Made by a program: the position numbers and the translations under genes. The notes under the pieces were generated by a model. That model did not search any database. It worked only from the letters and a program-made list of their open reading frames with translations, and was not told the origin of the DNA. Source: Stegostoma tigrinum (Eukaryota). Taken from it: a stretch of DNA of 64,000 nucleotides. Shown in pieces: positions 1 through 64,000 of this stretch (position 1 is its first letter; every line of letters starts with the position of its first letter). Where the stretch lies: the NCBI RefSeq assembly GCF_030684315.1, contig NC_081397.1, forward strand, positions 9,300,001 to 9,364,000, in the 5' to 3' direction.

Positions 1-130
1 ACACCTTCCTCCAGATCATTTACGTATATCACGAACAACAGTGGTCCCAGCACAGATCCCTGTGGAACACGACCGGTCACAGGTCTCCAATTTGAGAAAC
101 TCCCTTCTACTACTACTCTCTGCTTCAATG
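1..130 (-). mobile_element. CR1-clade LINE ORF2 (RT) fragment running off the window
   Basis: The reverse complement matches the [19 protein letters not shown] segment seen in the CR1 copies at ~35280 and ~54950. Confidence 0.8.
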
Positions 131-1717
131 ATATGTGATTGTCACTTTCTTCTCTATGGCTGTGAGTGTATTTTCTCATTTCTGCCAGTCAGATCCTGCC
201 CTGTAAAGTTTGAGTATGTTCCACAATATTCATTCTATGGTACAGTTTAAGTTTTATTCCAATATTGGTCAGTCTCTGGTTTGAATGTGTTGAGTTTAAT
301 GTGCACATTTTTGTTGCAAGTTCGCTGTACGAATCATTCTTAATTGAAAGTCAAAAAACTTGGTATCTGCTTGAATATATGTTGTTTTCTGTCTGTTTTC
401 AGGTCAATATTTAATTTCCTTCAGGTAGATTTAAAACTTTATATTCGGCAGTGGGTTCTGCTATCCTGTTTGTGGGACAAACAAAGTCAATGGCAATATA
501 GGTTTCAATCTGACACTTGTCCTGATGTGCAATTCCTCCAGTTTGTACAAAAGGAAAAAAAAACTTCAGTTACCTCTCTCAGTCTAAGACACGGTGAGAT
601 ATTTGGAGGTACATTGAATGTCTTGTTCAATCTACTACTTCATGGGAAGTAATTATGTCAAAAAATTCATACAATTTTTTTGATGATGTCGCAAACAATT
701 GATACTTAATTTATGACCATGGCCATTACCATGTAGTTAAATCCTACAGGGAGTGCATGGAGATTGGAGAACTGAGCTCACTTTTTGTTCTGTTTGTCTC
801 TTTCATAGAAGGCTAGCTCTCTGACCTGAAATCTGAGAGTAGAAATCATTTTTAGTGTTACATGTGCTGAGGCTTGAAGTGTACATGGTCTTCATGGCTA
901 TTAGATGTTGAGGAATGTGTGTTGGAACGGTGCATGTATGTATTTGGAATACATTGTAAATCACTCAGTAGGGGGTGTGTATGTGTGCGTGTGTGCGCAC
1001 TTGTGCAGTTTATGTTATGTGCTCTCAGTAACCATTTTATGTCACACATTTGGAAGTCACATTATTTCATTCTTCTCTCTATGCCTGGGACATCAATTTG
1101 TCAAAACATAGACACAGCCCTGATCAGTTACTGATAATGTGAATGTTTTCTTCCATATCTGTACTCACACTGTGCGAAGTAACTGTGTAACTGCATGAAC
1201 TATTTCTTCACCTTGACAGTAACTTGAAAAACATGCTTACTAAATGCAGATTTACTGCAGTTCCTCGGTGTCCGTCTCAGATGAAGATTCAGTCTGTGAC
1301 TTCACAAAAATGTCATAAATGTCAGGAGGCTATGAATGAAGAAAATTATAGCAACTGTGGAGGTGTGCATTGGAAAGAGAGAAAACAAACCACTTGTATT
1401 TTGTTGCTTGTATTTGACTGTTGGCTTGAATGCATTTTTCTGGAAATTAAGTTCAACGTGTCTCTGAATCAAACTGCTCTTTGCCTGTCGAAATGATGCA
1501 TTCTGACAGCGGTAACATACCTGCTGTTTGTGAGAAGCAGCTGCTCACACTTGGCTTTGCACCAAAGAAATGATACACTGTCTTGGTCCTTCATGTATTT
1601 GCCTGGATGAAAACAGAAGAGAAACATTCTGTAAATCAGCATCAGCCAAGTTTGACAATCTCAAACAGATTAACGTACATTCAGTTGATAATTATTAGGA
1701 TGTTTCTTTTCTTCAAC

Positions 1718-1805
1718 TTCACCTGACAATGTAGCAGAGCTCCAAAAGCTTGAGATTTTAAAATAAACCTATTGGACTATAACACAAATCATGAGACTTC
1801 TGCCT
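1718..1805 (+). repeat. Degenerate Penelope-type terminal repeat with a decayed hammerhead motif
   Basis: cacctgacaatgtagcagagctccaaaagct...aataaacctattggactataac resembles a CUGAnGA...GAAA core followed by AATAAA. The core is heavily mutated. Confidence 0.4.
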
Positions 1806-3199
1806 TTTCTTTGAAGCCATCAATTCAAACACAGGTCTAACTCAGCGAGGTCCAGAAACTGAACAATTGCACAGCTGCATCTAAAGGTGCTACCTGAGGA
1901 TGCTGTAATATTGACACAGTTTGTGTCACCAGATCCCAACACACTAACTGTTGTAAAGAAGAACAACAGACACTATTTCGAATGTTTTTGCTCGAGACAT
2001 ATAATCTGTTGACTCCAATCTGCGTCCTTTACAGGATTCTTATATTTCCACCATCTTGCCTGTGTTTCCACTATTCTTTGCACAATGACGATAAACAGTG
2101 TGAAACAGTAGCCAAACAAGCAGCATTTGGGGCAGGGCCACCAATGGCATGGACTGCTTTTCCCAATAATTCCCAACAACAAACATCAATGGGTCATTCC
2201 CTAATTCCCTTCTCTCCCACTGTGAAGAAAGCAACTGCGGCTGTGGGGAAAAGGGCAGATAATGCTTCAAGCTGAGGCATCGGCCCTTTGTGGAGCGATA
2301 ATAGAGCTCTTTCCCAGGTCATGTTAATAACTCCCTGTCTCCAGCTCTCTCAGAATTGAATGAGCAATGTTCGGGCTGCCCAAGTCTAAGAGACACCGAA
2401 TGGCTGGCAGCTAAGCTGTTCCTCTAGCCCTGCTGCATATGACTGACACGTGGTTAAACAGAACGAATGAAAAAAGCCTGCTCCAGCATTTAACAAAGAC
2501 ACAATGGTACTTTTGAGAAGAGGTTATTCCGAGGCAAAAGGGAGCATTGCACAAACAACAGCTGCAAGATTTGTTGGAGACAGTTTGAAGGTTTGCAACA
2601 AAGATTGAAGGGGACAGTAAGTTCTGCAATAAACAAACAGTTGAACTCATGGGATTATGGCTCATAAAAAAAATCTACAGAATCAAACAAGTTCATTAAA
2701 ATTGATAAGCAATTGATTTCAGTCCCTTTAATGAAAGGATGTTGTCCCATTAGATGAATATAGTTAGTTAGGACAAGGGGTGTCAATCATCCCAAAGACA
2801 GCTGGCCTAGCTCATCATGAAAACAGCAGATAACTCCATCTTGCAGCAATATTCACAATATTAAGAAATTGGTTCCAGTTAAAGATCCTTCAGATAGATT
2901 TCAATGTAATTCTAAATCTATATATATAAAATAAAATACAAATATCACTAAAAGCATCAGGGGAGAAGATTCAAACATGGGTATGAAAGTTAAATTCGTC
3001 TCCAGAAGGTTTCCTATGTCACTAAAGGAATGCCTGGTGCATCCTGTAAGAAGCAAATGGCTCACAATTCATTAGCTATAACAGAGCTAAGAGTATGGGT
3101 ATGCATAAAGCGTTACATATAACTCACTTTATAATACAATTAATATCATGAATCTTATAGCAACTTGTAAGAATAAACTCAGCAATAGTAAGCCCTGCC

Positions 3200-3350
3200 A
3201 ATGCTGCAGTTAGAGATAACACAATGTGGAGCTGGAGGAACACAGCAGGCCAGGCAGCATCAGAGGTGCAGGAAAGTTTAAGTTGTGGGTCAGGATTCTT
3301 CTTCAGAAGCATCAACTTTCTTGCTACTCTGATGCGGCCTGGCCTCCTAG
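3200..3350. repeat. Degenerate palindromic Penelope-derived mini-element
   Basis: An arm gagctggaggaacacagcaggccaggcagcatcagagg is followed by a partial inverted arm. Same family as 15678-15892. Confidence 0.65.
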
Positions 3351-4529
3351 TAGGAGTCAACTGTCTGTTTTATTATAATTCAGACAGTGGGAAAATAAGA
3401 GGAGTAACAGAATTTAATAGAGACACAAAATTAATACAATTGACAGCAGAATTCAAGCTAGCCTGATAGGTAAGCGATTCTGGGGCATGACTGAAGGTGT
3501 ACGGCCAGTAACTTTTTAAAGCGAATTGATAGATGTATGGAAAGATCCCATGGCCTGGTGATTACACTGTCTGATAATGTTTAACAGACATTGTGGTGAA
3601 CCTTGGCCTGGCTAATAGAGGGTCCAGCTTCAGTTAGGAGTTTCAAAGGATTGGTTGTATAGGATAAGGGGAAAGGCACAGTGATCCAGTTGCATTGGAT
3701 CACTGTAACAAAACGTATAATAGTGTATTCCACTGTGAGAATCAGAGTGTCATCAATCTCTCTTTCCAATCTGAGATAAAGATTAATGATGTAACTGCAT
3801 CTTCAAGAGGGGTGGCTGTGGCCCTCTCCCCGCATGATCCGGTGAATGGTTGACGAAATACTGCGATGGGCCTGAATTCTGCCTGCCCCGAGTCTTTGTC
3901 CTAGGTCTGGAGTTTCAGTCCTGCAGGGAATCAAAGAAGTGGATTGAAAATTTGGCCCATTCAATTTGCTCCACTGTACAAGGACAATATCTGATCCAAG
4001 TGAGCTGTTAACTATCGTATTCATTCACCTTGACCGTTATCCCATAAATATTAATTCAATGTTGAAAGAACATACAGAGAAATGAAAGAAATGGGACATT
4101 CTCACTGAAGCAACACGTAAGTATTGGATGGCACCCTGTGTCACAGTGGTATCTAGATGGAAGTGGTCGTGGGCTTGGAAGGCACTGTCTATGGAGCATT
4201 GGTGAATTCCAGCTGTGCATCTTCTGGAAGGTACACATTGCTGCTTGAGCATTGGTATTTGAGGGAATGGACGTTTGCGGATGTGGAGCCAATCAAGTGT
4301 TTCTCTCCTGGATGATATCTTGCTTCTGGTGTGTTTGTGGAGCTGCACTCATCCGTGTAAGTGGGGCTAAACCATCACATTCCTGACTTGATCACATTAG
4401 ATGTTGGACAGGATTTGTGGAAGCAGGAGACCAGACACTCACTGCAGGATACCCAGACTCTGAACTGTCCTTGCAGTATCTGTATTTATGTACAGAATCA
4501 GCTCGAGCATCACAGCGTCCATGAGTGAA

Positions 4530-5240
4530 ACAGAATGGAAACAGACCCTTTCATCCAACTGGTCTGCAATAGATTAACATCCCAATCTGACCTCGTCCCA
4601 TTTGCCTGCATTTTGCACATATCCCTCTCATGTCGACCTGTTCATCTACCCATCCAATGGTGTTTAAAACTTATCATTGTACCCTCCACTAGGCGTACTC
4701 TGTCAGCTTGTTCCAGACATGCCCCACACTCTGCACTAAAGAAATCTCCCTCAGGTCTCTTTTAACATTGACCCTCTCACTGTAAACCTATGCCCTTAAG
4801 GTTTGGGCTCCTCCACCCGAGAAAAAGAGACCATGGCTATTCACCCTATCCATGCTCCTCATGACTTTATAAACCTCTACAAGGTCACTCCTCAGTCTCT
4901 GATGCTGCAGGGTAGAAAGCCCGAACCTGTTCACCCTCTCCAAACAGTTCACACCATCTAGTCCAGCTAACATCTCTAAATATTTACTGCGCCCTCTCCA
5001 GTTCAACAACTTCCTTCCGACAGCAGGTTGGCCAGAACTTTAAGCAGTAAAAAAGCACATTTCCTGTACAGCCACAACATGACATCTCAACTCCTATTCT
5101 CAATACACTGACCAAAGAAGGAAAACACTTGCTTCACCACCTTATCTACTTGCGACTCCACTTTCAGTGAACTACGCACACAAACACCTTGGTGTCTTTG
5201 TTGGGGAACACTTCCCATGGCCCTCCCATTCACTGTCGAA
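4530..5240 (-). mobile_element. CR1 LINE 3' fragment
   Basis: The minus ORF 4788..5009 (LERVNRFGLSTL..RRLRSDLVEVYKVMR) is the CR1 ORF2 C-terminus. Confidence 0.8.
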
Positions 5241-6094
5241 CCCCTCTCCTGTTTTGAACAATGAGAATGTGTGTGTTATTATCATTCTCTTCTTGTCAGT
5301 TTCTGCAACATGAACAAGAGCAACTATTAACGTATGCCTTTCTGTTTCTGTTATGTCTATTTTTGAGTTGAGTAATTGTTGCAAACATACCAGTTTTTGC
5401 TGTGTGACTGAGAGAGTGAAGTTCTCAATCCAAAATAATCAATTTCTACTCTTGTGCATCAAAATAGTTTTATTCTCTGGCCACCAGTGATATTCTGTGA
5501 CTGTGCTTCAATCTGACAGAATAGTTATGAGGGTGTAGAGAGAGAGCCTTAATCCCATTTCCATTTGCGGTTTATGAGCTTTCTGTCAGTCTGAGGGGGT
5601 AAGGAGGTGGAGAGCAGATCATATTCCCAACAATCTGTGGAAACAGTTGAAGAGTACAAATGTTCTAGAGCAAGTACAATGGGCTGAACGGCCTGCTTCT
5701 GACATGTACTTGATCTGTATTTCTGAGGCATTTTCATGAATCCAAGTGTTGGATAGTGCGTCAGTGTAAAGATATCATGTAGAAATGGACAGACAAGCTT
5801 ATTTTTCTTTTAAAAAAGCTGGCCTTGTAAGTCAGTGTAGGTTGTTTCCAGTTTTACTGAGATACTTAGTTTCACTTTGTACTGGGATATTGAATTTTTT
5901 TTTCATTTATTTATTTGGAGAATTTTATTCTGTATCTGACAGACCATGCTGCATTCTCTACTTGTCAGGCTTTGGCAGAGAAAGTGCATTTGCAATTCAC
6001 ATTATTTAATTTCTGTGTCTTTGTATGGGACATTATTCATCAAAAGATAATTTTAGTCCTAAATAAAAACTCAAAAAACTTCAGGTGCTGCAAG

Positions 6095-6288
6095 TCAGAA
6101 ACAAACATGGAATTTGCAGGAAACGCAAAGCAGGTCTGGCAGCACGTGAAGAGAAATCATGGTTAACTTTTCAAACACTTCCTCAGTTCTGCGCAAAGGT
6201 CACTGGATCCGAAACATTAATTCTGATTTCTCTTCACGCATGCTGCCAGGCCTGCTGAGCTTTTCCAGAAAATTCTGTTTTTGTTTAC
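6095..6288. repeat. Older palindromic Penelope-derived element (second family) with a decayed hammerhead
   Basis: Inverted arms gcaggtctggcagca / tgctgccaggcctgc surround ggtcactggatccgaaacatt. Related copies lie at ~28860-29025, 31110-31220, 53720-53915, 57840-57950 and 59920-60075. Confidence 0.6.
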
Positions 6289-6402
6289 TATTTCTGTCCT
6301 CAGTCACTGATCAACATCAAAAGTTTCCTTCCATATTTGTACTCAATACCTACTCCATATAATGGTCATTGTAACAACTTGATCTGTTTGTATCAGACTT
6401 AA

Positions 6403-6593
6403 ATGGAACTGCAGATGCTGGAGAATCCGAGATAACAAGGTGTGGAGCTGGATGAAGACAGCAGGCCAAGCAGCATCTCAGGGGCAGGAAAGCTGACATT
6501 TTGGGCCTAAACTTTTCATCAGAAACATCAGCTTTCCTGCTCCTATGATGCTGCTTGGCCTGTTGTGTTCATCCAGCTCTAAACCTTGTGATC
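6403..6593. repeat. Palindromic Penelope-derived mini-element
   Basis: Starts ggaactgcagatgctggagaatccgagataac and has two inverted arms. Same family as 15678-15892. Confidence 0.75.
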
Positions 6594-7428
6594 AGGTTGT
6601 ATACCTGGATTATAACTATAAAAATACCCTCGCTTAATGTGAATTCAATGTAGTTATTGAGAGTATATTTGTGACATAAATTCAATCTATTCTCTTCAAA
6701 TGCTGTGAATGACAATGGGCTGTCAAAGATAAACTTGACTGGAACTGGGCTAGTTTATATTGAGAAGAGAAAAAAAGGTTACATTTGTATTTATTTGGTG
6801 GCATTTGATTGCTGGTTTGATTGTTGCTTTCTGGAAATTGCGTTCAATGCGAGTCTTACTTAAACCGCGACTGTGGAAAGGACAGTCTCCGCTCTGACAG
6901 TGGGAACATACCTGCTGTTAGTAGGAGCAGCTAGTCACACTTGGTGTTGCACCACGGAAACGTGACATTGTCTTGGCACATCAGATAATTGCCTGGAGAA
7001 AGGCAAAAGAGAATTCTCCCGTAAATCGACATCCACCGAGTTTCAAAATATCAAAGCTCATCAATAGAAAATTTCGTGAATACTCATGATAATTCCTTGT
7101 TTTAAAGCCAACGAGTCGAACAGAAAAGGGTCCGGTTACACAACTAACCCGGGTTCCTCCTCTTTCTTTTAGCGAAATTCTAAAACAATTTACTAAGATA
7201 CAAAAACTAACCAGATCCACGAATGGAATGCTTACACGGTTCAATATCCAGCTCCCAATACACGAACTATTGAAGGGAAGCACAACAGGCACGATTTCAA
7301 ATATTTTGCTGGAAACTCTTAATCCGGTGACTGCTATGTTTCTCCTTCGCGGGATGAGCCCGTTTGCACACACTGCTTTGTTTTATTCACGGTTCAATGC
7401 AAACTCGCAACTAACAGCGTGAAACAGC

Positions 7429-7628
7429 NNNNNNNNNNNNNNNNNNNNNNNNNNNNNNNNNNNNNNNNNNNNNNNNNNNNNNNNNNNNNNNNNNNNNNNN
7501 NNNNNNNNNNNNNNNNNNNNNNNNNNNNNNNNNNNNNNNNNNNNNNNNNNNNNNNNNNNNNNNNNNNNNNNNNNNNNNNNNNNNNNNNNNNNNNNNNNNN
7601 NNNNNNNNNNNNNNNNNNNNNNNNNNNN
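7429..7628. other. Assembly gap (200 N)
   Basis: Run of N. Confidence 1.
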
Positions 7629-7849
7629 TGCAACTAAAATCCCCGATCCCTCAAACCGTTCTGATGAAGCCACCCGCCCATCCTTCAGAATGTGTGGGTA
7701 GTCACTGGTTTGTACAGACCCAGAATGCACTCTGTTTGTTGCGATGATGTCATCACAAACTGACAATTGCACAGTGACATCACCCACTCCCTGGGGATTT
7801 CCTCAAATGTGGGATTTTTCTGACTCTGGCGTTTCTGATATCTTTACAG

Positions 7850-7898
7850 GTGCCGGCTCCAGCAGGAGATTTCCAAATTGCAGACGGTGAAACTGTTG
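7850..7898 (+). other. Putative short 5'UTR exon, possibly of the zinc-finger gene
   Basis: Acceptor ttctgatatctttacag| and donor |gtgagt. No transcript evidence. Confidence 0.35.
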
Positions 7899-8204
7899 AG
7901 TGAGTAACTTTGACCATTCTTTTACAATTTTGAGGTTTTCGGTGTGTGCCAGTTATCTGTGGAACGATGCATACCTCTGGGCTGGTGTAATTCCTTTACT
8001 GTGGATCTGAAGCCATGACCATCCATTACTGTGTGTCGCCTCTGTCCTCCCTGATCAGCTCTCTACCAATGTCTAACCTGCTCTGTTTAATGTTTGTGTT
8101 TGTTTGCTGAACGTCTGAAGTTTCTGTCATTGCCCATCATCCAAGTGTGCACTGCTGACTTACCAGCTCCATCTTCCCTTGGTACTTTTCACCGTCAGGA
8201 ATTG

Positions 8205-10090
8205 TAGAGTCATAGAATCATACAGTTTAGAAGAGGCACTTTGATCCATCAAGTCTGCACCAAAAAAAACCTAATTTACACTGTTCCCACTGTGCAGTAC
8301 TTGGCCCATTGTTTTATAAGTTGTGATGTTTCAAGTGCTCAGCTAAATACGTTTTTAAAGGTTGTGAAGTTTCCTGTTTCACTTACCCTCCCAGCTGTTG
8401 TATTCCAAATACCCACCACCTTCTGAATGAAAAAAACATAAACTTCATCAAATTCCATCAATCTTCTGTCTTTCCCCTTTTCAATGATGTCCTATTGACC
8501 CTTCAATTAAAGGGGAACAGATGCTTCCTATCCACCCTCTCTATGACCCTCATAACCTTACAGCAACAGGAGTAGGCCATCCGTCCCTGAAGCCTGTTCC
8601 ATTGTTCAATGCTGATCTGTCACCTAACACTGTAAAAGTACCTTTAGCCCATAGGATTGAGTTACAGTGAGTTATAGAGTAATACAGCAAAGAAACAGGC
8701 CCTTCGGTCCCCGTGTTGAAACTGACCACCAAACTTGAAACTACATTAATCCCATTTACCTGCACTTGGTCAATAGACTACTCTGTTCTGGCTTTTTAAG
8801 TGTTGATTCAGATGCTTTTAAATGTTGTGAGAGTACTCGCCTCCATCACCATCTCAGCCATGCGTTCCATATTTCTACCGCTCTCTGGGTGAATTCTTTT
8901 CTTTCCCTTAGATCTTGTCAAAACCACTTATTGTTCTCCTTAAACCTATGCCCACTGGTCTTAGACATGTCTGCGATGGGGAAAAGGTTGTCATGATCTG
9001 CATTGTCTCTAACTCTCAGAATTATGTACACCTGAAACCTCCCAAATGCATGACCACACAGCCCCCTCTGCCCAATTTACCAGTTGATCAATATCAGACT
9101 GTAGCTTGAGAGCATCCTCCTCACTATCACCAATGAGACTGCTTTTCCTGTCAGCTGCATGTCTGTCTGATAATGTGGTGACCAGGATTATATACAGTAC
9201 TCTAGCTGTGGTCTGACCAAAATTCTGTACAGCTTCAACATAACCTCCCTGCCCTTATACTCCGTGCCTCGACTGATGAAGTTAACGTCGATGTAGAACA
9301 ATAGAGATGTACAGCATGGAAACAGACACTTTGGTCACACTCGGTCATGCTGTCCAGATATTCTTAATTATTCAAGTCCCATTTGCCAGCATTTGGCCCA
9401 TATCCCTCTCAACTATACCTATTCATGTACCCATCCAGATGCCTTTTAATTGTTGTAATTGTACCAGCCTTCACCACTTATTCTAGCAGCTCATTCTGTG
9501 CACCTAGCACTCTCTGCATGAACATGTTGCTCCTCAGGTCCTTTGAAATCAATCCTTGATGGGATGCCTGGTAACTTGCCAAGCTGGACCCAAAATTGGC
9601 TCAGTGCTGGGAAACAGAGGGCGATGGTAGAAGGCAGTTTGTGTGACTGGAATGCAGTGTGCAGTGACATCCCACAGGGATCAGTGTGTTTTTGTGATAT
9701 TTGTACGTGAAGTAGATAAGACTTGAGAGAGATGATGACTAAGTTTGTGAATGACACTAAAATTAGTCAGGTGTTTGACAGTGAGGAGACAGGTGTTGGG
9801 TGACTGGAACATATGAACAGATTGGTCAGAAGGCAGAATAGTGGCAGTTGCAGTTTAACCCTGATAAATGGGAGGTGATGCACTTTGGCAGAAGGAACAA
9901 GACAAGGGTGTACTCAATGAATGGCAAAACGTTAGGAAGCTCAAACGAGCAAAAGGTTCACATGTGCTTGTCTGCATATTCCTGAGGGTGGCAGGACAGG
10001 TCAATTCATGCAGTTAAGAACATATAAGGGATGCTTCCCTTTATTGATCATTGCATAGATTCCAAGAGCAGGGTGTTATGAAGCAGGGGT
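8205..10090. mobile_element. Nest of degenerate CR1 LINE fragments in both orientations
   Basis: Several CR1 3'-end pieces on the minus strand (8205-9545) and a plus-strand RT-region piece (9550-10090, ...cccacagggatcagtg..., ...aagtttgtgaatgacac...). Confidence 0.7.
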
Positions 10091-11864
10091 AGGTCGAACG
10101 TTTGGATAATTAACCCAAAACTCAAGCCCCAATCTGTTGTTATGGGAGTAGAGGTTCCTTTCTAATGGTGACCTTAACACACAGGGAAGCTTGCTGTTAG
10201 AAGAATGGTTTAAAAAAAAATCCCTGATCCCCACTGTATAAGTCACAAGTAAAAGTAACAATTTATTTATTTAGCCCTAACAATGACGAAATGAACAGAA
10301 TTACTGACAAACAGAAAAACCTTTGCCCCCACCATCCCCACCCCAACCCAACCCAACCCACCCCACCCCAACCGACCAGGCACAATCTATTCCCTAACTG
10401 AACTGAATTCTCCTGGCATGCTGTCCAAATAAACACAAGTCCCACGTATTATAAGCCCAATTAATAAGAATAATAAATTAAAACATAATCTCTCCCAGTT
10501 CACATAGAATGTGTCTCTGAAACGCTCTTCCTTCTGTTTGTCTCATGCCATAAACACTCCTATTCCACTGATTCTGCTGTCAGGGATGTTTTCTCAGTGA
10601 AGACTCTTGCTGGAAGTGCCGTCGTGAGACCTATAGTGGATAGGATGGTGCTTTCACACAGAACTTAGTGATTTCTTGTGTGAGCTGGGTGCATATGAGC
10701 TCAAATGGCAGTTAGCTCTCACACCTTTCAGATGGCCATTGGCTCTCTGCCGAATTTCCAGTTGTCCTCTTCCAATTGTCCCTTGATGACCCGTCCATTT
10801 TCTTACAATTGCATTGGCTGCTCGGGTTCTGAATTTGCTGCTCCCAGCTCATAGCCAAAACATCATAACAAGCCTAAGAATTCCAATTATGCAGCCAATC
10901 AGTACATGCTTCCATTTTTGGTACTGCCTGAAATCTGCAACTATTTAGAGACCCATCTTCTGTATAAATCTCCAATCTTAGAAAAGCACTCTATCTTTCT
11001 TGTAACTTGCACTCTGTTAACATTAACCGATTCTCTATCCTCAGATACTGCCCGACCTGTTGTGATTTTTCAGCATTTTCTGTTTATTTCAGACTTGCAG
11101 CAGCAGCGACAGTATTTTGCTGCTCTTTTGATGATAAGTCCATAAGACAGAGGAGCAGAACCAGAGTCTGCAGAGTCAGTCATGGCTGATACATTTCTCA
11201 ACCCCATCTAGGCCTTCCTCCCAGAACCAAGTCAAGAAACACACACGGATGAATTAAAAGGCCATTTCTAACAGGGTGGGTGGTGGTCATATTGTGGCCT
11301 ATTGGTTCCTATTAATTGAGTCACACAAAGTCACTGATTACCATGGAGAAGGAGGCTGCTCTATCCATTGTGCCTGTGCTGGCCTTTCCCCAAAAGCAAA
11401 TCAGCGATTCCTGTTATTTGCCTTTTTCTTTCCTCTTCAGGGGCTTATTCCAGTTAGCTTTTGTAAGTCTTTGCTGTATCGGATTGAGCTGGAGTGGTGA
11501 TGGAGGAGAAGTGGCTGAGTTTACCCTGAGTCCTTTCAAAGCCAGCTGGGCCCTACACTTTCCAGCGTGAGGTTGTCAAAGGGAGCTGGACTCTATGGAA
11601 GATCGGGTGGCTTAAAAAAAAACACTCCAGATGGTGTATAACAAAAGAAGTGGCTTGGCGAACAAATATTCTGCAGTTGTTGTAGAAACATCGGTGTTAA
11701 CTTTCCAAAATGCATTAGATTCTGGAAAGTTTCTGTCTCACTGCAAAATAGCAGATAAAACCTCTGTATTGAAGAGGCGAGGAAGGCAGACAACAGGAAA
11801 CTACAGGCCAGTTAGGGTGACCTGTCATGGAGGGAATGAGAATCAATTATTTGGTGGTATATCA

Positions 11865-12165
11865 CCAGAATATTAATCTGGGGACCTGGGTTCAGATCCT
11901 GCCATGGCAGGTGGTAGAACTTGAATAAAACTCTGGCTTTAAGTTGAACGATGGTCAAGAATCCATTGTTGATTTTTAGGAACAAAACATCTGGTTCACT
12001 CAGGTCCACTGGGGAAGAAAGCTGCCATCCTGAATGGGTCTGGTTTACGTGTCCAGACCCACAGCAATGTTGACTGTTAACTGCCTTCTGGGCAGTTTAT
12101 GGATGACAGTGAATGCTGGCCTAGCCAGTGCCGCCCAACACCTCAGCATGAATTTGAAACAAAAA
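11865..12165 (+). mobile_element. Deu-SINE-like (SacSINE1-type) SINE
   Basis: B-box-like gggttcagatcc and core ccagacccacagcaatg..gactgttaactgcc, tail atgctggcctagccag. Related copies at 30745-31100 (-) and 57950-58310 (+). Confidence 0.6.
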
Positions 12166-12189
12166 CCTGAAGAAATAAAAGTGAACAAA

Positions 12190-13110
12190 AGGATTTAAAT
12201 GCATTTAGAAAGGTAAGGACTGATTAGGGAGAGTCAGCATGGCTTTGTGCATGAGTAATCGTGTCTCAGTCTGTCGGTTGTGTTTTTTTTTTGAAAATGT
12301 GGCAAAGAAGATTGAAGGCCGGGCGGTAGACATTGTGTATATGGACTTCAGCAAAACACTTGACAAGGTTCTGCATGGTAGACTGGTTAGCAAGGTTAGA
12401 TCATATGGAATACAGGAAGCACTAGCCAGTTGGAATCAAATATGGATTCAGGGTAGGAAACAGAGGGGTGTGGTGGAGGGTTGTCTTTTGAACTGGAGGC
12501 CTGTGACCAGGTGGTGTGCCATAAGAATCAGTTCTGGGTCCACTGCTTTTTGTAATTATCCAAATGATTTGCATGTGACGGTATAGTTCATAGGTTTGCA
12601 GATGACACCAACATTGGTGGTGTATGGACAGTGAGGAAGGTGATCTTCACTGAGTAGTTTGGGATTTTGATCAGTGGGCTGAGGAGTGGCAGATGGAGTT
12701 CAGACAAATGAGAGGTGTTGCATTTCAACAATGAAAATCAGGGCAGGATTTAGACAGTTAATGGGAGGGCCCATGGGAGTGTAGCCGGACAAGGGGATTA
12801 GGGGTGCAGGTGCAAAGTCCCTTGAAAGCGGAGTTGCAGGTGGACAGGGTGGTGAAGAAGGCATTTGGTACGCTCGCCTTCATTTGTCACTGCATTGAGT
12901 TATTGGAGTTGGGATGTCATATTGCGACTGTACAGGACATAGTTAGAATACTGTATTCTGTTCAGGTCTCCCTGCTATGGGAAAGAAGTTGTGAATCCTG
13001 AAAGTGTTCAGAGATGATTCACAGGGGTATTGCCGGTATTGGAGGGTTTGGGCTGTGGGTTGGGGCTGGAAAGGATGGGGCTTTTCTTCCCTGGAGCAGT
13101 GGAGGTTGAG
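12190..13110 (+). mobile_element. CR1 LINE RT-region fragment
   Basis: ORF 12239..12586 contains VDIVYMDFSKTLDKVLH; ORF 12804 contains QVDRVVKKAFGTLAFI. Confidence 0.85.
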
Positions 13111-14037
13111 TTGTGAGGCTTGCCGCATCAACGGCCGTCCCAGGCAGTGCATTCCAGACTTGCACCACCCTTTAGGTGAAAAATGTTTTCCTCCATTCCC
13201 CTGTAAAATTCTTGCCTTTCACTGCAAAATGATGCCCAGTGTTATTCACCCTTCAACTAAGGGAACAATTACTTCTTTGTGTTTCTGCAATTTAGTGGAA
13301 TTCTTTGAGGAGTGACATGTGCTGTGGATAAAGGGAGCCTGATGATCTCTTGTTCTTGGCTTTCCTGAAGGCATTTCACAAGGTACCATGGAAAAGGTGA
13401 CTGTTTTGAGTGGGAGCTACTAGTTTAGTGGTACATACCGGCCTGGATACTGGATTGGCTGGATGATAGAAAACCGAGAATATCCATAAATGGGTGTGTT
13501 TCAGATTGTCAGAATGTGATGAGTGGGGAGCCACAGGGCTCTGCTGAACCTAAACCTTTTGCAGTTTATATCAGTGACTTGGACGAGGGAAATGAAGTCA
13601 TGGTAGGTACACTTTGTGTTGCTACAAAGCTATCAGGAAAGGTGGCTGTGAAGACTTAATTTCCCGACATCAGTTTGCAGCCTTTTTGAATGAATATTTC
13701 AGGTGATCTATGATATAACAAAATGTGAAATTGTTTGCTTGAGGGGAAAAATGAGAAAAGAAGACAGGTGCAGAATCTTTTGGGGTTTAGATATCAAGGG
13801 GATCTGGTGTGAAATACACAAAAGATTGGGATATAATTAACAAGTGAAGATGAAGGCTCATGGAATGTTCTTGTTTATCACAAGTGAAATCGAATAGAAA
13901 AGTAAGGATTTGAAAATTCAGTTGTACAGGGAATAAGTGAAACTTCACCTCCATGACTATGTGCCGTTTTGGTCTCATTATTGAAGGAAGGATGTAAATG
14001 CGGTGGAGATTCAGTAGACTGATACCTGAATGAGTGG

Positions 14038-14225
14038 AGATAGTAGGAACTGCAGATGCTGGAGAATCTGAGATATCATGGTGTAGAGCTGGATGAACAC
14101 AGAAGGCCAAGCAGCATGAGAGGAGCTGGAAGACTGATGAAGGGTCGAGGACTGAAATGTCAGCCTTCCTGCTCCTCTGATGCTGCTTAGCATGCTGTGT
14201 CCATTGAGCTCTGCACCTTGTTATC
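14038..14225. mobile_element. Penelope-derived mini-element with a 13-bp TSD
   Basis: cctgaatgagtgg is present at 14025-14037 and 14226-14238. Contains ctgatgaagggtcgaggactgaaatgtc. Confidence 0.85.
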
Positions 14226-14481
14226 CCTGAATGAGTGGGTTGTCTTCTGAGGATATTTTGGACAGCATGGGGAATGCTCACGTGTTCAGAAGAGTGAGGT
14301 GTGACTTGCCTCATGTTTAATATCCTGAATGGGTTTTGACAAGGTGAATGTGGACATATTTTCTCCTCCGGCTAAGTCCAGAATGGGGGAAGACTGCTTT
14401 ATCATGAGAGGAGTTCTTTATACAAGATTAGTGTGACTTTGGAACCCTCTGCCTCAAAAGACAGTCGAGACTGGATCATTG

Positions 14482-14616
14482 TGTGGAGCTGGATGAACAC
14501 AGCAGGCCAAGCAGCATCTTAGGAGCACAAAAGCTGATGTTTCGGGCCTCGACCCTTCATCCAGCTCCACACTTTGTTACCTCGGATTCTCCAGCATCTG
14601 CAGTTCCCAGTATCTC
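14482..14616. mobile_element. Penelope-derived mini-element with a 16-bp TSD
   Basis: cgagactggatcattg is present at 14466-14481 and 14617-14632. Confidence 0.85.
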
Positions 14617-15000
14617 CGAGACTGGATCATTGAACATTTTTAAGGCAGAGGTGGGCAGATACTTGTTCAGCCAGGGAATCAAAACTTATTGGGTGTAGCT
14701 AGAGATTCAAAACATGATCTTATCGGTCATCATCGTATTGAATGATGGAGCAGGCGGGACGGCCCGATAGTTTATATGTTAGCCGTTGTGTTCATACATT
14801 TGACACGGAGCCAAATGCGATACCAGGACAGATGCATGACTTTGTATTTTTATGGGGAGACTCTCACTTCCATTAATTCTGTTCTAAATCAATTCCACAG
14901 GATATTGGAAGGAGAGGATTTACAGTCGGGGAAACTGCAACCGATCAGGATTTCAGTGTGGCCCAATTTGGTGTAACCTGAATCTCATTGGGTTTTGAAC

Positions 15001-15471
15001 ATGGAAGGAGAATACACTGTTGACAGCGGTCAGAAACTGTACATGTGTGATGTGTGTGCACGAGCATTCAGCCGATCATCTGACCTCTCGAAACATAAAC
15101 GGAGTCACAAGGAGAAACTGTGGAAATGTGGGGACTGTGGGAATGGATTCAGATCCTCGACTGAACTGGAAATTCATCGGCGCAGTCACACTGGGGAGAA
15201 ACCATTCTCCTGCTCTGAATGTGGCAAGGGATTCAGTCAGAAATCCCACCTGCAGAGACACCAGCGAGTTCACACTGGGGAGAGACCATTCTCCTGCTCT
15301 GAGTGTGGGCAGGGATTCACTAATTCCTCCAACCTGCTGATACACCAGCGAGTTCACACTGGGGAGAGGCCGTTCATCTGCTGTACGTGCGGCAAGGGAT
15401 TCACTTTGGCTTCCAGCCTCCAGACTCATCAACGAATTCACACTGGGGAGAGGCCATTCACCAGCTCCTAG
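15001..15471 (+). CDS. Tandem C2H2 (Kruppel-type) zinc-finger protein, about 5 fingers; stops early in finger 6 with degenerate fingers downstream, possibly a pseudogene
   Basis: Repeated CxxC-x12-HxxxH with HTGE(K/R)PF linkers. ATG at 15001. Acceptor aattccacag| at 14900. Decayed finger codons continue to ~15980. Confidence 0.8.
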
Positions 15472-15677
15472 TGTGGGAGGGGGATTTTTTGACACATCCA
15501 GCTTGATGACACGTGGGTGAATTCACACTGATGAGAGAGTGTTTACCTGTTCCCACTGTAGGACAGTGTTGAGTCAGTTCAGATAAATGACTGTACATCA
15601 GCAGATTGTCTGTGGAGAAGCTGAGTGAGGGATATTCACTGAATCTGCCACCTTGTGGACAGTTCACACTGGGGAGA

Positions 15678-15892
15678 TAATAAAATGTGAGGCTGGATGA
15701 ACACAGCAGGCCAAGCAGCATCTCAGGAGCACAAAAGCTGACGTTTCGGGCCTAGACCCTTCTCTCTGATGAAGGGTCTAGGCCCGAAACGTCAGCTTTT
15801 GTGCTCCTGAGATGCTGCTTGGCCTGCTGTGTTCATCCAGCCTCACATTTTATTATCTTGGAATCTCCAGCATCTGCAGTTCCCATTATCTC
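15678..15892 (+). mobile_element. Palindromic Penelope-derived mini-element with an intact minimal hammerhead motif and a 14-bp TSD
   Basis: Perfect 87-bp inverted arms at 15676-15762 and 15771-15857. TSD tcacactggggaga at 15664-15677 and 15893-15906. Confidence 0.9.
15764..15795 (+). ncRNA. Minimal type-I hammerhead ribozyme motif
   Basis: CUGAUGA (15766-15772), stem II GGGUCUAGGCCC, GAAAC, GUC (predicted cleavage after 15793). Stem III is the palindromic ACGU typical of Penelope-associated minimal hammerheads. Confidence 0.7.
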
Positions 15893-15989
15893 TCACACTG
15901 GGGAGAGGCTGTTCACTTTCTCTGTGTCAGGGAAGGGATTCATTGAGTTATGGAAACTGCTGAAATGTCAGTGAGATCCTGAGTAACTG

Positions 15990-16610
15990 CCGTGATGAAG
16001 GATGTATAATTTATATAAATTTCAGTTTGGAAGTTGGCTTTTATAATAGTGACACTGAATTTGGTTCATTTTCTGAAAGTTTTCTTTGAAAGAAAAAGTG
16101 TGAATCCTTGTGAAACAGTGACCTTCCTCCAGCACTGCTCAGAATGCAAGTGGCTGTGGAGCCCCATGTGGAGTGAATGGGAAATTGTTTAGACTCTTGT
16201 TGATTTGCAATGGATGAGCAAACATCAAAGGACATTATCTTGTTTTCAGTTCAGAGTAATCAAGGATTGATTTTTCTTTATAAACCCAGGGTTAGAAGGT
16301 ATTTTGTTTAGTTTGGAGATAGGACTAAGATCAGAATCAAGTTTAGTCTGTCTACTATAGAGAGCTCAGAATAATTCAGTGGAAACAAAAGAACAAAAAG
16401 TTACCTGAGTAGAACTTCTGAGGAGGGTTTGGTTTGAGCTGTGATGGTATTAGAAGCGGAAAATGTTTATTCTCTGAAATTTGAGAGTATTCCTGAAAGA
16501 AAATTCCATAGTTCACAGGATGTGTTTGGGCCAAACCAGTTCAGATATAATTTAGAGATTTAATATTTGATGTAATTTCTCTGGATTTAAACCTGTGTAA
16601 ATAAATACGG
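15990..16610 (+). mobile_element. Possible LTR-like remnant
   Basis: AT-rich block ending in AATAAA (~16601) before a CR1 insertion. No paired LTR or TSD found. Confidence 0.25.
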
Positions 16611-16611
16611 G

Positions 16612-17238
16612 CACACAGTTGCAGCAGGTAATCAGGAAGGCTTGTGGAACAATGGCACTTTAAATCTCCAATTTTCTTGAAATAAAGTTGGGATGTCTTC
16701 CTGCAACTGTCCAAGGTGCTGGTGAGACCACATCTCGAATGCTGGGAATAATTTTGGCCCCCTTATGGAAGGAAAGGTATTATTTCATTGGAGGTGGTTC
16801 AGAGAATGTTCTCCAGGATATTCCTTTGTATGGAGGGACTGTCATGTGAGCAAAGGCTAAACTTTGTGGGAGTCTACTCACTGGAGTTCAGAAGAATGAG
16901 AAGTGATGAAACGTATTAAATTAGGCTTGAAAGGGTAAATGTTGAGAGGATTTTTCACTTGCTGGAAGAATCTCTGTCCAAAGTGCATTGTCTCAGAATA
17001 TAGGGCCACCACCAATTTAAGACAGATGAGGAGGAATTTCTTCTGTGGAGCGTTGGGAGCCTGTGGAACTTGTTGCCACAGAACAGGGAGGCAAAGTCGG
17101 GCCTAGTCTAAAATGAAGGCTGATGTCGATTCTTGATGAAGAATTATGGGAAAATCACAGGAAAGCAGCCATGAAGAATGTTAGATCAGCCCTGATTCTG
17201 TACAATGGCAGAGCAGGCTCAAGGGACCAAATGGTGCT
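16612..17238 (+). mobile_element. CR1 LINE 3' fragment
   Basis: ctggtgagaccacatctcga..., gagttcagaagaatgagaagtga and the 3' agggaccaaatgg motif. Confidence 0.8.
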
Positions 17239-18834
17239 GTTGAGAAATATTGTTATTGTTGAGGAACATTGTTTTTCTCTCTGTTTTTGTCTTGCGTAAT
17301 TACAATTTGTCTTTTTTGATTTTGCTGAAGAATCTCTGCAGCGTCACATGACTGACCACCATGTCAACCAAAATAAAAGAGTATCTCACTTGGAGATAGT
17401 CAGACACACAATTAAACTGTCACCCAATGTACCAGAAGATGTGGAAATAAAGTGTCATCCGGTATAAAATAATAAATGAAATTCAATTCCACCTGATACT
17501 CTAGTTGTTCAATAATTTACCCCATATTTACTCACAGGAGCAAAGACTGTCAGAAGCAGAGTGAAAGTCTCGCTTGCGTACCAGACTAAAGGTGGATATT
17601 TACAGAAGAAATCCCTCCTCTCCCAGAGAGCAACTTTCAAAGTGAATGAAGCTCAAACAGCCCTCCAACTCCATTTTAATTTAATCCCTACTTCCTGTCA
17701 CGTTTTTCATGTTGTTATTGCCCTGGTCACATCATGTTTTTGCTGGTGTGAAAAGTCCAGCAGCTGTTTTGGTGTATCTCGGTTCAATTTGAAAGCCTCT
17801 CACTGACAGTAGAAAGCCTCATTTACAGCATTCTACCACCAGGCAGAACCCCTGCAGAGAGTTACAAAATTAATTTTAAAAAGAGAAACATATAAAATCT
17901 ATTTGCAGAACTTGGAGGGAAACAATTTTCTTTTACTTGCTGACAAGGGATGGGACACTTGTTTGCTGGGTGTGAAACTCAGGGTTCGTATTCCACCAGG
18001 GTTTGAATCTCCTGCACTAATGGAGTATTAAAAAGGAACTTAAACACACAGAAGTAGCTGAAAAATGACACTCTGGTGTGTAATTTGCCCTTTCTCTGGA
18101 GATGCAGGGAAAATGGGATGCATGTGAATGCATCTGAGAATAAGGTGTGCATCGGGTCAGTGATCACTTGTTAATTTATGCAACATTTGTAAAATACACA
18201 ATGCATATTCCCAGAATAACAATGGTTTAACTGACCTAACCTGGATATGCTTCAAGTATTTATTCAGACAAAGCTTTCCGTGATATAATCTCCCCTATTT
18301 AAATGTAACTCTATTCCAGTTGTTGTCAGAATTATGATGGGAGAGCTGAAATGGCCATGTGAGGGACAAATGTATTGATGGTGCAGGGATAAAGTCAGTT
18401 TTTGTTTTGAATATCTGACTGTGCACAGGATCCCAGATCATAGCATGAGTTTTGAGATTGCTAAAACTGCTATGGTGTAAACAAGGAAAAGAAACGGAGC
18501 CAACTTCAGAAGGATGCAGGGATTCTGATAAAATGGACAACAAACCAATGGGTGGGATGTGAAATGGGTGCAGGGGCAGTGAAAGTTCTGGCTTAATTTA
18601 CGTTAAACTGAATCTTACGTATGTGAAAAATAAGGCTGGAGTTCTGTCTTTTCAGGGAAGGCATGTTAAGAACTGTTTTATTCATTCTTGCATTTTAGCA
18701 AATGTTAGTTTGTTTGGCACAAAAATAGGGGGAGTTGTATGATGGAGAATGCTGTTCCCATAACTTGCTTCTGTGCTTCACACGAATATACAGAAAAGCT
18801 TACATGTCAGATCAGCCACTGCATTTACTTGTTT

Positions 18835-19670
18835 GTCATAGTCATAGCATTTTACAGCTTGGAAACAGGCCCTTTGGTCAACATGGACGAGTTGGTCCAG
18901 ACCACCTAATTTAATCTAGTCCCATTTACCAGAATTTGACCTTTATTCCTCTAAACCCTTCCTTATTCATATACACTTTCAGATGCTTTTGAAATACAGT
19001 AATTGTACCGGCCTCCACAACCTCCTCTGGCAGCTCATTCCAGGCATGCACGATCCCCTGAAAAAGGTTGCATCTTGGTCACTTATTAACCACCTCACAC
19101 CTTAAAACTGTACCCCCACCAGCCCCAGTTTTTGGATTTTGCCACCCGAGGGAAAAGACCTTGATACTCACCATATCCATCTCCCTCATGATTTTCTAAA
19201 CCTCTAGAGAAGGTCACTTCAGCTGCCGAGGTTCCAGGGTTGAACGAAACAATAGCCCCAACCTATTCAACCTCTCCGGACAGCTCAAATCCTCAACCCT
19301 GGCAACATCCTTGTCAATCTTTTCTGAGCCATTTCTCGTTTCACAACATCCTTTGTGTAGCAGGGAGACCAGAATTACACACAGTATTGCAAGAGTGGCC
19401 AAACAGATGTCCTGTCCAGATGCAACATGACCTCCCAACTCCCATACTCCATGCACTGACCAATACAGACAGGCATACCAAATACCTTCTTCACTATCCC
19501 ATCTACTTACAACTCCACTTTCAAGGAACTATTAATCTGCACTACAACGCCTCTTTGTTCAGGAACATTCCCCATCATGGTGTGCAAGTTCTGACCTGAT
19601 TTGGCTTTCTGAAAAAAAAGCACCTCACAATTATTTGATGAAAACTCCATCTGCCACTCATTTGAGTTCA
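18835..19670 (-). mobile_element. CR1 LINE 3' fragment
   Basis: Minus ORFs contain EWQMEFSSNNCEVL and ERLNRLGL. Confidence 0.8.
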
Positions 19671-20199
19671 TTCCACAAATTAACAGTTTCTCCAATTCCA
19701 TACTAAATTGTTACGACTTTCAAATCTCAATTGTCTAAATATAAAAATAAAAGAGAATTGCAAATGAAATAAAGCTCTTGGGTGGATTCATTCACTCCCA
19801 TCTCACCGTTGGGTGCAGGTCTCACATTGACTATTTCCTCGTGATTGTATGTGATATGATACAGTGCCCCCTAGGGAGCATTTCAAACAGTGTAGCATTA
19901 AATTGCAAAAGGATATCGAAGCCTGTCATTCACACTCATATTTAGTATCCTATATATAAACCACGGCAATCCACTCGATTAAATTCTACCCATAAGCATT
20001 GGTATCAGTCATCCTAGAATGGAATCGCCAGAACCATCGATTAGATGCTCGTTTGTTTTAAATACTCGTTTCAGCTTATTCATCAAAAAAACCAATGTTG
20101 AAATAAAACAAATTGAACAATCTCAAATCTTTAAAAATCAAACATTCAACACAAAATACAGCAGTCAACAACTGCTTAAGTGGTAAACGGGCAGCCTCC

Positions 20200-20290
20200 A
20201 TTCCCCCTTCAGAGCCACCACAACCTTACATTGAGAACGGAGACCCGAGAAGAGGAAAAACAGCACAGGCGGACGGGCTACCGTACCACA
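20200..20290 (+). pseudogene. Orphan histone 3'-end remnant (half stem-loop plus downstream element)
   Basis: ttcagagccaccacaacc..ttgagaacggagacccgag..cagcaca parallels the H4 3' flank at 21709-21770. Confidence 0.6.
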
Positions 20291-20589
20291 GATAGTTTTA
20301 TCTGGTCGAATGCATCATGTCAAGGGATACTGAATTGTTTTACGGCTTCCAGGGTTATTATTTCCCGATTTCTAAACTTGTTGCTATTCCTCTAACAGTG
20401 TCAGATCTTTCCAATACAATTACAGGAAACTACCTCATGGATACATTCCGTCCGGGCGGATTATAGCTCAATAACACTAACAATAATGGCAGGGTGAGTA
20501 TTGTGTTACCAGTCTCCCAGTAATACAGAGGACATTAAAATTAACTCGGTTGTGGTGAGGGTCCAGTTTCTTTCACTGATGTTGTGGGT

Positions 20590-20605
20590 GGCTCTGAAAA
20601 GAGCC
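20590..20605 (-). terminator. Histone 3' stem-loop
   Basis: GGCTCTTTTCAGAGCC followed by ACCCA on the minus strand. Confidence 0.95.
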
Positions 20606-20635
20606 TTTGGGTTGTCAGGTTACAGAACGGCCCCT

Positions 20636-20935
<300 letters not shown>

Positions 20936-20991
20936 TCAAGCAAACCAGTAATAGAGACAATGGCTCAGCTTCTTTCAATGAAGTTGTGGGT

Positions 20992-21083
20992 GGCTCTTAG
21001 AAGAGCCTTTGGGTTTTGGATGTGTTTTTCTCAGCAGAATGTGGTGTCTCACTTGGAGCTGGTGTTCTTGCTCACCGCCTTTT
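20992..21083 (-). pseudogene. H2B: Histone H2B 3' remnant (last ~11 codons, 3'UTR and stem-loop)
   Basis: 21049-21083 reads KAVSKNTSSK*, compared with [10 protein letters not shown]. Stem-loop GGCTCTTCTAAGAGCC at 20992-21007. Confidence 0.85.
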
Positions 21084-21149
21084 TACTATCTTTCATCGTG
21101 AAACTTGATTCTGCAGGTTTTCTGCCGGGCCTTGTGTTCACTGCCCTTG

Positions 21150-21671
<522 letters not shown>

Positions 21672-21701
21672 ACAACTCGTCCCTTTTCCAGCGAACCCAA
21701 A

Positions 21702-21717
21702 GGCTCTTTTCAGAGCC
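21702..21717 (+). terminator. Histone 3' stem-loop
   Basis: CCAAA-GGCTCTTTTCAGAGCC-ACCCA followed by a purine-rich downstream element. Confidence 0.97.
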
Positions 21718-23305
21718 ACCCAAACCCTCCGATTGAGAGCGGAGACCCGAGGATGGGAAAAGGCAGCACATAGGGAGTGGACAGTGTACTGCAGCTGGTT
21801 ATTTCATTTCGAGATATTTGATTTTGGATCACTCTTTAAAGACAATACATAAAGTTCACGCTCAGCGTTACAGGAGTGAAAACAGGTAGAGCGGAGCATT
21901 CACTTTGTTGCTGTCTCCTATAACGAATGTTTTACATTTAAAATATCCCTTCAGTGCAGATAGAGGCTTTTCAGCCGTTCGAGAATACACTGATATTGCT
22001 GCTGATTATATCACATTGCGACTAAGATACAGAAGTCGGCTCTGTCATTCGATCATGGCTGATTGGTTTCTCAACCCTGATGTGCCTTCTCCCCTTGACC
22101 TTAGACCCTTTTTCTTACGAACACCTCTCTGTCTCGGTAACAATACCAGTATGTGTAGTTAGTTGTTAACACCATGAATAATAATGTGTTCTTCCATGAG
22201 TTTTGGGACCCAGAGGCGAATGATACATTTCACAGTATTTGTACTTCATTGACCCTTCCAGGAATGATTTGTTGTTCAGTTTTCACTCTCACAGCCGTGC
22301 CGCTGTTTTCGTGCCGTATTCTTTCTATCTGCCTGTTACAGACAGGTCTGGCAGCAATTGCAAATTGTGTGCGGGCTAATTATGGTCTGGGTGTAATTTA
22401 AAAAAAGTACCGATAAAGTGACATTTTGTATTTTTACCGTCGCATACTGTGCTAGCTTTTAAGATGTTTAAATCGGCATGTTGTTTAGATTAACCACGGT
22501 TTCACGTTCGGTTGATCAGTTTCGCTGGACTGCATCAAACCCCGCGCTTTGCTCCTGCCTGTTTCAGGCAATGATCCAAAGTGCTGGCCGCGCAGACTGC
22601 AATCTCTGTTACAAAGAAAATTCTATAACGTATTCGGCACAATACAAGTTGCAGACGAATGGTGTTTTACGTTTTAATATTTATTCACTCTCAGGGTGAA
22701 ATCAGCGGATTATTTCAAATCGGTTAACTGCAAATGAGTTTGTCAATCAGCCTTCAACAATTATTGCTTTTAAATTTGAAAAGCCCGCCAAAACATACAA
22801 AGGATTTAAAAGTTTAGGTCACACAATCTCCCTTTTGGCCCGGTCCCCGCTCGTGTTTGTCGGTTGATCCCCTTGGTCGGTACAGAATCGATTTGCCATT
22901 TTTCTCCTGTGCAGGTACTCAACGGTGTTGTTCCCTGACGGAACAATGGGGACAGCATTTTGATTATTTAATGCCGCAGTCCCTTACAGCTAAAACTCCA
23001 CGTTTACTATTCCAGGGCGACAGCTGTTCTTGTTTTATCTTGACCAGATAAGGCCCTCAGTGACGGTGAGCGGACCCTAAACGTGAACTGTTTTCACTTG
23101 CACAAATTTTGCCAGACTGGTGAAGCTTTTCCAGAGATTGAACCAATATAAAAATCTGAGAAAAAAATATTTTTTAAGAAATCTAAAATAAAAAAGGAAA
23201 GTTTAATTATCGCAATTTCATTTACACAGTCCCCAGACTTCACAGAAAAGGAAAAATAACCAACCAGCAGTGACAGTCTAACTGCTTTTCATTGATGTTG
23301 TGGGT

Positions 23306-23321
23306 GGCTCTTAAAAGAGCC
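23306..23321 (-). terminator. Histone 3' stem-loop
   Basis: GGCTCTTTTAAGAGCC on the minus strand. Confidence 0.96.
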
Positions 23322-23351
23322 TTTGGGTTGTCAGGTTACAGAACGGTCTCT

Positions 23352-23995
<644 letters not shown>

Positions 23996-24790
23996 GGAAG
24001 AAGTTTTACGAAGAAGAATGCGTTCATATTCCAGATAATTTACTTTTAGAATACAACTGTATATTTCATACAATCTCTCTCTGATTCCCAGGCCTAAGTG
24101 AATCGATGTGATTATGATTTTGCTTTTTACCCTGATCCTTAAGAATAAACAGATGGCAGAAAAAGAGCCCGGCGTAAGTTACTCTCTGAACAGATTCATT
24201 TTATTTCACATCAGCACCCGGATACATTGATAAAAGCATCGCACTGCTATTTCTTTCCCGTTGAGCGCATTACCGTTTTAAACAATATTGACAATCGCGC
24301 TCCCTATTGCACGGGATCAACAATATTTCTACTTTTGCGATGCCAGTCCGCCAGCTGTTCTGCTTTCATCTCGGTTCACTTTGAAATTTTCCCACCGACA
24401 GCAGAAAGCCTCATTTATGAGCTTTCTGCAAAACCGCGGGGAGATTTGAAAATAAAACAAAATTCCTCTGCGTGGAAACCGGAGGGAAATGCCGGCGCCA
24501 AATCATCAACCGCTTTCTTTCAAACTCGAAAAGCCCGCCAATATGTACAAAACAGTAAGAAGTCAAACAAAGAAAAATGCAAAAGTATTTGAAGTAATTT
24601 ACTTTTAGATTACACCGACATGCTTCACTCAATCTCAGTCATTCCCTAGCCTCCATACATCTGTATTTATGTTCTTGAAAGGATTGTTTGCTCGAACTTT
24701 ACGAATAAACGGAAGCAAAAAACAAACCTGCCAAAATCCGTTCCCTGCATAGATACTATTTCACATCAGCACCCGGTGATATTGATAAAA

Positions 24791-25018
24791 GATAATAAAA
24801 TGTGAGGCTGGATGAACACAGCAGGCCCAGCAGCATCTCAGGAGCACAAAAGCTGACGTTACGGGCCTAGACCCTTCATCAGAGAGCTCTCTGCTGAAGG
24901 GACTCGGCCCGAAACGTCAGCTTTTGTGCTCCTGAGATGCTGCTGGGCCTGCTGTGTTCATCCAGTTTCACATTTTATTATCTTGGATTCTCCAGCATCT
25001 GCAGTTCCCATTATCACG
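24791..25018. mobile_element. Palindromic Penelope-derived mini-element with a 13-bp TSD
   Basis: gatattgataaaa is present at 24778-24790 and 25019-25031. Central palindrome agagagctctct. Confidence 0.88.
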
Positions 25019-26058
25019 GATATTGATAAAATACTCCTTTTTTCAGGTGAGCGTATTAATGCTTTGGACAATATTTTTAAAATCGCCTTTCCTATTGCAC
25101 TCGACTGGACTTCTACAATAGTTCCACATTGCCGATGCGAGTCCGGGAGCTATTCTAGTTTCGTTAAGAATCACTTTGAAATTCTCCCATCGACAGCAGA
25201 AAGCACCACATACTGCATTTTGAAAAAAACAAAAATCACAAATCCCGCTGAGATTTGGAATTGAATTGCAATTAAATTGCAGGGGGATTTCAGGGTTCAG
25301 AACCCACTGCGATTAGTTTGAAAAATGCTCAAACCCACAAAAGAGGAAAAGGAGTGAATAATTTAATCCTGTATAAGCTCACTCACACTGACATTGCAAA
25401 TGAATACTTTACACAATTTTTCTGTATTGCATTCTCTCTTCTACTCGAATCTGTCCATTTCTGCACTTGAATAGAATTTTCTGAATTTAGCAACAAGCGG
25501 AAATAGCAAAAAAAAAAGCACCGCATTCTGCGCATATTTTTATTTCACTTTTCAAGTGCACACCGAATATTGATTAAACCTCGCACAATGTCCTTTTGGG
25601 TGAACGCGTTCACACTTTAAACAACAGCTTGAAGTTGCCCTCCCCTGTTGTCCTTGACCAGTCGTCAGGCACAATTTCACACTTGCTATCGCAATTCGGC
25701 AGCTGCTCTGGCTTTATCTCGGTTCATTGTAAAATTAACAGAACAGCAAGTAGATTGTAAAATCTATTCATGGGATTCGATGTTAACTTTGTTTCCCGGG
25801 GTCATCAAGTGTGAAAGAGGAACTTGGAAAAAAAAAGGAAGTTGTTGACAAATGATTCATTGGCGATAATTATGCTCTTTGCAGATACAGGGAAACGAGA
25901 CAGGGTACGGCTGCAACCTAAAATAAAGGGCAGATGAGGGACGACACATCGAGTTCTAAAACAATTACGTTATTTTTAAAAAGCCGACTGACATTACTAA
26001 TACATACCGAAAATCATTTGCAAAAAGTTGGTTCAGCTGTTTCAGCGAAGTTGTGGGT

Positions 26059-26074
26059 GGCTCTGAAAAGAGCC
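26059..26074 (-). terminator. Histone 3' stem-loop
   Basis: GGCTCTTTTCAGAGCC on the minus strand. Confidence 0.96.
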
Positions 26075-26114
26075 GTTGGGTTTTGGATGTGTTTTTTCAG
26101 CACAATGTGGTGTC

Positions 26115-26495
26115 TCACTTGGAGCTGGTGTACTTGGTCACCGCCTTTGTACCCTCCGACACGGCGTGCTTGGCCAACTCCCCGGGCAGCAGCAGCCGCA
26201 CCGCTGTCTGGATCTCCCGGGAACTGATGGTGCTGCGCTTGTTGTAATGGGCCAGGCGGGAAGCCTCCCCCGCGATACGCTCGAAAATATCGTTGACGAA
26301 CGAGTTCATGATACTCATGGCCCTGGAAGAGATGCCGGTGTCGGGGTGAACCTGCTTCATCACTTTGTAGATATAGATGGCGTAACTTTCTTTCCTGGAC
26401 TTTCTCCTCTTCTTACCGCCTTTCGCTGGCGCCTTCTTGATGATTTTCTTGGCGCCCTTCTTGGAAGTTGCCTGCGCTTTCTTCTCATCCACCAT
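26115..26495 (-). CDS. H2B: Histone H2B (126 aa)
   Basis: MVDEKKAQ...[24 protein letters not shown]...[13 protein letters not shown] at 26495. Confidence 0.98.
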
Positions 26496-26544
26496 CGTCA
26501 CGGTTACTTTCAGACACAGAATAAGCGAAAACGGCCTCGGAGCT

Positions 26545-26665
26545 CGCTTTTTATAGCCTTACCGCGTCAGCAATGCTAATGAGGGATGGGGGAAAGTCTT
26601 GTTCATGATTGGACAGTTAAAAAGAATGTCAAACATGACATCAGCCTCGCTGTGATTGGTTAGTT
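26545..26665 (-). promoter_or_regulatory. H2B promoter (TATA, CRE-like TGACG, octamer variant, CCAAT)
   Basis: The minus strand reads CTCATTAGCATTGCTGACGCGGTAAGGCTATAAAAAG. CCAAT at ~26608 and ~26655. Confidence 0.8.
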
Positions 26666-27049
26666 TATGGAGACAATGCGGATCTATCAGGATCTTCAAT
26701 GAAATGCGAGACACAAACCAAATTCTGTACACGGAACAAACTCCGAGCTCACTCGCAAATCAACCGGTTATTGTCAGTTAATGATATCTTGAACACAGTA
26801 TCTGAGTGATTTTAATTGTGGCAGTGTGTTTTGTTCTACTCAAAGTAATCTTTCTGTGTAATATTATTTTGTTTCATCTCTCTCTGAGTTCCGCAGGACA
26901 CTTGTGTCATTGAGAGATTCAGGTTTATTGAGGGATAGTTTTGTCCAATGTCTGTCAGTCTTTCCTATGTGAAAATGCGAGTGCAGTTATCTATCCGTCC
27001 CTGTCTGTTTATGCAGTGTGAGTGATTATCACTCTCACAATCTGTTCCT

Positions 27050-27810
27050 GTCATACAGTCATAGAAACGGACAGCACTCTTGTGTCCACATCGACCATAA
27101 TAATCAGATATCGTAAATTAATCTAGTCCCATTTACCAGCATTTGGCCGATATCACTCTGAACCATTCCTCATCCTGCGCCCATCCAGAAGCCATTTAAA
27201 TGTTGTAATTGTCGTATCCTCCACCACGTCCTTTGGCAGTTCAATCCAGTTATGCACCACTCGCTGCGAGCTAATGTTGCCCACCTTAGGTTGCTCTTCA
27301 ACATTTCACCTCTCCACTTAAGCCCATGCCCTCGAGTTATGGATTCCTCTACTCTGGGCAAAAGAACTTGATTATTCACCCTATCCATGCTGCTCATAAT
27401 TTTATAATCCTCTGGAAGGTCACCACTCGGCCTCCCACACTCCATAGAAAACAAGCCCTGTCTCTACCGTCTTTCACCAAAGTCTCTGACCGTGGCAACA
27501 ATCTTTTAAACATTTTCTGAACCCTTTCAAGTTTAAAAACCCCTTGCCATTTTAAGGGGACAATGGACCCGAATGCATTTTCTCAGAAGAAACTGAACCA
27601 ATGTTCTGCACAGTCACAACATGACCTTCCAAACCACACATTCAATGCACGGATCAATAAAGGCAAGTGTATCAAACACCATCTTTACTGACCTGTCTAT
27701 CTGTAATTCCATTGCAAGGAGCTATGAACCTGCACACGAAGACCATTTGGGTTGGCTTCCCTGGAGCTTATCTGGAGTCTGCCAGTCCTGCCCTGATTTT
27801 CCCTTACAAA
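27050..27810 (-). mobile_element. CR1 LINE 3' fragment
   Basis: Minus ORF 27170..27454 (GDLPEDYKIM..TRGHGLK). Confidence 0.8.
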
Positions 27811-29805
27811 TAGTTACAATAGTTATGAGTCTGTGCTTTTCTTCAGAGTTGAGGAGGGAAAAGCAATGAACCTTTGCAACTGCTATACTGCAGAGTCTCA
27901 ACAGCAGTGGTGATATCAAGGGACATCTTTACAATGATACGAGTATTGTTTCGTATTGCATAGTGTCATACATTTCAGAATACTGAAGTAAAGGTATTAA
28001 TTTAATATGTTATAGCCAAAGGGAAACTGCCATGAACAAATCAACTGCATCGCAGCTGACTGACCACAATATTCCTTGTGCAGGAAAGAAAATTGTCTTA
28101 TTTACTTCTATTTTATTTTGTGGCTCAGACATTACCCTCGTTGTGTGGGGAGGAAGAAGACAGAATTTTTGTCTTCTATCACGCAGTGGAAAAAACTGCA
28201 ACAGTCAAACTAAAGAAGAATCAACATTGCTGAACTCTCCTGGCCAACAAAAAAAGAGAGAATATTTACTATCTACCTGATTTGGTCAAATCCTTCTTTC
28301 TCCACTGTTTTGACGAATGGCTTTTTATTATGTTCCTTATTTGAGAAAATGGCATCTAATTTTCTAGTGTGTGTGATGTAATACTTCAAAGGGAGTGTCA
28401 CGAGGAACATAGGGCTATTTGAATAACATTTAAGCTAATTTGAAAAAAAAGTCCATGATTATAAAGTCCTCTTGCTCAGCACAGAATAAAAGAAAAATCT
28501 ATTCCCGCTCGATGACAAAATTGACAACTATCCGGTGATAAAGGTTGGGATGGTAGTTCCTCTGCCACCATGATATGTTTATGGAAATTGAATGCTGGCT
28601 GAATGGATGTAGAATTGTTGCCTGGTTGTTTCTCACCAGTGCAGACTCAGTGAGTGGCAGGATTGTTTGTGGTGCCGCAGATGTCTATGACTATGTTTTG
28701 TGAGTGATAATCATTTTGTATATATCATTTTCTGTTACCTGGAGTTTAAATGGAACTTCATAGCTATTCGTCCTTGCATCACATCTGTAGTTATGGCGTT
28801 TGTGTTTTGAACTAATTCTGAATCAGTCAGTACCTGTGCCTGTCAGTCCACCCACACGGAGACAAAGCAAAGTTAATATTACACGTCCTGTGACACTTCT
28901 TCAGAACAGAGGTTGAACTTCACCACACTCATTTCTCTTCACAGGTGCTGCCAGACCTGCTGAGTTTTTGCAGCAATTTCTGCTTCTGTCTCTGATTTCT
29001 ATCATCTGCAGTTCCTTGATTTTTCCATTTGTCATGCTTTGACACTGAAAATGCATTTGGAATTCACATCATTTATTTGTTGTGTTTATGTATGGGATTA
29101 ATATTTATCAAAGGAGCAATTCTGTACTGATCAATTATCGGTAAACTAAACTTAAGTATCATTCATCAATTATTTTGTTGACCCATGGCTGTTGGTGACT
29201 GCAGTATTTCCTACATCTGTATTAAACATCTACATCTACATCTACTAAGACTGTTGAAACAATGTAACAGAGTGATCACCTGGATTGTAACTTGAAAAAT
29301 ATGCTTAATAAACATAGATCTAATTCAGTTCCTGACTGAATTCAATTTCTAAAACTGACAGAGGCTGATTGATAAAGACATTTATATATTCACACAGCCA
29401 TCTCTCCCTGTCTGTTTCTGCAATGTCGATATGTGAGTTTAGTCATCAATCTGTTCATGTTAGTATCTGCCATGTGAATGTCTGAGTGCAGTTATCAGTT
29501 TGTACCTGTTGGTTTCATGAGCAGTTCATGAGAATTTTGTCACAAAATTCAACAAATTTTTTTCTTCTGATGGAGTGAACAAATGATATTTAGTTTATGA
29601 CCACGGCAATTACCATGGATTTAAATACATGGGAATTGGATTTCATCGCTCACATTCCGTTCTATTTGTCTCTTATCATGAGAAGCTAGCTCTCTGATAT
29701 GAAATGCATGAGAAGAAATAATTTTGAATGTTACATGTGCTGAGGTTTGCAGTGGCTGTTGCAGTGGCTGTTACATGTTTTGCACGTGTCAGGTTTGCGT
29801 ATGTA

Positions 29806-29941
29806 NNNNNNNNNNNNNNNNNNNNNNNNNNNNNNNNNNNNNNNNNNNNNNNNNNNNNNNNNNNNNNNNNNNNNNNNNNNNNNNNNNNNNNNNNNNNNNN
29901 NNNNNNNNNNNNNNNNNNNNNNNNNNNNNNNNNNNNNNNNN
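29806..29941. other. Assembly gap (136 N)
   Basis: Run of N. The paralogous sequence lies at ~59095-59165. Confidence 1.
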
Positions 29942-30744
29942 AGAGTGCAACAGCGAAAAAACACATGCACTCAATAAGCATTCTCTGTCAGGCTTTAACA
30001 CAGGATGTGTGCATTTAAAAGTCACGTTATTTAATTGTTCTGGCTCTGCCTGAGAGATGTGTTGGTCAAACACGATTAATACAATCCTGCTCAGTTACTG
30101 ATGTGAATGTTTCTGTCCATATCTGAACTCATTATCTACTTCACATATGGTTGGTGTAACTATGCAATGGCATGAACTCATTATTCACCTTACAAGGTGC
30201 ACTAAGCATTCCTTTAGTGATATAGGAAAGCCTCCGGAGACTAATTGACATCTCTATTTGAAGCTTTTCACGAATGCTTTTAGTGATCTTTGTATTTTAT
30301 TGTGTACGTAGATTTATATATTTCAACAGAATGATCTGAAGAATCTTTAACTAAAAGTATTTCGTAACACTATGAATAATTTGAAAGAAACAACAAATTG
30401 CTGCATAATGGTGTTATCTGCTGTTTTCATGAAATTCTAGGCTGACAGTCTTTCTGGGATGATTCGTATCCCTTGCCTTAACTAACTCTGTTCACCGAAA
30501 GGGACAACATTCTTTCATTAATGAGATTGGAATCAATCACAACTGTAATTTAATCAATGTCTTTGATCCTGTCATACTTATGTGAACCATAATGCCATTA
30601 GTTCATCTGTTTGTTATTACAGGAGTTTACTATGCCCTTCAATGTTTGTTCCAAATCTTCAAACTGTCTCGCACAAACCTTCTTCCATGTGTTGTTTGTG
30701 CAAATGCTCCCTTTTGCCTCAGAATAACCTCTTCTCATTTTTAA

Positions 30745-31100
30745 AAAAGTTCATTCACAGTATCAGGGTGTCACTGCCTAGGCTTGCATTTATTGTCGGC
30801 CCCTAATTTCCCAGAGGGCAGTTCAGAGTCAAACACATTGCTGTGGGTCTGGAGTCAAGTCGCATGTAGGCTAGACCAGCTAAGAATGCCAGTTTCATTC
30901 CCTCAAGGACATGAGTGAACCAGATGCATTCTTTTTTTCCTGACAATGGATTTATTGTCATCATTACATTCTTAATTCCAGATGTTTTTTTTAATTCAAA
31001 TTCCACCATCTGCTGGGCCGGTGATTGAAGCCATGTCCCCAGAATGTTGTCTGGTCTCTGCATTAACAGTGCAGTGATACGACCACTAAGTCAATGCCTC
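30745..31100 (-). mobile_element. Deu-SINE-like SINE
   Basis: cattgctgtgggtctggagtc core. Paralog at 57950-58310. Confidence 0.65.
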
Positions 31101-31793
31101 CCAGATCTGGTGGCTTTTGTTCAGAACTGAGGAAGTGTACCAGGCCTGAAACGTTAACTTTGATTTCTCATCACAGATGCTGCCAGATCTGCTGAGCTTT
31201 TCCAGAATCTTCTGCTTATTAATTGTCTTCCTCAGCCACTGATAACATCTAATGTTTCCTTCCATGTCTGTACCGAGTATCCACTCCATACATGGTTACA
31301 TTGTTACAAGGACAACTTGAACTATTTACATACCTTGACTGTAACTTTAAAAATGCCCTTCCTCAACATGCATTCAATGCAGTTAGTGAGCATATATTTG
31401 TGATGAAGATTCAATTGATCCCTCTTCAAATGCTATGAATAACAATGGGCTTTCAAAGATGAACTTTACTGGAACTGCACTGGTTTATAGACAAAAAGAA
31501 ACATTTGTATTTTGTTGGTGGCGTTTGACTCTTGGATTGAATGTATGTGTCTGGAAATTGAGCTCAATGCAAGTCTTACCCCTATGACTGTGGAAAGTAA
31601 ATTCTCCACTCTGACAGTGCTCACATACCTGCTGTTTGGTTGGAGCAGCTGGTCACACGATGCTGTACTGAGGAAATATGACATTGTCTTCGCCCATCAA
31701 TTATTTGCCTGGAGGAAGAAAGAAGAGAATTCTCCTGTAAATTAACATCCAACGATTTTGAAAATATTAAAACTGATCAAGGCAACTGATCAA

Positions 31794-32108
31794 GACATGA
31801 GGTCAGGGCAGAGAGGTAGTTGGGAAGATAAGTGGGTGCTACTTAAGTACTTACCTCGAAGCCAGCGGGTCCTTTTTGCAGCGGAGAGCGGCGCGAGCCG
31901 GGCGGACGTGAGGTCAGGGCAGAGAGGCAGTTGGGAAGATAAGTGAGTGCTACTTAAGTACTTACCTCGAAGCCAGCGGGTCCTTTTTGCAGCGGAGAGC
32001 GGCGCGAGCCGGGCGGACGTGAGGTCAGGGCAGAGAGGCAGTTGGGAAGATAAGTGAGTGCTACTTAAGTACTGACCTCGAAGCCAGCGGGTCCTTTTTG
32101 CAGCGGAG
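31794..32108 (+). repeat. 111-bp tandem repeat (~2.8 units) at the CR1 5' end
   Basis: Units start at 31794, 31905 and 32016 (gac(a/g)tgaggtcagggcagagagg). Confidence 0.92.
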
Positions 32109-32310
32109 TGCTGTTTAAGTAGGTGTGTTCTCAGCCGCAGGTCCTACATGGTAGGGCCTGCCTCCCACCCTCCTCCTCTAACCTAATTAAGAGTCCACAG
32201 ACTCACAGCAAACACACAAGGGCTGAGGGAAATGCCTGGTGAGTAAAGTGCGAGTTTTTGGTGAAGAGGCTCAGTGAAGAGATTACACCACTGTTGAAGA
32301 CTGTGCAGGC

Positions 32311-33225
32311 ATGATTGCCAAGCTGATTCAAAGTGCTGCATGCATGATGTGGGAGATCAGGGACACTGATGATGTTTCTGGCTCCTATAGCTATGGTAAG
32401 TGTGTACACATTCAGCTTCTGAAGGAAGTTTTTGCAGCACTGACAAAAGAAATCAGGCTCATCAGAGAGAATGAGAATTTTCAGGACAGGACCTTCAGCA
32501 AGGTCACTACACCGAGGATACCTGAAGAGAGAAGGGGGCTGTCGATGACAAAAGAAGACATGAATGAAGTACAAGAGACCCCAGGGGAAGCACCTATTGT
32601 AATCAGGCTGTCTGTCTTGGAAACTGCCGAGACAGACAACACTGCCAGTCCGAGAGGTGGGCAGGTCTGCGAGTCAGAAATTGCTGTAGAGGCAGAGCTG
32701 AGAAGTCAGACATCACGGAGAGCTGTGGTAATAGGGGACTCCATTGTGAGAGGGACTGACAAGGGTTTCTGTGGCAACAGGCGAGATTTGAGGATGCTGT
32801 GTTACCTTCCTGGTGCCAGGATCCAGGACGTCACTGACAGAGGGCAGAGAATCCTCGAGGGTGAAGGTGAAGAACCAGAGGTGGTGGTGCATGTCGGCAC
32901 TAATGACGTCGGGAAGAAAAGGAGGAGCATTCTACAGCGGGACTTCAGAGAACTCGGAAGAAGGCTGAAAAGCAGGACTTCCAGGGTAGTTATCTCTGGT
33001 TTGCTTCCAGTTCTTCGGGCTGGAGAGGGCAGGAACAGAGAGATAATGGACCTGAACATGTGGCTGTGGGACTGGTGTTGGAAGCAAGGATTTAAATTCT
33101 TGGATCACTGGGGTATGTTTTGGGGTTAGAATAAATTGTACAGGAGGGATGGTTTGCATCTTGATAATCGGGGGACCAGCTTTCTGGCAGGCAGGTTTGC
33201 CACTGCGACACAGGTGTGTTTAAAC
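32311..33225 (+). pseudogene. CR1 ORF1 with an SGNH/GDSL esterase domain and a premature stop at 33127-33129
   Basis: VVIGDSIVRG, VVVHVGTND, and DGLHL after the stop. Confidence 0.88.
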
Positions 33226-36213
33226 TCAGTCATGGGGGGGAGGGGCCAAGCTGGAAATTTAAGAAAGAAGTTAAAGGCAAAGTGAGAATAAGAGAGGTTA
33301 AGAAGGACAACAGAATCAACAGAGCAGAAAACTCAAGAAGGGATTGTACAGTATGGCCAAGTGAAATAGGGATTGATAGGAAGGGTGGGGGGAGAAACAA
33401 ATTAAAAATATTATATATGAATACACGAAGCATAAGAAATAAGGCGGATGAGCTTGAGGCTCAGTTGGAAGTTGGCAAGTATGATGTTGTGGGGATAACT
33501 GAGACGTGGCTTCAAGTGGACAGGGGCTGGGAAATGAATATTCAAGGCTATACGTGCTATCGAAAGGACAGACTGGTGGGCAGAGGGGGTAGGGTAGCCC
33601 TGTTGGTGAGGAATGATATTCGGTCCCTTGCAAGGGGGGACATAGAGTCAGGAGATGTAGAGTCAGTGTGGATAGAGCTGAGAAATTCTAAGGGTAGAAA
33701 GATCCTAATGGGAGTTATCTACAGACCCCCAAACAGTAGTCAGGAGGTAGGGTGCAGGTTGAATCAAGAGTTGAAATTGGCCTGTCACAAAGGTATCACT
33801 ACAGTTGTTATGGGAGATTTCAACATGCGGGTAGACTGGGAGAATCAGGATGGTACTGGACCCCAAGAAAGGGAGTTTGTAGAGTGCCTCCGAGATGGAT
33901 TCTTAGAACAGCTTGTACTGGACCCTACCAGGGAGGAGGCAATTCCGGATCTGGTGTTGTGCAATGAACCGGATTTGATCAGGGACCTCCAAGTAAAGGA
34001 GCCATTAGGAGGTAGTGACCATAAAATGATAAGTTTTAATCTGCAGTTTGAGAGGGAGAAGGGAGAATCGGAAGTGTCAGTCTTGCAGTTGAATAAAGGG
34101 AACTATGGAGCTATGAGGAAGGAGCTGGCCAAAGTTCAGTGGTTCAATACCCTAGCAGGGATGGCAGTGGAACAACAATGGCAGGTATTTCTGGATATAA
34201 TGCAGAAGGTGCAGGATCAGTTCATACCAAAGAGGAAGAAAGATCCAAAGGAGAGGCGGGGGCAGCCATGGCCGACGAGGGAAGTTAAGGACTCGATAAA
34301 AATAAAAGAGAAGAAGTGTAACATAGCAAAGATGAGTGGGAAGCCGGAGAACTGGGAAGCTTTTAAAGAGCAACAGTGGATAACTAAAAAGGCAATACAC
34401 AGAGGAAAAAATGAGCTATGAAGGAAAACTAGCCAAAAATATAAAGGAGGATAGTAAAAGCTTTTTTAGGTATGTGAAAAGAAAAAAAATGCTTCCGACT
34501 AAAATTGGGCCCTTGAAGTCAGAAACGGGTGAATTTATTATGGGGAACAAGGAAATGGCAAATGAGTTGAATAGGTACTTTGGATCTGTCTTCACTAGGG
34601 AAGACGCAAGCAATCTCCCAGATGCAGTAGTGGCTGAAGGACCGAGGGTAATGGACGAACTGAAGAGTATTTATATTAGGCAGGAAATGGTGTTGGATAG
34701 ACTGTTAGGTCTGAAGGCTCACAAGTCCCCGGGACCTGATGGTGTGCATCCCAGGGTACTTAAGGAGGTGGGCTCTAGAAATTGTGGACGCGTTGGTAAT
34801 TATTTTCCAAGGTTCTATAGATGCAGGATCAGTTCCTGCGGATTGGAGGGTGGCAAATGTATTCCCACTTTTCAAGAAAGGAGGGAGAGAGAAAACAGGA
34901 AATTGCAGACCGGTTAGCTTGACGTCAGTGGTGGGAAAGATGCTGGAGTCAATTATAAAAGATGAAATTACGACTCATTTGGATAGCAGTAAGAGAATAG
35001 GTCAGAGTCAGTGTGGATTTACGAAGGGGAAATTGTGCTAGACTAATCTTCTGGAATTTTTTGAGGATGTATCTATGAAGATGGATAAGGGAGAGCCCAC
35101 GGATGTAGTGTACCTGGACTTTCAGAAAGCCTTTGATAAAGTCCCGCATAGGAGATTAGTGAGTGAGATTAGGACACATGGTATTGGGGGCAAAATACTG
35201 AGTTGGATTGAAAATTGGCTGGCTGACAGGAAGCAAAGAGTAGTGATAAACGGGTCCCTTTCAGAATGGCAGACAGTGACCAGTGGGGTACCACAAGGTT
35301 CGGTGCTGGGACCGCAGCGGTTTACGAAATATATTAATGATATAGACAAAAGCATTAAAGGTAATATTAGCAAATTTGCTGATGACGCAAAGTTGGGTGG
35401 CAGTGTGAAATGTGAGGAGGATCTTATTAGAATACAGGTGACTTGGACAGGCTAGGTGAGTGGACGGATGCATGGCAGATGCAGTTTAATGTGGATAAAT
35501 GTGTGGTTATCCACTTTGGTGGCAAGAACAGAAAGGCAGATTAGTATCTCAACGGAGTCAAGTTAGGTAAAGGGGAAGCACAACGAGATCGAGGTGTTCT
35601 TGTACATCAGTCAATGAAAGCAAGCATGCAGGTGTAGCAGGTAGTGAAGAAAGCTAATAGCATGCTGGCCTTCATCACAAGAGAAATTGAGTACAGCAGC
35701 AACGAGGTCCTTCTGCAGCTGTACAGGGCCCTGGTGAGACCGCACCTGGAGTATTGTGTGCAGTTTCGGTCTCCAAATTTGAGTAAGGACATTCTGGCTA
35801 TTGAGGGTTTGCAGCGTAGGTTCACAAGGTCAATTCCCAGAATGGCAGGACTATCATATGTTGAAAGATTGGAGCGACTGGGCTTGTCTCCACTTGAGTT
35901 TAGGAGGATGAGAGGGGATCTGATTGACACGTATAAGATTATTAAGGGATTGGACAATCTGGAGGCAGGAAACATGTTTCCGTTGATGGGGGAGTCCAGA
36001 ACCAGAGGACACAGTTTAAAAATAAGAGGTAGGGCATTTAGAACAGAATTGAGGAAAAACTTCTTCACCCAGAGAGTGGTGGATATATGGAATGCTCTGC
36101 CCCAGAAGCCAGTGGAGGCCAACTCTCTGGATGCTTTCAAGAAAGAGATAGACGGAGCTCTTAAAGATAGTGGAATCAAGGGTTATGGGGATAAGGCTGG
36201 AACAGGATACTGA
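33216..36213 (+). pseudogene. CR1 ORF2 (APE endonuclease plus RT), broken by frameshifts and stops
   Basis: GITETW, MGDFN, SDH; [34 protein letters not shown]; LVRPHLEYC. Confidence 0.93.
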
Positions 36214-36907
36214 TTGTGGATGATCAGCCATGATCATAATCAATGGTAGTGCTGGCTCGAAGGGCCGAATGGCCTACTCCTGCACCTATTGTCCATTGAT
36301 TAATACTCATCATACTTCCTTGTTTTGAAGCCAACAATTCAAACAGAGAAGAGTTGGCTCCATAATTTACCTGAGCTCCTTCTCGTCTCTTTCTTTGTGC
36401 GAAATTCTAAAACAATTTACTAAGATACAAAAGGAAACCAACACCTGTACCGTCGATGATTTGAATGCTTACACAGTTCAATGCCGAGCTCCCAATACAC
36501 TACCTCTTTAAGGGAAGAACAACAGGCACTATTTCAAACAAAAGCAATACGAGTGCTGTGTTTATCCTTTACATGATTAACACATTTGCATGGACTGTGA
36601 CTTCTTTACGATTCAATGCCAATTCGCAACAAACAACGTGAAACAGAAGCGAAACGAGGAATTACCATCAGCGTTCGGAGAATTAAATATCACAAGCCTG
36701 ACCCCCAGCAGCAGCTTCTTGCCGCTGTGTCTCCCTCAGCAGGCCCACACACAGCCCGAGAAAGGCCTCTCTCTCCCCGCCCCCAGGCCGCTCACTCCAA
36801 GTTCCGGGACCAGTTCCTGCTCCGCTCCGCCTCATACCAACAGCCCCCGGTTCTCCCTGAACTGAGCCCGAATCAATGCCGGTCTCGGAGCCCCCTCCGT
36901 GCCCCAG

Positions 36908-37110
36908 ACTCACATCTCGATGCGCTGCTGGAAGGAGCCTGCTGTTCCCTCGCTTCCCTGGGCGCTGGTCTCTCCATTGCGGTGTTTCAAACAAACCGCT
37001 TCCACTCACTGAGTCAATGCCCCCCAATGGTAGCGCTGGGGGAGGGCCTCACGCATGCGCTCCTCCAGCATCTTCGTGTGGGGAATGAACCAGTATCGCG
37101 CATGCGCTGC
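36908..37110 (-). promoter_or_regulatory. CpG-rich NRF1-type promoter with a putative non-coding first exon
   Basis: GCGCATGCGY motifs at 37051-37060 and 37098-37107. Minus-strand donor GTGAGT at 36908-36913. Confidence 0.55.
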
Positions 37111-37140
37111 TTTTCACACTATTTTCCAGAAACAATCATT

Positions 37141-37236
37141 TTCTGAAGAAGGGCCTAGGCCCGAAATGTCAGCTTTCCTGCTCCGAAGCAGCTGCTTGGC
37201 CAGCTGCGTTCATCCACCTCTACAACTTGTTATCTT
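37141..37236 (+). repeat. Single-arm Penelope-derived repeat with a hammerhead-like core
   Basis: ctgaagaagggcctaggcccgaaatgtcag. Confidence 0.7.
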
Positions 37237-37599
37237 ATAGCCTATGTATTCTCACATTGGCCTTAGTAGGAAGTTCCAGGGTCTTGATCCAGCGACAGTG
37301 AAGCGAGGGATATATTTCTAAGTTAGTGTGGTGCGTGGCTTGGAGGAGAACTTGCTCTATATCAAGAACGTGTTCCTCCTCATCAGCTGCCCAAAAGCGT
37401 TTAAATGGATGTATTCGTCAGTATGGAAGGTGCTCTTTTTACAGTTTACAAAACAGTCATTTAAGAGGTCAATTTAACACCGTTTTTGACCCAAGGAAGA
37501 GGCGTACAAATTGAGAAAAAGAACTTGAAAAAAATTAAAAGTACCTGAAGCTGGGGAACAATTTAAAATCAGGAAAGAAGGAATAAACGAATGCATTGA

Positions 37600-39495
37600 T
37601 TATGAATGAGGAAATGAGGAAAAGGTTATAATTGCAGAAGCCATTAAAAACTAACTTTTAATGTCTTGATAAATATGTAAAAGGAGAATGGAAATAAACC
37701 TACGTTGATAAACACAAATGTACCTCACTTACAATGAAAATCCAACTGAATACTCACTGTCGTTCTATGTTCACATAGGATGACACACATAACACGTCAG
37801 GAATGTTGGGGAAAAGAGAGTTGAATGAGATGGAGAAACTGAATCAAGTCAGTATTGTTCAGTAAATTGTGTTGGGAAAATTGATAGGACTGAAGGCTGG
37901 GAACCAGGGACGGATAACTAATATCCCAGAGCTCATAGTGGGTGTATTGATGGCGATGTTCCAGATCTTCATAGGAGCTACAATAACTTCCAAAGATTGG
38001 AGGGTAGCTAATGTAAACAATCTATTTGTAAGAGGTGTGTAGAGGTAAAACTTGTAATTTTAGACCAGTCAGCCTGCAGGGGGGAAAAATGCAGATAATT
38101 GGGATAAAATATCACGATCAGACAAAGTCAGCATGGATTTGAAAGAACTGCTCGTCTGCTGTACTGTTCTATGTTCCCAGCCTGACAAATCTACTGGAGT
38201 AGGGATGATAAAGCAGATGAGTTCATTTTAATTTACAAGAAAAAACTTTTTAACAAAATCCAACATAAGATATTAGCATGTGAACATCAAGGAAATGTGA
38301 TTGGTGCAAAGCATTCTGAATGATTTTATTTTTAATTAGCTGGATAATAGGAAACTCGAAGGGGGAATGAATGGATTTTTTTTCTCAATGGCAAGAATCA
38401 GTTTTAGGATGAAAACTCTTTGCAATACATTCACAGTGATTTGGATGAGGGAAACAAATGTAATATCTCCAGGTTTTAAAATGACACAAAGTTAGTTGGA
38501 TGGTCAGCTCTAAAAGAGGATGCATTGTGTGGGATGAAATCGAGACAGTGGGCAAATGAATATCTGACACTGTTTAATGTGGGTAACTGTTTGGTTATCC
38601 AATTTGGTAACAAAATAAAAGGAAGGGAGGTCATTTTCTGAATGTCGATAAAGTGACACAGTGATATTTGCAACAAGACCTGTGTGTCTCATACACAAAT
38701 CATTGAAAGTAAGTATGCAGGTGCAGCAGACAGTGAGGAAGGCGAGAGGTATGTTGGCCTTTGTGGAACGTGGATTTGAGCATGGGGAAACAGTGAATTG
38801 TGACAATTTATCAGGACATCTGTGAGAAAGCAGTTAGAATATTGAGAGCAGCTTTGGCCTTCTTACTGAGTAAGGATGAGATTGCTGTGAATATAATTTT
38901 AACAGGCAGCTTACTGGGATGAAGGAGAGGTTGAATTGGTTGTGAATATGCTGAAATTCAGAAGAATGAGGGATTCTCTTAGAAATCTGTAAGACACTGT
39001 CAGACCAAGAAAATGTAAATGCAAAAAGAATATTCATGTTGCTAGTAGTCATATTTTTAGGAGAAAGGATAAGTCATTCCTGGCTGAGTAGGTGAGAGTC
39101 TCTTTATTTAGAAAGTGGTGATCTTTTGAAATTCCCTACCACAGAAACCAGCCACATTCAACACATTATATGAGTTCAGCATGGTGTAGGGTGGCACACT
39201 TGTTGCAAAGGGAAGCAAGGTATAATTGGCTGAATGGCAAGAGACAGAGAGTGAAGATGGAGGGTTGCTTTTTGGACTGTAGGCCTGTCATCCAGAAGTG
39301 TTCCCCAGGGATTGGGACTGAGTCCTCTTTTGCTTGTCATTATATAAATGATCTGAATGAGAAGTCATGGTAAACACGTTTGTGGATGATAACAAAGTGT
39401 GTAGCATAGTATTAAGGGGAGAACGTGTCCTAAGATTACAAATGGATCTTGATCAAATACCTCGATGGGCTGGAAAATGACTTAGAGAATTCAAT
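37600..39495 (+). mobile_element. Old, degenerate CR1 fragments
   Basis: gattggagggtagctaatgt, agtcagcatggattt, agtatgcaggtgcagcag and related CR1 ORF2 remnants. Confidence 0.65.
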
Positions 39496-39499
39496 CTGG

Positions 39500-40050
39500 A
39501 TGAATGCATGTCCATCATGGGCCTCCTGCAGTGCCACAATGATACCACCCGAAGATTGCAGGAACAGCAACCCATATTCCACGTGGGAACCCTGCAGCCC
39601 AATGGTATCAATGTGGACTTCACCAGCTTCAAAATCTTCCCTTCCCCCACCGCATCCCAAAACCAGCCCAGCTCATCCCCTCCCCCCACTGCATCCCAAA
39701 ACCAGCCCAGCCTGTCTCTGCCTCCCTAACCTGTTCTTCCTCTCGCCCATCCCTTCCCCCCACCTCAAGCCGCACCTCCATTTCCTACCTACTAACCTCA
39801 TCCCACCTCCTTGACCTGTCCGTCTTCCCTGGACTGACCTATCCCCTCCACACCTCCCTACCTCTACTCTCCTCTCCACCTATCTTCTTTTCTCTCCATC
39901 TTCGGTCCTCCTCCCCCTCTCTCCCAATTTATTCCAGAACTCTCACCCATCCCCCTCTCTGATGGAGGGTCTAGGCCCGAAACGTCAGCTTTTGTGCTCC
40001 TGAGATGCTACTTGGCCTGCTGTGTTCATCCAGCTTCACACGTTGATATC
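39500..40050 (+). mobile_element. Penelope-like element 3' fragment: GIY-YIG endonuclease C-terminus, pyrimidine-rich tract and terminal repeat with hammerhead motif
   Basis: ORF 39508 (..RRLQEQQPIFHVGTLQPNGINVDF) resembles the R..E..I..L.TL.P.G.N end of the PLE GIY-YIG domain. It is followed by ctgatggagggtctaggcccgaaacgtcag at ~39959-39988. Confidence 0.85.
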
Positions 40051-40239
40051 TTAGTTCCAGATCCAGTTGGGGGCGGGCGTAAGCTGGAGGCGGAGCTGGA
40101 CATTTCACTGTCTGTCACTCAGTTTCCTGCCTGGGCCGCCTCACACTCTCTGTCAGCTCTTTCTCAGTCAGGTCGGGGCGGGCTGTATAAAAATGGAAGG
40201 CGAGGCAGCTCCACTCTCATTCGGCAGCGATTACAGTGA

Positions 40240-40560
<321 letters not shown>

Positions 40561-40590
40561 GCAACTCGTCCCTTTTCCAGCGACCCCAAA

Positions 40591-40606
40591 GGCTCTTTTC
40601 AGAGCC
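40591..40606 (+). terminator. Histone 3' stem-loop
   Basis: GGCTCTTTTCAGAGCC followed by ACCCA. Confidence 0.97.
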
Positions 40607-41408
40607 ACCCAAACCCTCCGATTGAGAGCGGAGACCCGAGGATGGGAAAAGGCAGCACATATGGAAGGGACAGTGTACTGCAGCTGGTTATTTCACATTT
40701 TTCGCGACTTTTAATTTTGGCTCATTCCATTACAAAAATACACTAATTTCGTGTCCAATGTTAGAGAAAGATCAAGCAGTGAGAACGGAGACCTGAGCAC
40801 AGGAAAGGCAGCACACAGCGAGGGTGTACCGTGCCGCAGCCGGATTTCAGATCTCGATTTGTAATTTCGCCCTGATGCTAAATGTTACATATTGCAGTTT
40901 TTCTATTTCATTCCTCCCAGGAATTCAGTTCAGTTTTCATTCAAGGAAGCATGCAGATATTTTAATGACTTGTTACCCTCTGTGACAGTTTTCGGACTAT
41001 TTATATCTGGGTGAAATAAAAATGAGCCGATTAATTGAGATTGTGTAGCTTTAGTACCCTATTAGCTTTGAATATGCTTAAATCGGCGGTGTTTTTTAGA
41101 TTCATTAACGGGGGGTAGGCGGCCGGTTGATTCGTTTATCTGGGCTTTGTTAAAACACCCCGCTTTACTCCTGCTTGTTAGAGACAGATCAGGCAATGAA
41201 CCCGCGTCTTTTCCGCGTTAACTGTAAGTTTGGTTTTTAAAAAATCCCACAAAGTACAGATTTTATCGTCGTCGGACATTATTTTTCCTTTAAATATTTA
41301 ACCTAAAATCGGCGGGCTTTTTTCAAATTGACAAACTGTCATTTCAGGTTAACCAATCTGAATTCAACAATTATTTTATTGCCTTTTCCGTACCTTCCGG
41401 AGCTGTTT

Positions 41409-41519
41409 GGTCTAGGCCCGAAACGTCAGCTTTTGTGCTCCTGAGATGCTGCTTGGCCTGCTGTGTTCATCCAACTTCACACTTTATTATCTTGGATTCT
41501 CCAGCATCTGCAGTTCCCC
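41409..41519 (+). repeat. Single-arm Penelope-derived repeat in the H3 promoter
   Basis: ggtctaggcccgaaacgtcag...ccagcatctgcagttccc. Confidence 0.85.
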
Positions 41520-41567
41520 TTTCTCAGAGGGGTTGAGGGACGGGACTGTATCCAATCCCAGCTCTAG

Positions 41568-41906
<339 letters not shown>

Positions 41907-42719
41907 TGTAAACCCACAGCGAGCTATCGATGTGATTCAATGCCACAGCTGTTGCAGAAGCTTAGACAACAGAAGTGTGTATCTGGAGGAACGCAGCAGG
42001 TCAAGCAACATCTCAGAAGCAGAAAAGCTGACGTGTCGGGATATTGCTGAGCGTGCTGTGTGCATCTAGCTACACAGCTTGGATACTCCACCATCTGCAG
42101 TTCCCATAATTTCTGTTAGAGAAATTTGTTGGTTCTGAGATACACTAATTCACATTAAAGACAAAAGGTAACTCGGGGCAATCAGGTTCATAAATGTTCA
42201 GAAATCATAACACAATTGAAATATTGCACCCCATATTTTATAAGTTTCCGATTGAAACGCCTCCGTGGGCAAATTTCTTCACTGGGCGTATTGCCAGCTA
42301 TAACGGAGCTTGACGGAGGGTGGTGGTGGGAAAAGGTCACCAAATCGAAAAGCCCATCAAAACATACAAACAATTTTTATGCGTTGGGCAAAATTTCAAT
42401 TGCACGACCAAATCTCCCACTAATGTATTCATTCGATCCTCTGAGGCGGGTCGGTTTCGTATCGAATGGCCTCTTTGTTGCGGCGACTTATTGCATGTCC
42501 TTTGTTCCCTGTCAGCGTATTGATGGGGATACCGCTTTGAGTTATTATTTCAAGTCGCTGTCCCTGCAGTAAAACCTCAGACTTTATTCGTCGTGTCCGG
42601 TAGCTGCTCCAGTTTTATCTCGGTTAGGGAAAAAAATAAAAGGAATTATGTTTGCACATAAAATGAAAATTAATCAACCAGCAGTGACAGTCTAGCTGCT
42701 TTGCACTGATTTTGTGGGT

Positions 42720-42735
42720 GGCTCTGAAAAGAGAC
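42720..42735 (-). terminator. Mutated histone 3' stem-loop
   Basis: The minus strand reads GTCTCTTTTCAGAGCC: the second stem G is changed to T. Confidence 0.85.
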
Positions 42736-42764
42736 TTTGGTTGTCAGGTTACAGAACGGCCCCT

Positions 42765-43169
<405 letters not shown>

Positions 43170-45182
43170 TCAAACACTTTCACAGAGAATTCTGCAATGC
43201 GGCCACATCCCGCCCTCTTATACCTTCGGGAGGAATGGGGGTGCGGCCATTGCTGATTGGTCACATTTTTCAGTATCTCCTAATGTCGTTTCAATGTCCA
43301 ATCAGATATCTGCTTCACTCACCAATCCGGAGAGGGCCCGGGGAGGAGGCCGGAAAACCCCGGCACCAAATCATCAACCGCTTTCTTTCAAACTCGAAAA
43401 GCCATCCAATAGTTTCAAAACGGGTAGAAGATTTACAAAGAAGAATGCGTTCATATTCCAGATAATTTACTTTTAGAATACACTGTATACTTGACACAAT
43501 CTGATTCCCCGGCCTAGTTGAATCCGTCTATTTTTGATCTTGAAGTTCTTTTTTCCCCGCAAAAACTGAATAATAAGTGGAAGCGGGAAAGAAAAGCCCG
43601 CCGAAAGTTATTCTCTGCACAGATTGAATTTATTACACATCAGCACCCGGTTATATTGATAAAAGTATCACACAACTGTTTCTTTCCCTTTGAGCGCATT
43701 CCTGCTTTAAACAATATTTTACAATCGCTCTCCCGATTGCACAAGATCAACAATATTTCCACTTTTGCGATGCCAGTCCGGCAGCTGTTCTGCTTTCCTC
43801 TCGGTTCACTTGGAAATTTTCCCGCCGACAACAAAGCCTCATTTACAGCTTTCTGCAAAACCGGATAGAACCCGCGGGGAGATTTGAAAATAAAACAAAA
43901 TTCCTCTGCGTGGAAACCGTAGGAAAATACCGGCGCCAAATCATAAACCGTTTTCTGTCCGATTTGAAAAGCCCGCCAACATGGGCAATACGACCAAGAG
44001 TTTTTAACCAGGATTTTTGCGTTCATGCTTACGATTTAATTTCCTTTCAGTTAAAAATGTTCACTTCACAATCTGTCACTTCCTAAGCAACACCGTTTTC
44101 AGAAAACATGGTAAAATAGCCCTCACTTATTGTGCTGGATCAGTCTTTCCGGTCGGTCTCGGCTCATTTTGAAAGTGTCTCACCGACAGCAGAAAGCCCC
44201 ACACACTGCAAACTGATAAAAAAATCGGATAAATTCCCTTACAGATTTGGAAATTGAAAAAGGAATCGCACGGCATTTCTCTTAATGGGACTCAAATAAG
44301 CGATCATAACTTTTCATTACCACGGCTGAATCCAGCCTTCATACCCTATTGGGACAAGTTGGAAAAACCCTTCAACATAGTGGGTAAAGTTTTACAAAGA
44401 GGATTGAACAGTTTAATTTTTCTTAGAATTTAATTCACTTGCACATTACAAGTGCACGCTGATGTATTTATAAAAACTTACACAACGTTTTTCGGGGTGA
44501 ACGGGTTAAAACTTGAAACAATAGTTGGAAGTTGCCCTCCCATATTCTCCTTGAACACAGTTTCACACTTGCGACTGCAATCCTGGCTCTGGCTTTATCT
44601 CAGCTCATTTTGAAAGCCTCTCACCGACAGCTGAAATCCTGAAATGACAAGTATTCTGCAAGATCTGTTCATGGGACTCGAGCAGTTAGTTTTCTTTCTA
44701 GGGGGTGAAATTCCTGATCAAGGGGTAAATAATAACTGGAACACAGGAGTTGTTGCAAAAAAAATGACTGACTGACGATGAATGTGCTTTCTGTACAGGG
44801 AGGGAGGAGAGACTGGATAGGAAGGCAACCGAAAGTAACCGACAGAGGGACAGGGACCGCACGTTAATGTTTAGAACGTTTGTGTAAACAAAGATAAAGA
44901 TTAGAGACATTAATTATAGACACCGAGAATCATTTACAAACGAAAAATGGTTCAAAAAGTGGAAGTTGTTGATAAATGATTCATTGGAGATAATTATGCT
45001 CTTTGCAGATACAGGGAAACGAGACAAGGTATGGCTGCAACCTAAAATAAAGGGCAGATGAGGGACGACACATCGAGTTCTAAAACAATTACATTATTTT
45101 TAAAAAGCCGACTGACATTACTAATACATACCGAAAATCATTTGCACAAAGTTGGTTCAGCTGTTTCAGCGAAGTTGTGGGT

Positions 45183-45198
45183 GGCTCTGAAAAGAGCC
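45183..45198 (-). terminator. Histone 3' stem-loop
   Basis: GGCTCTTTTCAGAGCC on the minus strand. Confidence 0.96.
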
Positions 45199-45238
45199 GT
45201 TGGGTTTTCGATGTGTTTTCTCAGCACAATGTGGGGTC

Positions 45239-45619
45239 TCACTTAGAGCTGGTGTACTTGGTCACCGCCTTTGTACCCTCCGACACGGCGTGCTTGGCCA
45301 GCTCCCCGGGCAGCAGCAGCCGCACCGCGGTCTGGATCTCCCGGGAGCTGATGGTCCTGCGCTTGTTGTAATGGGCCAGGCGGGAAGCCTCCCCCGCGAT
45401 ACGCTCAAAAATATCGTTGACGAACGAGTTCATGATGCTCATCGCCTTGGAGGAGATGCCGGTGTCGGGGTGAACCTGCTTCATCACTTTGTAGATGTAG
45501 ATGCCGTAACTTTCTTTCCTGGACCGTTTCCTTCTCTTGCCGGCTTTCCCCGGTGCCTTCTTGATGATTTTCTTAGCGCCCTTCCTGGAGGCTTGCTGCG
45601 CTTTCTTCTCATCGGCCAT
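45239..45619 (-). CDS. H2B: Histone H2B (126 aa), second isoform
   Basis: [14 protein letters not shown]...[13 protein letters not shown] at 45619. Confidence 0.98.
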
Positions 45620-45669
45620 AGAAACGATCACTTCCAGACACACAATAAAGGAAAATGGGCGCGGAGCTC

Positions 45670-45790
45670 GCTTTTTATAGCCTGACCACGTCAGCAATGC
45701 TAATGAGGGATGGGGGAAACTCTGGTTCATGATTGGGCAGTTTTGAAGAATCTCAGACCATGTGATTAGCTTTTCTGTGATTGGTTACTG
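45670..45790 (-). promoter_or_regulatory. H2B promoter
   Basis: TATAAAAA at 45672-45679, TGACGT at 45688-45693, ATTAGCAT at 45697-45704, plus CCAAT boxes. Confidence 0.8.
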
Positions 45791-46139
45791 TGGGACACAA
45801 CGTGGATCTGCCAGGATATGCAACGGAAAGTGAAACACAAACGAAATTTTGTATACCGATCACTTTAAATGTAACTAGTTGTTGCCATTTAATGAACACA
45901 GTACCTGAGAGGTTTTATTTGCGACAATGCATTTATTCTGCTCACAGCAACGTTTCATGTATAACATTATTTTGTTTCTTCACTCTGTAATTTCTGCAGT
46001 ACACAATAAGCTGTATTGTGTTAAGAATTCGATTTTAAATGAGGGAAACTTTGTCGAATATCTGTCAGTCTCTGCGATCTGAAAATGGGAGTGCAGTTAT
46101 CCACCTGACACTATTCATGCAGTGTGGACGATTGTACAA

Positions 46140-46595
46140 CACTCGTGGGTCCACCTCATCCATGGCTTCCAGATATCCGAAATTAATCTAGTCCTATTTG
46201 CCAGCATTTGACCCACATCACTCTAAGCCCTTCCTATTCATATACCCGTCCAGATGCCTTTTAAATGTTGTAGCTGTACTCAACTCCTCCACTTCCTCTG
46301 GCAGCTCACTGCAATTCCGCACCACTCTCTGTGTGCAAACATTGCCCACCTTAAGTTCCCTTTAAATCATAGTTTTCTCATCCAAAACCCATGCCCTCCA
46401 GATTTGGACTCCTCTACCGTGGGCAAAAGAACTTGATTATAAAATTAAGAGGGGCATGGACAGCGTGAATAATCTTCTATACGGTCACCACCCAGCCTCT
46501 GACACTCCATGGAAAACAAGCTGCAAAACAAACCACAATAAGCCCTGTCTATTCACTCTCTCCATGAAACTCAAACTCTCCAACTGTGGCAACAT
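46140..46595. mobile_element. CR1 3' fragment(s), mostly minus strand
   Basis: ttaatctagtcctatttgccagcattt...ggcaacatcctgg, similar to 27115-27510. Confidence 0.75.
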
Positions 46596-46652
46596 CCTGG
46601 ATGTGAGTTTGCTCACTGAGCTTGAAGGTTCATTTTTCAGCCATTTCGTCGC
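46595..46652 (-). repeat. Penelope-type terminal-repeat fragment (third family), starting at the 3' half of a hammerhead motif
   Basis: The minus strand reads gcgacgaaatggctgaaaaatgaaccttcaagctcagtgagcaaactcacatccag, homologous to 51170-51227. Confidence 0.65.
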
Positions 46653-49600
46653 TTTTTTTAATTTGAGAAAACATACTTTATTCATACAATGTACAAAAAA
46701 ACTTATACCCTGACCCAGTCATGCAAGCCGCTCCGGGTTAGCCAGGGAGTACATACACCAACGAAAGGCAAAAACAAAACAAAGAAGAAAAAACAACAAA
46801 GAAAATACCCCGGCAGTCGTCTCCCTGCACAGTCCCCGTTGGCCCCCTAACTAGTTGAGGAAGGTACCAGCTGGGCCCAGTTACCAGATAGGGACCTTTT
46901 TTCTATTCTGGGCGAGGGGTTTCATACGGTGGTTTTCCCCACGGCGCCTTCGCGGCAGCTGCCCCAAGCTTTAGAGCGTCCCTCAGCACGTTGTCCTGGA
47001 CCTTGGAGTGAGCCAGTCTGCAACACTCAGTCAGGGTCAGTTATTTCAGCTGGCAGACCAGCAAGTTGCGGGCAGACCAAAGAGCGTCTTTCACCGCATT
47101 GATAGTCCTCCAGTTGCAGATGATGTTGGTCTCAATGTGTGTCCCGGGAAGCAGCCCGTAGAGCACAGAGTCTCATGTCACGGAGCTGCTCGGGACGAAC
47201 CTCGACAAATACCACTGCATCCCCCTCCAGACCTCCTGTGCATAGGCACACTCCAGAAGGAGGTGATCGACAGTCTCAGCACCCCCGCAGCCACCTCGAG
47301 GGCAGCGTGCGGTGGCGCAGAGATTCCGGGCATGCATAAAGGATCTCACTGGCAGAGCCCCTCTCACCGCCAGCCAAGCAATGTCCTTGTGCTTGTTTGA
47401 AAGTTCTGGTGAAGAGGCATTCTGCCGAACCACTTTGGCAGTCTGCATGGGGAACCACACGACGGGATCCACCCTCTCCTTTTCCCAACGAGTCTCGAGG
47501 ATACTATGTGCTGACCACTGCCTGACGGCCTTGTGGTCAAAAGGGTTTCCTTTCAAAAATTTCTCCACCAAGGACAGGTGGTACGGTACGGTACAACAAC
47601 TCGGAGCGTTCTGCGGCAACAAGGCCAGGCCCATCCTTCACAACACCGGGGACAGGTAGAACCTCAGTAAGTAGTGACACTTGGTGTTTGCGTACTGAGG
47701 ATCTACTCACAGCTTGATGCAGCCGCACACAAAGGTAGCCATCAGGGCGAGGGTGGCGTTCGGTACATCATTTCCCGCGTTTTCCAGGTATTGTACATGG
47801 TGTCCCTGCGGACCCAGTCCATCCTTGACCCCCAAATGAACTGGAAGATGGCCCAGGTGATCGCAGCGGCTCAGGTCCAGAGAATAGGCCAGGCCTGCGC
47901 CACATACAACAGTACCGAAAGCTCCTCGCACCTGAAAAACAGGTTCTTACCCGCGATGGAGGGGGACCGGAGCGTCCACCTGTCCAGCTTCTGCTTCAGT
48001 TTGGTGATATGCTCCTCCCAAGTCTTAGTGAACGCTCCAGCTCCATTGAAACAAACACAGAACACCTTCAGGTAGACTGTCCTGACGGTGAAGGGGATGA
48101 AGGGGCAGTCGTCCCAGTTCCCGAAGAACATGGCCACGCTCTTACCCCTATTGACTTTGGCACCCGAGGCCAGTTCAAACTGGCCGCAGATGTCCAACAG
48201 CCTACCCCACCAACCAACGATCGGTGCAGAAGATGGCGACATCGTCCATGTACAGGGAGGTCTTGACCTGAAGGCCTCCGCTGTCTGGGATAGTCACGCC
48301 CTTCAGATTCACGTCCTCCCTGATGTTGCGGCAAAGGGCTTCATACAGCTCATGAACAAGGCAGGAGAGAATGAGCAGCCCTGCCTGACTCCAGATCTGA
48401 CGGGAAAATTGCCCAATTCCCACCTGGTGATCGAGTCTGCGCTAACGATGTTGGTGTAGAGCAGCCGGATCCAATTGCGGATGCCTGCCCCAAACCCCAA
48501 TTTGGAGAGCATGTCCCTCACGTAAGCATGAGAGACCCTGTCAAAGGCCTTCTCCTGGTCCAGGCTGACGAGGCAGGTGTTCACCCTCCTGTCCTCCACG
48601 TAGGCGATCATATCCCTGATCAGCGTGAGGCTTTCAGCGATCTTCCTGCCAGGCACAGCACAGGTTTGGTTCGGGTGAATTATCGACTCCAGGACAGACC
48701 TGACCCGGTTGGCTATGGCCTTGGCCAGGATTTTGTAGTCCATGTTCAATAATGAAATGGGACGCCAATTCTTAATTTCTTCCCTCTCCCCCTTCCTCTT
48801 GTAAATGAGGGTGATGATGCCCTTCGTCATGGACTTGCACATTTCCCCTGCCCAAAGCGCACTATCGTACACCTCCAGCATGTCCTGGCCGACCAGGTCC
48901 CACAGAGCGGAATACAGCACGACCGGTAAGCCGTTGCTCCCAGGAGTCTTATTCCACACCAAGGACTTGAGGACTCCAGTCAGCTCATCCAGGGATATCG
49001 GCCGGTCCAGCCACTCCCTCGTGCTGTTATCTAAGACCTCTGTGATAGATGACAGGAACGACTTGGAGGCCATGCTGTCTGTCGGCTTCACGTCGTACAG
49101 TCCGGCATAGAAGGATCTGCTGATCCTCAAAATGTCGGGCCAAGAACGACGTCACCGAGCCATCATCCTCCTTCAGCCGGCTGAGCACAGAGCTTTCCTG
49201 GTGCACCTTCTGAAAGAAGAAATGCGAGCACGTCTTGTCCTGCTCCACGGAGCAGACCCTGGACTGGAAGATTATCCTGGAGGCCTCCGCGGCAAAGAGC
49301 GAGACTTGCTGGCCCCTCACCTCGGAGGTCCTCCGTGACATTGACTGCCATCGACTGCAGAAGGAGCAAGTTCTGCACCCTTTTCTGGAGTAGCGACAGC
49401 TTTCCCCGCCTCTCTCTCGCCTTCCGAACACCCTTGAGGACAAAGAACCTCTTGATGTTCTCCTTCACTGTCTCCCACCAGTTGCCCGGAGTCTCAAAGA
49501 GGGGTTTCACTGTTCTCCAACTGGTGTACTCCCTCTTAAGCTCCTTGACGTTCTCTGGGGTCAACAGAGTCGTGTTGAGCTTCCACGTTCCCTTGCCGGC

Positions 49601-50866
49601 CTGCTGGTCATCCTGTAAGTGACAGTCGGCCAGCAGGAGGCAGTGGTCAGAGAAGAACACCGGCTCGATGTCGGTGGAGCTGAGCGAGAACACCCGTGAC
49701 ACAAACAGGAAGTCTATCCTTGAGCGGATAGACCCGTCTGGCCGTGACCAGGTGCATCTCCGCTGGGCTCCGTCGGCAGGGATACAGAAGACGTAGAGCA
49801 GATTGGCGTCATTCATCGTGCCCATCAGGAATCTGGACATGACGACCAGTTGACTCCCCCCACCCGCTGTCCACCACGCCGGATCTTCCATCTGCATCAA
49901 TGATGCAGTTGAAGTCTCCGCCTAGGATGACCGGCCTGGACGTAGCCAGCAGGGGTGGAAGCCGCTGCAGGACGGCCAACCGCTCACTCCGTACCGCTGG
50001 GGCGGACACATTGATCAGCCTCCGGAGAGCGTTCCTGTAGGTGACATCAACCACTAGGTGGCGACCCCCCACCACCTCCTGAACTTGAGAGATGGCGAAG
50101 TTGCGCCCCCGCAGCAGAATAGCCAGGCCCGAGGAGCGACAGTCGTTACCACCCGACCAGATCGAAGGCCCACAGGTCCAGGCGCTGGACCTTTTCCCTG
50201 TGCCTGCTGAGGTGCAGTATCCCACAGTCCTGTAGAAACAGGAGGTCCGCCTTGACGGTGGTCAGGTAGGCCAACATGGACACACATCTTGCGGTGGACT
50301 TGACGCTGCGCACATTAATGCTCGCAACTCATACCCCCATTGTGGGCAGTGAACACAGTACCCTCCCCAAGTTCAAGGTCCAGCCCATCCATCTGTCCCT
50401 TCATGCCCATTGCCCGGGATAACTGCTGGACGATCTCCAGGCTCAGGAATCCGTGTGTGCTGCCTTCTGGGTGGCATCCACCCGGCGGGGGTTGGGAGGC
50501 AGGAGAGTCTGGCTCTGGATCAGGCTGGGGACATGCTGTTTTCTCCTTCCCACCTGAAAATTCCAGGGGGCCCTCCAGGGCGCCAGCGGCACGTGGCTGG
50601 GTGTCGGAGAGAGCCTCAGGACGCCTCCCGTCACCTGGAAGCGGGGTGCTGCTTTCCTTCTCCCTTGAGATCTATAGCTTCTGCTTTGGGCGGGCCGCCT
50701 CCGAATCTCCCTCATCAGAGGAGCTCTTATAGCCCCCCTGCAGCTGTCTCTTACCGCCTGATGGTTGCGGTGACTGGGCCTGCAGGCGCACCCTCCTCCT
50801 TGCTTTCCGGACCGTCGCCCATCCCTGGATCACCTGACGCCTCCTCCATCGACTCCGGGTTGTCGG
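46653..50866 (-). mobile_element. Tx1/L1-clade non-LTR retrotransposon, 5'-truncated in ORF1 and inactivated
   Basis: ORF2 remnant 46922-50340: EN (SINVR, LFLQ, GGDFNC, SRIDF, FSDH), RT (KNWRPISLLNMDYKILAK, LDQEKAFDRVSH, GVRQGC, YMDD) and a C-terminal CPR..C...ETVDHLLLEC knuckle. AATAAA at 46677-46682 and A-tail at 46653-46659. Confidence 0.93.
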
Positions 50867-51169
50867 GGTGGGGAAAGACCACTGTATGAAACCCCTCATC
50901 CAGAATGGTAAAAAGGGCCATATCTGGTAACTGGGCCCAGCTGGAGCCTTCCCCAACTGGTCAGGGGGCCAACGGGGACTGTGCGGGTGGACGACTGCCG
51001 GGGTATTTTCTTTGCTTTGTTTTTTTTTCTTCTTTGTTTGTTTTTTTTCCTTTAGTTGGTGTATGTACCCCCTGGGTAACTCAAAGCGGTCTGCATGACT
51101 GGGTAGGTGTGTAAATGTGTTATTTTTTGTACATCTTATGAAAAAAGTATATTTTTTCAAATAAAAAAA
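50867..51169 (+). mobile_element. Second Tx1 3' end (WGKTTV* plus 3'UTR and A-tail), inverted relative to the long copy
   Basis: Diverged reverse complement of 46653-46945. Confidence 0.9.
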
Positions 51170-51261
51170 GGGTGACGAAACGTCTGAAAACTAACCTTCC
51201 AGCTCAGTGAGCCGACTCACATCCAGAACCTCAACCTGAGCTACAAATCTTCTCAAAACTC
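51170..51261 (+). repeat. Penelope-type terminal-repeat fragment (third family), starting at the 3' half of a hammerhead motif
   Basis: gggtgacGAAACGTCtgaaaactaaccttccagctcagtgagccgactcacatccagaacctcaacctgagctacaaatcttctc. Confidence 0.7.
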
Positions 51262-51269
51262 ATTATGAG

Positions 51270-54140
51270 ATTGTGTCAAACCTTGGCCTGGCTATTGGTG
51301 GGTCCATCTCCAATTAGGAGTTTCAAACGATTGGTCATATAGAATAAGGGGAAGGGTACAGTGATCCCGTTGCATTGGATTACTGTAACACAAAATGTAT
51401 TGCACTGCAAGAATCAGAGCATCATCACTCTCGCTTTCCAATCTGAGCTAAAGATTAATGATGTAACTGCATCTTCAAGAGGGGTGGCTGTGGCCCTCTC
51501 CCCGCATGATCTGGTGACTGGTTGACGAAATACTGCGATGGCCCTGAATTCTGACTGCACCCCGAGTCTTTGTCCAAGTTCTGCAGTTTCACTCCTGCAA
51601 GGAATCAAAGCAGCAGATTTAAAATTTGGCCCATTCAATTTGCTCCACTGTACAATGACAATATCTGATCCAAGTGAGCTGTTAACTGTAGTATTCATTC
51701 ACCTTGACCTTTATCCCATAAATATTAATTCAATGTTGAAAGAACATACAGAGAAATGAAAGAAATGGGACATTCTCACGAAAGCAACACATAAGTATTG
51801 GATGGCACCCTGTGTCACAGTGGTATCTAGATGGAAGTGGTCGTGGGCTTGGAAGGCACTGTCTATGGAGCGTTGGTGAATTCCAGCTGTGCATCTTCTG
51901 GAAGGTACACATTGCTGCTTGAGCATTGGTGTTTGAGGGAATGGACGTTTGCGGATGTGCAGCCAATCAAGTGTTACTCTCCTGGATTGTACCTTGCTTC
52001 TGGTGTGTTTTTGGAGCTGCATTCATCCGGGTAAGTGGGGCTAAACTATCACATTCCTGACTTGATCACATTAGATGTTGGACAGGATTTGGGGAAGCAG
52101 GAGACCAGACACTCACTGCAGGATACCCAGACTCTGACTTGTCCTTGCAGTATCTGTATTTATGTACAGAATCAGCTCGAGCATCACAGCGTCCATGAGT
52201 GAAACAGAATGGGAACAGACCCTTTCATCCAACTGGTCTGCAATAGATTAACATCCCAATCTGATCTCGTCCCATTTGCCAGCATTTTGCACATATCCCT
52301 CTCATGTCGACCTGTTCATCTACCCGTCCAATGGTGTTTAAAACTTATCATTGTACCCTCCACAAGGTGTACCTCTGTCAGCTTGTTCCAAACATGCCAC
52401 ACACTCTGCACTAAAGAAATCTCCCTCAGGTCTCTTTTAACATTGACCCTCTCACCATGCCCTTAAGGTTTGGGCTCCTCCACCCAAGAAAGAAAGACCA
52501 TGGCTATTCACCCTATCCATGCCCCTCATGATTTTATAAACCTCTATAAGGTCACCCCTCAGTCTCTGATGCTGCAGGGTAGAAAGCCCGAGCCTGTTCA
52601 CCCTCTCCAAACAGTTCACACCATCTAGTCCAGGCAACATCTTTGTAAATACTTTCTGCACCCTCTCCAGTTCAACAACTTCCTTCCCACGGCAGGTTGG
52701 CTACAACTTCAAGCAGTAAAAGTGGGACTCAACAAATTTCCTGTACAGCCACAACGTGACATCTCAACTCCTATTCTCAATACACTGACCAATGAAGGCA
52801 AACACTTGCTTCACCACCTTATCTACTTGCGACTCCACTTTCAATGAACTACGCACACAAGCACCTTGGTGTCTTTGTTGGGGAACACTTCCCAGGGCCC
52901 TCCCATTAACTGTCGAACCCCTCTCCTGTTTTGAACAATGAGAATGTGTGTGTTATCATCATTCTCTTCTTGTCAGTTACTGCAACGTGAACAAGAGCAA
53001 CTATTAATGTATGCCTTTCCGTTTCTGTTAGGTCCATTTATGAGTTTAGTAATTGTTGCAAATATACCAGTTTTTGCTGTGTGACTGTGTGAGTGAAGTT
53101 CTCAATCCAAAATAATCAATTTCTACTCTTGTGCATCAAAGTGGTTTTATTCTCTGGCCACCAGTGATATTCTGTGACTGTGCTTCAATCTGAGAGAATA
53201 GTTATGAGGGTGTAGAGAGTGAGCTTTCATCCCATTTCCATTTGTTGTTTATGAGCTTTCTGTCAGTCAAAGAGTACAAATGTTCTAGAGCAAGCACAAT
53301 GGGCTGAATGGCCTCCTGCTGACATGTACCAGGTCTGTATTTCTGAGGCATTTTCATTTATCCATCTGTGGTATAGTGTATCAGGATAAAGATATCATGT
53401 AGAAATGGACAGACAAGCTAATTTTTCTTTTTAAAAAGCTGGCCCTGTGAGTCAGAGTGTGCTGTTTCGTTTTTTAGGGTTCTATGGTATCACAGATACT
53501 TAGTTTTACCTTGTACTAGGATTTTTTGTTTTATTTATTTGCAGAGTTTTATTCTGCATCTGGCAGTCCATGTTGCATTCTCTACTTGTCAGGCTTTGGC
53601 AGGGAAAGTGCATTTGTATTTCACATTATTTAATTTCTGTGTCTTTGTATGGGACATGTATTCATCAAAAGATTATTTTAGTCCTAAATAAAAATTCAAA
53701 AAAACTTCCGGTGCTGTATGTCAGTAACAAAAATGGAATTTGCTGGAAACGCAAAGCAGGTCTGGCAGCATGTGAAGAGAAATCATAGTTAACTTTTCAA
53801 ACACTTCCACTGTTCTGCACAAAGGTCACATGGATCCGAAACATTAATTCTGATTTCTCTTCACAGATGCTGCCAGGCCTGCTGAGCTCTACCCGAAAAT
53901 TCTGTTTTTGTTTATTATTTCTGTCCTCCTCAGTCACTGATAACATCAAAAGTTACCTTCCATATTTGTACTCAATACCTACTCCATATATGGTCATTGT
54001 AACTCTGTAACAATTTGATCTGTTTGTATCAGCAATAAATAGAACCGCAGATGCTGGATAATCCGAGATAACAAGCTGTGGAGCTGGATGAACACAGCAG
54101 GCCAAGCAGCATCTTAGAAGTAGGAAAGGTGACATTTCGG
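51270..54140 (+). repeat. Segmental duplication, copy 2 (direct paralog of 3590-6480)
   Basis: Collinear similarity with copy 1, including the shared CR1 fragment at 52200-52920. Confidence 0.9.
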
Positions 54141-54144
54141 GGCG

Positions 54145-55940
54145 AGGTATAGGTATTTAAGAAATAAAAGAATGAGGAAAGTAAGATTAGGCCAAATCAA
54201 GGATAGTAGTGGTAAGTTGTGTGTGGAGTCAGATGAGATAGGGGAAGCGCTAAATGAATATTTTTCAACAGTGTTCACTCTAGAAAATGACAATGTTATC
54301 GAGGAGAATACTGAGATACAGCCTATGAGACTAGGTGGGATTGAGTTTCACACGGAAGAGGTATTAGAAATTCTTCAGAAGGTGAAGATAGATAAGTCCC
54401 CTGGGCCGGATGGGATTTATCCTCTGATCCTCTGGGAGGCCAGGGAGGAGATTGCCGAGCCTTTGGCATTGATCTTTAACTCGTCATTGTCTACAGGAGT
54501 AGTGCCAGATGACTGGAGGATAGCAAATGTGGTTCCCCTGTTCAAGAAGGGGAGTAGAGACAACCCTGGTAATTATAGACCACTGAGCCTTACCTCAGTT
54601 GTTGGTAAAGTGTTGGAAAACAATATAAGGGATAGGATTTATAATCATCTAGAAAAGAATAAATTGATTAGGGATTGTCAGCGCGGTTTTGTGAAGGGAA
54701 GGTTGTGCCTCACAAACCTTATTGAGTTCTTTGAGAAGGTGACCAAACAGGTAGATGAGTGTAAACTGGTTGATGTGGTGTATATGGATTTCAGCAAGGA
54801 ATTCGATAAGGTTCCCCACAAGAGGCTATTGTACAAAATGCGGAGGAATGGAATTGTGGGAGATATAGCAGTTTGGATCGGAAATTGGCTTGCTGAAAGA
54901 AAAGAGGGTGGTAGTTGATGGGAAATGTTCATCCTGGAGACCAGTTACGAGTGGTGTACCGCAAGGGTCGGTGTTGGGTCCACTGCTGTTTGTCATTTGT
55001 ATAAATGACCTGGATGAGGGCGTAGAAGGATGGGTTAGTAAATTTGCAGACGACACTAAGATCGGTGGAGTTGTGGATAGTGACGAAGGATGCTGTATGT
55101 TGCAGAGAGACATCGATAAGCTGCACAGCTGGGCTGAGAGGTGGCAAATGGAGTTTAATGCAGACAAGTGTGAAGTGATGCACTTTGGTAGGAGTAACCG
55201 GAAGGCAAAGTACAGGCCTCATGGTAAGATTCTTAGCAGTGTAGATGAGCAGAGAGATCTCAGTGTCCATGTACACAGATCCTTGAAAGTTGCCACCCAG
55301 GTTGACAGGGCTGTTAAGGCGGCATACAGTGTTTTAGCTTTTATTAATAGTGGGATTGAGTTCCGGAACCAAGAGGTTATGGTGAAGCAGTACAAAACTC
55401 TGGTGCGGCCGCACTTGGAGTACTGTGTACAGTTCTGGTCACCGCATTATAAGAGAGGATGTGGAAGCTTTGTAAAGGGTGCAGAGGAGATTTACTGGGA
55501 TGTTGCCTGGTATGGAGGGAAGGTCTTACGAGGAAAGGCTGAGGGACTTGAGGCTGTTTTTATTAGAGAGAAGAAGGTTGAGAGGTGACTTAATTGAAAC
55601 ATATAAAATAATCAGAGGGTTAGGTAGAGTGGATAGGGAGAGCCTTTTTCCTAGGATGGTGACGGCGAGCACGAGGGGGCATAGCTTTAAATTGAGGGGT
55701 GAAAGATATAGGACAGATTTCTGAGGTAGTTTCTTTACTCAGAGTAGTAAGGGAATGGAACGCTTTGCCTGCATCAGTAGTAGATTTGCCAACTTTCGGT
55801 ACATTTAAGTCGTCATTGGATAAGCATATGGACGTACATGGAATAGTGTAGGTTAGATGGGCTTGAAATCGGTATGACAGGTCGGCACAACGTCGAGGGC
55901 CGAAGGGCCTGTACTGTGCTGTTATGTTCTATGTTCTATG
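54145..55940 (+). mobile_element. 5'-truncated CR1 LINE with an intact 3' end
   Basis: [35 protein letters not shown]. Terminal gggccgaagggcctgtactgtgctgt plus (TTCTATG)n. Confidence 0.93.
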
Positions 55941-56016
55941 AATAGTGAAGCACATTAAATGGACGGAGTGGCTTTGCTCTAACTGAGAGTGAAGGGAATA
56001 GGGAAATGACCAATTT

Positions 56017-56225
56017 CTAACAAGGTGTCGAGCTGGATGAACATAGCAGGTCAAACAGCAACAGAAAAGCAGGAAGGCTGACGTTTCGGGCCTGGAGCCA
56101 TTTCAGAGAGAAGGGTCGAGGCCTGGAATGTCAGCCTTCCTGCTCCTCTGATGCTGCTGGGCCTGCTGTGTTTATCCAGCTCAAACCTTGTTATCTCAGA
56201 TTCTCCAGCGTCTGCAGTTCCGACT
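56017..56225. repeat. Palindromic Penelope-derived mini-element, degenerate
   Basis: Inverted gagctggatgaaca / tgtttatccagctc arms and tail ttctccagcgtctgcagttcc. Confidence 0.75.
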
Positions 56226-56269
56226 GACAATGACCAAATGATGTTTGTTTCTGGGGAGCATTGTGAAGT

Positions 56270-56515
56270 GCAGCGCATGCGTGATGTTGTTTCTGCGCGC
56301 CGCCCCCCCTCCCAAAACCGCCAAAAGGCAACAAAAAAGCTGCTTGTTGTGACTGGAGGAGCGCATGCGTGAGGTCCTCCCCCAGCGCTGCCATTGAGGA
56401 GCATTGAGTCAGTGAGTGGGAGAGGTTTGTTTGAGACAGGCCGCAATGGAGAGACCAGCGCACAGGGAAGCGAGGGAACAGCAGGCTCCTTCCAGCAGCG
56501 CATCGAGATGTGAGT
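56270..56515 (+). promoter_or_regulatory. CpG-rich NRF1-type promoter with a putative non-coding first exon
   Basis: GCGCATGCGT at 56273-56282 and 56361-56370. Donor GTGAGT at 56510-56515. Confidence 0.55.
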
Positions 56516-56888
56516 CTGGGACACAGAGGGGGCTCCGAGACCGGCATTGATTCGGGCTCAGTTCAGGGAGAACCGGGGGCTGTTGGTAAGAGGCGGAGCG
56601 GAGCAGAGCAGGAACTGGTCCCGGAACTTGGAGTGAGCGGCCTGGGCCTGGGGGCGGGGAGAGAGAGGCCTTTCTCGGGCTGTGTGTGGGCCTGCTGAGG
56701 GAGACACAGCGGCAAGAAGCTGTTGCTGGGGTTCAGGCTTGTGATATTTAATTCTCCGAACGCTGATGGTAATTCATCGTTTAGCTTCTGTTTTACGTTG
56801 TTTGTTGCGAATTGGCATTGAATCGTAAAGAAGTCACAGTCCATGCAAACGTGTTAATCATGTAAAGGATAAACACAGCACTCGTATT

Positions 56889-57018
56889 AGAGATAATGGG
56901 AACTGCAGATGCTGGAGAATCCGAGATAATAAAACGTGAGGCTGGATGAACACAGCAGGCCAAGCAGCATCTCAGGAGCACAAAAGCTGACGTTTCGGGC
57001 CTAAACCCTTCATCAGAG
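56889..57018 (-). mobile_element. Single-arm Penelope-derived mini-element with an intact hammerhead motif and a 12-bp TSD
   Basis: agcactcgtatt is present at 56877-56888 and 57019-57030. The minus strand reads CTGATGAAGGGTTTAGGCCCGAAACGTC. Empty site at 36546-36557. Confidence 0.9.
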
Positions 57019-57323
57019 AGCACTCGTATTTTTTTTAGTGCCTGTTGTTCTTCCCTTAAATAGGTAGTGTATTGGGAGCTGGGTATTGAAATGTGTAAAC
57101 ATTCAGTTCAAGGACTGTACAGGTGTTGGTTAGTTTTTGTATCTTAATAAATTGTTTTAGAATTTTGCACAAAGAAAGATGAGGAGGAGTCCAGGTAAAT
57201 TATCGAGCCAAGTGTTCTCTGTTTGAATTGTTGGCTTTAAAACAAGGAAGTATTGTGAGTATTAATTAAATTTTGCCTTGATCAGTTCTAATATTTTCAA
57301 AATTGTTGGATGTTAATTTACAG

Positions 57324-57425
57324 GAGAATTCTGTTCTTTCTTCCTCCAGGCAAATACTTGATGGGCCAAGACTGTGTCATATTTCATCAGTACAGCATCT
57401 ACCAGCTGCTCCAACCAAACAGCAG
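57324..57425 (+). other. Putative non-coding exon (member of a five-copy family)
   Basis: tttacag| ... aacagcag|gtatgt. Paralogs at 62288-62395(+), 31629-31734(-), 6912-7018(-) and 1521-1628(-). Confidence 0.45.
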
Positions 57426-57949
57426 GTATGTTAGCACTGTCAGAGTGGAGAATTTACTTTCCACAGTCATAGGGGTGAGACTTGCACTGAGCTCAAATTC
57501 CAGATATATACATTCAATCCAAGGGTCAAACAACATCAACAAAATACAAACGTATCTCTTTCCCCATAAACCGGTGCAGTTCCAGTAAAGTTCATCTTTG
57601 AAAGTCCATTGTCTCTTTTAAGCATTTGAAGAGGGATCAATTGAATCTTCTTCACAAATATATGTTCACTAACTGCATTGAATGCATGTTGAGGAAGGGC
57701 ATTTTTAAAGTTACAGTCAAGGTATGTAAATAGTTCAAGTTGTCCTTGTAACAATGTAACCATATATGGAGTGGATATTGGGTACAGACATGGAAGGAAA
57801 CTTTACCTGTTATCAGTGACTGAGGAAGACAAATAATAAAGAGAAGATTCTGGAAAAGCACAGCAGGTCTGGCAGCATCTGTGATGAGAAATCAGAGTTA
57901 ATGTTTCAGGCCTGGTACGCTTCCTCAGTTCTGAACAAAGGCCACCAGA

Positions 57950-58310
57950 TCTGGGAGGCATTGACTTCGTGGTCGTATCACTGCACTGTTAATGCAGAGA
58001 CCAGACAACATTCTGGGGACATGGTTTCGAACACCCCACAGCAAATGGCGGAATTTGAATTCAATAAAGATCTGGAATTAAGAATCTAATGATGACAATG
58101 AGTCCATTGTCTGTCAGGAAAAAGAATCCATCTGGCTCACTTGTTTCCTTGAGGGAAGGAAACTGGCATGCTTACCTGGTCTGGCCTACGTGAGACTCCA
58201 GACCCACAGCAATGAGGTTGACTCTGAACTGCTCTCTGGGCAATTAGGTGCAGGCAATAAATGCAAGCTGAGACAGCAACACCATCATGCTGTGAATGAA
58301 TAAAAAATTA
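57950..58310 (+). mobile_element. Deu-SINE-like SINE
   Basis: gactccagacccacagcaatgaggttgactctgaactgc core and gaatgaataaaaaa tail. Confidence 0.65.
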
Positions 58311-61300
58311 CAGGTATTACTATTAGAAGAGAAGACGTTATTCTGACACAAGAGGGAGCATTTGTATGAACAACTGCGAGAAGGTTTGTGCGAGACAGTT
58401 TGAAGATTTGGAACAAACATTGAAGGGGATAGTAAGCTCCTGCAAGAACAAACAGATGAACTAATGGTTTGCATAAGTACCAGAGGATCAAACACATTCA
58501 TCAAATTACAGCCATGATTAATTCCAATCTCATTAATGAAAGGATATTGTCCCTTCGGGTGAACAGAGTTGGTTAGGGCAAGGGATGTGAATGATCCCAG
58601 ATGACAGTCAGCCTAGAATTTCATGAAAACAGCAGATAAGGCCATTATGCAGCAATTTGTTGTTTCTTTCATATTATTCATAGTATTAAGAAATACTTTT
58701 AAAGACTCTTCCGATAATTATGATGAAATCGAGAAATATATGCACATAATAAAATACAAATCACTAAAAGCATTTGGGGGAAAGCTTCAAATAGAGATGT
58801 TAACTAGTCTCCGGAGGCTTTCCTATATCAGAACAAGGTGCACGAAGCATTCCTTTAAAGGTGAATAATTAGTTCATGCCATTGCATAGTTACGCCAACC
58901 AGATGTGAAGTAGGTAATGAGTACAGATGTGGATGGAAACATTCACATCAGTAACTGAGCAGGATAGTATTAATCATTTGACCAACACATGTTCCAGACA
59001 GAGACAGGACAATTAAATAATGTGACGTTTAAATGCACACATCCTGTGTCAAAGCCTGACAGAGAATGCTTATTGAGTGCATGTGTTTTTTCGCTCTCAA
59101 AGTCTCACCACAAACACACTCTCAACATACACACGACAGTGGTTTACAATGACTTGCAAATACATACACGGCCCTGACATGTGCTAAACATGTACCAGGC
59201 ATGAAGATCAAATACACTGCAAGCCTCAGAGCATGTAACATTCAAAATTGCTTCTCCTCATGGATTTCAGATCAGAGAGCTACCTTTTCATAAGAGACAA
59301 ACAGTACCGAATGTGAGCGAAGGCATCCAATTCCCGTGCATTTAAATCCATGGTAATTGCCGTGGTCATAAACTAAATATCATTTGGTCGCTCCCTCAGA
59401 AGAAAAAAACTGTTGGATTTTGTGACAGAATTCTCATGAACTGCTCATGAAACCAACAGATACAAACTGATAACTGCACTCAAACATTCACGTGGCAGAA
59501 ACTAACATGAACAGATTGATGACTCAACTCACATATCGACATTGCAGAAAAGAGAGGTAGGGATGGCTGTCTGAATATATAAATGTCTTTTTCAATCAGT
59601 CTGTCAGTTTTAGATTTAATTCAGTTTCTGACTGAATTCAGTTTCTATGTTTATTAAGCATATTTTTCAAGTTACAATCCAGATGATCACTGTTACATTG
59701 TTTCAACAGTCTTCTTAGAGATCGATGTTTAATACAGATGTGGGAAATACTGCAGTCACCATGAGTCAACGAAATAAATGATGAATGATACTTAAGTTTA
59801 GTTGACCAATAACTGATCAGGACAGAATTGCTCCTTTGATAAATATTAATCCCATACATAAACACAACAAATAAATGACGTGAATTCCACATGCATTTTT
59901 AGTGTCAAAGCCTGACAAATAGAAAAATCAAGGAACTGCAGCTGATAGGAATCAGAAACAAAAGTAGAAGTTGCCGCAAAACCTCAGCAAGTCTGGCAGC
60001 ATCTGTGAAGAGAAATGAGTGTTCTGAAGAAGTGTCACAGGTCCCATAATATTAACTCTGCTTTGTCTCCATGTGGATGGACTGACCGACATAGGTACTG
60101 ACTGATCCAGAATTAGTTCAAAGCGCAAACGCCATAACTACAGATATGATGCAAGGACTAACAACTGTGGAGTTCCATTTAAACTCCAGCTAACAGAAAA
60201 TGATATACACAAAATGATTATCACTCACACATATGCAGTCATAGACATCTGCGACACAGAAAACAGTCCTGTCTCTCACTGAGTCTGTACTGGTTAGAAA
60301 CAACGAGGCAACAATTCTACATCCATTCAGCCAGCATTCAATTTCCATCAATATATCATGGTGGTAGAGGAACTACCATCCCTACCTTTATTGCCGGATA
60401 GTTGTCAGTTTTGTCACCGAGCAGAAATATATTTTTCTTTTATTCTGTCCTAAGCAGGAGGACTTTATAATCATGGACGTTTTTTTTTCTAATTAGCTTA
60501 AATATTATTCAAATAGCCCTGTGTTCCACATGACACTCCCTTTGAAGTATTACATCTCACACAATAGAAAACTAGTTGCCATTTTCTCAAATAAGGAACA
60601 CAATAAAAAGCCATTCTTCAAAACAGTGGAGAAAGAAGGATTTGGCCAAATCAGGTAGATAGTAAACATTCTCCTTTTTTTTTGTTTGCCAGGAGAGTTC
60701 AGCAATGTTTATTCTTCAGTAAATTTAGTTTGACTGTTGCAGTTTTCTCCACTGCATGACAGAAAATAAAAATTCTGTCTTCTTCCTCCCCACACAGCAA
60801 GGGTAATGTCTGAGCCACAAAATAAAATAGAAGTAAATAAGCCAATTTTCTTTCCTGCACAAGGAACATTGTGATCAGTCAGCTGCAATGCAGTTGATTT
60901 GTTCATGGCACTTTCCCTTTGGCTATAACATATTAAATTAATACCTTTACTTCAGTATTCCAAAACGTATGTCACTATGCAATATGAAACAATACTCATA
61001 TCAATACTCAATACTCATATCATACTCGAAGATGTCCCTTGATATCACCACTGCTGTTTAGACTCTAATATAGCAGTTGCAAAGGTCCGTTCCTTTTCCC
61101 TCCTCAACTCTGAAGAAAAGCCAACACTCATACTATTGCAATGTCCTGCATTTTCATCTGCCTGTGAAAGCTACACGCTCAAACAACTGAAGAACATACG
61201 GTCTTTCCCATTCACTACAGGAGAGATGACTTGAAAACTCTCTCCTCTCCCACTGTGGTAAATGGTTCTCCAATTTACAGGAAACATTTACACCGCTCAG

Positions 61301-63294
61301 TCGCATAATGCAGGAAGAGTGAAACAGGATCCATTGAGTGTGGCTGTCCATCTTGTTTCATCACAACAGCTCTTTTCAAAAAAACTCTCAGATGAATTCT
61401 GAGAATTTGCACATGAGAGCAGCCCTAGTCCTGAGTGTTAAATTTTATTTTCCAAGTTCTTCACAAAATAATCACGCTGGTCTGTGTTGACTGTCTGTCT
61501 AATTTTAACGGGCAACAGACTGAAACCTGCAGCCCCATTGAATAGCACATTCTGACAGGTAGAGAAGTAATTCCTATATACAGAAATTGTACCTGTGAAT
61601 GGAAGAAACAAGTAACAGAGAAGACCAAATAGGCAGCACCAGGTATTCTCCTTATTCATGCAATTAAGGACTTGAGGAAACTGATTTTCTGACACAACAA
61701 CGAATGCAGTGAGATGATGCCAATACACAATGCACAAACTCTTTTAAGAGCAACCTGAACCTCCCCCGTAAGTTCTGTAAGCTGCAGGGCTATGGGATGT
61801 GTGCAGGAAAATGGGATGGTGATGGCTGTCTGGTGTTGTTCGGGTCAGCATGGACATGATGAGCCACATGGATGCCTTCTGTGCTGGATCGTTTAAGTCA
61901 GTCTAGAGATCTGTGCCATTCTGTCCTTGTCAGTCTCTGCTGTGTAATACATAAATAATTTACCAAATTTGACAACAACGCTCTCACATTCGCCAAGTAG
62001 GAATTGACACGAATAAATCAATAACTAAACTCATATCCACAGACAGGTTTGTGTAAGGTAGATGCAGTCATGGAGCTGTGCAGGTTTTGGTTACTTTTGA
62101 GACCTCACTCAAATGGTGTTGATGTCATTAAAAATTATTAGACAAGAAGCAGCTCAGTGCAAGACTGGAATCTGACCCATAGTTATGTTAGAATTCCTGG
62201 TGATAAACAAAATATCCAAATGACTATTAGCAAAATGTTGCATTGATCAGTTAAATATTGTCAAACCCAACTGATGTTGGTTTACAGGAGCTATCTGTTC
62301 CGTCTTCCTACAGACAAACACTGGAAGGACCAGGACAATGTAACATTGCTTCAGATCAAAGCCAAGTGTGACCAGCTCATTATAATAAACAGCAGGTATG
62401 TTCCCACTGTCAGAGTAGAGAACATCCTTTCTACAGTCACAGAGCGGATCGAGTCAGTCACACATTGAGCTTAATTTCCAACAGATCTGTTCAAACCAAC
62501 AGTAAGACAGCACATAAAAAATGCAATTTTATTTTTCTTTGCTCTCCATTCAAAATGCCCAGTTCCAATAAGTTTCACCATTCATAGCCCATTGATATTT
62601 ACACCATTTTTAAGGTGGATAGACCTCCTTGTCCAAAGTATACACGCAGAAATTGAAGAAAATCTACATAAAATGACTCTAATAACATCTATCACCTTAT
62701 GAATCACATCTCAACCCATAAAATTACTGATTGCTGACAATTAAACCACTTTTAGAAGTAGAAAGCAACAAACATGGATCGATATCTAACCTTTCAGATT
62801 CATATTATGCAAACAGACCAAAAAAGATTGATGAGTCTCTCATATTGACTTTGCAGTAACTGACAGGTAAAGATTGATGAAAATATTCGCATAGCCAAAA
62901 CTGGCATGCACACATTAATAACCACGCTCACACTCACACAGCAAACTGACAGCAACTGAACAATAACTACGCTGTCATATCCACATTATCATATTGATGA
63001 TAACACTCTCAATTTCACAAAGCATGAAGTGATAGGTACAAATTTGTAACTGCACTCACATATCCGCAGATTTGAAAAATACTGACAGGCACAGTTTGAT
63101 CGTTGTCCTCAAATATTTGCAAAGTAGATTCTCATGGGTACATAATGATACATCAGTTTACTTTCAAATTGACAGAGAAGAAACTTTGAGATACAAGTTG
63201 CTGTACATGCACATTTCCATATCGAAGCAACTGACAGGAAAAGTTTGAAAATAACCTTGAAGATAGCAAGAATTGCAGATGCTGGAGCCAGCTT

Positions 63295-64000
63295 TCCCAG
63301 TTTCACGTGAAAAGGAGAATATTGTAGAGGAGAAGACTGAATTACACGCTACTAGAATTGAAAGGATTGAGGTGAGTAAGGAGGAAGTGAGATCAGTTCT
63401 ACAAGGTGTGAAGGTAGATAAATCCCCTGGGCCGGATGGGATTTTTCCGAGGATTGCCTGGGAAGCTAGGGAGGAGGTGGCAGAGCCCTTGGCCTTGATC
63501 GTTGAGGCCTCATTGTCTACAGGTTTAGTACCAGAGGACTGGAGGGTTGCAAATGTTGTGGCCTTGTTCAAGGATGGCAGTAGGAATGACCCAGGCAATT
63601 ATAGACCTGTGAACGTTGTGTCTGTTGTAAGAAAAGTTTTGGAAAGGATTATAAGAGAGAGGTTTTATAATCATCTAGCAAGCAACAATTTGATTGGAGA
63701 TAGTCAACATGGATTTGTCAAGGGCAGATCATGTCTCACAGACCTCATCGAGTATTTTTGAGAAGGTGACCAAGCATGTGGATGAAGGTAGGGCAGTTGA
63801 TGTGGTGTACGTGGACTTCAGTAAAGCCTTTGGTAAGTCTCCACATGGTAGGCGATTGAAGAAAATACGGAGGCTTGGGGTTGAGGGAGATTTAGCAGTT
63901 TGGATTAGAAACTGGCTTTCTGTAAGAAGGCAACGAGTGGTGGTTGATGGAAAATATTCAGCCTGGAGTCCAGTTACTGGTGATGTGCCTCAAGGATCTG
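63295..64000 (+). mobile_element. CR1 LINE ORF2 fragment running off the window
   Basis: KSPGPDGIFPR, NYRPV, SQHGFVKGRSCLT, YVDFSKAF. Confidence 0.92.

What the first reader, a model, noticed from the sequence alone, without database searches (positions are those of the whole stretch)
46595..51261. Two-tailed Tx1 LINE whose poly(A) ends both land in a hammerhead ribozyme: a possible ribozyme-targeting retrotransposon
Seen: a 4.2-kb minus-strand Tx1 copy (46653-50866) is fused head-to-head to a 0.3-kb plus-strand 3' end of the same family (50867-51169). Each A-tail is followed at once by the same repeat: AAAAAAA-gcgacGAAAtggctgaaaa on the left and AAAAAAA-gggtgacGAAACGTCtgaaaa on the right. 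That sequence looks like the 3' strand of stem II plus the GAAAC-GUC half of a minimal hammerhead; the CUGAnGA half is missing on both sides. The two 3'UTRs and the two flanks are diverged and the junctions differ by about 2 nt. Established: many Tx1-clade LINEs are sequence-specific for multicopy targets, and Penelope-like terminal repeats carry minimal hammerheads. Inference: this Tx1 family targets loop II of a Penelope hammerhead, parasitising and inactivating another retroelement. A palindromic target, like the others in this window, may have been primed from both arms, or two insertions may have been joined by a deletion.
Basis: partly seen in the sequence, partly recalled or inferred. 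Interest (0 to 1): 0.85.

Follow-up and report, generated by a model that had tools for sequence, protein, structure and literature searches.

The report
Tx1 retrotransposon targeting Penelope hammerhead ribozyme
A jumping gene with well over a thousand copies in this vertebrate genome lands almost only at one spot inside the hammerhead-ribozyme motif of another jumping gene, rebuilds a usually damaged copy of that motif at its own front end (likely by copying it in from its RNA), and the two-tailed piece in this window is what remains of two such insertions after their shared middle was deleted.

Summary
Real and genome-wide. A ~5.35-kb Tx1-clade LINE (1,565 exact 3'-end matches) is followed by the same Penelope sequence in 98 of 100 listed copies. 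It inserts at the loop II/stem II boundary of the Penelope minimal hammerhead, at codon 5 of the Penelope ORF. Full-length copies have CUGAUGA and stem II upstream, so this is a target, not a 3' transduction.

The window's two tails are two insertions, one in each arm of an inverted Penelope pair. Paralogues keep the centre; the window allele lost about 6.4 kb.

It rebuilds the hammerhead on the 5' side, usually with a damaged core (12 of 131 intact, against 13 of 31 free copies). A core A6-to-T change 17-18 nt upstream of the nick occurs in 53 of 131 junctions but 1 of 59 free copies and does not follow the Tx1 tree; R2-like homology-primed 5' joining likely explains it.

Tx1 families that target other transposons are known; my literature searches found no Penelope target. 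This scan noted the same targeting in other genomes. New variant of a known kind.

The parts
46597..46652 (-). Left 3' flank: Penelope end from the 3' strand of hammerhead stem II through decayed GAAA-cleavage triplet to the short tail end (CATCCAG)
46653..46659 (-). A7 run ending the left Tx1 copy
46653..50866 (-). Left Tx1 copy, 5' ~1.1 kb lost (positions 1217-5444 of full-length copy L070); mosaic: inner ~1.8 kb 96-99.7% identical to the left arm of intact-centre paralogues, outer part only 87-95%
47176..47637 (-). ORF2 piece, zf-RVT (E 5.7e-11); ORF2 is broken by frameshifts and stops in this copy
48312..49151 (-). ORF2 piece, reverse transcriptase RVT_1 (E 8e-27)
49812..50261 (-). ORF2 piece, APE-type endonuclease (Exo_endo_phos, E 1.1e-4, below the curated cut-off in this broken copy; E 5e-11 in copy L073)
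50864..50873 (.). Deletion junction: about 6.4 kb lost (both Tx1 5' ends, both rebuilt hammerheads, the inverted Penelope centre, most of the right Tx1), at a short G-rich microhomology (GGT, or GGTGGGG with one repeat slip)
50867..51169 (+). Right Tx1 copy, last ~300 nt with A7 run; 98% identical to the 3' end of a full-length copy in paralogues
51170..51261 (+). Right 3' flank: Penelope end, stem II 3' strand, intact GAAAC-GUC (51177-51184), and the long tail; this is the start of the Penelope ORF from codon 5 on

Best explanation
This is a target-specific Tx1-clade LINE that inserts at one site, within 1-2 nt, between loop II and stem II of the minimal hammerhead in the terminal repeat of a Penelope-like element, likely by nicking that DNA sequence with its APE endonuclease and priming reverse transcription there. 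The window holds the two tails of two separate insertions in the two arms of an inverted Penelope pair whose centre was later deleted. The element's own 5' end is a diverged copy of about 55 nt of target downstream of the nick (shown). Its RNA likely also carries about 20 nt of upstream target, so the cDNA would anneal to the target and prime second-strand synthesis, as in R2 elements; this would explain the uniform full-length junctions and the partial copying-in of a ribozyme-core change (A6 to T) 17-18 nt upstream of the nick (inferred). Transcription likely starts from the Penelope terminal-repeat promoter, and a damaged ribozyme would spare that RNA from self-cleavage (inferred, untested).
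For: Target: 98 of 100 listed 3' ends; 58 of 60 fetched; 47 of 60 reach a 5' end in the hammerhead region, tandem copies included; 90 of 90 leader matches are followed by Tx1 body and preceded by Penelope or by another Tx1 tail. Flank is target-derived: off-target copy L186 ends at the A run with a 16-bp duplication; three 3'-flank traits do not follow the Tx1 tree (12 vs 13.3, 18 vs 16.9, 22 vs 18.3 shuffled changes); upstream Penelope lengths vary copy by copy. Penelope identity: RT and weak GIY-YIG hits, ORF start in the motif, two tail lengths 40:39, as described for Penelope in PMC11167929. Window history: seven paralogues with both 5' ends and the inverted centre, matching the window on both sides of the junction. 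Leader: diagnostic letters in 56-64 of 66 junctions and 0-3 of 59 free copies. T at A6: 29 of 66 vs 1 of 59, p 6e-9; 24 of 65 in a second set; partner arm has A in 13 of 14 pairings; 20 changes vs 20.3 shuffled, while leader markers cluster (8 vs 20.8; 7 vs 11.3); linked to G12-to-A, 24 of 46 vs 11 of 54, p 0.0014; two loci share a private change upstream of the nick (L271, L273). Precedent: uniform R2 junctions with a diverged 22-bp downstream duplication and a heteroduplex model (PMC3774820).
Against: No enzyme, ribozyme or RNA test was possible. G12-to-A does not follow the tree within the T group (10 vs 8.8 shuffled) and is present in only about half of T junctions, which a simple polar conversion from uniform masters does not predict. 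The GATT leader variant also did not cluster significantly (6 vs 6.8), so the tree (15 of 61 branches starred) has limited power. 12 of 131 rebuilt motifs have an intact core, so damage is not universal. The window's left tail and flank are not found in the intact-centre paralogues, whose left arm ends earlier in other sequence, so the left tail's history includes a further rearrangement that I could not order. The 16-bp duplication rests on one off-target copy.
Confidence: 0.85

Rival explanations
1. Same targeting, but the T at A6 is made anew at each insertion: the RNA starts at about the U7/G8 position of the core, the RT adds an untemplated A to the cDNA end, and the mismatch is repaired either way. 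No selection against the ribozyme is needed.
For: No lineage signal; only this one upstream position is changed; small slips cluster there (3-nt and 1-nt deletions); copy L128 starts at G8 with foreign DNA upstream.
Against: Almost always T (53 T, 2 C, 1 G of 131) and linked to G12-to-A 23 nt downstream (p 0.0014), which an untemplated letter would not be unless both mark one class of junction.
Confidence: 0.3
2. The endonuclease recognises the stem II hairpin or a cruciform of the inverted Penelope pair, i.e. the ribozyme's shape in DNA, rather than a plain sequence.
For: The nick lies at the loop/stem edge of a 6-bp inverted repeat; both arms are occupied more often than the 11% genome-wide pattern ratio predicts (21 of 36 arms with a visible partner).
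Against: A second abundant hammerhead family in the same genome (five copies in the window) is not the 3' flank of any of the 100 listed ends; the off-target site of L186 shares the GTG at the nick; 24 of 60 loci show no partner arm within 7 kb.
Confidence: 0.15
3. The window's structure is one event: a palindromic target primed from both arms at once, or one insertion duplicated by inversion.
For: Five other two-armed loci without a centre among 60 (L139, L148, L149, L174, L184); for these no intact-centre allele was sought.
Against: Paralogues keep both full 5' ends and the centre, and match the window at 98-100% next to the junction on both sides; the tails are 87% identical.
Confidence: 0.04
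4. The flank is part of the element: a fixed Tx1-Penelope chimaera or 3' transduction.
For: [quoted passage not shown]
Against: L186 lacks the flank; 3'-flank traits ignore the Tx1 tree; tandem copies are followed by the leader form instead; upstream Penelope lengths vary.
Confidence: 0.02

Closest known systems
Target-specific Tx1-clade LINEs that insert into other transposons: Xenopus Tx1L (into Tx1D), crocodilian Tx1-Mar (Mariner-N4_AMi), Tx1-9_AMi (Harbinger), Tx1-8_Crp and Tx1-4_AMi (LTR retrotransposons) (PMC4494074; passages and section 15 read)
   Same: Domain layout; strict preference for a multicopy mobile element; tandem insertions at one site; the 16-bp duplication of L186 equals the length given there for SINEU-3.
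   Different: Target is a Penelope-like element and its hammerhead (the word Penelope does not occur in that paper's main text); specificity is near 98%; the 5' end is a target-derived leader and most copies are full length.
R2 elements with upstream 28S homology, above all earwig R2 (PMC3774820; passages read)
   Same: Uniform 5' junctions, an element-borne diverged duplicate of downstream target sequence, proposed cDNA/target heteroduplex.
   Different: R2 has a restriction-like endonuclease and uses its own active HDV-like ribozyme to make the 5' end; here an APE-type element sits in a foreign hammerhead whose rebuilt copy is mostly damaged.
Minimal hammerheads of metazoan Penelope-like elements (PMC4209133, parts 1-2 of 4 read; PMC11167929, passages and second part of main text read)
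   Same: The target: CUGAUGA, extra nucleotide before G10.1, 6-bp stem II, palindromic 15.2-16.2, ORF start at stem II, optional tail, copies in opposite orientation close together.
   Different: Nothing unusual in the target itself; stem I is only 3 bp; cleavage untested.

Membership tests
Tx1 clade of non-LTR retrotransposons | ORF2 with APE endonuclease, RT and C-terminal zinc motif; ORF1 with RNA-binding domains and zinc knuckles | tested here: met
   Exo_endo_phos, RVT_1, zf-RVT in L073; RBD_ZCCHC3 1st/2nd and zf-CCHC in L069
Tx1 clade of non-LTR retrotransposons | RT groups with Tx1 rather than L1 in a phylogeny | tested here: inconclusive
   No clade tree built. Similarity only: 41% to a zebrafish protein named 'transposon TX1 uncharacterized 149 kDa protein' and 40-50% to fish and amphibian relatives, 645 bits to Takifugu BAD04856.1 (its being a Tx1-clade entry is recalled), against 248 bits to human L1 ORF2p (different program)
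Tx1 clade of non-LTR retrotransposons | Target specificity (Kojima's criterion: one repeat in more than 20% of flanks) | tested here: met
   98 of 100; 58 of 60; criterion from PMC4494074
Tx1 clade of non-LTR retrotransposons | 3' A-rich end and staggered-cut target duplication | tested here: inconclusive
   A run of 5-9; 16-bp duplication in one off-target copy; on target the duplication is masked by the element-borne leader
Tx1 clade of non-LTR retrotransposons | Endonuclease cuts the target in vitro | not testable with these tools
   bench test
Penelope-like element (target) | Single ORF with RT followed by GIY-YIG endonuclease | tested here: met
   RVT_1 E 5e-14 and 1e-12; GIY-YIG E 0.002-0.008, below the curated cut-off; pieces from different truncated copies; no unbroken full-length copy seen
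Penelope-like element (target) | Terminal repeat overlapping the ORF start, optional tail, inverted truncated copies | tested here: met
   Frame from the ATG at stem II runs through the tail, and in L350 continues into further ORF; tails 40 long, 39 short; inverted pairs
Minimal hammerhead ribozyme (min-HHR) | CUGAnGA, bulge before G10.1-C11.1, long stem II, GAAA, palindromic stem III, NUH, short stem I | tested here: met
   All read off natural copy L104; dimer drawable at -18.1 kcal/mol, though not the minimum-energy fold; Rfam finds no hammerhead family here
Minimal hammerhead ribozyme (min-HHR) | Self-cleavage | not testable with these tools
   bench test; PMC4209133 reports low, dimer-dependent activity and PMC11167929 protein-assisted activity for relatives

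The most novel reading that the evidence does not exclude
A LINE that homes into another retroelement's ribozyme: it is co-transcribed from the Penelope promoter, keeps a deliberately disabled copy of the hammerhead as its 5' leader so the RNA is not cut, and uses that leader to pair with the target and overwrite the resident ribozyme core, like co-conversion in intron homing. Only ribozyme-dead copies would act as masters.
Probability: 0.35. Interest if true: 0.72.

Novelty: new variant of a known kind. Interest (0 to 1): 0.5.

Why it matters
It adds a new target class (a Penelope hammerhead) to Tx1 targeting. It also gives more than a thousand natural junctions in one genome in which a marked stretch of target is or is not overwritten. 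That makes an open step of LINE integration (how the 5' end is joined and second-strand synthesis primed) measurable for an APE-type element, where the evidence I found comes from R2. If rebuilt hammerheads are selected to be dead, that would be indirect evidence that Penelope minimal hammerheads cut in vivo, which published work leaves open. A near-98%-specific APE endonuclease with mostly full-length insertion is also of interest for targeted integration.

Tried and rejected
Rfam at gathering threshold on the window found only five histone stem-loops, and at E up to 10 on a free copy only two chance snoRNA hits. Minimum-energy folding did not give the active hammerhead form (script stopped before the junction folds; explicit dimer evaluated). 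Sequencing runs: no RNA holder listed; three contig sets were laid on a 5' junction. X3 covers both Penelope and Tx1 parts, X1 and X2 mainly the Penelope part. Contigs show no starts or strands, so nothing is concluded on expression or on other species. My first motif (GTCACC stem) caught a minor variant; the main family has GTTACC. I first read the 5' side as a 35-bp target duplication with an intact ribozyme and dropped this. The AC variant upstream of the core as a marker of long conversion tracts was dropped, because free inverted arms also disagree at subfamily markers and AC is not linked to T. A search for full-length off-target copies to fix the RNA 5' end found none among 90 leaders; one (L228) joins about 5 nt upstream of the nick. 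No mutational data for A6 were found; that A6 is needed for activity is recalled. Ten long Penelope loci were extended without finding an unbroken full-length element. The search of earlier findings by sequence gave nothing.
Full report
Observation. The window is G000:C56:9300001-9364000 of a 3.2-Gb genome; the repeat content looks shark-like to me (recalled, not tested). The minus-strand element has APE endonuclease, RT and zf-RVT pieces and equals positions 1217-5444 of natural full-length copy L070; the plus-strand piece equals its last ~310 nt; the two tails are 243/280 identical. Less broken copies give the full layout: ORF1 with two ZCCHC3-type RNA-binding domains and zinc knuckles, ORF2 with EN, RT and zf-RVT. 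Relatives are 40-50% identical fish and amphibian proteins, one named Tx1 149-kDa protein, and human L1 ORF2p is more distant. No clade tree was built.

The flank is a target. A 21-nt pattern for the Tx1 3' end has 1,565 matches (control 0). Of the 100 listed, 98 run from the A tail into (G)GTGAC-type sequence (by eye). I fetched 60 of those 100: 57 in list order and 3 picked because they looked odd. 58 of 60 have the target flank, and the A run is 5-9 long. One of the two exceptions (L186) is a 239-nt 3' piece with a 16-bp duplication and no Penelope flank, so the element ends at its A run. 47 of 60 reach a 5' end in the hammerhead region, counting tandem and internally rearranged copies. All 90 leader matches examined (of 1,149) are followed by Tx1 body; 81 have contiguous upstream Penelope, 8 another Tx1 tail, 1 a shortened Penelope junction. 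Three traits of the 3' flank do not follow a tree of 64 Tx1 bodies (2 of 66 copies were left out of the tree for low cover). Upstream Penelope lengths differ from locus to locus.

The target. Free copies read CUGAUGA-U-GUUACC-loop UAGAAU-GGUGAC-GAAA-CG-UC, with a 3-bp stem I. That has every feature listed for minimal hammerheads in PMC4209133 (parts 1-2 of 4 read). There are 9,135 exact matches. Upstream lies an ORF with RT and weak GIY-YIG hits. An ATG at the start of stem II opens a frame through the tail, which continues into further ORF in L350, as in the Anolis element of PMC11167929 (passages and second part of main text). Tails are long or short in 40 and 39 cases. Tx1 3' flanks start at the first or second G of the 3' strand of stem II (38 and 41 of 80), i.e. 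at the 3' edge of loop II and codon 5 of the Penelope ORF. Comparing equal-length patterns, about 11% of motifs are occupied (1,122 vs 9,135); this is a lower bound because leader variants are missed.

The window's two tails. The unit is duplicated on C56: 15 copies of the right tail, six of them with the window's form. Seven paralogues hold two Tx1 copies head to head, each with its 5' end in one arm of an inverted Penelope pair. One paralogue matches the window up to 50873 and again from 50864, with about 6.4 kb between and a short G-rich microhomology at the join. So the structure is two insertions and a later deletion. One loose end: only the inner ~1.8 kb of the left arm is 96-99.7% identical to the paralogues' left arm; the outer part is 87-95%, and the paralogues' left arm stops ~700 nt before the tail in other sequence. 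A further exchange happened on one side or the other. Such loci are common: 21 of the 36 sampled copies with a visible partner have an inverted Tx1 next to them (four pairs are counted from both ends, so 17 of 32 loci; three may be neighbours rather than partner arms), and five lack the centre as the window does.

Downstream of the nick the 5' side is not a plain duplication but an element-borne diverged copy of about 55 nt of target: GG for AA in 64 of 66 junctions and 0 of 59 free copies, and likewise at three further positions (56-64 of 66; six rows seen twice in overlapping loci were dropped). A whole hammerhead-like motif is therefore rebuilt, but its core is intact in 4 of 65 and 12 of 131 overall, against 13 of 31 free copies not selected by pattern. 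The Penelope frame stops after 17 codons in the five leaders translated. Upstream of the nick one position differs: A6 of CUGAUGA, also the A of an upstream ATG, is T in 29 of 66 junctions and 1 of 59 free copies (p 6e-9). It is T in 24 of 65 in a second set (16 repeats and 8 tandem copies set aside, one lacking the position), and in 50 of 100 vs 0 of 100 listed pattern matches. Where the junction has T, the partner arm has A in 13 of 14 pairings; the exception pairs with an older repeat. T does not follow the tree (20 changes vs 20.3 shuffled) while three leader markers do. It is linked to G12-to-A (24 of 46 vs 11 of 54); G12 is the general base (PMC6155905, passages), and that A6 is needed is recalled. 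L271 and L273 share a private change in stem II and loop, upstream of the nick.

Mechanism. Shown: the site, the element-borne downstream copy, the per-insertion T, the deletion. Inferred from LINE biology: nicking by the APE domain and target-primed reverse transcription, with a stagger of perhaps 16 nt (one copy). Inferred by analogy with R2 (PMC3774820, passages, where earwig R2 carries a diverged 22-bp downstream duplication and upstream homology gives uniform junctions): the RNA carries upstream target, the cDNA anneals to the target, and element letters are copied in less often the further upstream they lie (97% at +16, 77% at +11, about 40% at -17). Against this: G12-to-A is in only half of the T junctions and shows no lineage signal among them, another leader variant did not cluster significantly, and the tree is weak. 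The rival is an RNA starting at U7/G8 with an untemplated A on the cDNA; it is favoured by L128, which starts at G8, and by slips at that spot. Use of the Penelope promoter and selection against self-cleavage are untested. Recognition is more likely of sequence than of ribozyme shape: a second hammerhead family, five copies of which lie in the window, never appears as a 3' flank among the 100 listed.

Comparison and novelty. Tx1 families targeting piggyBac, Mariner, Harbinger and LTR elements are described in PMC4494074 (passages and section 15), whose main text has no mention of Penelope or sharks; its supplementary target figures were not read and may bear on this. Searches (listings and abstract starts only) showed no paper on a Penelope-targeting Tx1. 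Repbase, Dfam and subscription papers are not covered, so 'not in print' is limited to those searches. Earlier notes of this scan report the same targeting in other genomes; they are unchecked leads and did not enter the evidence. Verdict: a new variant of a known kind, real and well supported. The parts not covered by the notes as shown to me are the target-derived, mostly ribozyme-damaged leader with its per-insertion core change, and the excess of double occupancy. Interest 0.5.

Noticed in passing
window 45158-45784, 20565-26079: Histone cluster: an H2B-like ORF (name from recalled sequence likeness) at 45239-45784 on the minus strand and five histone 3' stem-loops; the Tx1-bearing unit is duplicated at least 15 times on C56.
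   Followed up: partly
window 14134, 15766, 31127, 37143 (+), 57016 (-): Five copies of a second hammerhead-like repeat family (CTGATGAAGGG...GAAACGT type), not targeted by this Tx1.
   Followed up: partly
L128-L187 (C1 sample): Both arms of inverted Penelope pairs are occupied far more often than the 11% pattern ratio predicts (21 of 36 arms, 17 of 32 loci); the two arms are mostly 85-96% identical, so mostly separate insertions. Cause unexplained.
   Followed up: partly
L284-L313: 10 of 30 loci chosen for a long Penelope body carry a Tx1 leader, more than the genome-wide ratio; long copies may be preferred targets.
   Followed up: no
L187:about 5310-5385 in element orientation: An off-target 5'-truncated Tx1 copy whose 5' flank ends in the other hammerhead family, right at its GAAAC; the 3' flank is unrelated.
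   Followed up: no
L075, L085, L130, L134, L137, L176: Head-to-tail Tx1 tandems: a new copy inserts at the rebuilt 5' junction of an older one.
   Followed up: yes
L171/L172, L152/L153: Two sister pairs on the Tx1 tree: the two arms of one locus, and two copies 27 kb apart, suggesting local conversion or duplication.
   Followed up: no
5' junctions, stem I: The leader's GG change would lengthen hammerhead stem I from 3 to 4 pairs (one G-U) even as the core decays.
   Followed up: no
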